A DNA stretch of 41,463 nucleotides. It comes from a virus. Taxonomy: Duplodnaviria > Caudoviricetes. The translations under genes and the position numbers were made by a program. The notes below the pieces were generated by a model. It was not told where the DNA came from, did not search any database, and saw nothing but the letters and a program-made list of their open reading frames with translations. This document shows positions 1 through 41,463 of this stretch, piece by piece (within the stretch, counting starts at the first letter, position 1; the number at the start of each line of letters is the position of its first letter). Location of the stretch: positions 1-41,463 of IMG/VR virus record IMGVR_UViG_3300034349_000001, one strand, 5' to 3'.

Positions 1-127
1 AACGACCAACACGCTGCTCTACTTCAGAGCGGTACTTGGAGTCCGAGGAGTAGCGAGGATCAGTCATTGCGGCGACCATCTCGCGCTGCGACTCGAATCC
101 TTTAGGGCCTTGAGGGGCAGCCTTAGG
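1..127. repeat. 127-bp contig end overlap, identical to 41337-41463 (circular assembly artefact)
   Basis: Exact duplication falling inside the gp9 coding sequence; 127 is a typical assembler k-mer length. Confidence 0.93.
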
Positions 128-865
128 ACCACTTGCCGGGGCACGCTTGGTGACCGAACGCTCAGGGCTCTTACCGAACTTCTTGGTTCGACTTGCCATG
201 CCCAGATTAATCAGGGTCTTGATCCCAGCGAGGTCCTGCTCACCGATTGCTTTCTCCAGAGCCACAACGGCGTCAGGGGAGTTGGCAGTCATGTGGGCCA
301 CGATGGCTTGGAACTTTTCAGCACCGCCAGCGTAGGCTTGGATCTGCGCCACGTAGGTCTGAGCGAGAGCTTCTTGACCATTGATGAACGACTTGACGAA
401 GCCACGACTGTAGCCAACCGCTTCGAGCGCCTTTAAGGACGCCTCGGAGAGCTTGTTGTCGGTCTCGTATTCCGTTTCGATCTGGTCAGCGATGGACTGC
501 GAGAGACCCGCTTTGATAGCTTGGGCACGCATTTGCTGGAAGCCATCAGCGTACTCATCGACAGCCTCAGAGGCTTCAACGAGGTCAGCATCAGGGTCGC
601 CCAGAGGGGTGAACTCATCGGACTCAGCGCCTTCTTCGGCACCTTCCTCTTCACCCTCAGGCAGCTCCAGCTCATCAGAGCCTTCTTCACCAGTGTTCAG
701 TTCGATCTCGTTCTCGTTGGACTCATCGGAGTCATTAAGAACGATGGAGTCGTCACCATCACGAACGTCAGTTGGCAAGGCCATCATGTTCTGCTCGTGT
801 TCGGTGATGTTGTTCGAGGACATTACAGCGTTGTTGATACCGAACTCGGCATAGATGTCAGTCAT
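1..865 (-). CDS. gp9: Capsid scaffolding protein, N-terminal part (continues across the contig join to 41326-41336; about 291 aa in total)
   Basis: Absent from the ORF track. ATG at 865 after AAGGAG reads MTDIYAEFGINNAVMSSNNITEHEQNMMALPTDVRDGDDSI, resembling the T7 gp9 N-terminus. Lies between portal and capsid; 865+11 nt = 292 codons. Confidence 0.93.
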   Translation of the reverse strand, partial: MTDIYAEFGINNAVMSSNNITEHEQNMMALPTDVRDGDDSIVLNDSDESNENEIELNTGEEGSDELELPEGEEEGAEEGAESDEFTPLGDPDADLVEASEAVDEYADGFQQMRAQAIKAGLSQSIADQIETEYETDNKLSEASLKALEAVGYSRGFVKSFINGQEALAQTYVAQIQAYAGGAEKFQAIVAHMTANSPDAVVALEKAIGEQDLAGIKTLINLGMASRTKKFGKSPERSVTKRAPASGPKAAPQGPKGFESQREMVAAMTDPRYSSDSKYRSEVEQRVGR

Positions 866-941
866 TGGGACTCCTTAAATTAGTGGGGCTACAGGCACGG
901 GCAACTATCCGTGCTTTCCCAGATGTACTTGCTTGGCAAGC

Positions 942-964
942 TGTAGCCATAGTGAGGGTTTTAA
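942..964 (-). promoter_or_regulatory. Phage RNAP late promoter (phi9-like)
   Basis: TTAAAACCCTCACTATGGCTACA; overlaps the portal stop codon. Confidence 0.9.
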
Positions 965-2583
965 ATCGGACCAGCTTCTACGCCAGCGGTATCCATTGCG
1001 GATTGCATAGCGTCTGGACTTGCAGTTGCCTGAGCGGCCATCCCTTGACCAATGCCAGCAGCAGCGTTGAGGCCACCTTGCTTGAGCATCTCTTGGGATT
1101 GCAGTTGAGCCTTCTCGGCCTCCGTGAGGAGCAGCCCAGAGGTATCAAGGCCAATGGCGTTAGCCAGTCGCAGCTTGATGTTGCTCATGTTCAGGTCAGC
1201 GTCATCCTTCAGTTGGGCCACTTGGGTCATGGCACCGAGGAACTGGTTCAGCTTGTCGAGGTCTTGCCCACGACCCAGCGCTTCGACACCAGTGGACACC
1301 GTTGGCTCTACAGCCTCTTTCGGCATGTCTGGGATCTGCGCAGTCGCTTGCAGTTGGTTCAACAAGATGCGGACGATTGGAAGTTGGAGTTCCTGAGAGA
1401 GGATCGAATAGACACCACCAAGGGTGTCCTCAAGTTCACTCGCCACATAGCGGATCTCCTCGGCAGTCACACGTTCACCCTGGCGCTGTACGGCAGAGTT
1501 CAACATGAAGACATACGAGAGGCGTCCTTCAATGGCGTCTGCCACTTGCTTGGACACCGTGAAGTCAGCGGTCTTCTCCAGTTGCAGGAACGAGATGTCG
1601 TCCTTGCGACCAGCCACGAAGTCACCAGTCTGGGCCTTCACCAATCGACGAACCTGAGTGATACCGTTAGGGTTCACCAAGCCGATGATCTTAGAGGACA
1701 CCATGGCGAACTTAATCATGGCCTCATGGAGCGACTCAAGGGAGTTCAGGTCGCCCAGATACTCCTCGACATGGGAGCGCCCGTAGTGTTCGCCATCACG
1801 CTTGGTCCACCGAACGGCGATCCAAGGACAGGCGTCCAGCGGGTACTGACCATCAGAGCCTTCGATCTCCACGTCATCCACTTCCTGATACGACAGGAAC
1901 TCACCGGACTCATCATCCAGATAGATGTGTGTGTAGACCTCGATCTCTTGCTCAGGCTTGCGTTCCTGCCCCTCGTTGCCGAGAGAGTTCCGAACGTCCT
2001 CAGGGAGTGCCGCAAAGGCGACCTTATCCAAGGTGACGATCTGCAAGACGTTCCCGAAGGCATCTCGCTGGACCACATGGTTGTGCAGGGTGTAGAGCTT
2101 CATCGGGTTGTATGCCGATGAGGTTGCATCAGGTGGCGGCAGGTACAGCAGTCCAGAGCCAGCAAGGGCCAACTGACGGATCAGCTCAAAGAGCGTCACA
2201 CGATAGGAGTTGGCTTCCATGTAGGACATCAGGATGCGTTCAACCATGCCCAGCCCTTGTTCCACTACAGCCAGTTGCGAAGGGTCGGAGACCAGTTGCT
2301 TGGCCTGCCACTCGGACACCTTGAGCTTCATCCACGTTTGTAACGGGAACAGAGCGAGCATCACTTTGGCAGACAGGTTGTTCAGGCCACGAGCGCCCAC
2401 GGCTTGCCACGGAGTGGTGTAGTCGGTAGAGGCGTTGTCGGAGTCTTTCGGGAACAGAGATGGGATGGTGACCTTGGCGCAGTTTTCTGCTCGGGTCTCG
2501 TAAGGAACACGGTCGTTCTTCAGTCGTTCGTAAACGGCCTTAGCACCTTCCCCGGCGAGCCCTTGGCGTTTTGAATCAGCCAT
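961..2583 (-). CDS. gp8: Head-tail connector (portal) protein
   Basis: 540 aa; GAKAVYERLKNDRVPYETRA, PWQAVGARGLNNLSAK and GERVTAEEIR are T7 gp8 motifs. Confidence 0.97.
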   Translation of the reverse strand: MADSKRQGLAGEGAKAVYERLKNDRVPYETRAENCAKVTIPSLFPKDSDNASTDYTTPWQAVGARGLNNLSAKVMLALFPLQTWMKLKVSEWQAKQLVSDPSQLAVVEQGLGMVERILMSYMEANSYRVTLFELIRQLALAGSGLLYLPPPDATSSAYNPMKLYTLHNHVVQRDAFGNVLQIVTLDKVAFAALPEDVRNSLGNEGQERKPEQEIEVYTHIYLDDESGEFLSYQEVDDVEIEGSDGQYPLDACPWIAVRWTKRDGEHYGRSHVEEYLGDLNSLESLHEAMIKFAMVSSKIIGLVNPNGITQVRRLVKAQTGDFVAGRKDDISFLQLEKTADFTVSKQVADAIEGRLSYVFMLNSAVQRQGERVTAEEIRYVASELEDTLGGVYSILSQELQLPIVRILLNQLQATAQIPDMPKEAVEPTVSTGVEALGRGQDLDKLNQFLGAMTQVAQLKDDADLNMSNIKLRLANAIGLDTSGLLLTEAEKAQLQSQEMLKQGGLNAAAGIGQGMAAQATASPDAMQSAMDTAGVEAGPI

Positions 2584-2594
2584 GGGTCACCTCC

Positions 2595-2903
2595 TTAGAT
2601 ATTGATGCCAGTACCAGCAGAACGAGCAACGGACAGACCGCGCTTACCTTTCGCACGGGCAGCCTTCTTGGCAGCCTCGGTGTCAGCATCATCGGAACCA
2701 TCGGTGCTTTCTTTAGGAGCCTCAACGGTGGCCGCAGCGTTAGCTACAGGGGCCGGTGCAGCGACTGGTGCGACAACTGGTGCAGCCTCAGCGACTGCCT
2801 TTGGTTCTTCACTGTTACCACCACCGATAATGCCAGCCGGGTCAGCGACCTTAACGACAGCCTTGGTGACTTTCTTGACCAGCTTCTTGATTTTCTTGCC
2901 CAT
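2595..2903 (-). CDS. gp7.3: Virion/tail assembly protein gp7.3
   Basis: MGKKIKKLVKKVTK...GKRGLSVARSAGTGINI; start moved to the ATG after AAGGAG. Confidence 0.9.
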   Translation of the reverse strand: MGKKIKKLVKKVTKAVVKVADPAGIIGGGNSEEPKAVAEAAPVVAPVAAPAPVANAAATVEAPKESTDGSDDADTEAAKKAARAKGKRGLSVARSAGTGINI

Positions 2904-3321
2904 GAGATTTCTCCTTGAGTTGTGTGTAATTAATTTCATAGCGACCAGTGCCTAAGCGCTTGGTGTATGCGATGAACTGGTGGTTGGCCGAACGGGCGAT
3001 CTCAATGATCTTGCGCTGGATGGTGCGACCCACTGCTCCACGATGCTCAGGGCGAATGAAGCGCCACTGGACACCGAGGCAAGGGCCTATGTGGTCATCG
3101 TCGTCATCGACCAGCACAGCGAAGCCTATGAGGGCTCCTTCAGGGTCCCGTGCGATAACCTCACAGCGGTCGATAGACTCGGTGGCATAGCAGATGCGTG
3201 AATAGGCTTCGATCCTCGACGAGCCCCAAGTGAACTCAGGGTAGGCGTCAAGGATCTCAGCGAGGCACTCACGGAATACAGCTTGCTCACCGGGCGACTT
3301 GAAGACCACGGAGAGGATCAC
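2851..3321 (-). CDS. GNAT-fold (acetyltransferase-like) protein in the gp7 position
   Basis: GALIGFAVL strand and FIRPEHRGAVGR resemble GNAT motif A; start overlaps the gp6.7 stop (GTGA). Confidence 0.6.
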   Translation of the reverse strand: MILSVVFKSPGEQAVFRECLAEILDAYPEFTWGSSRIEAYSRICYATESIDRCEVIARDPEGALIGFAVLVDDDDDHIGPCLGVQWRFIRPEHRGAVGRTIQRKIIEIARSANHQFIAYTKRLGTGRYEINYTQLKEKSHGQENQEAGQESHQGCR

Positions 3322-3605
3322 TTAGTGACCTTCTTCATGGCGCGCTTGATGGATGCAGCAGGCTTGCCCTTCTTGAGGGTGCCAGTGCCTGTATCAGCAG
3401 CGACAGCATCAGAAGAACCATCACCTTTGTCGGAGTCAGAACGCTTGACTTTGAGACCGTCAATGCCGTCCTCGGTCCCCTTGCCTTCTTCTTCAGGGGT
3501 GGCCCCGAACTCGACACCCTTGGGTTCTTCAATGAGAACCGGCTCAGGCGCTTTCACAGCCTCAGGGTTTGTCTTAGGGACCTTCTGTTTGGATTTGAAA
3601 CACAT
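3318..3605 (-). CDS. gp6.7: Virion protein gp6.7
   Basis: MCFKSKQKVPKTNPEAVKAPEP N-terminus and synteny. Confidence 0.88.
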   Translation of the reverse strand: MCFKSKQKVPKTNPEAVKAPEPVLIEEPKGVEFGATPEEEGKGTEDGIDGLKVKRSDSDKGDGSSDAVAADTGTGTLKKGKPAASIKRAMKKVTK

Positions 3606-3610
3606 GAGGG

Positions 3611-3856
3611 TCACTCCTCCATTTGTGGATGATTGGTCTCCTGCATCAGCTCCACGATCTCGCAGGCAGCATTGCAGCCATCCACGAAGCCCATGATGTA
3701 GCCCTCGGAGTACCCCGCTTTACGGAGTTCATCGAGGGCACCAGTGGCGATCAGGTAGGTAGCGTTGAGGCGGACGTTGAGATAGTCGGCAGTAGCCGGG
3801 GCGATGTCAGGGATGTCATCAGGGTTATTGATGTGGTGTTGAATCTGTTTGAGCAA
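3611..3856 (-). CDS. gp6.5: gp6.5-like protein
   Basis: TTG start after AAGGAGG; NNPDDIPDI..TADYLNVRLN..SEGYIMGF resembles T7 gp6.5. Confidence 0.88.
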   Translation of the reverse strand: MLKQIQHHINNPDDIPDIAPATADYLNVRLNATYLIATGALDELRKAGYSEGYIMGFVDGCNAACEIVELMQETNHPQMEE

Positions 3857-3867
3857 AGTTCCTCCTT

Positions 3868-3897
3868 GGGCTCTATCGGTAAAATCCAATAGAACCC
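3868..3897 (-). promoter_or_regulatory. Stem-loop, probable RNase III site (R6.5-like)
   Basis: GGGTTCTATTGG-ATTTTA-CCGATAGAGCCC 12-bp stem between phi6.5 and the gp6.5 RBS, as in T7. Confidence 0.65.
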
Positions 3898-3902
3898 CTT
3901 AG

Positions 3903-3925
3903 GGTAGCCATAGTGAGGGTATTTA
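3903..3925 (-). promoter_or_regulatory. Phage RNAP late promoter (phi6.5-like)
   Basis: TAAATACCCTCACTATGGCTACC; overlaps the exonuclease stop. Confidence 0.9.
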
Positions 3926-4840
3926 AATCGGGGACCAGAGGATCGGCTTCATGGTCTCGAAGTCGAAGTCAGAGGCGCGGCAGATGCGAGCCACTTGAGC
4001 TTGAACAATGAGGTCCTCTTCGGACATCCCTTGCTTCTCAGCGAGGTTCGTCATGCAGCGCCAGATGTGTGCGTTGCGGTCACCCTCAACGAACTCACAA
4101 GCGGACTCAGCCCAGAACTCAACGGTCTCGCCCTTGCGGGCACCAGACTTCATCACCTTAGTGTCCTTGTAGAAGTACGAGGGCTCCTTGAGCCACTCCC
4201 ACAGACCACCATTGAATGCCTCACCGACTCCAGGCACACCACCATAACCATCGGTAGTGTCGCCCTTGAGGGTCTGAAAGAAGTGGTGACGATCCGCAGT
4301 GGCCTCGTCGTTCTTCACAAGGTCCATCTCGGTCAGCCAGAAGAAGTATCCCGGCACCGTGTTGAAGTCCTTGTCGCAGCTCACGGAGATAACGCGGTCG
4401 CAGCCAACGAACTCAGGCTTGGTCATAAAGATCCCGCAGAGGTCATCGCCTTCCATGCCATCCCACTTGAAGCTCAGGGCACCGAAGTGTTCCATCACCT
4501 CATCGCAGAACTTGCGGTAACCAACTGGCTTGCGCTTACCTTTACGGTTCGCCTTGTAGGTCTCAAGGACCTCCTTACGCCAGTTGTTGTCACCGCTCAG
4601 GATGCAGATGTCCACGAACTCATACATGTCAGGCGTGAGCTTGAACTTGCGCTTGAGTTGACCGGCAATGTCTGCCTTGATGGTCTTGATGGTGCCGAAC
4701 AGAATGTCACGGGCTTTCTTGTGATCGCAGTACAGCGTCCACACGTCCTCGCCCCAGTCCTGCTCCTCCTCAGCGGCACTCATGGCCGAGAAGATGAGGT
4801 AGTCCATGTCATGGGCAAGGCCGATTTTCAGTTTGCTCAA
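3923..4840 (-). CDS. gp6: 5'-3' exonuclease
   Basis: 305 aa; YKANRK, EGDD, SCDKD and GDTTDGYGGVPG motifs. Confidence 0.96.
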   Translation of the reverse strand: MSKLKIGLAHDMDYLIFSAMSAAEEEQDWGEDVWTLYCDHKKARDILFGTIKTIKADIAGQLKRKFKLTPDMYEFVDICILSGDNNWRKEVLETYKANRKGKRKPVGYRKFCDEVMEHFGALSFKWDGMEGDDLCGIFMTKPEFVGCDRVISVSCDKDFNTVPGYFFWLTEMDLVKNDEATADRHHFFQTLKGDTTDGYGGVPGVGEAFNGGLWEWLKEPSYFYKDTKVMKSGARKGETVEFWAESACEFVEGDRNAHIWRCMTNLAEKQGMSEEDLIVQAQVARICRASDFDFETMKPILWSPI

Positions 4841-5046
4841 ACAGCACCTCCATGTTCAGTGAGGAATAGTTGGCCAGCGGTGGTCAGGGTCCAGAGACCC
4901 ATGTTCTTACCGGCAGTTGAGAGGCACGAGATATGGCCACGACTGGAAGCTTCATTGACCAGCCCGATACGCGAACGAACGAAGTCGCTCTGGTACGAAC
5001 GGGCTTGCTTCTTGATTTCCCAGAGGACCTTTAAGTACTCGTTCAC
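4837..5046 (-). CDS. gp5.7: gp5.7 (host RNAP/sigma-S inhibitor family)
   Basis: 69 aa; YLKVL..IK....QSDFVR....VNEASSRGHISCL matches T7 gp5.7. Confidence 0.92.
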   Translation of the reverse strand: MNEYLKVLWEIKKQARSYQSDFVRSRIGLVNEASSRGHISCLSTAGKNMGLWTLTTAGQLFLTEHGGAV

Positions 5047-5483
5047 TTCAGCACCGCAGGGATACGGACTGGCTCACGAAGGCCGGTCTGCTTGAGTTCG
5101 CAGCCGATGTTCGCAGCACGGTTCGGGTGGAAGCAGGTGTCTTGGGTGCAGCGGTCACAACTGCGAGGCAGCATCGGGCAGTCGAAGGACACCTTGATGT
5201 CACCGACAGTGACGGTCGCTTCGTTACCGGGCAGCTCACGCTCAATGCCCTCACGGACGGTCTCACGGATGCCTTTGCGATAGATGATCTCAAGGACCTC
5301 CTCATCGCTACGGTCACCGACCAGCAGGTGGTAGCCAGCCAGAGCTTCGCCTTTCATCTTGGCGACCTTCTCAGCGGGCATGGCACGGGCCTTCACGCGG
5401 TCAGCTTGGAACTCAAGGACGGTCTCGGTCTTCACAACGATGGACATCGGGAAGTTCACGGTGATTTTCAGGGTCTTGCTCAT
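5043..5483 (-). CDS. gp5.5: gp5.5-like (H-NS-binding family) protein with a Cys-rich C-terminal extension
   Basis: True start MSKTLKITVNF after TAAGGAG; position between DNA polymerase and gp5.7; 146 aa. Confidence 0.72.
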   Translation of the reverse strand: MSKTLKITVNFPMSIVVKTETVLEFQADRVKARAMPAEKVAKMKGEALAGYHLLVGDRSDEEVLEIIYRKGIRETVREGIERELPGNEATVTVGDIKVSFDCPMLPRSCDRCTQDTCFHPNRAANIGCELKQTGLREPVRIPAVLK

Positions 5484-5493
5484 AAGGATCTCC

Positions 5494-7635
5494 TTAGTGA
5501 CACTCACGCCATGTGGGTCCGATCTTGTAGTCGGTGTCCAATGGGCAGCGGAAGTTGAATGATTCGCCAACATTGCGGATTGCTTGTTGACAGATTGCAG
5601 CGATGATCTCAGCGATCTCAGGGGTGCGGCAGGCGATCTGAAGTTCGTCGTGGACCCATGCCATAAAGCAGAAGTCACCGGGATTCCCTTCATCGTCATA
5701 CCAGCCATGGACGTAGCCCTGCTCTTGGCAGAGACGCTCCACTTCGACGACCCACTTCTTGCACACCAAGGCACCAGCGGACTGGAGCAGCGAGTTGAGC
5801 GCAGAGTGTGGGGAGCGGACATGGATCTTTCGGCCATCGAGACCTTTGATCCAACGGCGCTTCCACTTGATGTCGAACTTGCGAGTGGCTTGGTTCCACT
5901 TCTGCTCGGAGATGAGTTGTTCTTCGAGGGCACCGCGTAGGCCACTAATGGCCGGGGTGTTTTCCATGAAGTCCTTCTTGAGTTGCTTCCCTTCCTTCTT
6001 GCCACCACCAACGAAGGAACCGACCAGACCATCACCAGCGCCATAAAGGAACGCATAGATGAACGTCTTGGCCACATCGCGGAAGGCGTCATGTTCGTGG
6101 TTCGACTTGTCCCGTACCAGACCAGCAGGCGTGATGCCAGCGGCCAGCCCGTTGACCCAGTGGATGTCCCCGTTGAGTACGGTGTCCACATAGGAACCAC
6201 CATCGAAAGGAACCCCGAAGTGACCCAAGCAACGAAGCTCAAGGCCACTGGCATCGGAGCCCAGTTGGACTGCTCGTTCCCAGCCCTTCTTCAGCTTCCT
6301 CGCAAAGAGCGCCCCAAAGAGCGCACGGCACGCAGGTCCGTACTTCTTCTTGGCGCTCGGCACTTGGCCCATGTTCGGATGGGAGTGGGTCGCACGGCCT
6401 GTTACAGCCCCGTTAGGGTTCACTGAGCCATGGATACAGCCATCGTCACGCACGTAGCGCAGCCACGCCTTGTCGCCCTCAGAGAGCATCCCGATCACCT
6501 TAGTGACCTCAAGGAATTCCCTCACGAGGTTGATGCAGAGTTGCTTCTTGGGATCAGAGACCTTGACGAATTCAAGGACCTCATCGTCCATCTTGGCAGC
6601 GCCAGTGTTGGTCAGCTCAGTGGGGACCCAGCCAGCATCCCGAAGGACCTTCTCAAGGTGCGCCCGTGAGCCGGGGTTGAACGTGATGAACTCGATGGGG
6701 GTGTATGGAGCGCCCTCAAAGGTCTCACGGGTGTCCTTGCGTTTCCCATCCTTGAGGTAGACACCGCCCACCTTCGGGTACTTGACCTTGGGCATGACAC
6801 GGCCATCAGACCAGTAGTCGATAGGCTGGCCGGACTTCGGATTGAGGAACGGCGAGGTGCCCCCTTTAGGTTGCCACCAAGACCCGAAGGTCTGGATGAG
6901 TTCCACGAGGAGGTCACTACGCCTGCCTGCCAGTTCGCAGTACAGCTTCTCAGCCCCATCAGTGTCGAAGGGGAAGCCGTTGCGTTCCATCTGAGAGAGC
7001 GTCCATGCAGCGGCGTGTTCCAAGCGAACGGCCTCAATGGCCTCGCCTTGATCGTTGAAGTAGTGCAGGTCCGAGAGGATCTTACGGAACAACATAGAGG
7101 TGACACGAACGTCCTGCTCGCAGTAGTCCTCCATGGCTTGTGAGCATTCCAGCCATTCCATGCCCGGTGTGTACTCAATGCCACCGTCTTCGCAGAGCTT
7201 GATGAAGTCGGTCTTGTACTCGCCCTTCATCTCGCCCAGACGATAGCCCCACGACTCCAGAGAGTGAGAGCCAAACATCTTGCCGGGAAGGATGCCAGAG
7301 CGGAGCAGACCAGCGTCACGGTCGCCCACGTTGGAGTAGACCAGACGGGTCATCACCAGAGTGTCCATCACGCGCTTCCTTGGGATGTTCAAACGCTTGC
7401 CGAAGTAGAGGCGCTTGAGCTTGTCCAGAACCGGGATGTCGTACTTGATGAAGTTGTGCCCGACGATCATGCCATCAGGCTTGGCAGCTTCGGCTTCGAG
7501 AGCAGCAAGGTACTCAGCGAAGGTGGACTCATCGTACCGGGTGTATTGCCCAGTGAAGTAGTCCTGAATGGTGGCGCAGTGGAACCGGGTTACTTGTTCG
7601 TAGAGCCCGTTCGTTTCAATGTCAGAGATGAGCAT
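5494..7635 (-). CDS. gp5: Family A DNA polymerase with 3'-5' exonuclease and thioredoxin-binding loop
   Basis: DIETNG, GHNFIKYD, DASGLELR, RDVAKTFIYAFLYG and WVHDE motifs; GSWWQPKGG...APYTP loop. Confidence 0.98.
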   Translation of the reverse strand: MLISDIETNGLYEQVTRFHCATIQDYFTGQYTRYDESTFAEYLAALEAEAAKPDGMIVGHNFIKYDIPVLDKLKRLYFGKRLNIPRKRVMDTLVMTRLVYSNVGDRDAGLLRSGILPGKMFGSHSLESWGYRLGEMKGEYKTDFIKLCEDGGIEYTPGMEWLECSQAMEDYCEQDVRVTSMLFRKILSDLHYFNDQGEAIEAVRLEHAAAWTLSQMERNGFPFDTDGAEKLYCELAGRRSDLLVELIQTFGSWWQPKGGTSPFLNPKSGQPIDYWSDGRVMPKVKYPKVGGVYLKDGKRKDTRETFEGAPYTPIEFITFNPGSRAHLEKVLRDAGWVPTELTNTGAAKMDDEVLEFVKVSDPKKQLCINLVREFLEVTKVIGMLSEGDKAWLRYVRDDGCIHGSVNPNGAVTGRATHSHPNMGQVPSAKKKYGPACRALFGALFARKLKKGWERAVQLGSDASGLELRCLGHFGVPFDGGSYVDTVLNGDIHWVNGLAAGITPAGLVRDKSNHEHDAFRDVAKTFIYAFLYGAGDGLVGSFVGGGKKEGKQLKKDFMENTPAISGLRGALEEQLISEQKWNQATRKFDIKWKRRWIKGLDGRKIHVRSPHSALNSLLQSAGALVCKKWVVEVERLCQEQGYVHGWYDDEGNPGDFCFMAWVHDELQIACRTPEIAEIIAAICQQAIRNVGESFNFRCPLDTDYKIGPTWRECH

Positions 7636-7645
7636 GAGGCCCTCC

Positions 7646-8119
7646 TTAGTTGGAGAAGGCGACAGCGCTCAGTGGCAGCCATACGACTTCAGGGTTGAAC
7701 GCATGGACCGCGAACTTGAACAGCACGGCATAGCCGGTGTACTCATTCGAGCGGTGGTAGCGGATCTCGATGGCATGGAACGAACGACCATCGAAGTGAT
7801 GGGTCGCGCTGTACTTGCGCAGTTGGTGGTTCAATGGGATGCACTCAGGGCGCACTCGGAAATTCTTGCCGACCATTGGGGCCACAAGGTGCCAGTTCGG
7901 ACCACGAGGGTCGTCCTTAATGCGGGCCTTAATGTCCTCGTCAACCTTGTCAGCGATCATCTTTTGGATGGCCGCAACGATTGGGTCGATTGGGTTCACC
8001 GGGGCCTTCCAATGTGGATGCTCGCGCTGGTTATCAACGAACGAGTAGTCCATCTTTTCGAGGACCTCAATGGCCAGCTCACCTTTCTTCAGTTGCTTGC
8101 GGATGTCGGAATAGTTCAA
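7646..8119 (-). CDS. Hypothetical protein (about 157 aa)
   Basis: TTG start after AAGGGGGA; fills the gap before DNA polymerase. Confidence 0.75.
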   Translation of the reverse strand: MNYSDIRKQLKKGELAIEVLEKMDYSFVDNQREHPHWKAPVNPIDPIVAAIQKMIADKVDEDIKARIKDDPRGPNWHLVAPMVGKNFRVRPECIPLNHQLRKYSATHHFDGRSFHAIEIRYHRSNEYTGYAVLFKFAVHAFNPEVVWLPLSAVAFSN

Positions 8120-8156
8120 GTTTGTTTCCCCCTTGTAGCGTTGGTATGAAGTCACT

Positions 8157-8178
8157 AAAAGGCCCCCGTTAGGAGGCC
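8157..8178 (-). terminator. Intrinsic terminator-like hairpin
   Basis: GGCCTCC-TAAC-GGGGGCC-TTTT, just after the stop at 8185. Confidence 0.55.
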
Positions 8179-8184
8179 CTTGGA

Positions 8185-8379
8185 TCACTTCACGCGCTTG
8201 ATGTCTTGGTGGCGCCAGTCAGCTTCCACACGGGATTGGACGGTGCTTTGCAGGGCGCTCTGGGCAGCCGAGATGGCAGCCTTCAAGGACGCCTCACGGG
8301 CCAGGAGTTTCGAGTGACGCTTCTCTTGGATACGGCCAGCCAGAGTGATGAGGAAAGTTACGAGGTCGAAGTTGCGCAT
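8185..8379 (-). CDS. Small helical protein, gp4.3-like by position and size
   Basis: MRNFDLVTFLITLAGR.. after TAAGGAG; 64 aa, Ala-rich, follows primase/helicase. Confidence 0.7.
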   Translation of the reverse strand: MRNFDLVTFLITLAGRIQEKRHSKLLAREASLKAAISAAQSALQSTVQSRVEADWRHQDIKRVK

Positions 8380-8392
8380 GAGTTGGTACTCC

Positions 8393-10628
<2,236 letters not shown>

Positions 10629-10706
10629 GTAGACCTCCTAAAGTCAAACGAAAAGAGGCCACACGCCCAGTGCCTTACTCGGGTATCCGCCGAGAGGTGT
10701 TAGGTG

Positions 10707-10729
10707 TGTAGCCACAGTGAGGGTTTTTA
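10707..10729 (-). promoter_or_regulatory. Phage RNAP middle promoter (phi3.8-like)
   Basis: TAAAAACCCTCACTGTGGCTACA. Confidence 0.9.
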
Positions 10730-11170
10730 AAGGCCGACTGATTGAAGCCAGTCAGAGACCTTGAAGGAAGGGCACGCTTTGCCAGCGAACAGGTCATGGT
10801 GACCCACGATCTTGGCAGTCGGGTAGGTGCGCTTCTGGGCGAGCAGTAACAGCTTGAGCGAGTTGAACTGCTCAGGCGTGAAGTTGTTCTCAGGGTTGCC
10901 CTTTGCGTCGATCCCACCAGCCATGCAGATGCCCAGCGAGCGAGAGTTGTAGCCCTCGACGTGTGCCCCTACTACGGAATGTGGTCGGCCATCCTCAACG
11001 GTGCCGTTGCGACGGATCACAAAGTGGTAACCAACATCCAGCCAGCCGTTCTGGTGAACATGCCATTGGCGGATCTCACGGACACCGATGTCCATGGTCG
11101 CCTTGGTGGCAGCGCAGTGGACCACGATGAAGTCTGTAGCGGGACGGGTCTTGAAGACGACCTTCGGCAT
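10727..11170 (-). CDS. gp3.5: N-acetylmuramoyl-L-alanine amidase (T7 lysozyme)
   Basis: VVHCAAT, GWLDVGYHF and GHHDL...KACPSF Zn-amidase motifs. Confidence 0.97.
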   Translation of the reverse strand: MPKVVFKTRPATDFIVVHCAATKATMDIGVREIRQWHVHQNGWLDVGYHFVIRRNGTVEDGRPHSVVGAHVEGYNSRSLGICMAGGIDAKGNPENNFTPEQFNSLKLLLLAQKRTYPTAKIVGHHDLFAGKACPSFKVSDWLQSVGL

Positions 11171-11614
11171 TTACTTTCCTCCTTTGGGAATGAGAATCCC
11201 CTCAGGGATCTCTTTGCGTTTCTCCTTCAGCCAAGCTAATGGAATGAGTTTGTCGGCGAACATGATCCCGTGCTTCGTGCAGAAGTCACCGTAGCTCGTT
11301 GGGGAGCCCTTATAGATCTTGCTCTTGGACGATGAGAAGACGAGACGGATGTCGATGTCTGGGTACTGCTCGCGGATCAGCAAGTGCTTCTTGCGGTCCT
11401 CGACTTCCCAGATACCTTTGGTCTCGACGATGATCCCGTTCTTCAGAACGAAGTCCGGGGTGTACTTGGCCTCACGGGCCGGAACGACATACTTGATGTA
11501 GAACAGCTCGAAGTCGAAAGGGACTCCAAGCTTGTCCATATGAGCAGCGTTGCGATCCTCAAGGCCGGAACGGAAGGCCCCTACTCGGGCACCTTTGGGA
11601 CCGGCATAGGCCAC
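11171..11614 (-). CDS. gp3: Endonuclease I (Holliday junction resolvase)
   Basis: FRSGLED, YTPDF and ETKG motifs. Confidence 0.97.
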   Translation of the reverse strand: MAYAGPKGARVGAFRSGLEDRNAAHMDKLGVPFDFELFYIKYVVPAREAKYTPDFVLKNGIIVETKGIWEVEDRKKHLLIREQYPDIDIRLVFSSSKSKIYKGSPTSYGDFCTKHGIMFADKLIPLAWLKEKRKEIPEGILIPKGGK

Positions 11615-11616
11615 GA

Positions 11617-12327
11617 TCAGAAGTCCGAAGCAGCGTCAGGGATCGACTCGCCTGCATGGCCTTGGTCTTCATCCTGCTCGCCCTGCCAACCTTGTTCACG
11701 GTCGTCAGCGGCTTCGTAGCCAGCTTCTTCTTCACCAGCCCAGTCATCGGAACCAGCAGCGAACTCACGCAGAGTAATCAGCATCACCGAGTCCAGTTGC
11801 AGCTTGACCGAGGCACCAACAACGGCACCGTAGGTGTACGGGAACAGCGAGTAGCGAACCTTCAGCTCGGAACCGCCAGAGATGGCAGGAACGGCATTGA
11901 TGCGCTTGCCTTTGGCATCGACCACTTTCAGCAGGATCTCTTTCGATTCCTTGGTCACCTTGTCTTGGTACGAGGCATAGCCAGCGAACTTGAAGGTCAC
12001 GGTGCCATCGTCGTTCTCGAAGTAGGGCATCAGGCCCTCATAAGGAACCAGCAGGACCTTGCCGCGTTGCAGCTTGGCCTTGGCAGCAGCTTCACCACCG
12101 TTCGCCCAGTCCTCTTGGATCTGCGCCCAGTTGGCCTCATGGATCTTGATGATCCGGGCAATGTGAGGAGCAGCTTCAGCACGAGGAACGGTCAGGTTGA
12201 CCTTGTAGACACCACGAGGATTGCCGAAGCCTTTCTCTGGGTTGCCGTAGTCGGGCTTCTGGATCGAGCAGTACGGTTCAGCGGTGCCCTTCGGGGTGAA
12301 GAAGAACTCTTTTTTCAGTGCAGCCAT
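11617..12327 (-). CDS. gp2.5: Single-stranded DNA-binding protein
   Basis: PDYGN..FGNPRGVYKV; acidic tail ending in Phe. Confidence 0.96.
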   Translation of the reverse strand: MAALKKEFFFTPKGTAEPYCSIQKPDYGNPEKGFGNPRGVYKVNLTVPRAEAAPHIARIIKIHEANWAQIQEDWANGGEAAAKAKLQRGKVLLVPYEGLMPYFENDDGTVTFKFAGYASYQDKVTKESKEILLKVVDAKGKRINAVPAISGGSELKVRYSLFPYTYGAVVGASVKLQLDSVMLITLREFAAGSDDWAGEEEAGYEAADDREQGWQGEQDEDQGHAGESIPDAASDF

Positions 12328-12362
12328 GGGAAAATCTCCTATGCAAATGGGAAGTCAATGTG

Positions 12363-12385
12363 TGTAGCCACAGTGAGGGTTTTTA
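12363..12385 (-). promoter_or_regulatory. Phage RNAP middle promoter (phi2.5-like)
   Basis: TAAAAACCCTCACTGTGGCTACA. Confidence 0.9.
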
Positions 12386-12733
12386 ATAAGTGAGGCTTTC
12401 GCGCTCGGCGATCAGTGAGGTCTTGAAGTTCTCAATGACCGGGATGTAGGTCAGTTTGGTCATCGCATGGACGACCTCACGGAAGTGCAGCTTCAGGAAC
12501 TCTTTCTCGAAGCGCCACACGCCATGCTTGAAGTGGTGACACTCGGCCCCCAGCAGGTTGCCAATGGTGATCGCACGCTCAATGAGCAGCCCTTCGACCA
12601 GCGACTTCTGGTGGTTGTCCATGATGTGGATGTAGACCACACCGGCCATGCCAGCATGTTTGGTCACGGTGAAGTTCTGGATATGCAGGAAGCCATCCGG
12701 TGCAGAGCGAGTGTTGCCTTGAGCCAGGTTCAT
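12383..12733 (-). CDS. Hypothetical protein (116 aa)
   Basis: ATGA-coupled to gp2; fills the gap. Confidence 0.8.
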   Translation of the reverse strand: MNLAQGNTRSAPDGFLHIQNFTVTKHAGMAGVVYIHIMDNHQKSLVEGLLIERAITIGNLLGAECHHFKHGVWRFEKEFLKLHFREVVHAMTKLTYIPVIENFKTSLIAERESLTY

Positions 12734-12900
12734 TGAGTGACCTCAGGACGGACGCGACGAACACTGTCTTCGCCATACTCAAGGTCAGCAGCTTCCAGAG
12801 CTTCTTCAATGGTGCGTGCCCAGACTGGGACTTCTTGAGCGCAGTCACGGGACTCGATGGACACGAGGAACTTGAGCATCTTTTGGGATTCTTTAGGCAT
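12730..12900 (-). CDS. gp2: Host RNA polymerase inhibitor gp2 (56 aa, not in ORF track)
   Basis: MPKESQKMLKFLVSIESRDCAQEVPVWARTIEEALEAADLEYGEDSVRRVRPEVTQ; EVP..A.T..EALE.A...Y and RVRP are gp2 signatures. Confidence 0.93.
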   Translation of the reverse strand: MPKESQKMLKFLVSIESRDCAQEVPVWARTIEEALEAADLEYGEDSVRRVRPEVTQ

Positions 12901-13549
12901 GAGTAATGACTCCTTGTTGGCGTAGTTGGTCGATCATCTGAGAGGCATGGCCCCACTGGTTCACCACATGGGCGTCCATCTGGAAGTCACGCAGTTCGAT
13001 GTCGGTGGCGTGCAGCGGTACATCGTCCACAGCAGGGATCGCCCAGTCTCGGGAGAGACGGACAAGGTGTGCTTGGCGGATGGACAGGGCAGCGTATTCG
13101 TTGGCTTGACGCATGTCGGTGACGACCACGAGGGCATCCTTAGGCGCCTTCTTGATCTCCTTGAGACCCTCCAGCAGCCACACGTCAGGGTTCGCCTTAT
13201 AGTTGCGGCGGAAGCCCGTACCGTATTGCTGAAGGTGCCAGCGAGGCGTCCTTGGGATCTCGATGTCGAGGATCTGAGGTTCGCTCAGCAGCCAGTCCTT
13301 GTACTCGGACTCAGGGATGGCCTCGATGGCCAGCTCCTCGAACTGAGCGTCCTTGAGGTCGGTGTGGCAGTGGCTCTCCATGACGATCCGCTCGCACTCG
13401 TCGAGGGCCAACATGCGGGAGCATTGCTTCTTGAGGACATCCCCAAAGGCCACTCGATGGACCTTGTAGCCTTCCAACACGAGCAGGTCACACAAGGTGT
13501 CCTTGCCGCTGCGACCACGCTCTGAGGTCAGGGCGATTAAATCAGTCAT
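12893..13549 (-). CDS. Deoxynucleoside monophosphate kinase
   Basis: RSGKDT P-loop, AFGDVLK, TPRWHLQQYGT and VVTDMRQANE (T4 gp1/T5 dNK family). Confidence 0.88.
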   Translation of the reverse strand: MTDLIALTSERGRSGKDTLCDLLVLEGYKVHRVAFGDVLKKQCSRMLALDECERIVMESHCHTDLKDAQFEELAIEAIPESEYKDWLLSEPQILDIEIPRTPRWHLQQYGTGFRRNYKANPDVWLLEGLKEIKKAPKDALVVVTDMRQANEYAALSIRQAHLVRLSRDWAIPAVDDVPLHATDIELRDFQMDAHVVNQWGHASQMIDQLRQQGVITHA

Positions 13550-13727
13550 TCACGATCTCCTTGATCTTGGTCCAGAGACCCTTGAAGAAGGTCTTGGTGC
13601 GCGTCCAGAAGTCGGAACGAGGCGCTGGTGGTTGGGATGCAACTGGGCGTGCCATGAAGTAGGCAGCGTTGCGTTGGCGGTCGATGTTGCTTTGGTGAAT
13701 CCGATGAGCGAAGGAACGGTCTTTCAT
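13542..13727 (-). CDS. Hypothetical protein (gp1.6 position)
   Basis: AAGGAG RBS directly after a phage promoter; amphipathic C-terminus. Confidence 0.75.
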   Translation of the reverse strand: MKDRSFAHRIHQSNIDRQRNAAYFMARPVASQPPAPRSDFWTRTKTFFKGLWTKIKEIVND

Positions 13728-13753
13728 TCGGTACTCCTTGGTGGTGGATGGTG

Positions 13754-13776
13754 TGTAGCCACAGTGAGGGTTTTTA
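13754..13776 (-). promoter_or_regulatory. Phage RNAP middle promoter (phi1.5/1.6-like)
   Basis: TAAAAACCCTCACTGTGGCTACA. Confidence 0.9.
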
Positions 13777-13778
13777 AA

Positions 13779-13865
13779 TCAGGGTCTGGTGGCCCCGATG
13801 TAGGCAGCTATAAACAGAAGGACCGAGATGGTCGCGTAGATTGCTATCAGGCCAGTGATGTCCAT
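13779..13865 (-). CDS. 28-aa hydrophobic peptide (not in ORF track)
   Basis: TAGGAGA RBS; MDITGLIAIYATISVLLFIAAYIGATRP. Confidence 0.7.
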   Translation of the reverse strand: MDITGLIAIYATISVLLFIAAYIGATRP

Positions 13866-13890
13866 AGATTTCTCCTATAGTTGCAGGCAT

Positions 13891-13922
13891 AAAAAAACCC
13901 CACCGACCGAAGTCGATGAGGC
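13891..13922 (-). terminator. Early terminator (TE-like)
   Basis: GCCTCATCGAC-TTCG-GTCGGTGGGGT-TTTTTT directly after the ligase gene. Confidence 0.9.
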
Positions 13923-13930
13923 TCTTTGAG

Positions 13931-14965
13931 TTATTCCTTGATGGTTGGGTCGCTGATCCCTCGGAAGGAATCGAAGCTTGGGTGGCGCATCGACCCGTCA
14001 GGGTAGCGCTCCATGAAGGTCACCTTGCAGGTGTGCCCATGGTATGGGTTGTAGCGCACCGAGTGGGCCGAGTCCTGAGCGTACTTCCAGTCAGCAGAGA
14101 CCCGGCAGGACGCACCGACCTTCGCTGTGAACTCGTCCATCAGCGCTCGGCTGATCTTACAGGCGTTGACCACATGGCCGGACTCAAGGAGGACCTCGAA
14201 GCCGATCACCTTGCCCTCGTTGGCCTTGCCCGGTGTGCCCCAAACGAGGCCCTGAATGATGCCATCCTCGTTGTCATCGGGAACCATTTTCCACCAGCCT
14301 GTCACCTTGGAGCGGCGATAGTTGGCGAGTGGGTCCTTCAGCACCAGACCCTCTTCCTTGTCGGCTCGAACTCGCTCGAAGTGAGCGTCCAGCTCGGCCA
14401 TGTTGAACACGTCGAACGAATCGCAGACTTCCCAGTTGATCTCGGGGAAGCGAGCTTGGAGCTGGGCCACTTGGTACTGGGTGTGGTACTGCATGGCAGC
14501 GTTCGTCACATCATATTCCTGGCCGGACATGACCACATCCAGCGGGATCACCGCAAAGACATGGATGTTCAGGCGGCTCACGGGTAGCGGGCCATCCTTG
14601 AAGCGGCGCAGGGTGCCCGAGGTGTCCTTGCAAGGCAGCTCGTCGATGATGAGTTCAGCGTCCAGCATGAAGCCAGTCGCAGGGAACAGAGCCTCATCAC
14701 CGCACGGGTTGAAGAAGCGGTCCCAGCGCACGTCACCTTCCAGTGGCTGACCATGCTTCTCGAAGACCGGGAAGTCCTTTCCCTCACGGCTCAGCCAGCG
14801 GGCCGAGTTGGTGCCACGAGGACCCACCACGAGGTTGAGTCGAACGCCATCCTTCTTGGTGTCAGCGATGATGTAGGACTCAGCCAGAACCTTCTCCACG
14901 GCGCTCGCCGAGAAGTCAGTTGGACGGTGTGGATTGGTTGCGAGGATCACTTCTTGAACAGCCAT
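13931..14965 (-). CDS. gp1.3: ATP-dependent DNA ligase
   Basis: KKDGVR motif I, EGLVLK, GWWKM and MRHPSF. Confidence 0.96.
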   Translation of the reverse strand: MAVQEVILATNPHRPTDFSASAVEKVLAESYIIADTKKDGVRLNLVVGPRGTNSARWLSREGKDFPVFEKHGQPLEGDVRWDRFFNPCGDEALFPATGFMLDAELIIDELPCKDTSGTLRRFKDGPLPVSRLNIHVFAVIPLDVVMSGQEYDVTNAAMQYHTQYQVAQLQARFPEINWEVCDSFDVFNMAELDAHFERVRADKEEGLVLKDPLANYRRSKVTGWWKMVPDDNEDGIIQGLVWGTPGKANEGKVIGFEVLLESGHVVNACKISRALMDEFTAKVGASCRVSADWKYAQDSAHSVRYNPYHGHTCKVTFMERYPDGSMRHPSFDSFRGISDPTIKE

Positions 14966-14978
14966 CAGGTACTACTCC

Positions 14979-15347
14979 TTAAACGGTGGTTTTAGTTTTA
15001 CGAGGGGCGCGAGTCTTCTTCGCAGGGGTGGCCACAGCGGCCTCAATGAGGCTCTCACGGAGACCTTCAGTCACAGCATCCTGTACCTCGAAGACCTTCG
15101 GCTCGGCACCCTTTGCGAGGCGCTCGAAGTGTTGCTGAATGGTCTTCTCGGTGACGTTCTGAGCGGAGACTCGAAGGGCCTCCACGCGCTCCTCAAGGGT
15201 GCCCGACATGAAGCGGTTGTCCATCAGCATCTGGGCGTCATACGCCTCTTGGCTAACGGTGCGCTGGTCACCGATCACGACCTCCGTCTGGATCAGGTAG
15301 GTGTACTTGGCGATCTTGGAGCTGGTGGACTTGATTACGACTTGCAT
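14979..15347 (-). CDS. Hypothetical protein (122 aa, basic C-terminal tail)
   Basis: ATG after CAGGAGA; lies between gp1.1 and ligase. Confidence 0.78.
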   Translation of the reverse strand: MQVVIKSTSSKIAKYTYLIQTEVVIGDQRTVSQEAYDAQMLMDNRFMSGTLEERVEALRVSAQNVTEKTIQQHFERLAKGAEPKVFEVQDAVTEGLRESLIEAAVATPAKKTRAPRKTKTTV

Positions 15348-15369
15348 TCGATTGGTCTCCTGAAGGGAA

Positions 15370-15528
15370 TTAGTAGGCTTGGTTGCCAGTGCAGATAGGA
15401 ACCCACTCTTGACGAGTGCCACGGACAGGCTTGTTCAGCTTGCCTTTCTTGGTGCGGATGGCGTCCATCTCGGAGTCATCACGCAGGGCTTTCTTGACGG
15501 TCTTAACGAAGTTGGTGGAAGCGTTCAT
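15370..15528 (-). CDS. gp1.1: gp1.1-like small basic protein
   Basis: MNASTNFVKTVKK...KKGKLNKPVRG after TAAGGA, immediately after RNAP. Confidence 0.75.
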   Translation of the reverse strand: MNASTNFVKTVKKALRDDSEMDAIRTKKGKLNKPVRGTRQEWVPICTGNQAY

Positions 15529-15541
15529 TCGGGTAGATTCC

Positions 15542-18196
15542 TTATGCAAAAGCAAATTCAGATTTGAGGATTTCACGGATGTCCAGAGTTCCTTTCTCAG
15601 GAAGCTCAGGCATCTTGTCGAGTTGGGTTTCGTGCAACTGCTCCATGAACTGGTCACGGAAGTCAGCGAGTACATCGTTGTTCTCATACGTCTCAACCAT
15701 CGTTTCCCGTACAGCGCGGAACATCGCACCGGCTTTCGCAGGGATGGTCCCGAAGGAGTCATGGATGAGGCAGAAGAAGTCGATCCCGTAGTTCTCAGCA
15801 GCATGGACCACCGTCTTGCGGAGGTGACTGCCATCTTGGGAGTGAACAAAGTTTGGCGAGATGCCCGACTCTTGTTTGCGGGCGTCGATCTTGTCGCTAT
15901 CTCGCACAGTCACGGTGGACTGCAAGCGGATGTCCCCGAGGAACATCAGGTCGATACGGCGGGTCTCTGGGACCATGTATTCCTGCCACACCGGGAAGCC
16001 ATCAGGCGTACACCAGTAGACAGGCATTGCAGGCTTCAGCAGGTCTTTCGTCTTCTTGCACTTGACCTCAGAGGACAGCAGCTTCGCAGCCTTCTGGAGC
16101 CAGTTCATTGCTTCTACAGCAGCGACCACTACAACACTCACTGAGTCCCAGATGAGGCCAGCCATGAAGCGGCTCGCTTGACCCGGATCGGTGAACATGT
16201 GGCCTTCATCGTTATCAATCGCTTTCTTCACGATGTCTTCACGAACCTGATCGGCGAACCCGTAGGCTTTCGATCCGTAGGCGAGGGTCATCACGGAGCG
16301 CTTAGTTACCTTTCGGGACATTCCGTAGGAGAGCCAAGCCATAGCGAGGGTTTTTGTTCCAAGGACCACTCGTTCCTTAATTTCTCCCGTCTTTTCATCG
16401 ACGAGGGTCTCAGTGGTGTTATCGGTTCCGGTGGCAGCGAGTACGAGTAGGGCAGCTTCAACTTCGTCAGAGACGAGCTTGTAGATGTCTTGAACGGTTT
16501 CGCTGGGAAGCAGATTGACCGCCCGACCCCCACGTTCATCGCGAAGCATTGCAGAGAAGTGCTGGATACCAGAACACGATCCATCGAAAGCGATTGGTAT
16601 AGCTGAAACATGGTTGGCGCCATCACGCTTAACTCCTTCCCACTCGAAGCAGAATGCTAAGAAACAGAACGGCGAGTCCAGGCTCATCCATTCGATATTG
16701 GTTAGTGGGTCTCGGGCAGTCGCAAGGATCATCCCTTCGTTGTCCAGAACCCACTGCTTGCGTTCCTCAAAGGTGACCTTATCGACCCCAGCGGTGTTCG
16801 CACCGTGAATCATCAGCCACTGAATCCCTTCCTCACCGACCGGCTCACCCTTAGCTGCCTGCAAGACACCTTTGGTCATGTCATTGGACTGAGGGTTGAA
16901 CGCAGGGATCGCATAGACCCGGCCACGCCAATCGAGGTTGTAAGGGAAGTAGATGGCCTCGAAGTCCTTGAACTTGTTGGCCTGCTCAAGGGAGAACTCA
17001 TAGGAGAGTCGCCGAGAGACCCTTGCGGCATCCTTGCGGTAGATCGCAGAGGCTGCCTTCTTCCACACCTTGAGAGCTTCCTCGTTGGTGTCGATGTCAA
17101 ATGGCTTGGTCGGCAGTTCCTCACGTTCCGTTGTCGGGAACTCTTTGATCGGGACGTTCTTCCATTCCATCACCGCGTTGGCCACATCGAGAACTCGACG
17201 GTTGATGGCCCATGCGGTGTTCTGAGCGAGGTTCACAGCCTTGTAGACCTCAGGCATGTGGACATCCTTGTAACGCTTCAAGGCCCGCTTAGAGGGGACC
17301 CGGATGAACGTCACAGGCTTGCGACCTTTGGCCCAGTAGCCACCACCTTGAGTCGAGACCCACGGCTTCGGCTGTACGACCATTGGCTGGTAGCGCGGGA
17401 AGATCCCCGAGAGGATGTAGGCCCGAGACTGGAGCTTCTCAGCCCATTCCGACTTGAGGTAGACGTACTCACCGTCAAGCTTCTTGTTGCCCTTGTGTTC
17501 ACGAACGACCTCAATCAACTGGGTCGATTCGATCAGCAGCTCCAACATGCGAATGCCCATGTGGTACTTCACATCGGCTTCCATGGCATCCCATTGCTGC
17601 CACTCGTGGGTCAGCTTGCCATCGTCAATCATTTGCTGCTCGATCCGCGCCATGTACTCCACCTTGTAGGTGTTGCCATTGCGTTGAGCGAGGGCCTTCT
17701 TGAGGTGGCGCTGGTAGTAGGCTTGCTCGGCTTGCCGAACTCGACCATAACGAGCTTCTTCTTCGAGGGCACCACCGATGCTCACAGCCATCTCAGTGAT
17801 GGTCGGAGCGCCGTTGCGTTGAGCGATGCGGTTGATCGTCCAGCGAATGGTCACCGAGGCGATAACGTCAGGGTTCATTTGCTGGAAGGCAGCCAGAGCT
17901 ACGTGCTTGCGCCGTACCTTCGTGGTCTGGTGTTCGATCCACTCGGCGATTGCCGTTGAGAGGAGCGGTACGAGGGTTCCGAGGAGTGGCTTGGCGACTG
18001 AGTTCATGGAGAACTCGCCACGGTCCTGAGACTTCTCAAGGGCCTTGAGGAACTTCTCCTCGCCCAGTGTGTAGGCTTCATGTTCCAAGTGCAGTTGCTC
18101 AGCGGCGAGTGCTTCACCGTAGATGGCTGCAAGGGAGTCGAAGGCGTGAGTTGCGGTGATGTCGCTAAAGTCGTGACGCGCAGATGCTTCAAACAT
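15542..18196 (-). CDS. gp1: Single-subunit T7-type RNA polymerase
   Basis: 884 aa; DWRGRVY, FDGSCSGIQH, RKVTKRSVMTLAYG, IHDSFGT and C-terminal FAFA. Confidence 0.99.
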   Translation of the reverse strand: MFEASARHDFSDITATHAFDSLAAIYGEALAAEQLHLEHEAYTLGEEKFLKALEKSQDRGEFSMNSVAKPLLGTLVPLLSTAIAEWIEHQTTKVRRKHVALAAFQQMNPDVIASVTIRWTINRIAQRNGAPTITEMAVSIGGALEEEARYGRVRQAEQAYYQRHLKKALAQRNGNTYKVEYMARIEQQMIDDGKLTHEWQQWDAMEADVKYHMGIRMLELLIESTQLIEVVREHKGNKKLDGEYVYLKSEWAEKLQSRAYILSGIFPRYQPMVVQPKPWVSTQGGGYWAKGRKPVTFIRVPSKRALKRYKDVHMPEVYKAVNLAQNTAWAINRRVLDVANAVMEWKNVPIKEFPTTEREELPTKPFDIDTNEEALKVWKKAASAIYRKDAARVSRRLSYEFSLEQANKFKDFEAIYFPYNLDWRGRVYAIPAFNPQSNDMTKGVLQAAKGEPVGEEGIQWLMIHGANTAGVDKVTFEERKQWVLDNEGMILATARDPLTNIEWMSLDSPFCFLAFCFEWEGVKRDGANHVSAIPIAFDGSCSGIQHFSAMLRDERGGRAVNLLPSETVQDIYKLVSDEVEAALLVLAATGTDNTTETLVDEKTGEIKERVVLGTKTLAMAWLSYGMSRKVTKRSVMTLAYGSKAYGFADQVREDIVKKAIDNDEGHMFTDPGQASRFMAGLIWDSVSVVVVAAVEAMNWLQKAAKLLSSEVKCKKTKDLLKPAMPVYWCTPDGFPVWQEYMVPETRRIDLMFLGDIRLQSTVTVRDSDKIDARKQESGISPNFVHSQDGSHLRKTVVHAAENYGIDFFCLIHDSFGTIPAKAGAMFRAVRETMVETYENNDVLADFRDQFMEQLHETQLDKMPELPEKGTLDIREILKSEFAFA

Positions 18197-18302
18197 TCTT
18201 AAAGATGCTCTATGAGATTGAGTTGTCTAATAGTTGTGGTCTATTAGTTATCTCAGAGAGGTCTTTAAGGTTTTATCTTTAAGTAGGAACCCCCTCTGAG
18301 TG

Positions 18303-18325
18303 TGTAGCCACAGTGAGGGTTTTTA
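18303..18325 (-). promoter_or_regulatory. Phage RNAP promoter upstream of the RNAP gene
   Basis: TAAAAACCCTCACTGTGGCTACA, identical to the middle promoters. Confidence 0.88.
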
Positions 18326-18334
18326 AATTGACGC

Positions 18335-18601
18335 TTACTTCGTTACGACAATCCTGCCCCGAACGTCGGACATCTTGTAGAGAAACTCTTTGATCTCGTA
18401 GTCATCGTTCCCGTGCCCAGTAGACCCCTGAGTGATCTTTAGGAAGGACTCGTTGAACTCGACCTCAAGGCAGTCCACATGACGACCACAAGGGCCATCA
18501 CCGTAGGTGAACTCGACCTCTTTGGCGTTTGGTTTGCCTGGGACAATGGCGAGGAAGCGCACCGTGTGGATTGGTGCATCCTTCTGGTCTCTGAATTTCA
18601 C
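18335..18601 (-). CDS. Hypothetical early protein (88 aa)
   Basis: GTG start after GGGGAGG; MKFRDQKDAPIHTVRF. Confidence 0.75.
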   Translation of the reverse strand: MKFRDQKDAPIHTVRFLAIVPGKPNAKEVEFTYGDGPCGRHVDCLEVEFNESFLKITQGSTGHGNDDYEIKEFLYKMSDVRGRIVVTK

Positions 18602-18602
18602 C

Positions 18603-18875
18603 TCAGAAGCCTCCCCGGTAGCAGCGAGTGAAGTCCCCGGTGTCGCTGTAGCGCAGCTTCGAGCGCTGGTGGTCAGCGATGGCGTCATTCAAGGTGCAGA
18701 TGCGGGCCAGTACAGCCTGCTCACCGAGCCCTGAGCCACCGTAGAGGGCGGTCATCACCGAACGCTTAGCATCGGGTGTCTTCATGGTCGCAGCGATTGC
18801 AGCGTGCTTAGCGGCAGTAATACGGGCATCTGTCAGACCCTTGCGGGCAGGTTGGAAATTGCTATGCAGACTCAC
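18603..18875 (-). CDS. Hypothetical early protein containing an RNAP motif-B-like segment
   Basis: 90 aa, coupled to the upstream gene; contains KRSVMTALYG. Confidence 0.78.
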   Translation of the reverse strand: MSLHSNFQPARKGLTDARITAAKHAAIAATMKTPDAKRSVMTALYGGSGLGEQAVLARICTLNDAIADHQRSKLRYSDTGDFTRCYRGGF

Positions 18876-19576
18876 TTCACTTCACTCCAATGAACAAGTA
18901 GGTGCCGCTCGCCAGAGGTGACGGGCAGGCCGTAATGCAGGGTTGTTTTACCTTTGAAGAACATCGCCCAGCCCGGTAGGTTCTGAGGGACCTTCACGTC
19001 AGGGAAGAACGGGCCTTGAGCGACCATCGTCCCACCACCTTCGTGGTCATCGTTAAGCGCCACCACCAGAGTGACATCCGAGTCCCTATCAGTGTGCCAA
19101 TGGCCCCTGTCAGTCTCTGAGGGCTCGTATACGGCGCTTTGCACGCTGGTCAGTACGTCAGGCTCAAGATTGAACAGAACCTTTGCCAGCGGCACACCAG
19201 CGTCTGCCCAGAAGCTATGGAAGACCTCATAGAACACTGGGTGGTCGGACTGTAGGGTCACCTCAGGTATCTGCGCCTCAAGGGGCTCCTCAAGGTTGGG
19301 CTCATGCACGAACTTGGAGACCTCGTGAATGATGTCCTTGCAGTACTCAGGGTGCAGATAGGCCACCGAGTAGACACCGGGCGCATGGCAGACCACGCAG
19401 TCATCCAAGAAGGCTTGCCACGAGGAGTCCTCAGCGAAGTCCTCAGGGTTGATCCCGCCGTTGTCCTCAGCGTACTTGGCCATCTCTTTGAGGGTCTCAA
19501 GGTGCGCCTTTAGGGCAGGGTGGTACTTGTCCCACGAGGCAATGCCCGTTGTTGCCTTGGTGAAGACCCGGCTCAT
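18872..19576 (-). CDS. 2OG-Fe(II) dioxygenase (PLOD/OGFOD-like)
   Basis: HTD..VTLVVALN..EGGGT...GWAMFF.G...HYGLPVTSGER: HxD...H triad plus the 2OG-binding Arg. Confidence 0.9.
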   Translation of the reverse strand: MSRVFTKATTGIASWDKYHPALKAHLETLKEMAKYAEDNGGINPEDFAEDSSWQAFLDDCVVCHAPGVYSVAYLHPEYCKDIIHEVSKFVHEPNLEEPLEAQIPEVTLQSDHPVFYEVFHSFWADAGVPLAKVLFNLEPDVLTSVQSAVYEPSETDRGHWHTDRDSDVTLVVALNDDHEGGGTMVAQGPFFPDVKVPQNLPGWAMFFKGKTTLHYGLPVTSGERHLLVHWSEVK

Positions 19577-20040
19577 AGACTCATCACCATCACATAGCCA
19601 TGCCCAACCGATGCACCTACAGCGAGGGCCGTCAAGTATCCGAGGCCATCTTTAATTGCTGATTTCCAACGATTTTTAGGCTTCTGGGTATTGTGTTCCG
19701 AATCCACTTGTGCCAGCTCACGACGAGCGGTCAACAAAGGATGCTCCAAACGTGTGTATAATTCGTTCACAAGCCCAGTAAACAGGCGTTCTGCCTCGTT
19801 ACTCCAAACGAACAGGGCTTGCAGGATCAGGTGTCCGACCTCTTGCCCGTTGTTGGCGAGAAACTGGAAGGAGTAGCCGTTATTTCCTTCGAGGGATACC
19901 ACGTTCACACGGAGCCAGCGCTGTCCATGCCTGTTTTCGACATAGTGAGCGTAACCATCACTCATCGCCCCCTGCATTGCAGCGATGAGACGGAAGGCAA
20001 AGGCCCCAGACGTGAAGTTTGTGCGGTTGTAGCGTTGCAT
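19573..20040 (-). CDS. Hypothetical early protein with a hydrophobic C-terminus
   Basis: 155 aa, ATGA-coupled to the oxygenase. Confidence 0.78.
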   Translation of the reverse strand: MQRYNRTNFTSGAFAFRLIAAMQGAMSDGYAHYVENRHGQRWLRVNVVSLEGNNGYSFQFLANNGQEVGHLILQALFVWSNEAERLFTGLVNELYTRLEHPLLTARRELAQVDSEHNTQKPKNRWKSAIKDGLGYLTALAVGASVGHGYVMVMSL

Positions 20041-20168
20041 AATTCAAAACCTTAGCTATACAGAGGTACGTTGTATGGAAAGACCCGGAAGCTATTGCCC
20101 GGTAATCGGTTGATAGAGCGGAGAGTGCGCCCAGCGGAGAGCCTGATACAGGCCCTCGACTTGTAGCA

Positions 20169-20255
20169 CTATGGAACGAAGAACAGAGCGATCATTGTCA
20201 CGAAGCAGCCGATCAGGAGCCCGCCCAGCATCCCTGTGATGATTGCGTCTTTCAT
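20169..20255 (-). CDS. 28-aa hydrophobic peptide (not in ORF track)
   Basis: MKDAIITGMLGGLLIGCFVTMIALFFVP; ATG overlaps the upstream TGA. Confidence 0.62.
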   Translation of the reverse strand: MKDAIITGMLGGLLIGCFVTMIALFFVP

Positions 20256-20575
20256 TGGTCGTCGTCCTCATCCTCGTCCAGCTCCTCCTCAAACTCGATG
20301 TCTGAGTCGTCTTCGTTCTCAAGCTGGTCCTCAAGCTCGCTTGTCAGCTCGGACTCATGGTCACCTTGAGCGCACCGGAAGGCCACCGGATCGACGCCTG
20401 AGAGGATCGCACCGACGTTGTAGGTCATCCCGCAGATAACGACTGGCTCGTAGATCTCGTCGAGGATGTCCTCATACTCGGACTCGGAGAGGTCAACCTC
20501 GCCGTTGGTGACATCGTAGCCTTTGAACTTGGTCACGTTGTCGGTGTGCCAGAACTTGTCGTGTTTGAGTGCCAT
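20252..20575 (-). CDS. Highly acidic early protein, candidate Ocr-like DNA mimic
   Basis: 107 aa with about 35 D/E versus 5 K/R (hand count). Confidence 0.7.
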   Translation of the reverse strand: MALKHDKFWHTDNVTKFKGYDVTNGEVDLSESEYEDILDEIYEPVVICGMTYNVGAILSGVDPVAFRCAQGDHESELTSELEDQLENEDDSDIEFEEELDEDEDDDQ

Positions 20576-20576
20576 G

Positions 20577-20870
20577 TCAGTTAGTCCCATGTGGGTTGTA
20601 GTGAGCTTCAGAGCAAAGCTTAATCATGTCGCGGAGTTCACGCACCGAGGAGAACCGGAAGATCATCCCAGTGCGATCCTCAACGAGCCAGTAGGAGCCC
20701 TGCCAGTCACCCCAGTGACCAACGGTGTAGACCAGCTCGCGGTGGTAAACCTTGAGGAACTCAGCGGGAACCTTGAGGGTCAGAGTGTACTTGGAGAGCC
20801 TCACAGCCTCCTCAGCGTCACTTATCACAGGCATGGCCAGGATTGCAGCAGTTAGATCATGGATACGCAT
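20577..20870 (-). CDS. Hypothetical early protein (97 aa)
   Basis: Tiles the early operon; GAGGG RBS. Confidence 0.75.
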   Translation of the reverse strand: MRIHDLTAAILAMPVISDAEEAVRLSKYTLTLKVPAEFLKVYHRELVYTVGHWGDWQGSYWLVEDRTGMIFRFSSVRELRDMIKLCSEAHYNPHGTN

Positions 20871-20880
20871 GGTGCAGCCC

Positions 20881-21195
20881 TCAGATCAGGTTGATGGTGG
20901 TCCACGAGCCGTTCCAAGCCTCGCCATTGAGGAACCACTCATAGTTCTTCTGGTTCACTCGGACACTTGGCAGGCCGTTGAGGCGGTCCTTGGTGGTGTT
21001 GCTGGTCCAGCCTCCATCGCAGATCTCAAAGGACTTCATGGGGCCAACATCACGCCGTGCTATTGCGTTACCGTGCAGCTTGAGTACCAGAACGTCGCCG
21101 AGTGGGCTAAGCTCTACCTTAGTGTTACCACCGAAGGTCCCAGTGCGACCCAGTGTGAATGCGTTGACAGCTTGTTGCGTGACTTGACGTGCCAT
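20881..21195 (-). CDS. Hypothetical early protein (104 aa)
   Basis: TAAGGAG RBS; LHGNAIA...GGW.SNTTKDRLN motif, which I recall from uncharacterised phage proteins. Confidence 0.8.
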   Translation of the reverse strand: MARQVTQQAVNAFTLGRTGTFGGNTKVELSPLGDVLVLKLHGNAIARRDVGPMKSFEICDGGWTSNTTKDRLNGLPSVRVNQKNYEWFLNGEAWNGSWTTINLI

Positions 21196-21206
21196 GGTGA
21201 TGCTCC

Positions 21207-21458
21207 TTAGGAAGACTTTTCGATGTTGAGGCGTTCGAGGAGGTCCGCTTTAGTGCGGTGCCAGTGGGCCTGTAAGACCCGTGAGTGTGTCAGTGTGTCA
21301 TCCACTTCCTGCCGTAGCTTTTCCCACATTGGAGAGCTTGCAGAGCCCTCGTAGCGGCTGAAGGTGGACTTAGCGGCTTGATGGGCGTTCTCAGCCAACT
21401 TGATGCGATGGTCGAGGTCATCCAATGCCGCCTTGAGGTCGTCTAAACGCTTGCTCAT
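21207..21458 (-). CDS. First early protein, coiled-coil (83 aa)
   Basis: AAGGAG RBS; heptad Leu pattern. Confidence 0.8.
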   Translation of the reverse strand: MSKRLDDLKAALDDLDHRIKLAENAHQAAKSTFSRYEGSASSPMWEKLRQEVDDTLTHSRVLQAHWHRTKADLLERLNIEKSS

Positions 21459-21491
21459 GGTGTGTTGCTCCTTGTGCTAAGAACCAAAGTC

Positions 21492-21612
21492 GTAAGCTCT
21501 CACTTCCTCGTGCTAATGCTTGAATACACGAGAGCCTACTGCTTTATTTCCTTTCACTGCTACGCACCGGCCTTCAAGACTCTTCCCAGAGGAAGGCTGT
21601 TTCAGTGCGTAG
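21492..21612 (-). promoter_or_regulatory. Two leader stem-loops, probable RNase III sites (R0.3-like)
   Basis: Arms 21492-21501/21530-21539 and 21560-21567/21605-21612 are complementary. Confidence 0.55.
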
Positions 21613-21625
21613 TGTTTCAACCTGA

Positions 21626-21638
21626 TTTTTAAAGAGCG
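21626..21638 (-). promoter_or_regulatory. boxA-like antitermination element
   Basis: CGCTCTTTAAAAA downstream of the host promoters (boxA consensus GCTCTTTAACA). Confidence 0.72.
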
Positions 21639-21713
21639 AGTGGGTGCCCGGTAGGCCGTGTCTATCAGCCAATTCGTTGCCCTTGTTACCGTGTTACCTT
21701 GTTGATGTGGCTC

Positions 21714-21741
21714 ATTCTACAGCGTTTCGTGTGTCTGTCAA
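21714..21741 (-). promoter_or_regulatory. Host sigma70 early promoter
   Basis: TTGACA-16 nt-TAGAAT. Confidence 0.85.
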
Positions 21742-21884
21742 GCTCTTGTTGCTGCCCTTGTTGCATCTCCTTGGTGTTCATCACCTTAGGACCTTTGGCA
21801 CCCTTGGGATCGCCGGTCAGTGACTACTAAGCCTCAGAGCAACTCAGCGACTACCCTAAGGCCATTGCGTTGTTGATGTTGTCC

Positions 21885-21912
21885 ATTCTATAGATATTCA
21901 ATGATGAGTCAA
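21885..21912 (-). promoter_or_regulatory. Host sigma70 early promoter
   Basis: TTGACT-16 nt-TAGAAT. Confidence 0.8.
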
Positions 21913-22154
21913 CCTGTTTATTCATCCAGTGTTATAGACCCTCTGACCATTCCCTTCTATATAGGCAATAATGCCCATCACCTTAGACATGGGCTATAGG
22001 ACAGCCTGTAACAGCGCATAGGCATCATTAGGGTCTACAGAGGGTCATCATTAAGGGCTTCATTAGGTAGGCGTCACACGATCACCCTGGGATCACCTCA
22101 TGGGCCACCTCAGAGAGCCCCTTATAGAGCAACTACTCTAATGATGAAACAGAT

Positions 22155-22380
22155 AGGGACAGGTACAGGACTGTATGAATCCACAGGTTGACACTGCCAA
22201 TCATTAAGCCCATCATTAGGTCACCTCAACGGGATCTCAAAGGAGCCCACCATGTGACAGCCTAACGATGTACCTAACGTATCCCTCAGACGATCATTGA
22301 GATGCCCATGGGGAGTAGAGGCCCTTTGGATGCCCTGAGAGAGGGGCCACGGGGGGTAACAGCGGTCGTCTGTACTGAGA
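22155..22380 (-). repeat. Predicted collapsed direct terminal repeat (about 226 bp)
   Basis: The minus strand starts TCTCAGTACAGACGACC and ends CTGTCCCT followed by ATCTGTT, mirroring the T7 terminal-repeat boundaries and concatemer-junction pause site. Confidence 0.65.
22188..22216 (+). promoter_or_regulatory. Possible outward-facing sigma70 promoter (A0-like)
   Basis: TTGACA-17 nt-CATCAT; the -10 is weak. Confidence 0.4.
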
Positions 22381-22596
22381 GGTGCCCTAAGAGATTTTTC
22401 TATCAGATTCTCATTAAGGCCCTATGGGAATCAGTATCAGCCATCATTAGGATACCGTCCAGTACCACCTATCGGTTGCCTCAGAGAAGACCTAACGACA
22501 CCACAGAGGGGACCATTAGGAGCTTCATTGAGTCTTGCTTGTACTGCTCAACGAGGTAGAGTGAAACGATACCGAAGTTGAGCCTGCATGACTGGG

Positions 22597-22767
22597 CTAC
22601 TCGCCACAGCCTCCTACAGCTACGCACAGCAAGGTCGAGACCCAGCCCATGGCGTCAGTACCTGAGGTGAACCCTAAGGCCACCAGCAGGATGCCAACGA
22701 GCTTGTAGGTGGAACGTGAGAGAGCCAGTCGCTTCAGTACCAGCAAGACGGTTGCCTTGGTAGTCAT
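22597..22767 (-). CDS. gp19.5: gp19.5-like protein
   Basis: MTTKATVLLVLKRLALSRSTYKLVGILLVALG..C...GC after AAGGAGA; last gene before the right end. Confidence 0.82.
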   Translation of the reverse strand: MTTKATVLLVLKRLALSRSTYKLVGILLVALGFTSGTDAMGWVSTLLCVAVGGCGE

Positions 22768-22898
22768 AGCGTTGGTCTCCTTGAAGGATGATAGTTGAAG
22801 GTGATGGCTATTGCCATTAATCACCACCAGAGAGGAGGGTCCTTAGCAGGTCCTCATCCTGAGGAACCCTAAGGTTAGATCCTATAAGACCCCCCTAC

Positions 22899-22921
22899 GG
22901 TAGCCATAGTGAGGGTTTTTA
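22899..22921 (-). promoter_or_regulatory. Phage RNAP promoter (phiOR-like)
   Basis: TAAAAACCCTCACTATGGCTACC between gp19 and gp19.5. Confidence 0.9.
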
Positions 22922-22964
22922 AATTAGTGCTGATAATGACCAGACATCCCTGTCCAGTCACACT

Positions 22965-24707
22965 TTACCAGCCCATGTAGTTGCTCATCTGGCCATCATC
23001 CTCGTAGTAGATGTCAACCGAGTCACTGATCGAGACCCTACGGATGTCCTCGAAGCCCATCAGTTGGTTCTCCATTTGAGCCTCAAGGAACTCCTGCATC
23101 ATCTCCGACTCGCCCACCTTGCTGTCCTTCTCCATGGAGTCCACGAAGAATTGCACACCAATGGCCAGGGCATCCAAGCGGTCATCATGCGCCAGTGAGC
23201 CACGTTCACGAGTGATCCGGGTCAGTTGGTACAGGCATGAGTACTTGGTGTCAGTGGTCCCATCAGCGTTGAGGGCGGTGCGGTAGTCCTTGTCGATCAG
23301 AGACTCCTGAATGACCAGCTTGTGGCTGCCCAGTACAGGCTCCAGAACGTCACAGATACGCATCTCCTTCTGACCCTTGGACTTAACCTCAGTGACAGCG
23401 CAGGGGAACGTAGCGGCGATCACAGGGGCGATCAGCTTCACATACATGCCGTCACCGAAGTTGCCCTCGATCACGACCTCATTGACCTTGTAGATCTTGG
23501 CGATGTTCGCAAGGGCCTGAAGGGTTGTGTCCTCATAGCCACCACGGAACCCACCGATGTCCATCACGAAGATGTAGCCGTTGAGTTGGTACAGCACTGC
23601 ATAGCCAGTCTCATCCTTGCCACGACCAGAGGGGTCGATCACGAGGATCTTTTGCTGGTACATAGCGGTGGACTGACCGACTGATTCGTAGCGGTGGAAG
23701 CGGTCACCTTTAAGGCCCACCAGAGGAACGCCCTTGACCTCGTTAGGGGTGTTTGGCATCCACGTCAAGGTAGTCGGACCCTTCATCAGGTCGAACGTCC
23801 CCACGATGAAGTCACGCAGTTTCAGAGGGTACTTCTCGGCGTCACTCAGGTTCGGGTTGAGCATGAACTGGAGAGCGAAGCCACCTTTGCCGTAGGACAA
23901 CTCACGTTCCCGAAGGTCAGCGTCATCAAATCGGATAGGGTCTGTAGGCGCCCAGAACAGCCTTGGGTCGGCCTCAAGTTCCTTCTGGAGCATAGGTGCC
24001 AGTCGAGGGCCATACGACTCCCAGTCCTTCGTATCGACAGGGTAGCGAGCAGGCCAGATTGTGGTCACGTAGCCACGACCTTCAAGTTCCCTGTAGAGGG
24101 TCATCTCGGTCTGAGGGGTGCCCAGATAGATGATCGTTCCACCGGGCTTCAGGATCGCGTCGAACTCCTTAACGAGTTCTCCGAGGTGATCGCGAGCGGC
24201 CTGAGTACCAGAGTTGTTTGGAACCTCCACGTCATCCGCAATGAGGATGTCAGCACGGGAACCCGTCAACTGACCAGTGATACCCACCGACTTAACGGAG
24301 GGCGAGTGGTCGGGCTTAGCGGGTCCCACGTCGAACGCCAATGCGGAGTCCCGTTGCCCAGCCCGAGGTTTCAATTCGTGAAGGAAAGGGAGCAGCTCAA
24401 TGATGCGCTTGATGAAGATGGAGTTGGCATCTGCCCGTTCCTTGGAAGCGGACACAATGAGGAACTTGAGGTCCGGGTTGCCCCACAGCTTCCACACCAC
24501 GAAGGCGCAGGTGATGAAGGACTTGCCGATACCTCGGAATGCTTGAAGGATGAAGCGACGATCAGTGCCGTTGGCAATAGCCATCGACATATCAATCTGG
24601 CACTTGGTCGGTTTGGGAAGGTTAAGCGCACGCCATAAAACGAAGAGGAACATGATGAAGCTTTTCTTCATCTTTGCGAGGTCATCGTCCTTGTGTTGTT
24701 GGGTCAT
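22965..24707 (-). CDS. gp19: Terminase large subunit
   Basis: [15 protein letters not shown]-like Walker [11 protein letters not shown] and HDDRLDA. Confidence 0.98.
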
Positions 24708-25158
24708 TAGGTCCTCCTTGTAGAGTCTGTACTACTCCTTGCAGGTATCGCACTTGGGCGTCTGCTCGTTGGGCTTCTCCGATAAGAAATTGACTAACGT
24801 CTTCTCGTAGTTCGGCTCGACCATTGCCGAGGGGTCTACCGTCACTCGTGACGCAACGGACGGTTGCATCAGAGAGGGCGACTGACAGCCGGATACCATT
24901 GCCACGAAGGTCATTAATAGTCCGATCAGCAGATGCCTTGCTCGTTGCGATATAGGCTTGCCAGTTCTTTGAGAGGTCAGCGAGGGCTCTTTGGGTTGTT
25001 TCACGTTCTACCTCCAGTTGTCTTGCAGCGGCGAGTTGTTCGGTTTGGTACTTCAATGTGAGGCTGTCCGTCGCGTCCGAGTGGCCCTTGGTGTAAACCA
25101 AGCCCAGCCCGATACAAACGAAAAGACCCCACATGAAGAACTCTTTAAGGTTCAACAT
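24682..25158 (-). CDS. gp18.5: Rz-like inner-membrane spanin
   Basis: N-terminal TM segment, coiled coil, [14 protein letters not shown]. Confidence 0.9.
24732..25004 (-). CDS. gp18.7: Rz1-like outer-membrane spanin lipoprotein nested in gp18.5
   Basis: Hydrophobic stretch plus VSGC lipobox in an alternate frame; exact start uncertain. Confidence 0.8.
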   Translation of the reverse strand: MKQPKEPSLTSQRTGKPISQRARHLLIGLLMTFVAMVSGCQSPSLMQPSVASRVTVDPSAMVEPNYEKTLVNFLSEKPNEQTPKCDTCKE

Positions 25159-25170
25159 ATGGGGCCTCCT

Positions 25171-25425
25171 TTAGTGGGTAGCGTTGGAGCCGTACAGCTC
25201 AGCATCGGTCATCGTTGGGACCTCATCGAGAGCAGAAGCCAGGTCACCGAGAAGCGAAGCGTTAGGCTTCAACTTGGCGATGGTGAACTTGTGTCTCTCA
25301 AGGAGCTTCTCGATGGCGTTGTACAGTTGCGGTGTGCGCTTCTCAGCATCACGGAGGTCGGCCAGCATGTACTGAGCCTTCTCGGTGTCGATAGCCTCCA
25401 GCAGTTGTTCCAGCAGGTTATCCAT
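25171..25425 (-). CDS. gp18: Terminase small subunit
   Basis: MDNLLEQLLE..DT....L.DL..EKRTPQLYNAIEKLLERHKF. Confidence 0.94.
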   Translation of the reverse strand: MDNLLEQLLEAIDTEKAQYMLADLRDAEKRTPQLYNAIEKLLERHKFTIAKLKPNASLLGDLASALDEVPTMTDAELYGSNATH

Positions 25426-25636
25426 TGGGTTTGTCCTCCCTTGATTTGCGCTTCTCATCCATGACGGTCTTGAAGACCAGCAGGACGGTTTGCACGATGG
25501 TGTAGACAATGACGGTGGCGTAGAACCACTCGCTCAGCGTCAGGCCAGCGAAGTGGCTTGCGACATCCGCACCAGCCCCTACAGCGATAGGAGCGGCGCG
25601 AACCACTCCGTTGGTGAAGTCGATCTCAAGACTCAT
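25418..25636 (-). CDS. gp17.5: Class II holin
   Basis: IDFTNGVVRAAPI..GLTLSEWFY, T7 holin pattern. Confidence 0.93.
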   Translation of the reverse strand: MSLEIDFTNGVVRAAPIAVGAGADVASHFAGLTLSEWFYATVIVYTIVQTVLLVFKTVMDEKRKSREDKPNG

Positions 25637-26096
25637 GGTCGTGACCCTCGCAATTGACGTAGCAGAAGGTCAGGTCATAGGTGTTGGAGTGGAAGGACTC
25701 GATGTCGCGGATGCGGCCTAAGAGCCACTTGGCGCGATCAATCTGGGTCGGTGAAGCCATGCCCAGTTGGACCTCGGGCAGGACTTTTTCAAGCTCGGCC
25801 TTGTAGGCAGCCTTGTCGGCCATGCAGAGGTTCCACGCTTCGATCATCGAGTGGTCGGGGCCAGCATAAGGAGGGATCTCCCCAGCCAGCCCACGGTCGA
25901 TAATCTGGAACAGCTCGTTGCCATGAGAGACCTCATCACCTCTCACAGCGGTGTACTGGATGTACTCAGGGATGTCGCTAAACTTCACTTGGCAGTAGGC
26001 CGCGTTCATGTCAGGGCAGCACCATTGAACTTTCTTTACATCCACGATGGCCCGGTTAGGGGCCTTCTCGGTTTCAGGCAGTTTTTCAGGTTCCAT
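25626..26096 (-). CDS. Probable tail fibre assembly chaperone (Tfa-like)
   Basis: Directly follows the fibre; C.VKF...YTA..D...G.ELF....G.AGEIPPY pattern. Confidence 0.68.
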   Translation of the reverse strand: MEPEKLPETEKAPNRAIVDVKKVQWCCPDMNAAYCQVKFSDIPEYIQYTAVRGDEVSHGNELFQIIDRGLAGEIPPYAGPDHSMIEAWNLCMADKAAYKAELEKVLPEVQLGMASPTQIDRAKWLLGRIRDIESFHSNTYDLTFCYVNCEGHDHES

Positions 26097-26105
26097 TGGA
26101 CCTCC

Positions 26106-28142
26106 TTATGCGTAGCGGTGGTAACAGGTCACGGAGTCAGCAGAAGCGCCATCCGCGTTAATGAGTTTGCCCATACGGACGTAGGAGCCAGCCATGGTGT
26201 AGCCAGCGAAGTAGACCCCGCTTGCGCAGGTGCCAGTCACGTTGCTACCAGCCACGCCTTCGTTCCACTCGACACCAGAGTTGTTGTGAGCCAGAGCCAT
26301 TACGGTTGCGCCCATCGAGTTGATACGGAACTGGGCACACGCCGAACTGACACGACCAGCATCACCAGCCCATGCGTAGCCACGGTCGTTCGCGGTGTTG
26401 TACATCCAAGTGGATGCCCAGCCGCCTCCCCATACGCCACCGAAGATGTTGCCGTCCGGCGAGATGAGCATGTAGGTCCCAGCAGGGTTGCCCCAGCAGA
26501 GTTGACCGGCAGCGTTCATAAAGAGCCGCTGTACGACTACTGAGCCCCAGTGGAAGGCGAAGCCCGGTGCGTTGTAAGGATGCAGAGGGGAAGGACCACC
26601 AGCGCCAACGAGGCCGTTCTCACGGATCTCAATGCCGCCCAGATAGACTTGGTTACCAGCGGAGTAGTTGATGTACGCGCCACCAGCGATAGCCGAGTAG
26701 CCACCGTTCGAGGTCAAGCCACCAGTGTTGGACAGCTTGGTGTTCGGGTCGAAGTCAGCACGAGACCACGTTTTGAAGCCGTTGTTGTAGCAGCCACCAG
26801 TGCCGTTGATCGTACCGGGTGACTCAATGGCCCCCGAGAAGGCGACTTGAGTGCCGTTACGCTTCAGGGTCATCAGAGGACCACCGACACCGCCAGTACC
26901 GCCCCAGTGAAGGACAGCAGCGTGTGTGCCATCGACATACGAAAGGGTCCCGAGGGACAGTGATTCGTCCACACCAGCGACCTTCAAGTTGCTCTTAATG
27001 ATCGGCACGTACTCGCTCGCAGTGTTCAGCACTTGGGCCTTCACGAAGAAAGGAGCCTCAGTGGTGTGCTGGGTGGCGAACGCTTTGGACTCGGTGTGTG
27101 CGCTTGCCTCGAACTTCGGAGCGAACATCTTGCCGAGAGCCTTAATGAACCCCTTAAAGGTCACCGACCAGTTGCCAGCGCCAGTCACGGAGGAGTCCAT
27201 GTTCTCAGCGAGGCCGTTCATGTTGCCCAAGGCATCAGCCTCAGCAGCAGCACGATCAGCTTCAGTGGTTGCACGGTTCGCCTCAGTGGCCGCGAGGGAC
27301 ACTTGGGATTGCGCATCGACTACCTTCTGGGCAGCCTGAGTTGCCGAAGTGGCAGAGGCAGTGGCAGAGGCAGCGGACTTACGGGAATAGTGCCAGCTCG
27401 AAAAGAGGCCGGGAGTTACCGCCACGTCTTCAGTCTTGGAAGCCCACTCTTGGGAGCGGACATTGGAAGTCTCGGAGTTGGTCGCAGAGACCCCAGCGGT
27501 ATTCTTGTGGGTGATCGTTGTGGCCAGAGCGGTCTCAGCGCCAGTCCTTGCGACCACAGCAGCAGCACGCGCAGCATCACTCGCCACGTTAGAAGCCTGA
27601 GAGGCAGCAGCGGACGACTGAGAGGCAGCAGCGGATTGCGCAGAGAGGGTCGCTTGGTTCAGCGCAGAGCCTGCCCATTGCTGGTTCATTCGCAGGTTGA
27701 CAGCATCGCCGGGGTTTACCGGGTCAGCCAAGTTCACGATCCGCTTAGCACGAGCATCGAGTTGCCCTTCGTTGTTCACGCCGATGGTGTCAGCGGTCAA
27801 GTCACGGGCTTCCTCGGCGATATGCAGGGATTGCACTTGCGAGGTGTTGAGGTCGAACGCACGGAGAATGGAGCCATCCGCGAAGTCCACCAGACGGTCA
27901 GAGGCCGAGGTGTTGCGACGGATCTCAATGAGGTCGAAGTTCTGACCCGGACCCCACGCCAGAGTGGTCGTGATGGTGGTCGGAGTCGAGAAGCGGAAGT
28001 CAGTGTTGAGTACGAGGTCTTGCCGAGTAGCACCGATCAAGGTGACCGCCACGAACTTACGAGCGAGATACTCGAAGGGGATCGTAAAGTCCTTGAGGGA
28101 ACCATTCAGGGTGTACGTCCTGATAGTCTTTGGGGTGGCCAT
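26106..28142 (-). CDS. gp17: Tail fibre protein
   Basis: T7 gp17 N-terminal domain (FTIPFEYLARKFV, RLVDFADGSILRA), Ala/Ser-rich stalk, Gly/aromatic-rich tip. Confidence 0.95.
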   Translation of the reverse strand: MATPKTIRTYTLNGSLKDFTIPFEYLARKFVAVTLIGATRQDLVLNTDFRFSTPTTITTTLAWGPGQNFDLIEIRRNTSASDRLVDFADGSILRAFDLNTSQVQSLHIAEEARDLTADTIGVNNEGQLDARAKRIVNLADPVNPGDAVNLRMNQQWAGSALNQATLSAQSAAASQSSAAASQASNVASDAARAAAVVARTGAETALATTITHKNTAGVSATNSETSNVRSQEWASKTEDVAVTPGLFSSWHYSRKSAASATASATSATQAAQKVVDAQSQVSLAATEANRATTEADRAAAEADALGNMNGLAENMDSSVTGAGNWSVTFKGFIKALGKMFAPKFEASAHTESKAFATQHTTEAPFFVKAQVLNTASEYVPIIKSNLKVAGVDESLSLGTLSYVDGTHAAVLHWGGTGGVGGPLMTLKRNGTQVAFSGAIESPGTINGTGGCYNNGFKTWSRADFDPNTKLSNTGGLTSNGGYSAIAGGAYINYSAGNQVYLGGIEIRENGLVGAGGPSPLHPYNAPGFAFHWGSVVVQRLFMNAAGQLCWGNPAGTYMLISPDGNIFGGVWGGGWASTWMYNTANDRGYAWAGDAGRVSSACAQFRINSMGATVMALAHNNSGVEWNEGVAGSNVTGTCASGVYFAGYTMAGSYVRMGKLINADGASADSVTCYHRYA

Positions 28143-28162
28143 GAGGTCTCCTTTTGGTTGAC

Positions 28163-28187
28163 AAAGAAAAGGCCCCGTGAGGAGCCT
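28163..28187 (-). terminator. Terminator-like hairpin between phi17 and the tail fibre RBS
   Basis: AGGCTCC-TCAC-GGGGCCT-TTTCTTT. Confidence 0.6.
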
Positions 28188-28191
28188 GTTA

Positions 28192-28214
28192 GGTAGCCAT
28201 AGTGAGGGGTTTTA
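28192..28214 (-). promoter_or_regulatory. Phage RNAP late promoter (phi17-like)
   Basis: TAAAACCCCTCACTATGGCTACC. Confidence 0.87.
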
Positions 28215-31200
28215 GCGGGCCGGTTGACCACGCTTGCCGTATTCCATACCGGCTTCCTGCATGATGGCGTTGAGAGCCCTTTGCGACACTGGGTCGTTCG
28301 GGATGAGGCCACGGAGGCCGTTGTACAGAGAGGACTTGTATTGCTGGTCCATGGAGCGACCTTCCTCACGGAAGACCCCAGCGGTGCCAGAGCCCACTTG
28401 GTAGATCGACCCGAGAACTCCGAGGCCAGGAACCTGCTCCATGAACTTCGAGAGCGGATCTTGGATACCCGAGGAACGCAGAGGCGAGTACTTCACGGCA
28501 CGGTTGCGCTCGGTGTATGCAGGGCCACGAGGCAGGACCGAAGTCCGCACAGCAGCAGCAGCATCGAAGCCCATTGGTGCCAGCGCGAAGTTGGCCACAC
28601 CGAGTGGTGACCCGATGTGAGAGCTACGGGAAGCAGCGGCATACGCGATCATGTTTGGTTCCAGCGCACGAGCGAGGAAGTCACGGCGTTCTTCCTTCGG
28701 CAGGCCCTGAGCTTGAACGTAGCGTTGAGCCACATAGAAGGACGAGGCGAGAGCGAGGGAGATACCGACTTGGTACGCTTGGTCGATGGCTTGGCCATTC
28801 TTGGTCGAGTTGTAGATGCCACGGATCAGACGACCATTCACAGAACGGAACACGAAGTTCTTAAACTGCATGGCCAGCTTCAGGTAGGCGCTCTGGGCAA
28901 TGGAGTCTTGGTTGGACAGCTTGTGAGGACGGAGGACCGTCTCATCAGCCACCTTGTCACCGAGACGCCAGATGTCCATGACACGAGGGTCGGCTTGGAG
29001 CTTCGCCCGGTCACGCACCTTGTAGCCACCTTTAGGGTCCTTCACTAAGTGTTCCTTGAGCGCGTTCGTCATGTCACCGAACTGAGCCTTGGTGATCGAC
29101 ATCGCGTGCAGACGGTCCTCGTGGAAAAGCTTCGAGGGCTTCCCAGAGAGGGAGTGGTTAACGAGGTCCATGAGGGCACCTTGGCGACCAGCGTCCATGA
29201 TGTAGTTCGAGGTCTCAGTGAGCAGCTTGGTGAACGGTGAACGAGCCGAGGCTTCGCCAGTGAGGAACTTGGTGGTGCCGATAGCCTGAGCCACGACCTT
29301 GCCACTGCCTTGCGCACGGAGGCGCTCAACGATGTCAGCACGGCGAGGGCGAATCAGGTCATCCAGCTCACGGCCAAAGATGATGGCGTGCATCTCCTTC
29401 AACTGGTGTGGCTTGATCTTGGAGCCCCATGTGGTCATCTCACGAAGGTATGGAACGCCCTTCATCAGCATCCGGGTGTGGCCCTTGGCGATCAACCCAG
29501 CGACCTCAGTGAGGTTCTGGACGCCCATGTAGGCGTTCTTTGTGACGAATGCTACGTCAGTCAGGGAGCGGGCGAAGGTGGCCAGAGCGGTATCTGGATG
29601 AGCCCGACGAGAACGCCCGGTCAGCATCTTGATGGACTCTTGTAGAGCCTCGATCTCCATCTTGTTCTTAGCGGTCCCCTTAACGGCGAGGATGGCATCC
29701 TTGAGAGCCTTGGTGTCCTTGCCGGTGGCAGCCATGATCCCGATGTCACCATTGATCCTACGGTTGTACGAGGAGGTGATCTGAGGGATGTCAAAGGTGC
29801 GCAGGTCGTTCACAGAGAAGGTGGTGCCATCGCTCAACTGGACAGCTACGTCCGAGTCAAAGAGGTGACGGCCTTCGAGGAAGTTGTTGGCATCCTGCCC
29901 GACCAGACCTTCGAGGTTATCGTCGATCAGCGAGGAGCGGTGGAACTCGTTGGAGTGGCTGATACCCATCGCCTTGTTACGGGCGTAGGTTTGGACAGCT
30001 TCCTTGATGGCTTCTGGTGTTGCGTCCTTGCCTTCCTTCTCCAGCATGTCCTTGAGCATCTTGTCGATGCGAGTCTTCACAGCAGCACGGCTCAGGTAGC
30101 TTGACATCCAGCTCTCAGCGATTGCCTTCTGCAAGCCCTCAGCACCACCGAAGCGTTGCAGTTGGAGCAGCTTGGCACCGTCATCATAGATGTTCGGGAT
30201 GTACCGACCAGAGTGACGGGTCTGAGGCATGATGCTCACAGCGTCGATGTTGCCAAACTGAGCGGGGTTCTCCAGCACGTCTTCTTTACGGACGTAGTGG
30301 TCCTCGACGACCTTGGCGTACTTCTTCTCGGCCTCGGAAAGCTTGGCCATCTTGGCCCCGGTTGGGTCCTCAATAGCTTCAGCGATACGACGATCCACAG
30401 TCTCACGGTGCGCTTGACGGCCACCGGGCAGGGTCTTCACCGAGACATCTCGCATGGCCTCTTGTTGGGCCTCGACGATGGCGTTGAGAGCCACGTTGTC
30501 TTGGCCACGTTCCCGCTCAATAACGTCAGAGGCGACAGCCCCGAACTTACCGTTGGAACCCGACTCACCGCCCACAGGGGAACGGACGAGGTGACCAGCG
30601 ATGCCACGGATGCCTTCGTCTTCGGAGCGGTTCAGGAGCAGGCCGATCTCAGTGAGACCACCGAACTTGAAGCCAGCAGCCGAACGCTCAGGTTCCAGCT
30701 CAGCGATCTTCTTAATCATCTTGGGGTTCAGCGGGTTGGCAGCGCTCAGGATTGAACCATCACGCAGACGCACCGCACCGGGTTCCGATGGGTGATCCAT
30801 GTACTCAACCCCAAAGGCTTCGTCAGGAGTCTCATCGGTTCTCCAAGGCATCACGGTAGGATCATCAGCGCCTTGTTGACGGGCTTGCTCACGAGCCTGC
30901 AAGCGGATGCTTGGACCCATGAACTCGTTCGGCTCAGAGGCTTCTTGGTGGCGCGCAAGGATGCCCTCAACGGTATCGTCGGAGACTTCCATACGGCCTT
31001 CCTGAGTGTGGGATCTCTCACCGTGCATCCCAAGGATTTTCTCAAGGTACTCATCGTCCATCTCATCGTCAGCCTTCTGAGCGCGGGCAGATGCCAGCAT
31101 GTCCTCATCGACTGCGACGTTACGGGATGGCAGGGCAGACTCACCGTGCATGGCCAGTACTTTCTCAAGCTGGTCATCAGGCATGTCTTCACGTCCAGGC

Positions 31201-32414
31201 TTAACGAGTGACTTAGCGATCCACTTGTCGAGGACAGCAGCCATGGTCCCACCGATTGCAGCACCGCCAATGGCAGCCCCGAGGTAGTGACCCTCGATCC
31301 CGGTGGTGGCTTCCTTGACGCCCTCATAGGCCACAGCCATCGACCCAGAGAACCCAGCTTGTGCAGCCACACGGCCTCCAAAGGAGCGCAGAGCGGTGCC
31401 CGGTACTGGGACGTAGGTCAGTGGGTCCATGGCAGCGGAAACGCCACCAGCAGCCAGTTGGCCAGCCCAGCCAGCATTGCGCATGTCTTGGTCGGCCTGC
31501 ATGTTCTCCTTGGCCAAAGCGATGGCCTCAGGGAGCTTCGACTTGTCATAGCGGGTGTAGTCGCCAATGAAGCCGAAGAACTGAGGATCGACACCTTCAG
31601 CGCGGATCTTGTCGTAGGTCTCACGGGACCACTCTTGGCTATCGGAGTGATCGTTCATCCACTCGCTCGGATCGAAGTCCTCAACGGTGATGTTGCGAGC
31701 GATCTGCCCCGGAAGCGAGGTGGCCAGAGCGGCCTTCATGGCCTCGGAGGAGTTGTACCAAGCTTCCTTCTCAGGGTTCTGGCGCAGCTCCATCTCACGG
31801 AATCCTTCCTTGGTCGAGGTGTCAACATCCTGTCCACCGATTGCCATCGAAGCGCGCTCACCGATTGCGCCTCGTTCTACAGTTGGTTCCGCTGTGATCC
31901 CCTTGTGGCTCTCAAAGAACTCAGCGGTTTGCTTTGGGGCGTTGGGACCCTCGAACCATTTACGGCTCGGGGAATCACCAGCCACTTCCAGAAGGTTGGC
32001 CATGTACTGGCGACCCTCAGGGGCGATCTTAGTGAAGTCACCGGAATCCAGAGCGGCCAGTTGAGGAGCGCCCAGTCGGCCATTCCCTTGGTTGTACGCA
32101 AGGGCAGCCTTGAGGTAGTCCCCTTTGTAGGTCTTCAGGAGGTCCGCAGTGAGTTTCGCAGAGGCCCCGATGGACTTGGCAGGGTCGAAGAAGTCCTCGT
32201 CTGTAACGAGCCCGTAGGCTTTCCCAGTGGCACGGGTGAACTGACCCAGACCACGAGGCCCCGTAGGGCTCTTGGCGGTAGGGTTGAAGGACGACTCGTT
32301 GTAGATCTTTTTGTGCAGGTAGTCGTAGTTGACACCGTTGGCATCAGCCGCTTCACGGATCATCCCGTCATACGGTGTGCCTTGTGCTTTCACGTCAGCG
32401 TAAGTCTTGGACAT
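28212..32414 (-). CDS. gp16: Internal virion protein D with N-terminal lytic transglycosylase
   Basis: 1400 aa; ESSFNP, GLGQF and AYNQG transglycosylase motifs. Confidence 0.96.
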   Translation of the reverse strand: MSKTYADVKAQGTPYDGMIREAADANGVNYDYLHKKIYNESSFNPTAKSPTGPRGLGQFTRATGKAYGLVTDEDFFDPAKSIGASAKLTADLLKTYKGDYLKAALAYNQGNGRLGAPQLAALDSGDFTKIAPEGRQYMANLLEVAGDSPSRKWFEGPNAPKQTAEFFESHKGITAEPTVERGAIGERASMAIGGQDVDTSTKEGFREMELRQNPEKEAWYNSSEAMKAALATSLPGQIARNITVEDFDPSEWMNDHSDSQEWSRETYDKIRAEGVDPQFFGFIGDYTRYDKSKLPEAIALAKENMQADQDMRNAGWAGQLAAGGVSAAMDPLTYVPVPGTALRSFGGRVAAQAGFSGSMAVAYEGVKEATTGIEGHYLGAAIGGAAIGGTMAAVLDKWIAKSLVKPGREDMPDDQLEKVLAMHGESALPSRNVAVDEDMLASARAQKADDEMDDEYLEKILGMHGERSHTQEGRMEVSDDTVEGILARHQEASEPNEFMGPSIRLQAREQARQQGADDPTVMPWRTDETPDEAFGVEYMDHPSEPGAVRLRDGSILSAANPLNPKMIKKIAELEPERSAAGFKFGGLTEIGLLLNRSEDEGIRGIAGHLVRSPVGGESGSNGKFGAVASDVIERERGQDNVALNAIVEAQQEAMRDVSVKTLPGGRQAHRETVDRRIAEAIEDPTGAKMAKLSEAEKKYAKVVEDHYVRKEDVLENPAQFGNIDAVSIMPQTRHSGRYIPNIYDDGAKLLQLQRFGGAEGLQKAIAESWMSSYLSRAAVKTRIDKMLKDMLEKEGKDATPEAIKEAVQTYARNKAMGISHSNEFHRSSLIDDNLEGLVGQDANNFLEGRHLFDSDVAVQLSDGTTFSVNDLRTFDIPQITSSYNRRINGDIGIMAATGKDTKALKDAILAVKGTAKNKMEIEALQESIKMLTGRSRRAHPDTALATFARSLTDVAFVTKNAYMGVQNLTEVAGLIAKGHTRMLMKGVPYLREMTTWGSKIKPHQLKEMHAIIFGRELDDLIRPRRADIVERLRAQGSGKVVAQAIGTTKFLTGEASARSPFTKLLTETSNYIMDAGRQGALMDLVNHSLSGKPSKLFHEDRLHAMSITKAQFGDMTNALKEHLVKDPKGGYKVRDRAKLQADPRVMDIWRLGDKVADETVLRPHKLSNQDSIAQSAYLKLAMQFKNFVFRSVNGRLIRGIYNSTKNGQAIDQAYQVGISLALASSFYVAQRYVQAQGLPKEERRDFLARALEPNMIAYAAASRSSHIGSPLGVANFALAPMGFDAAAAVRTSVLPRGPAYTERNRAVKYSPLRSSGIQDPLSKFMEQVPGLGVLGSIYQVGSGTAGVFREEGRSMDQQYKSSLYNGLRGLIPNDPVSQRALNAIMQEAGMEYGKRGQPAR

Positions 32415-32431
32415 TGGTTCCTCCTAAGTGG

Positions 32432-34639
32432 TTAAAGAGGGCCTTTGCCCCCTCGAATAAAGTCTTTGTACAGCCCTTGGTTGCGCTGGGCTGTACCGAC
32501 TGCATCAGTCATGGCTTGCTCAGTGGCAGCACGACGACGAGCCTGATAGATCAGTTGCATGGATTGCTGGGTCAGCTTGATGCGCTGGCCAGTCAACGAG
32601 GTGATGGTGATGTCGCCTGCCTTGGTCTTTTCGATCTTGACAGGGGACTCAGCCCAGTACGGGCTCGCAGCCTTGATACCGGCCACGGTCTCATCGACGA
32701 TCTGCTTGCCTTGTTCCCACGAGTTTGCGTCGTTAGGGTCGGCCATCAGGTCCTTCTTATTGAGCATCCCACGGTAGCCTTCTTGGCCCTCATCATCGTC
32801 ATCCTTGAATGACACGGTGTTCTTCTCCAGCCAGCCCGAGAGCATCTTTGAGGCGTCCGATGCGTCACCAGTACCAGCCAAGAAGCCGTCATACAGGGAA
32901 CGCGCCATGGTCTCCATGTCGTTCGGGATCGCAGACAACTGAGGGTTCTTCGAGTCACGCTTCAAGGCATCCCATTGGATGTCCCGATTCTTGCGTTCCT
33001 CAGGGCTCAGTTGGGCGTTCTTACGGTCGGCCTCAATGAGGACCATTGGGTTAATCCCCGAGTTGCTCATCTGGTTCATCTTTTCAATGAAGCCAGCCTT
33101 GTCTGGATACAGAGCAGCGATCATTCCCGGTTGCTGGGCGTATACCCGTTGCAACTGAGTGATGGCCTTGAAGTCGCCCTCCTCACCAGAGGTCACTGCG
33201 CCAGTCCACTCTTTGGTGGCATCGTCGATCAGTGTGTTGAATGCTGCCCGAAAAGGACCGCCCTCAAAGTCAGCCGAGATGAGCTTGCCGCGCAGTTGAT
33301 CCTTCTGGTCCTCAGGGATGCCCATGGCGCTGATCTGATTGAGCTTCATGTTGGCGAAGGTTGCCCAGTCGCTTTCCTTGAACTCGCCAGTGTTGGCGTT
33401 GACGGGCATTCCCTTCTTGCTCAGGTCGAGGTACTCACCGTTCATGCGCTTGGAGTAGGACTCATCGAGAGCGAACAGACGGTTGTCCGTTTGCATGGCC
33501 TCTTGGGTGCCCTTGAGGGTTCTCGCGGAGTCATCCTTGAGGCGCTCTTGCAGCTTGATGCGAGCGTTAATCAGGGACTGCTTTTGAGGGGTCATGTCAG
33601 GGGTGTCCTGAAGCCACTGGTTAGCAGCATCCAGTTTGTCCAGCATGTTGGCAGCGACCACCGGATCGTTCTGCATCTCAGCGGTAGCGAGGTCCACTTG
33701 GAACTTCTCGTAGCGAGGACGGTTGCGTTGGTAGGCAGCATCAGACGCCTTGACCAGCAAGTTGTCGTACTTGTCCTGCCCCACGATGTCCTTCACTTTC
33801 TGCTTGATGCCCATGACGGTGACTTCTTGATCCCCGAAGGAACTCAGGAAGGCCGGACCATGATCCTTGTGGACTGCATCAGAGACGGTCAGGTTGAGCG
33901 CTTCGACCATTGAGCTGTCCGTAGGGAAGCCCATCTTGGAAGCCTTGTCCTCGAAGTAGCTGGCCATCTGTTTGCCGGAATCCAGCGAACGCATGAAGCC
34001 GGGATCGTCGAGAAGCCCACCGATGTCGCCACGGGTGTTAATGACCGACTGAGCGATGAACCGCTTGGAGCGGCGCTGCTCGTGCAGGTCAAAGATCCCC
34101 GCGTTCCGTTGAACGATGTCAGCGTTGAAGCCTCGCTGGTACTCAGGGTCAGTTGGGTCGATCCCAGCTTCCTTGGCGTAGCTATCCGAGACCATGCTCA
34201 ATCGAGTTTGGCGGTACTCCTCAAGGTCCTTGCGTTCCTTTTGGTCGAACTCACCAGAGGCGATCTTGGTCTGCATCTCGTTCTCGATCTCGAAGGCAGC
34301 AGAGCGGCCAGTGTCGTGACGGAGAATGTTCATCACATCCGGGTCATCCTGAGCGAGCAGGGTCCCATTGGCGATGGCAGTAGCCCGTTGTTCACGGGTC
34401 ATGGTTCGGATGATCTGGTCAGACTTCGCCTGAGCGTTCTTCCCTTGGTTCTCAGCGTAGGTCCCATAGGCCCCAGCACCAGCCTTGACGAAGTTCATCA
34501 TGGACTCGGTGAAGCCGTTGTTACCTACGTCAGCTCGTTGAGCCGAGGCTTGGAACTGGACGGTCGCAGTCGAACCCTTGAGGCGCTCCTTGCCGCCCAT
34601 CTGGGCCTGATCGAGCGCCCTTGCGATGTCATTAGCCAT
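32432..34639 (-). CDS. gp15: Internal virion protein C
   Basis: 735 aa; NGTLLAQDDP motif and synteny. Confidence 0.92.
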   Translation of the reverse strand: MANDIARALDQAQMGGKERLKGSTATVQFQASAQRADVGNNGFTESMMNFVKAGAGAYGTYAENQGKNAQAKSDQIIRTMTREQRATAIANGTLLAQDDPDVMNILRHDTGRSAAFEIENEMQTKIASGEFDQKERKDLEEYRQTRLSMVSDSYAKEAGIDPTDPEYQRGFNADIVQRNAGIFDLHEQRRSKRFIAQSVINTRGDIGGLLDDPGFMRSLDSGKQMASYFEDKASKMGFPTDSSMVEALNLTVSDAVHKDHGPAFLSSFGDQEVTVMGIKQKVKDIVGQDKYDNLLVKASDAAYQRNRPRYEKFQVDLATAEMQNDPVVAANMLDKLDAANQWLQDTPDMTPQKQSLINARIKLQERLKDDSARTLKGTQEAMQTDNRLFALDESYSKRMNGEYLDLSKKGMPVNANTGEFKESDWATFANMKLNQISAMGIPEDQKDQLRGKLISADFEGGPFRAAFNTLIDDATKEWTGAVTSGEEGDFKAITQLQRVYAQQPGMIAALYPDKAGFIEKMNQMSNSGINPMVLIEADRKNAQLSPEERKNRDIQWDALKRDSKNPQLSAIPNDMETMARSLYDGFLAGTGDASDASKMLSGWLEKNTVSFKDDDDEGQEGYRGMLNKKDLMADPNDANSWEQGKQIVDETVAGIKAASPYWAESPVKIEKTKAGDITITSLTGQRIKLTQQSMQLIYQARRRAATEQAMTDAVGTAQRNQGLYKDFIRGGKGPL

Positions 34640-35216
34640 TCTTTACTCCTCCTTGCGCAGTGCCAGTGGAATCCCCAGTGGACTTAGTGGTTGAACCTCT
34701 CATAGCAGCGCCTTGCTGGTAGCCGTTGGCCCCAGACGAGACGATCCCAAGGGCATGACTCAGACCACTGGTCTTAATCACTTGGGCCTGTCCACGAAGG
34801 GCAGACTTGGTGTTCTCGGTGTTGGCGATCTGGTTCGCAAAGATGGACTGATAGTCCCGCTTGTAGTTGTCGGTGATCGACATCCGTTGCTGGGAAGCTT
34901 CGTTGTCTACCGAGTTGGCGACACGCTTCATGGAATTACCAGACATCATCGACTCACCAATAGCGGTACGGATGGTGCCCTTGTTCTTCAGGGCCTGCAT
35001 GTTGACCTCGGCGAGTTGCGCACGGGCCTCCTCTTGGCGGTCCATGGCAGTCAGTTGCAGGTTGGCGTTGGCCATGTTGGTCTGCTTGACTTGCTCACGC
35101 GCAGTGCGCCGTTGGGCGTCCTCAGCGTTGCCTTCACCTTTGGCCTTATCCTTGGCAGCCATTACCCCACCGACCACAGCCACAGCGGCCATGGCGATGC
35201 TTACTGGTTCACACAT
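34632..35216 (-). CDS. gp14: Internal virion protein B
   Basis: MCEPVSI.. start, AIGESMMSGNSM, RDYQSIF. Confidence 0.92.
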   Translation of the reverse strand: MCEPVSIAMAAVAVVGGVMAAKDKAKGEGNAEDAQRRTAREQVKQTNMANANLQLTAMDRQEEARAQLAEVNMQALKNKGTIRTAIGESMMSGNSMKRVANSVDNEASQQRMSITDNYKRDYQSIFANQIANTENTKSALRGQAQVIKTSGLSHALGIVSSGANGYQQGAAMRGSTTKSTGDSTGTAQGGVKNG

Positions 35217-35225
35217 GGTGACCTC

Positions 35226-35663
35226 CTATAGCCAGAATTGACGGAACCGACATCCGGCTGGACTCATCACATGTTCACGGGCGAAGGACGCACCGAGGGA
35301 GTTGAGGAGACGAATGTGGGAGTGATTGTCCACCGACACGAAGTTGGTGTACTCGAAGTTCTGAGTCCCCTTGAGGGACCCATAGTGTTTCTTGAGGATC
35401 TTGTAGAAGCGGATGCGCTCACCCTTGGTCAGCATGTCCACCACGTTGGTAGTCACGAACCAGATACAGCCCCCATGAGAGCCCCCTACAGCCAGCACTA
35501 AGGCGCCCAGCACAATGGCATGGGTCGTCTCATCGAGGCACTCAGGGATCACGTCACGGGGGTTGCGGTTGGGTATGTGGGAATGGAACTCCTCAAGGTC
35601 GCCCTTGGAGAGGTCATTGGCAGCAGCTTCAAGATGCCATCTCTTTGCTTTAACGATAATCAT
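35226..35663 (-). CDS. gp13: Internal virion protein A
   Basis: Start MIIVKAK downstream of phi13; NFVSVDNHSHIRLLNSLGA..FRQF. Confidence 0.9.
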   Translation of the reverse strand: MIIVKAKRWHLEAAANDLSKGDLEEFHSHIPNRNPRDVIPECLDETTHAIVLGALVLAVGGSHGGCIWFVTTNVVDMLTKGERIRFYKILKKHYGSLKGTQNFEYTNFVSVDNHSHIRLLNSLGASFAREHVMSPAGCRFRQFWL

Positions 35664-35677
35664 GTAAACCCCCATAG

Positions 35678-35700
35678 GGTGGCCATAGTGAGGGGTTTTA
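35678..35700 (-). promoter_or_regulatory. Phage RNAP late promoter (phi13-like)
   Basis: TAAAACCCCTCACTATGGCCACC. Confidence 0.87.
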
Positions 35701-35721
35701 GTCCCCACCATGGCGCACCAG

Positions 35722-38124
35722 TTAAATGCCGCTTGAACGGCGCATGTAGTTGCCCTCCCATCCGCTACCGATGATGTTGAGAGGGTTCGGGTTGGAGCTG
35801 GTGATCGTCACTCGTTGAACCTGGGCGTTGCCCGTGACAGGGAACTTGAACTGACCAGTGCCCAGCGAGAGTTCGCCGAGGACCATCTGAGTCCCGAGTC
35901 GGCCACCGGCCATCACATAGACGTACTCCGAGGAGCCGTTGTTGACGTTGATCTCGAATGAGCCAGAGTCTTCATAGTTCAACCACGCACGACGAAGCTG
36001 AAGGCGACCAATGTCCTCGGTTGAGGAGGAGCCATCGTCAGCGGTCTGCTTGATGAGGAACTTGGAGAACTCGTAGGTGAACTCATACTCACGCCCGAAG
36101 ACCACGTACTCACCAGTGCGGTTGCCCAAGAAGGTCAGCTTTGCACCGGACGGCCATGGACCCTCGTGGCGCAGTTGCACACCTTGTTGGTCGATGGTGT
36201 AGAACACGGACTCAGCGTTAGGCAGGCCACCGAGGATGGACGCAATGGTGATCGTTGAGGTGTTCGCGTCGATGTCATAGGCACCGATCTGGATGAGCTT
36301 CTTCTGGTCCATATAGGTCCGGTAGGGCTCCTGAGCGATGTCGATGGTGGACTGAGTGAACTCAACCCGCTCCAACATGATGCCCTCTGGGCGATCCAGC
36401 ATGAGGTACATATAGGACCCGATGCTTGCCGCTGCGAGGATCTTGACGCCACTCCCGAAGTTCCAATGAGAGAAGCTTTGTTGCTGCAAGGTCTCGTCGA
36501 GGTACAGGAACTTGTAGACGTAGAGGTTGCCCGGTTGCCCGCTCGAAAGCATCGACACGAAGTTCTCAGTGCCCGACCCATGGATAGAGTGGACAATGTT
36601 CGGCAGGTAGCTCGGAACGTGCGCAGAGACATCCTCAGCGGACTTGACGTTGCTCACGTCTTGGATCGCGTAGTAGCGCTTGAGGGAAGTGTACGAGGCA
36701 CGAGGTGCAGCGAAGTAAACTCCACGACCAATCCCGAAGGGTCTCGCACCGTCACTCACGTCGAACTCAGTGGTCAGGTCCAGCTCCACAGTCTTCGAGG
36801 ACAAGATCCCAGCAGACGACAGGACGAACTGGGCTTGGTCACTCCAGAGGAGCAACTGCTCAGCGAACGGAACGGCGTACTTGAGGACACTCACACGGTT
36901 GTGGGAGATGGCCACGTCGATAGGGTCATCGTCACTCAGGGCGCTCACAGAGGCCGGGAAGAAGTTGAAGTACTTCGAGGTCCGGCTCATCACCACGTTC
37001 TCCCCAGAGATGAACCCTAAGCGGTTCCTGAAGAAGAACACATCGTTGATCCGGTCGCCGATGAAGGACGGCATAGGGTTCGTGCCATCGTCACCACAGG
37101 AGCGTGTGTCCCACGTCAGGGGAGTCCAGTCGAACTGCCCATCAGAGGCCCTCACGAGCGCGTGTGGCATCGTTGAGTTGTTGAACCCAGTGATGATCCC
37201 CGGCTTAGCGATCTCCCTCCAGACCTTCCCAGAGAGGCTGTACTTGACCCAGTAGTTGTCGCCTGTACGAGCGGACTCGCCAGTGACCTCAACGATGTAA
37301 CCATCAGGGGCCTGAGCTGGCAGCTTGTTGAACGTCTGGACTTGGTAGATGAAGCCGTTCATTAGCTGGTCACCGTAGCCATCCTTGGTCTGGATGCTCG
37401 CAATGGCACCGGGACCGGGACCAGTAATCATCACCCAGCCGGGACCAGCCGAAGCCGTCCAGCCACTTGGGCCGAGGGCAGCAACGATCTGAGCGGCCAT
37501 CTGGCCAGCGATCCACGAGGCGTCCGTCATGTCCACTTGGTTCATGCCAGCGTAGGGTTGACCTACAGGCACTTTCTCAGCGGAACCGTTAGGCATCTGG
37601 ATGTTCCCGTAGACCCCACCGTTGATGAGGATCTGCATGGTCCGGCCATACTGCCCACCACGAATGTTGATGAGCGCTCGCTGAAGCAAGTTTGGATAGC
37701 CAGGTTCAGTGAGTGACGAGTTGAGCGCGGTGACCTTCTTGCGGTTCGTGACGAACGTATAGTCGGCCACGGTGATTAGGCGCAGGTCAGTTCGAGGGTC
37801 GGAGCAGTCGGCATAGCCATTGTAGCCACGCACGGTGTACTCAGTCCCCGCCAAGTCGTGAACCGCCAAGCCATTCCCAAAGAAGGACACAAGGTACTGC
37901 TCAGTTGAGTCGCGGTTAATCATGTGGACCAGAGGCTTCACACCCAAGGCGCCAGTGTTGTACAGCCGCTTGATGAGCTTGGTCGGTGGTCGCTTCTGAA
38001 GACCTTGGGTCTCCGAGGACCAGCCATTGATTTGTTGAGCGCCTTGGTTGGAGAAGCGGAGGATGTCGGGTTGTTGCGAGATACCTCCTTTGAGGTTCTT
38101 TACGGATTGTGAAACGAGTCCCAT
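35722..38124 (-). CDS. gp12: Tail tubular protein B (nozzle)
   Basis: MGLVSQSVKNLKGGISQQPDILRF start; 800 aa. Confidence 0.97.
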   Translation of the reverse strand: MGLVSQSVKNLKGGISQQPDILRFSNQGAQQINGWSSETQGLQKRPPTKLIKRLYNTGALGVKPLVHMINRDSTEQYLVSFFGNGLAVHDLAGTEYTVRGYNGYADCSDPRTDLRLITVADYTFVTNRKKVTALNSSLTEPGYPNLLQRALINIRGGQYGRTMQILINGGVYGNIQMPNGSAEKVPVGQPYAGMNQVDMTDASWIAGQMAAQIVAALGPSGWTASAGPGWVMITGPGPGAIASIQTKDGYGDQLMNGFIYQVQTFNKLPAQAPDGYIVEVTGESARTGDNYWVKYSLSGKVWREIAKPGIITGFNNSTMPHALVRASDGQFDWTPLTWDTRSCGDDGTNPMPSFIGDRINDVFFFRNRLGFISGENVVMSRTSKYFNFFPASVSALSDDDPIDVAISHNRVSVLKYAVPFAEQLLLWSDQAQFVLSSAGILSSKTVELDLTTEFDVSDGARPFGIGRGVYFAAPRASYTSLKRYYAIQDVSNVKSAEDVSAHVPSYLPNIVHSIHGSGTENFVSMLSSGQPGNLYVYKFLYLDETLQQQSFSHWNFGSGVKILAAASIGSYMYLMLDRPEGIMLERVEFTQSTIDIAQEPYRTYMDQKKLIQIGAYDIDANTSTITIASILGGLPNAESVFYTIDQQGVQLRHEGPWPSGAKLTFLGNRTGEYVVFGREYEFTYEFSKFLIKQTADDGSSSTEDIGRLQLRRAWLNYEDSGSFEINVNNGSSEYVYVMAGGRLGTQMVLGELSLGTGQFKFPVTGNAQVQRVTITSSNPNPLNIIGSGWEGNYMRRSSGI

Positions 38125-38134
38125 GGGTCCCTCC

Positions 38135-38719
38135 TTATCTGTTAGCGATACCACCGACGAATGAGTCACCGTCGATCATGTTGAAGCCACCGAAGTCCAG
38201 CTCGTATTCCTGAATGGAAGCCCAAGCGTCGTTCTCTTGTTCCTGCAAGGAGCCCTCGATTTCACCAGCACCGAAGAACCGGATGTTGAATCGACGGGAA
38301 GCCTTGGCGACGATGTACGAGCGGAAACACTCAGGCATCTCAGAGAAGCTCTTGAGCTTGATGAGGTCTACCGTGATGGGACCCGTGAAGACATCTGAGC
38401 GAGCGGTGCGGTCATAGACGTAGCCACCGCGATTGATGTACAGCGTGCCCCCAGTGGTGGTCATGCGGAGGAAGTCCGACATGTACTCAATGAGGTTCGA
38501 GAAGGTGTCAGGCAGAAGCGTTGCGCCCTCCTCAATGTTGAAGGTCCAGCCCTTCGCTTGGATCTCCCGGTTAACCTGAGCGAGGATGCGACGACAGTTC
38601 GCTACGTCAGCGTTAGGGTCGCCCTCAAGGGAGTTCACAGGGGACTCGCCGATAGCAGCGAGCATGTCGTTTACAGCTTGGAGTTCTTCGTCAAGCTCCA
38701 GTACCGATTCGGTAGCCAT
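38135..38719 (-). CDS. gp11: Tail tubular protein A (adaptor)
   Basis: [24 protein letters not shown] and MPECFR. Confidence 0.96.
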
Positions 38720-38733
38720 GGTTTCTCCTTAAT

Positions 38734-38770
38734 AAAAAAAACCCCACAGAGCCGGGTAGGCCCCATGGGG
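38734..38770 (-). terminator. Late terminator (Tphi-like)
   Basis: CCCCATGGGGCC-TACCC-GGCTCTGTGGGG-TTTTTTTT, located after the capsid extension ORF. Confidence 0.9.
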
Positions 38771-38782
38771 AGAGAGTTGTCG

Positions 38783-40210
38783 TTAAACGTCTTGAGCTTT
38801 GATGCCCACGATTGGTCGCGACAGGATGAGGCGCATATCCACAGGGCCAGTTGTGAAGGACAGCGTGATGCCGAACTTGCACGCAGTGGCGTCCGTAGCG
38901 AGCGTCTTAGTGACGATCTTTGCAGGGCCGGTGTAGGCAGGAACTGGACCATATCCGACCAGAGTTTGGTCATGGAACAGTCGGCCACCGCCAGTCTTGA
39001 TGTCAGCCAGAGCCCACGCTTGGAGACCTACAGGAACGCTGGTTCCATCGACCTTCGTCATCACAAGCTCACACCCAGCAGACAGGGCTTGGTTAGCCAA
39101 AGCTTTGATGAGGGAGTTGTGGCACGAGAGCTGGACGAGACCTTGAGAGGTCGCGCTGCCAGTGATGTCGATCTGGATAGCGTTGAGGCCACCTACAGTG
39201 GTCATGGAGCCAACAACGGTTGCGCCAGAGGCGTTCGTCAGGGTCCACTTCTCAGCGATGGTGCCAGTTGCAGGAGCCGTTACGGTCCCCGGAATGGTTG
39301 CCGAGAGAGTTGGGTTCAAGATCTGGTTAACAGGCATGAACGTGTGCCATGCAGCAGCAGGGTAGGTGAAGTAATTCGCAGCGACGTGCGCTTGGATATT
39401 ACGACCACCTTTCGAGTTGCTATGCGTACCATCCATGGACACGTTAGTGTCGGTAGGGTCGTATGCAGCGTCAGCGTTCAGGTAGTTAAAGTTCTTCCCA
39501 GTGATGTTCGCAAGACCATAGTTGAAGTCCAAGCGATACTTCTGGTTCACGCCACCATCAGACAGAACAACACGAGGCAAGATGCCCAGCCAGTTCACAC
39601 GAACGCCACCAGCGTTGTATGCGTCAATGATCTGGTTAGCCAGAACGAGAGCAGCAGGAGCCGTAGTGTCCATGTAGTTGTTGGTGCCGCAATGGATGAA
39701 GATGTCAGTCATCGAAGGGTTCTCTGAGAGGTTCCTTGGAATGTCTGCCAGTACATCCTGAAGCTTGTGTCCACCAGTGCCGTCAGTACCAGCCAAGCCA
39801 ATGTGGCCTGAGAAGCGCATCTTGGAACCAGAGGCCAACATTAAGTTTGCAGCCCATGAGCGACCATCCTCGTTCGCAGTCAGGCTATCGCCTTCAAACA
39901 GTGCGACTCGGGTTGCGGTATCCCATGTGTTCTTAGCGATGGTCTCAGCGATTACCGTGAGGGTTGTAGTGGAAGTGAATCCACCATCAGCGGTAGTAAC
40001 TGTGATCGTAGTGGTCCCCAGAGCGAAGGCCATAACGAGACCTTGAGGTGTGACATCAGCGACCAGCGTGTTGCTCGACGAGAATGTGACGGCCTTATTG
40101 GCAGCCGTTCCCGGTAGAACAGTCCAAGCCAACTGAGAGGACCCATAACGGGCCACACTCAGAGTAGGCGAGGACATGCTCACACCAGTTACGGTTACGC
40201 TGCCGGAGTA
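38783..40210 (-). CDS. gp10B: Capsid -1 frameshift extension (gp10B-type): Ig-like Big_2 + SGNH/GDSL hydrolase + CBM-like domain
   Basis: The -1 frame is open from the slippery site. VTVTGVSMS..VTFSSSN..VADV...G.V....GTTTITVTTADGGF Ig pattern; GDSL, GTNN and DGTH blocks. Confidence 0.82.
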   Translation of the reverse strand, partial: YSGSVTVTGVSMSSPTLSVARYGSSQLAWTVLPGTAANKAVTFSSSNTLVADVTPQGLVMAFALGTTTITVTTADGGFTSTTTLTVIAETIAKNTWDTATRVALFEGDSLTANEDGRSWAANLMLASGSKMRFSGHIGLAGTDGTGGHKLQDVLADIPRNLSENPSMTDIFIHCGTNNYMDTTAPAALVLANQIIDAYNAGGVRVNWLGILPRVVLSDGGVNQKYRLDFNYGLANITGKNFNYLNADAAYDPTDTNVSMDGTHSNSKGGRNIQAHVAANYFTYPAAAWHTFMPVNQILNPTLSATIPGTVTAPATGTIAEKWTLTNASGATVVGSMTTVGGLNAIQIDITGSATSQGLVQLSCHNSLIKALANQALSAGCELVMTKVDGTSVPVGLQAWALADIKTGGGRLFHDQTLVGYGPVPAYTGPAKIVTKTLATDATACKFGITLSFTTGPVDMRLILSRPIVGIKAQDV

Positions 40211-41223
40211 AAAACCAGTGCGCCAGCGGCTTCAGGACGAAGACCACCGTGACCCATTGCGTACTTACCGATGATCTGGTCAGCTTGGAACTCAGCACGA
40301 CGAGCGCGCTCCAGTGCCATGTCTTTCAGCTTCACGGTGCCTACTGCCGAACGGTGGTTGAACAAGCCAATCACGTTGTTGACAGCTACCTTGTCGTCAC
40401 CGCTGGTAACAGCAGGGAAGATGTGGCGTTGGTTAGTACCGATGGTGTCATCGCCAGCACCGCCAACGGTCAAGTGTGGAACTTCGATGATCTCGAAGCC
40501 CATGACGTTGCGGATGTTGCCGGTTTCTGGGTCGATCAGCGCGCTGTAGTTAGCGGCGTTCGGCATCAGAGCGGACAGGATTGCGCTGTAGTCGTCAGGC
40601 GAGGTGTAGAAGCGACGATCCGAGGCCGGAACGTAGTTCTTGGTCAGACGGGCACGGGCCAGAGTCAGACCTTTCAGGATTGCTTTACCACGCAGTTCCA
40701 CGTCAACGAGGTCAGCAGCAGCACCAATGTTCAGAACAATGGCAGTACCCAGACCAGCGATGTTTTCGTTGGAAGCGGCAGGCAGGTTGCACAGCTTCGC
40801 CATCTCGGCCAGTACAGCACCGTCAGCAGCGATAGCCAGAGCTTCACCCAGTTGAGCCGAGTACTCAGCACGAACGTCGTAGTGGTTCATCGCGTCTTCG
40901 ATGTCGTAGATCAACACGTCGCTGGTCAACAGACCGTCGATGGTAATCACTTTCTCGGAGTGCTTGATGTCCTTACGCTTGTCATCCAAGTTCTCGCCAG
41001 CAGCAAGGTAGTAGCCCTTGGTACGACCCATGACCGGGAAGCTTGCGCTCTTACCGTTCTGGATGGTGCGGACCATATGCTTGTCCATGGTGACGGAACG
41101 ACGCACGAATGCAGTCAGAACTTCGCCACCGAAGACTTTCAGGAACATGGCCAGTTTGTCGGCAGGGTTTTGACCTTTGCCTTGGTTCGAGCCGATTGCT
41201 TGACCGCCAGTTGCGTTTGCCAT
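40195..41223 (-). CDS. gp10A: Major capsid protein
   Basis: 342 aa; FLKVFGGEVLTAF, GKSASFPVMGR and YAMGHGGLRPEAAG. Confidence 0.98.
   Translation of the reverse strand: MANATGGQAIGSNQGKGQNPADKLAMFLKVFGGEVLTAFVRRSVTMDKHMVRTIQNGKSASFPVMGRTKGYYLAAGENLDDKRKDIKHSEKVITIDGLLTSDVLIYDIEDAMNHYDVRAEYSAQLGEALAIAADGAVLAEMAKLCNLPAASNENIAGLGTAIVLNIGAAADLVDVELRGKAILKGLTLARARLTKNYVPASDRRFYTSPDDYSAILSALMPNAANYSALIDPETGNIRNVMGFEIIEVPHLTVGGAGDDTIGTNQRHIFPAVTSGDDKVAVNNVIGLFNHRSAVGTVKLKDMALERARRAEFQADQIIGKYAMGHGGLRPEAAGALVFTPAA
40210..40216 (-). other. Putative -1 ribosomal slippery site G-GTT-TTT
   Basis: In capsid frame at Val-Phe, 4 sense codons before the stop; analogous to T7 G-GUU-UUC. Confidence 0.78.
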
Positions 41224-41292
41224 TGAGTAGATCTCCTATGTAGTTTTGGGTTGGCCACAGCGAAGCCTCCACGGGAAGTGGTGATCTATTGC

Positions 41293-41315
41293 TGTAGCCA
41301 TAGTGAGGGTTTTTA
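41293..41315 (-). promoter_or_regulatory. Phage RNAP late promoter (phi10-like)
   Basis: TAAAAACCCTCACTATGGCTACA. Confidence 0.92.
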
Positions 41316-41325
41316 AATCAGGTAC

Positions 41326-41463
41326 TTACCAGCTCGAACGACCAACACGCTGCTCTACTTCAGAGCGGTACTTGGAGTCCGAGGAGTAGCGAGGATCAGT
41401 CATTGCGGCGACCATCTCGCGCTGCGACTCGAATCCTTTAGGGCCTTGAGGGGCAGCCTTAGG
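41326..41463 (-). CDS. gp9: C-terminal end of the scaffolding protein (wraps from position 1)
   Basis: Reads ..AMTDPRYSSDSKYRSEVEQRVGRSSW-stop, in frame with 1-865. Confidence 0.88.
   Translation of the reverse strand, partial: PKAAPQGPKGFESQREMVAAMTDPRYSSDSKYRSEVEQRVGRSSW

Follow-up and report, generated by a model that had tools for sequence, protein, structure and literature searches.

A small early protein of T7-like phages with an optional helix resembling polymerase motif B, a candidate decoy

Why should a 90-aa early protein of a T7-like phage carry what looks like motif B, the O-helix, of the phage's own RNA polymerase (RNAP)? The question was raised by a sequence-only reading of a 41,463-nt viral genome (IMG/VR record IMGVR_UViG_3300034349_000001; the whole of this stretch is referred to below as the window), which proposed a polymerase-mimic decoy, a regulator or a domesticated duplication fragment. 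The genome in the window is T7-like and circularly permuted; its genes lie on the minus strand, and it is kin to gh-1-like Pseudomonas phages.

The small gene, its neighborhood and its family

The small early gene (18603..18875, minus strand; PHROG 19243/7066/11917 family) is a real gene. Its GTG start overlaps the stop of an upstream 2OG-Fe(II) oxygenase gene (18872..19576, minus strand) and is preceded by a GGAG ribosome site. Most Pseudomonas relatives show the same coupling of the two genes, with the oxygenase labeled wrongly in various ways (hydroxylase, glycosyltransferase). Downstream, a single gene separates the small ORF from the T7-type RNAP gene, gene 1 (15542..18196, minus strand; phrog_414). 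This intervening gene (18335..18688, minus strand) belongs to the T3 gp1.05 family (PF25755, E 2e-19), and its true start is likely the GTG at 18601. Members of the gp1.05 family lie before gene 1 in the window but after it in T3 and K11, and the central inserts of the homologues in L001, L008 and L022 differ strongly.

A phage promoter (18307..18325, minus strand) lies between the small genes and gene 1, with the small gene upstream of it. Sigma-70-type sites were found upstream of the small gene (21714-21741 and 21885-21912), as was a further copy of the phage promoter (22903-22921). Because of this layout of genes and promoters, the small gene would be expressed before the RNAP, from host promoters, in agreement with the early timing assumed in the sequence-only reading. 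The phage promoter consensus is also matched at 16 of 19 positions inside the RNAP gene (16338-16356, minus strand), just upstream of the motif B codons. Another protein of the early region (112 aa; 20252-20590, minus strand; PHROG 9396) has a long acidic tail and is a possible DNA mimic as judged by composition only. At the end of the small gene, a GGAGG within the codons of G88 and G89 (18610..18614, minus strand) probably serves as the ribosome-binding site of the next gene. All gh-1-like loci shown use GGA for G88, and the RGG tail of the protein is likely conserved because this site sits there.

The small protein matched the profiles of PHROG 19243 (E 2e-16) and PHROG 7066 (E 1e-6). Members of PHROGs 7066, 19243 and 11917 include CR8 'gene 0.38', Phi-S1 gp08 and CHF19 gp07, and the family is unannotated. 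Homologue searches gave 19 homologues, 69 phage records and 38 cluster representatives, with distant members reaching Pifdecavirus, Troedvirus, Kayfunavirus and Caroctavirus CR8. The enterobacterial homologues are 16-25% identical to the query, and the enterobacterial and Pseudomonas clades are homologous by profile comparison (hhalign 97%, E 1e-11). The Ro45lw protein had matches at 60% identity or more in 232 records, 209 of which were from Kayfunavirus. In the Studiervirinae records examined, the family gene lies directly before gene 1 or one gene before it.

An alignment of 143 sequences (90 non-redundant at 90%), from which P0004 (a fragment of the query), P0048 (a truncated protein) and P0051 (a 6,637-aa non-match) were left out, revealed two conserved segments. 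The first is a motif-B-like module, K37-G47 (18735..18767, minus strand), with the pattern K-x3-M-x3-Y-G, which was present in 61 of the 90 non-redundant homologues and absent from the other 29. Among the 61 long forms, G46 was conserved in 92%, K37 in 90%, Y45 in 87% and M41 in 72%, and the residues between them vary. The second is the family core, Y76-T83 (18627..18650, minus strand), with the pattern [YFWH][TS]xxGDF[TS]; its first part resembles RNAP residues 667-672. G80-D81-F82 in this C-terminal core was the best-conserved segment of the family overall, a ranking that is partly built in because loci were chosen by the GDF pattern. The expectation that the polymerase-like motif would be the most conserved segment was thus not borne out, since GDF ranks higher and 29 of 90 homologues have no module. 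Shorter homologues in Melnykvirinae and in Vibrio phage JSF38 have the C-terminal core without the K..YG module. The GDF itself, the invariant part of the family, had no match to the RNAP.

Likeness to motif B of phage polymerases

Residues 37-46 of the small protein (KRSVMTALYG) are identical at eight of ten positions to RNAP residues 632-641 (KRSVMTLAYG), which lie in RNAP motif B (K632-S642, equivalent to T7 K631-S641; 16271..16303, minus strand). At the DNA level the two stretches match at 25 of 31 nucleotides, two of the differences being synonymous and four resulting from a swap of Ala and Leu codons. All coordinates, sequences, counts and types of difference given in the sequence-only reading were correct on recheck. 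Outside the motif, DNA identity drops to background (41/91 and 55/151), and there is therefore no sign of a recent copy. When the same peptide was recoded with the codon usage of the genome, a match of at least 25/31 was obtained at P=0.046. Of 45 random 273-nt segments, four found a 31-nt match of at least 25 elsewhere in the genome. A recent duplication at the DNA level was ruled out, because the DNA likeness stops at the motif and 25/31 is near chance given the peptide. Among the 12,238 10-mers of the proteome, the peptide pair was the closest match between different proteins, and an 8/10 pair also occurred in two of six shuffled proteomes. Taken singly, then, the self-match is near chance, as P=0.046 and the shuffled proteomes indicate; its significance lies in the profile of the whole family.

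This profile consisted of 13 columns and was built from four member sets (all 61 long forms, 36 Pseudomonas members, 21 of those at no more than 45% identity, and 25 enterobacterial members), each of which was compared with the proteomes of the window, CR8 and T7 (first 20 kb). RNAP motif B ranked first for all four sets (1 of 12,025, 11,250 and 5,443 positions, respectively, in the three proteomes, which are not independent tests since the three RNAP motifs are identical). The profile of all 61 members scored 19.4 bits on RNAP motif B (p 7e-8), and the 25 enterobacterial members alone scored 14.6 bits (p 2e-6 per position). None of 1,194 control windows from nine neighboring families reached 19.4 bits (maximum 18.3), and 22 of them reached 14.6 somewhere. 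Within the family itself, the segment at residues 37-49 scored 24.6 bits compared to 8-16 bits for other segments. Motif B of the family A DNA polymerase (K523-A533; 6037..6069, minus strand) was the second- or third-best match with all members and ranked 2-15 with subsets, bearing out the resemblance to this enzyme that had also been suggested from the sequence. Two unprompted hits, each individually non-significant, pointed the same way: motif B of N4 RNAP II was one of four matches at E<=10 in a PDB search (E 1.3), and the sole NCBIfam match of member P0041 was a family A polymerase model (E 0.045), presumably through its motif B stretch. The resemblance to polymerase motif B noticed in the single protein is thus real at the level of the family: it is family-wide, under selection and located in an optional module.

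The small protein shares with motif B of T7-type RNAPs (T7 gp1 R627-K631-M635-Y639-G640; N4 RNAP II gp16, PDB 6DT7) the pattern K-x2-[VIL]-M-x3-Y-G-[GS] at exact spacing and is predicted to be helical there, K37, M41, Y45 and G46 being equivalent to T7 K631, M635, Y639 and G640. According to PMC9836923, K631, M635 and Y639 of T7 RNAP contact the incoming substrate. The K..YG helix of family A DNA polymerases is homologous to that of the RNAPs, and some members of the small family fit it better than the RNAP motif. In contrast to the enzymes, the small protein, with 90 residues versus ~880, has only the K-x7-YG of motif B together with the family's own profile and GDF motif. An equivalent of T7 R627 is absent (four residues before K37 the query has Thr, at a position that the family does not conserve), and neither palm motif A nor palm motif C, with their catalytic aspartates, is present in the 90-aa protein, whose alignment spans RNAP 602-680 only. 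A lone helix without palm or R627 cannot catalyze, and the protein, whose module is moreover optional, cannot polymerize.

Members differed in which polymerase they resembled most. Among the Pseudomonas members, 24 of 36 were nearer the N4-type motif, and 21 of 25 enterobacterial members were nearer the T7-type motif; P0083 and P0084 matched the DNA polymerase motif at 6-7 of 11 positions. These leanings fit a surface shared by the polymerases rather than one copy of the phage's own enzyme. The label 'N4-like RNA polymerase' on one hit (H212) was rejected: it belongs to the RNAP gene in an unverified record whose annotation looks offset, and for this reason it was discounted as support. Annotation coordinates seem shifted relative to the sequence in L024 (OR594184.1), an unverified record. 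In the alleles of L023 (3309-3539) and P0019, the start of the module is lost and the YG half kept, like the end of the DNA polymerase motif B.

Origin and predicted structure

In a profile comparison, residues 11-88 of the small protein were collinear with RNAP residues 602-680, at a modest level of support (hhalign probability 42%, P 2.6e-4), and 11 other phage proteins gave P>=0.08. No RNAP signal was left when the motif was masked. A second collinear look-alike lies in RNAP residues 667-672 (16181..16198, minus strand), 31 residues past the motif B glycine, a spacing that is mostly 29-35 in the family. For nine columns ending at G80, RNAP 664-672 ranked 2-4 of about 12,200 positions, but in the enterobacterial clade this second match ranked only 90-754. 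As it fails in that clade, and as the signal is gone on masking, duplication of the fingers is no more than plausible. On these sequence comparisons we lean slightly towards the small protein having arisen beside gene 1 by partial duplication of the RNAP fingers (about residues 600-680) and later decay; convergence or a short insertion is the alternative origin. Of the domesticated duplication fragment proposed earlier, the fragment origin hence stays plausible, and a recent copy at the DNA level does not, the likeness ending at the motif.

The structure model had a pLDDT of 68 and a pTM of 0.47, with residues 21-60 at pLDDT 79-87. Helices were predicted at residues 14-31, 34-44, 50-58 and 62-72, the second of which ends at the YG of the module. 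Foldseek detected nothing in the PDB at E<=0.001, a fold search of BFVD placed only family members on top, and in the VIA fold search the best Z was 4.7, with no polymerase fingers among the matches listed; none of the three is evidence of a different fold. There was no Pfam match for the family and no usable feature match in the ESM Atlas. A predicted complex of the small protein with its own RNAP scored 0.00, which is evidence neither for nor against binding.

Possible roles of the module

The reading that we favor, and hold tentatively, makes the central helix a decoy: its target would be a host protein able to recognize the fingers of phage polymerases. The small protein would be a two-part early protein, in which the optional central helix, matching the O-helix of single-subunit RNAPs, occupies a host sensor or inhibitor that otherwise reads the fingers of the phage RNA (perhaps DNA) polymerase, and in which the GDF core, kept by the short alleles, has a separate role. 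This reading is favored because the substrate-facing residues are kept, because the motif drifts between RNAP-like and DNA-polymerase-like forms instead of tracking the invariant RNAP, and because the module is gained and lost in near-identical phages. The fuller proposal that a domesticated fragment of the RNAP fingers became a swappable immune decoy, which implies a bacterial sensor of the motif B helix common to phage RNA and DNA polymerases, is bolder, and we put it forward with somewhat greater reserve.

Selection on the module bears both on the decoy and on a rather unlikely alternative, namely that the job of the protein resides in the GDF core and that the helix is a dispensable remnant, or a convergent helix capped by K..YG, with no mimicry involved. 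Among seven gh-1-like long alleles, the motif had a pN/pS of 0.31 and the linker one of 0.91, with the N-terminus (0.58) and the C-terminus (0.36) in between; this stronger constraint on the motif than on the linker argues against a relic, as does the conservation of K37 at 90% across members of 16-75% identity while its neighbors vary. In 15 Kayfunavirus alleles, however, the motif (0.29) was not lower than the linker (0.24) and did not differ from the flanks, as expected of a relic, and the short alleles are common and retain both flanks, with the core standing alone in Melnykvirinae and JSF38. For K, M, Y and G only, positions that were chosen after the fact, pN/pS was 0.03; these residues are under purifying selection. 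M, Y and G could also be ordinary helix-packing and capping residues, which counts against the decoy.

On an RNAP tree with 45 tips, presence and absence of the module required seven changes of state; a tree of the flanks (90 tips, 53 columns, weak) required 11, compared to a mean of 27.8 after shuffling (both trees by FastTree). The RNAP of phage L008 is 0.007 substitutions per site away from that of the window, but its small-gene allele is nonetheless motif-less. Over 4.7 kb that take in gene 1, the two phages share 94.6% identity, and their small genes do not differ in the final 54 nt; the segment corresponding to 18657..18824 (minus strand) is swapped in L008 for a shorter, motif-less sequence, and a different gp1.05 allele was exchanged together with this middle part of the small gene. 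CHF19 (long) and phiPSA2 (short) showed the same pattern. The occurrence of different alleles in near-identical phages speaks against a relic, and such exchange fits a host-dependent accessory trait, but simple mosaicism fits as well. A suspected co-variation of the 'PYG' of Aeromonas homologues with their own RNAP was ruled out, as the Atoyac14 RNAP has no proline at that site. A possible hairpin over the GDF codons, judged by eye, was inconsistent across loci.

Known host sensors offer analogies on both sides of the decoy reading. Avs19 senses the core domain of family A polymerases and does not need the catalytic aspartate (PMC13581612), and that such a host sensor exists speaks for a decoy; the available text of that source gives neither the epitope nor any phage decoy. 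Avs sensors bind whole folds (PMC13581612), so that one helix may be too little as a decoy. DNA polymerase is the trigger of Borvo, and mutations that escape it map to the proofreading cleft (10.1101/2022.08.27.505566) and not to the fingers, which counts against the decoy. The Avs triggers that the available text of PMC13581612 lists do not include RNAP, and Avs22-24 are given there as having no known trigger. Ocr and the other DNA mimics discussed in EVADES (10.1101/2025.06.06.658234) are likewise small early proteins acting by imitation, but they imitate DNA, whereas the small protein would imitate the phage's own enzyme. In the literature searched, which left out most subscription papers, neither this family nor a decoy built on a polymerase motif was the subject of any paper, and no sensor of single-subunit RNAPs was named.

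If the decoy reading is true, the family would be an anti-defense protein imitating the active-site helix of the phage's own polymerase, and its existence would hint at a host receptor for single-subunit RNAPs, a core phage protein outside the Avs triggers listed in the available text of PMC13581612; the pairs of long and short alleles in near-identical phages would then be a ready route to the sensor. With more than 200 Kayfunavirus-type records from E. coli and Salmonella phages (including K1F) and about 70 records of gh-1-like Pseudomonas phages, the family lends itself to tests in laboratory strains. Should there be no decoy role, the likeness is still a first clue to the structure of a conserved early gene that lacks annotation.

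Other roles appear less probable than a relic. That DNA, an NTP or a nucleotide signal is the ligand of the K/M/Y face, with the protein serving for instance as a small, perhaps oligomeric sponge, is improbable: the conserved residues are the substrate-contacting ones of T7 RNAP, and the protein is small with a basic N-terminus, but it lacks R627 and the palm aspartates, a single helix forms no pocket and no known sponge family was matched in Pfam, NCBIfam or the PDB.

A host take-over factor that fills the C-terminal shut-off role of T7 gp0.7 in lineages without that domain is more doubtful still. In T7, this domain (residues 243-359) binds DNA (PMC13645617), and the small protein shares with it the slot before gene 1 as well as its small size and basic character. 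The three genomes with kinase-only gp0.7 genes of 242-244 aa, CR8 (L050, 1875-2603), LET1 (L020, 347-1081) and EclP_26 (L027, 1735-2469), all have the small gene before gene 1, and in all six genomes whose kinase is full-length, its gene extends as far as gene 1 and the slot has no small gene. However, these are nine genomes only and the pattern is confounded with lineage; it also leaves the motif unexplained. Homology to the shut-off domain was ruled out, with an hhalign probability of 0.2% or less for five sub-alignments and an HMM match to T7 gp0.7 at E 3.7 only. Equally doubtful is a protein that regulates the RNAP or DNA polymerase of its own phage and whose helix would replace the O-helix or compete for a phage partner, as the position of the gene next to gene 1 might suggest. 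Against it, the motif of the small protein is often a better fit to N4-type or DNA polymerase motifs although that of the RNAP does not vary, and alleles without the motif are viable.

The CR8 homologue (L050, 2975-3331) contains, in the stretch that joins the module to the core, a unit of ~17 residues repeated exactly in tandem.

Follow-up and report, generated by a model that had tools for sequence, protein, structure and literature searches.

Gene 10 and its -1 frame

The window analysed here, the whole 41,463-nucleotide stretch of IMG/VR virus record IMGVR_UViG_3300034349_000001, reads as a circularly permuted genome of a T7-like phage with its genes on the minus strand. Based on Pfam, it encodes an RNA polymerase, a terminase, a tail fiber, internal virion proteins, gp12, gp11 and gp10; the tail fiber is of the ordinary T7 type and bears the T7 tail-anchor domain. 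The capsid protein gp10A is 90-93% identical to the capsids of Ghunavirus (Pseudomonas phages), and Kompost-2 is the nearest cultured genome across the structural half (79.7%). All three runs that hold at least half of the window are peat metagenomes, and no RNA run is found among its listed holders.

Gene 10 ends in CTG GTT TTT ACT CCG GCA GCG TAA (Leu-Val-Phe-Thr-Pro-Ala-Ala-stop). A preliminary description of this DNA had proposed that a -1 shift at G-GTT-TTT opens a frame of 475 codons and predicts a capsid fusion of about 813 aa, and all coordinates of this proposal check out (Table 1). The -1 frame is open from 40231 to 38783 (482 codons from stop to stop), crosses the 10A stop codon and ends before the T-phi-like terminator and gene 11. 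The predicted fusion comprises 338 + 475 = 813 aa (85.3 kDa), against 36.3 kDa for 10A alone. As each off-frame of the capsid gene contains 18 stops per 341 codons, the open frame is not a product of chance. Across the 9005 codon positions that 16 large open reading frames (ORFs) comprise, no in-frame G_GTT_TTY occurs other than the gene 10 site.

Table 1. Features of the gene 10 region in the window (positions of the whole stretch).
Feature	Position	Strand	Evidence
Phage RNA polymerase promoter upstream of gene 10	41297..41313	-	motif match; same place as the annotated gh-1 promoter before gene 10
Major capsid protein gp10A, 342 aa	40195..41223	-	Pfam PF21703 (Gp10A-like), E 1.1e-112
Slippery heptamer G_GTT_TTT (Val337-Phe338), predicted -1 shift site	40210..40216	-	sequence; covariation with the extension
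-1 frame extension, 475 codons and stop	38783..40210	-	ORF reading; dN/dS <1 in all four regions
Ig-like (Big_2) domain, about residues 5-89 of the 476-aa frame	39947..40201	-	Pfam PF02368, E 4.8e-11, residues 8-83
ATG (Met61) in the middle of the Ig-like domain, possible internal start	40031..40033	-	annotated start in most Ghunavirus records
SGNH hydrolase-fold domain; Ser110, Gly148, Asn178, Asp261, His264	39368..39913	-	AF2 model; fold match; conserved residues
C-terminal all-beta domain, CBM-like by fold	38786..39337	-	Foldseek matches
T-phi-like terminator after the extension	38733..38770	-	12-pair stem 38770-38742 and T run
gp11, tail tubular protein A, next gene	38135..38719	-	Pfam PF17212, E 4.4e-51

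The terminator that the preliminary description placed after the extension indeed lies 3' of the ORF, and the Phi-S1 record annotates a terminator at the same position. The phage promoter motif has 11 matches in the window, compared with 0.15 expected by chance, and none of these falls between the promoter at 41313-41297 and position 35698; an internal promoter within the extension was rejected, as no motif match occurs there. An assembly or sequencing error at the junction was likewise rejected. The junction is spanned by contigs from two other runs (X2, with one difference, and X4, a relative of about 90% identity), and no indel at the slippery junction is among the variants listed for these contigs, a comparison made at contig level. 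Among the best-supported variants (284 further entries are on record), eight of the nine listed for the extension are located at third codon positions.

Domains of the extension

The anatomy first described for the extension, an Ig-like domain followed by an SGNH domain and a beta-rich domain, is well supported by comparative and structural evidence. The Ig-like domain additionally matches PDB 7quz (E 7e-13). Its first strand, VTVTGV, begins at 40198 and thus before the first possible start (GTG at 40183), as had been claimed. We rejected an arrangement in which the frameshift adds only the first Ig strands and the next gene gives the rest, with Big_2 profile positions 2-77 of 79 present in one frame.

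The SGNH motifs GDSL (39892-39881), GTNN (39688-39677) and DGTH (39433-39422) were located as initially reported. Pfam and PDB sequence searches detected neither an SGNH nor a CBM domain in the window protein itself; Pfam GDSL families were found in four of six close homologues and in 42 of the 50 members of a deep alignment. The five SGNH residues of Table 1 are invariant in 8/8 close homologues, the block residues (I Ser, II Gly, III Asn, V Asp-x-x-His) are at least 90% conserved across the 50 sequences, and the dN/dS of the domain is 0.03-0.24. An earlier AF2 model made from 8 sequences had a pLDDT of 68.8, and the 50-sequence alignment was used instead, giving a model of residues 93-476 with a pLDDT of 92.4 and a pTM of 0.90. 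Its SGNH domain aligns with 4rsh (Z 20.3, rmsd 2.2, 165 residues aligned) and with the tailspike esterase G7C gp63.1 (Z 16.6, rmsd 2.6, 178 residues), which upholds the predicted SGNH fold. Judged from this model and the conserved residues, the extension is likely to be catalytically active as a hydrolase. The fold matches are tied between lipases and acetyl-xylan, mannan, sialic acid and peptidoglycan esterases, and therefore name no substrate.

For the C-terminal domain, Foldseek returned CBM11, CBM4-2 and a hyaluronan-binding module (E 1e-6 to 1e-3, target TM 0.46-0.55). The Atlas score for CBM_4_9 (0.87-0.89) is under 0.9 and serves as a lead only, and no Pfam match to this domain was found with either the window protein or the deep alignment. 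Matches to the SGNH domain took up the VIA lists, which leaves the beta domain unranked there. With moderate confidence, based on the modelled fold, we consider the domain CBM-like and a putative carbohydrate binder.

Covariation and selection at the capsid 3' end

A set of 31 distinct capsid genes with ≥ 88% identity was collected from the 80 best IMG/VR capsid matches, nine records picked as carriers of the extension, two IMG/VR loci and 13 of 60 listed capsid matches. The sampling was not exhaustive, and all duplicates were removed along with four loci lacking a capsid stop. Every distinct capsid gene with an extension has GTT as its slippery Val codon (8/8), compared with 0/23 of those without (Fisher p 1.3e-7), all 23 of which use GTC or GTA. 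GTT makes up 35-37% of the other Val codons in carriers and non-carriers alike, and among 374 variable sites none but the slippery Val position is split by carrier status. In a tree built without the last 15 capsid codons, carriers are scattered: a single clade is rejected (AU p 1.6e-77) and at least five changes are required. The five pairs that are phylogenetically independent are all concordant (p 0.0625 in a sign test, which with five pairs cannot fall to 0.05). As the slippery codon adjoins the module, recombination could shift both together and inflate the covariation.

In a wider tally, a slippery motif is present in 58/58 loci with an extension and in 3/34 without; this tally is partly circular, because its A_AAG motif was defined after the data had been seen, and weight is put on the GTT test. 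In Pifdecavirus, the module lies in the -1 frame behind GAA-AAG (4/4 CEPEST phages inspected). Relatives with only an Ig-like domain carry the motifs GTT-TTC or ACA/CCA-AAG, and C_CCA_AAG is the frameshift site of T3. No local 3' stimulatory structure above shuffled sequences was found within 70 nt at 17 loci (z -1.14 to +1.46).

Judging by codon substitutions, purifying selection acts on the 54 codons that separate the capsid stop from Met61, the only conserved Met: dN/dS is 0.13-0.32 in five Ghunavirus pairs and 0 in two near-identical pairs, with one pair saturated, and amounts to 0.35 and 0.45 against Pifdecavirus. Taken together, the comparative evidence favours a frameshift, and a -1 shift at G_GUU_UUU is very probable on these grounds.

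Distribution and loss of the module

A survey of relatives, proposed in the preliminary description, recovered the architecture elsewhere: with tblastn, the extension was found in 30 phage records (29 phages, Phi-S1 occurring twice), all from Pseudomonas phages, 27 of them with ≥ 80% coverage, while the capsid matches 1449 records. Two further loci with the module were found in IMG/VR, no confirmed module locus resulted from a metagenome scan, and, beyond these phages, 92 matches were obtained when 1.84 billion representatives were searched with a profile.

Junctions were inspected in 15 of the 29 phages, all 15 of them cultured. The whole module lies in the -1 frame in 11 of these and is broken or deleted in the other four. 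P413, Brt_Psa3 and BIM BV-46 have deletions with overlaps of 8-14 nt at the deletion ends, so that the module has been lost by deletion in several cultured isolates, a point of relevance to biocontrol phages. In Phi-S1, one extra G shuts the -1 frame after 21 codons and leaves the module out of that frame; its record labels the ORF 'similar to T7 gp10B'. GenBank records of carriers annotate the ORF as a separate coding sequence (CDS), and the intact annotated carriers inspected list a truncated separate gene, which also matters for annotation. A described homologue, P421 gp37, is 59% identical to the extension and is located at the same locus and in the same frame.

More distant homologues occur in other virion contexts. 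The phiPsa374 'lipase' is a full-length homologue covering the SGNH and beta domains (hhalign probability 99.9, 344 columns) and is gp053 by gene order and size; gp053 was found by mass spectrometry in purified virions (42 peptides in the accessible report). In an Asticcacaulis contig with a prophage-like structural cluster, a relative is located between the tail terminator and major tail genes. Because homologues occur in phiPsa374 virions and among Asticcacaulis structural genes, the SGNH-beta unit looks like a mobile virion module. No in-frame capsid-esterase fusion was found in a protein-size search whose range takes in 813 aa, nor among longer proteins of 834-2380 aa, the latter being weak evidence. 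The 812-aa protein P0078 was rejected as a fusion candidate, as it is an unrelated FGE-sulfatase/SGNH protein.

Relation to known systems

In T7, the gene 10 shift occurs at a heptamer of the G_GU type, and the 10B extension of T3 is an Ig-like domain (PMC5009743), and frameshifting with Ig cargo is established for T7 and T3 in the accessible literature (PMC5009743, PMC13320782). The window shares with T7/T3 10B the use of gene 10, a G_GUU_UUY heptamer at homologous codons and an extension that precedes T-phi. It differs in that its extension has 475 aa and three domains, one of which has an enzyme fold; extensions at related loci are about 40-55 or 84-93 codons long. The heptamer ends in T rather than in the C of T7, and the terminator lies 1.44 kb away, whereas the long-range stimulator of T7 is located in the terminator at about 200 nt (PMC5009743). 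According to a 2026 preprint, as far as its accessible text goes, no direct adsorption gain was shown for the T3 10B extension (PMC13320782). We conclude that the gene 10 feature is real and probably a variant of the 10B mechanism whose extension carries an enzyme.

An SGNH domain in this protein is already known: Tarakanov et al. 2022 predicted one in the 'minor capsid protein' P421 gp37 and suggested a role in adsorption (PMC9003214), so that the novelty is lower than assumed. The accessible text of that paper treats gp37 as a separate gene, uses the word 'frameshift' 0 times and describes neither a fusion nor the Ig or CBM anatomy.

Virion esterases that deacetylate surface polysaccharide are known, as far as the accessible reports describe them, from G7C gp63.1, the spikes of Pectobacterium phages PP99, Q19 and PP47 and the tailspikes of Moo19/B2, and the window module is predicted to act similarly. 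These are tail receptor-binding proteins, whereas the window module is predicted on a capsid protein; its N-terminal partner is the capsid with the Big_2 domain and not a tail-anchoring N-terminus as in G7C gp63.1. The phiPsa374 protein gp053 (PHROG 6102) resembles the module in both domains, in its detection in virions and in an overlapping host group, as reported in the accessible sources, but is a free 425-aa myovirus gene without a frameshift. In lactococcal 936 phages, the major tail protein is extended by programmed frameshifting to give TpeX, which thereby gains a CBM placed behind an Ig-like adhesin and for which host binding was shown (PMC6669499, accessible text); unlike the window, TpeX belongs to the tail tube rather than the capsid and has no catalytic domain. 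Neither a capsid-esterase frameshift fusion nor another polysaccharide-modifying virion enzyme on the head was found in the open literature searched, a scope that leaves most subscription journals outside.

Proposed function and host range

We propose that a minority of the ribosomes translating gene 10 would slip back by one base at G_GUU_UUU, with both the Val- and Phe-tRNAs, and would yield an 813-aa minor capsid protein composed of 10A, Ig, SGNH and CBM-like domains. Together with 10A, this protein would be built into the head, its extension facing outward, in the way that large 10B fusions are carried by T7 display vectors; by this analogy, incorporation into heads is likely if the fusion is made. 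The shift rate in T7 is about 10%, and at this rate a shell of 415 subunits could hold as many as about 40 fusion copies. For T7 heads, at most 15 copies of 10B fusions of up to 1200 aa are reported (PMC3499470, accessible text). The Ig-like domain would be the older 10B cargo, serving as a stalk, behind which the SGNH-beta unit would have been added as a mobile virion module. Binding of a surface or matrix polysaccharide would fall to the beta domain, the SGNH domain would remove its acetyl groups in the manner of tail esterases, and the head enzyme may help the particle cling to or move through the matrix, while the tail fiber would stay the main receptor-binding protein. As a whole, the reading of a frameshift-made minor capsid protein that displays an accessory esterase on the head is the one that we favour with some confidence from the sequence comparisons. 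O-acetylated polysaccharide around Pseudomonas cells is, by a narrow preference, the substrate class we expect; alginate or acetylated cellulose may serve, guesses that rest on Pseudomonas biology. If the reading is true, a polysaccharide-modifying virion enzyme would be located on the head instead of the tail. The predicted catalytic serine would allow the role of 10B-type capsid extensions to be probed by a single-residue substitution with a chromogenic readout, in cultured phages of P. putida KT2440.

P413 and P421 differ in three respects only: a 1099-nt deletion of SGNH and beta in P413, gp12 D709G and a 19-nt indel in the terminase; their tail fibers are identical. This near identity despite distant sites hints at a laboratory derivative. 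The gp12 nozzle protein is a host-range determinant in T7. According to the accessible paper, P421, which has the module, spots on 12/13 Psg strains and P413 on 10/13, strains G10 and G11 being spotted by P421 and not by P413 in the supplement (PMC9003214); the text counts 13 strains and the table shows 12. The difference is suggestive only, because it comes from spot tests and is confounded by the gp12 change. In the accessible text of the CEPEST preprint, the host range of the carrier Kompost-2 is narrow and its infection of cells lacking O-antigen is about 1000-fold better, the G2 Pifdecavirus phages are indifferent to O-antigen, and Kallioja, which is not among the 30 records with the extension, has a broader host range than Kompost-2. 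Based on these data, the module is accessory and probably not the main O-antigen receptor protein; it is dispensable on laboratory lawns. More tentatively, and with less than even confidence, the locus could represent a natural phage display, in which a few to a few dozen head copies of a deacetylase and binding module strip acetyl groups from the Pseudomonas matrix and open otherwise unlysed strains, the slippery site being silenced synonymously upon cargo loss and P421 and P413 forming a knockout pair.

Alternative explanations

The fusion could be displayed for another purpose, namely to attach the particle to polysaccharide of non-host origin (plant or soil) or to release it from there, or with an SGNH domain that acts mainly as a binder. 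The holders are peat and rhizosphere metagenomes, the top fold matches comprise xylan, mannan and sialic acid esterases alike, neither host range nor dependence on O-antigen is consistently linked with the module among cultured carriers in the accessible reports, and the distant homologue P0066 lacks both Ser and His. This alternative is opposed by the triad that is invariant in 8/8 close homologues, by the low SGNH dN/dS given above, by known phage esterases (G7C, PP99, Moo19/B2), which target host surface polysaccharide in the accessible descriptions, and by the difference between P421 and P413 on two host strains. We regard it as unlikely.

Alternatively, the ORF could be translated alone from 40183, 40177 or Met61 into a free protein of 43-49 kDa, with the fusion absent or trivial. 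The separate CDS in GenBank agrees with this, as do the distant homologues, which are free proteins, and in Phi-S1 it would be the only route to the module. Met61 is present in all Ghunavirus carriers inspected, with anti-SD energies of -2.9 to -6.9 and a moderate match (-6.9) in four of them, and the close metagenomic homologue P0002 also has a Met at the position of 40177. The statement in the preliminary description that the ORF has no good ribosome-binding site is fair but not absolute, with a crude anti-SD energy of -5.4 before ATG 40177 (capsid: -7.3). However, Met61 is absent from Pifdecavirus, the genera do not share a start position, and in six other Ghunavirus carriers the stretch upstream of Met61 has no ATG and GTG/TTG codons mostly without SD. 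A start at Met61 would halve the Ig-like domain and ignore the 54 upstream codons under purifying selection, the tracking of the slippery codon with the extension would be left unexplained, and the extra G of Phi-S1, which lies within a run of G, does not occur in six other loci with the same junction. Compared with the frameshift-made fusion, exclusive translation as a free protein is improbable, though a minor free product may accompany the fusion.

The least probable option is a fusion that is made but mostly excluded from or clipped off mature heads and acts as a soluble enzyme at lysis: the 49-kDa cargo is about nine times that of T7, T7 tolerates large fusions only at low copy (accessible text) and the repeated deletions in cultured phages suggest a cost, but frameshifting gives low-copy display anyway, would not be needed for a soluble enzyme, and the homologous module is virion-bound in phiPsa374 according to the accessible report.

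Altered capsid extensions in related phages

The records of two Pseudomonas phages show an altered or frame-displaced module, i.e. the SGNH and C-terminal beta domain that follow an Ig domain in the -1 frame extension of capsid gene 10. In Phi-S1, the G run just 3' of the capsid stop contains one extra G, so that the module is no longer read in the -1 frame; this may be a sequencing error or an inactivating mutation. Brt_Psa3 has lost most of the Ig and SGNH portions by an in-frame deletion, while its beta domain is still in the -1 frame; the flanking sequence is 99% identical to Kurepalu-2.

In relatives that have a -1 extension of 84-93 codons and no GTT-TTY (L026, L036, L039, L040, L056, L063, L066, L069, L075 and L076), an in-frame xxA-AAG is found in its place, a sequence pattern that suggests exchange between two slippery-site types. 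Locus L038 has a 344-nt gap 3' of gene 10 with neither a slippery site nor a long -1 frame, and L049 retains the slippery site with an extension ending after 16 codons; both are possibly decaying extensions.

The genomes of P421 (L110), a module carrier, and its module-deleted counterpart P413 (L109) show only three differences across 41 kb. The two phages were reported from distant regions; one of them could have arisen from the other in the laboratory. P421 has a 19-nt deletion in its terminase gene.

SGNH homologues outside the phages with a predicted capsid fusion

The phiPsa374 homologue is grouped with a minor tail gene and a 'head fiber' gene directly before terminase and portal, and its product could be located on the head. 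The Asticcacaulis homologue lies 3' of a small fibre-like gene within a prophage- or GTA-like structural cluster; its catalytic residues are apparently degenerate.

Phage promoter matches

All gh-1-type promoter matches in the window lie on one strand, one of them within the RNA polymerase gene.

Positions of the features within each locus
Locus	Feature	Positions	Strand
Phi-S1 (L006)	G run with extra G	about 1455-1460	
Brt_Psa3 (L007)	module with in-frame deletion	1414-2133	
phiPsa374 (L113)	SGNH homologue and grouped genes	6827-10437	
Asticcacaulis contig (L111)	SGNH homologue in structural cluster	6001-7200	
Window	gh-1-type promoter, 11 matches	946-41313	minus
Window	match within RNA polymerase gene	16338-16354	minus
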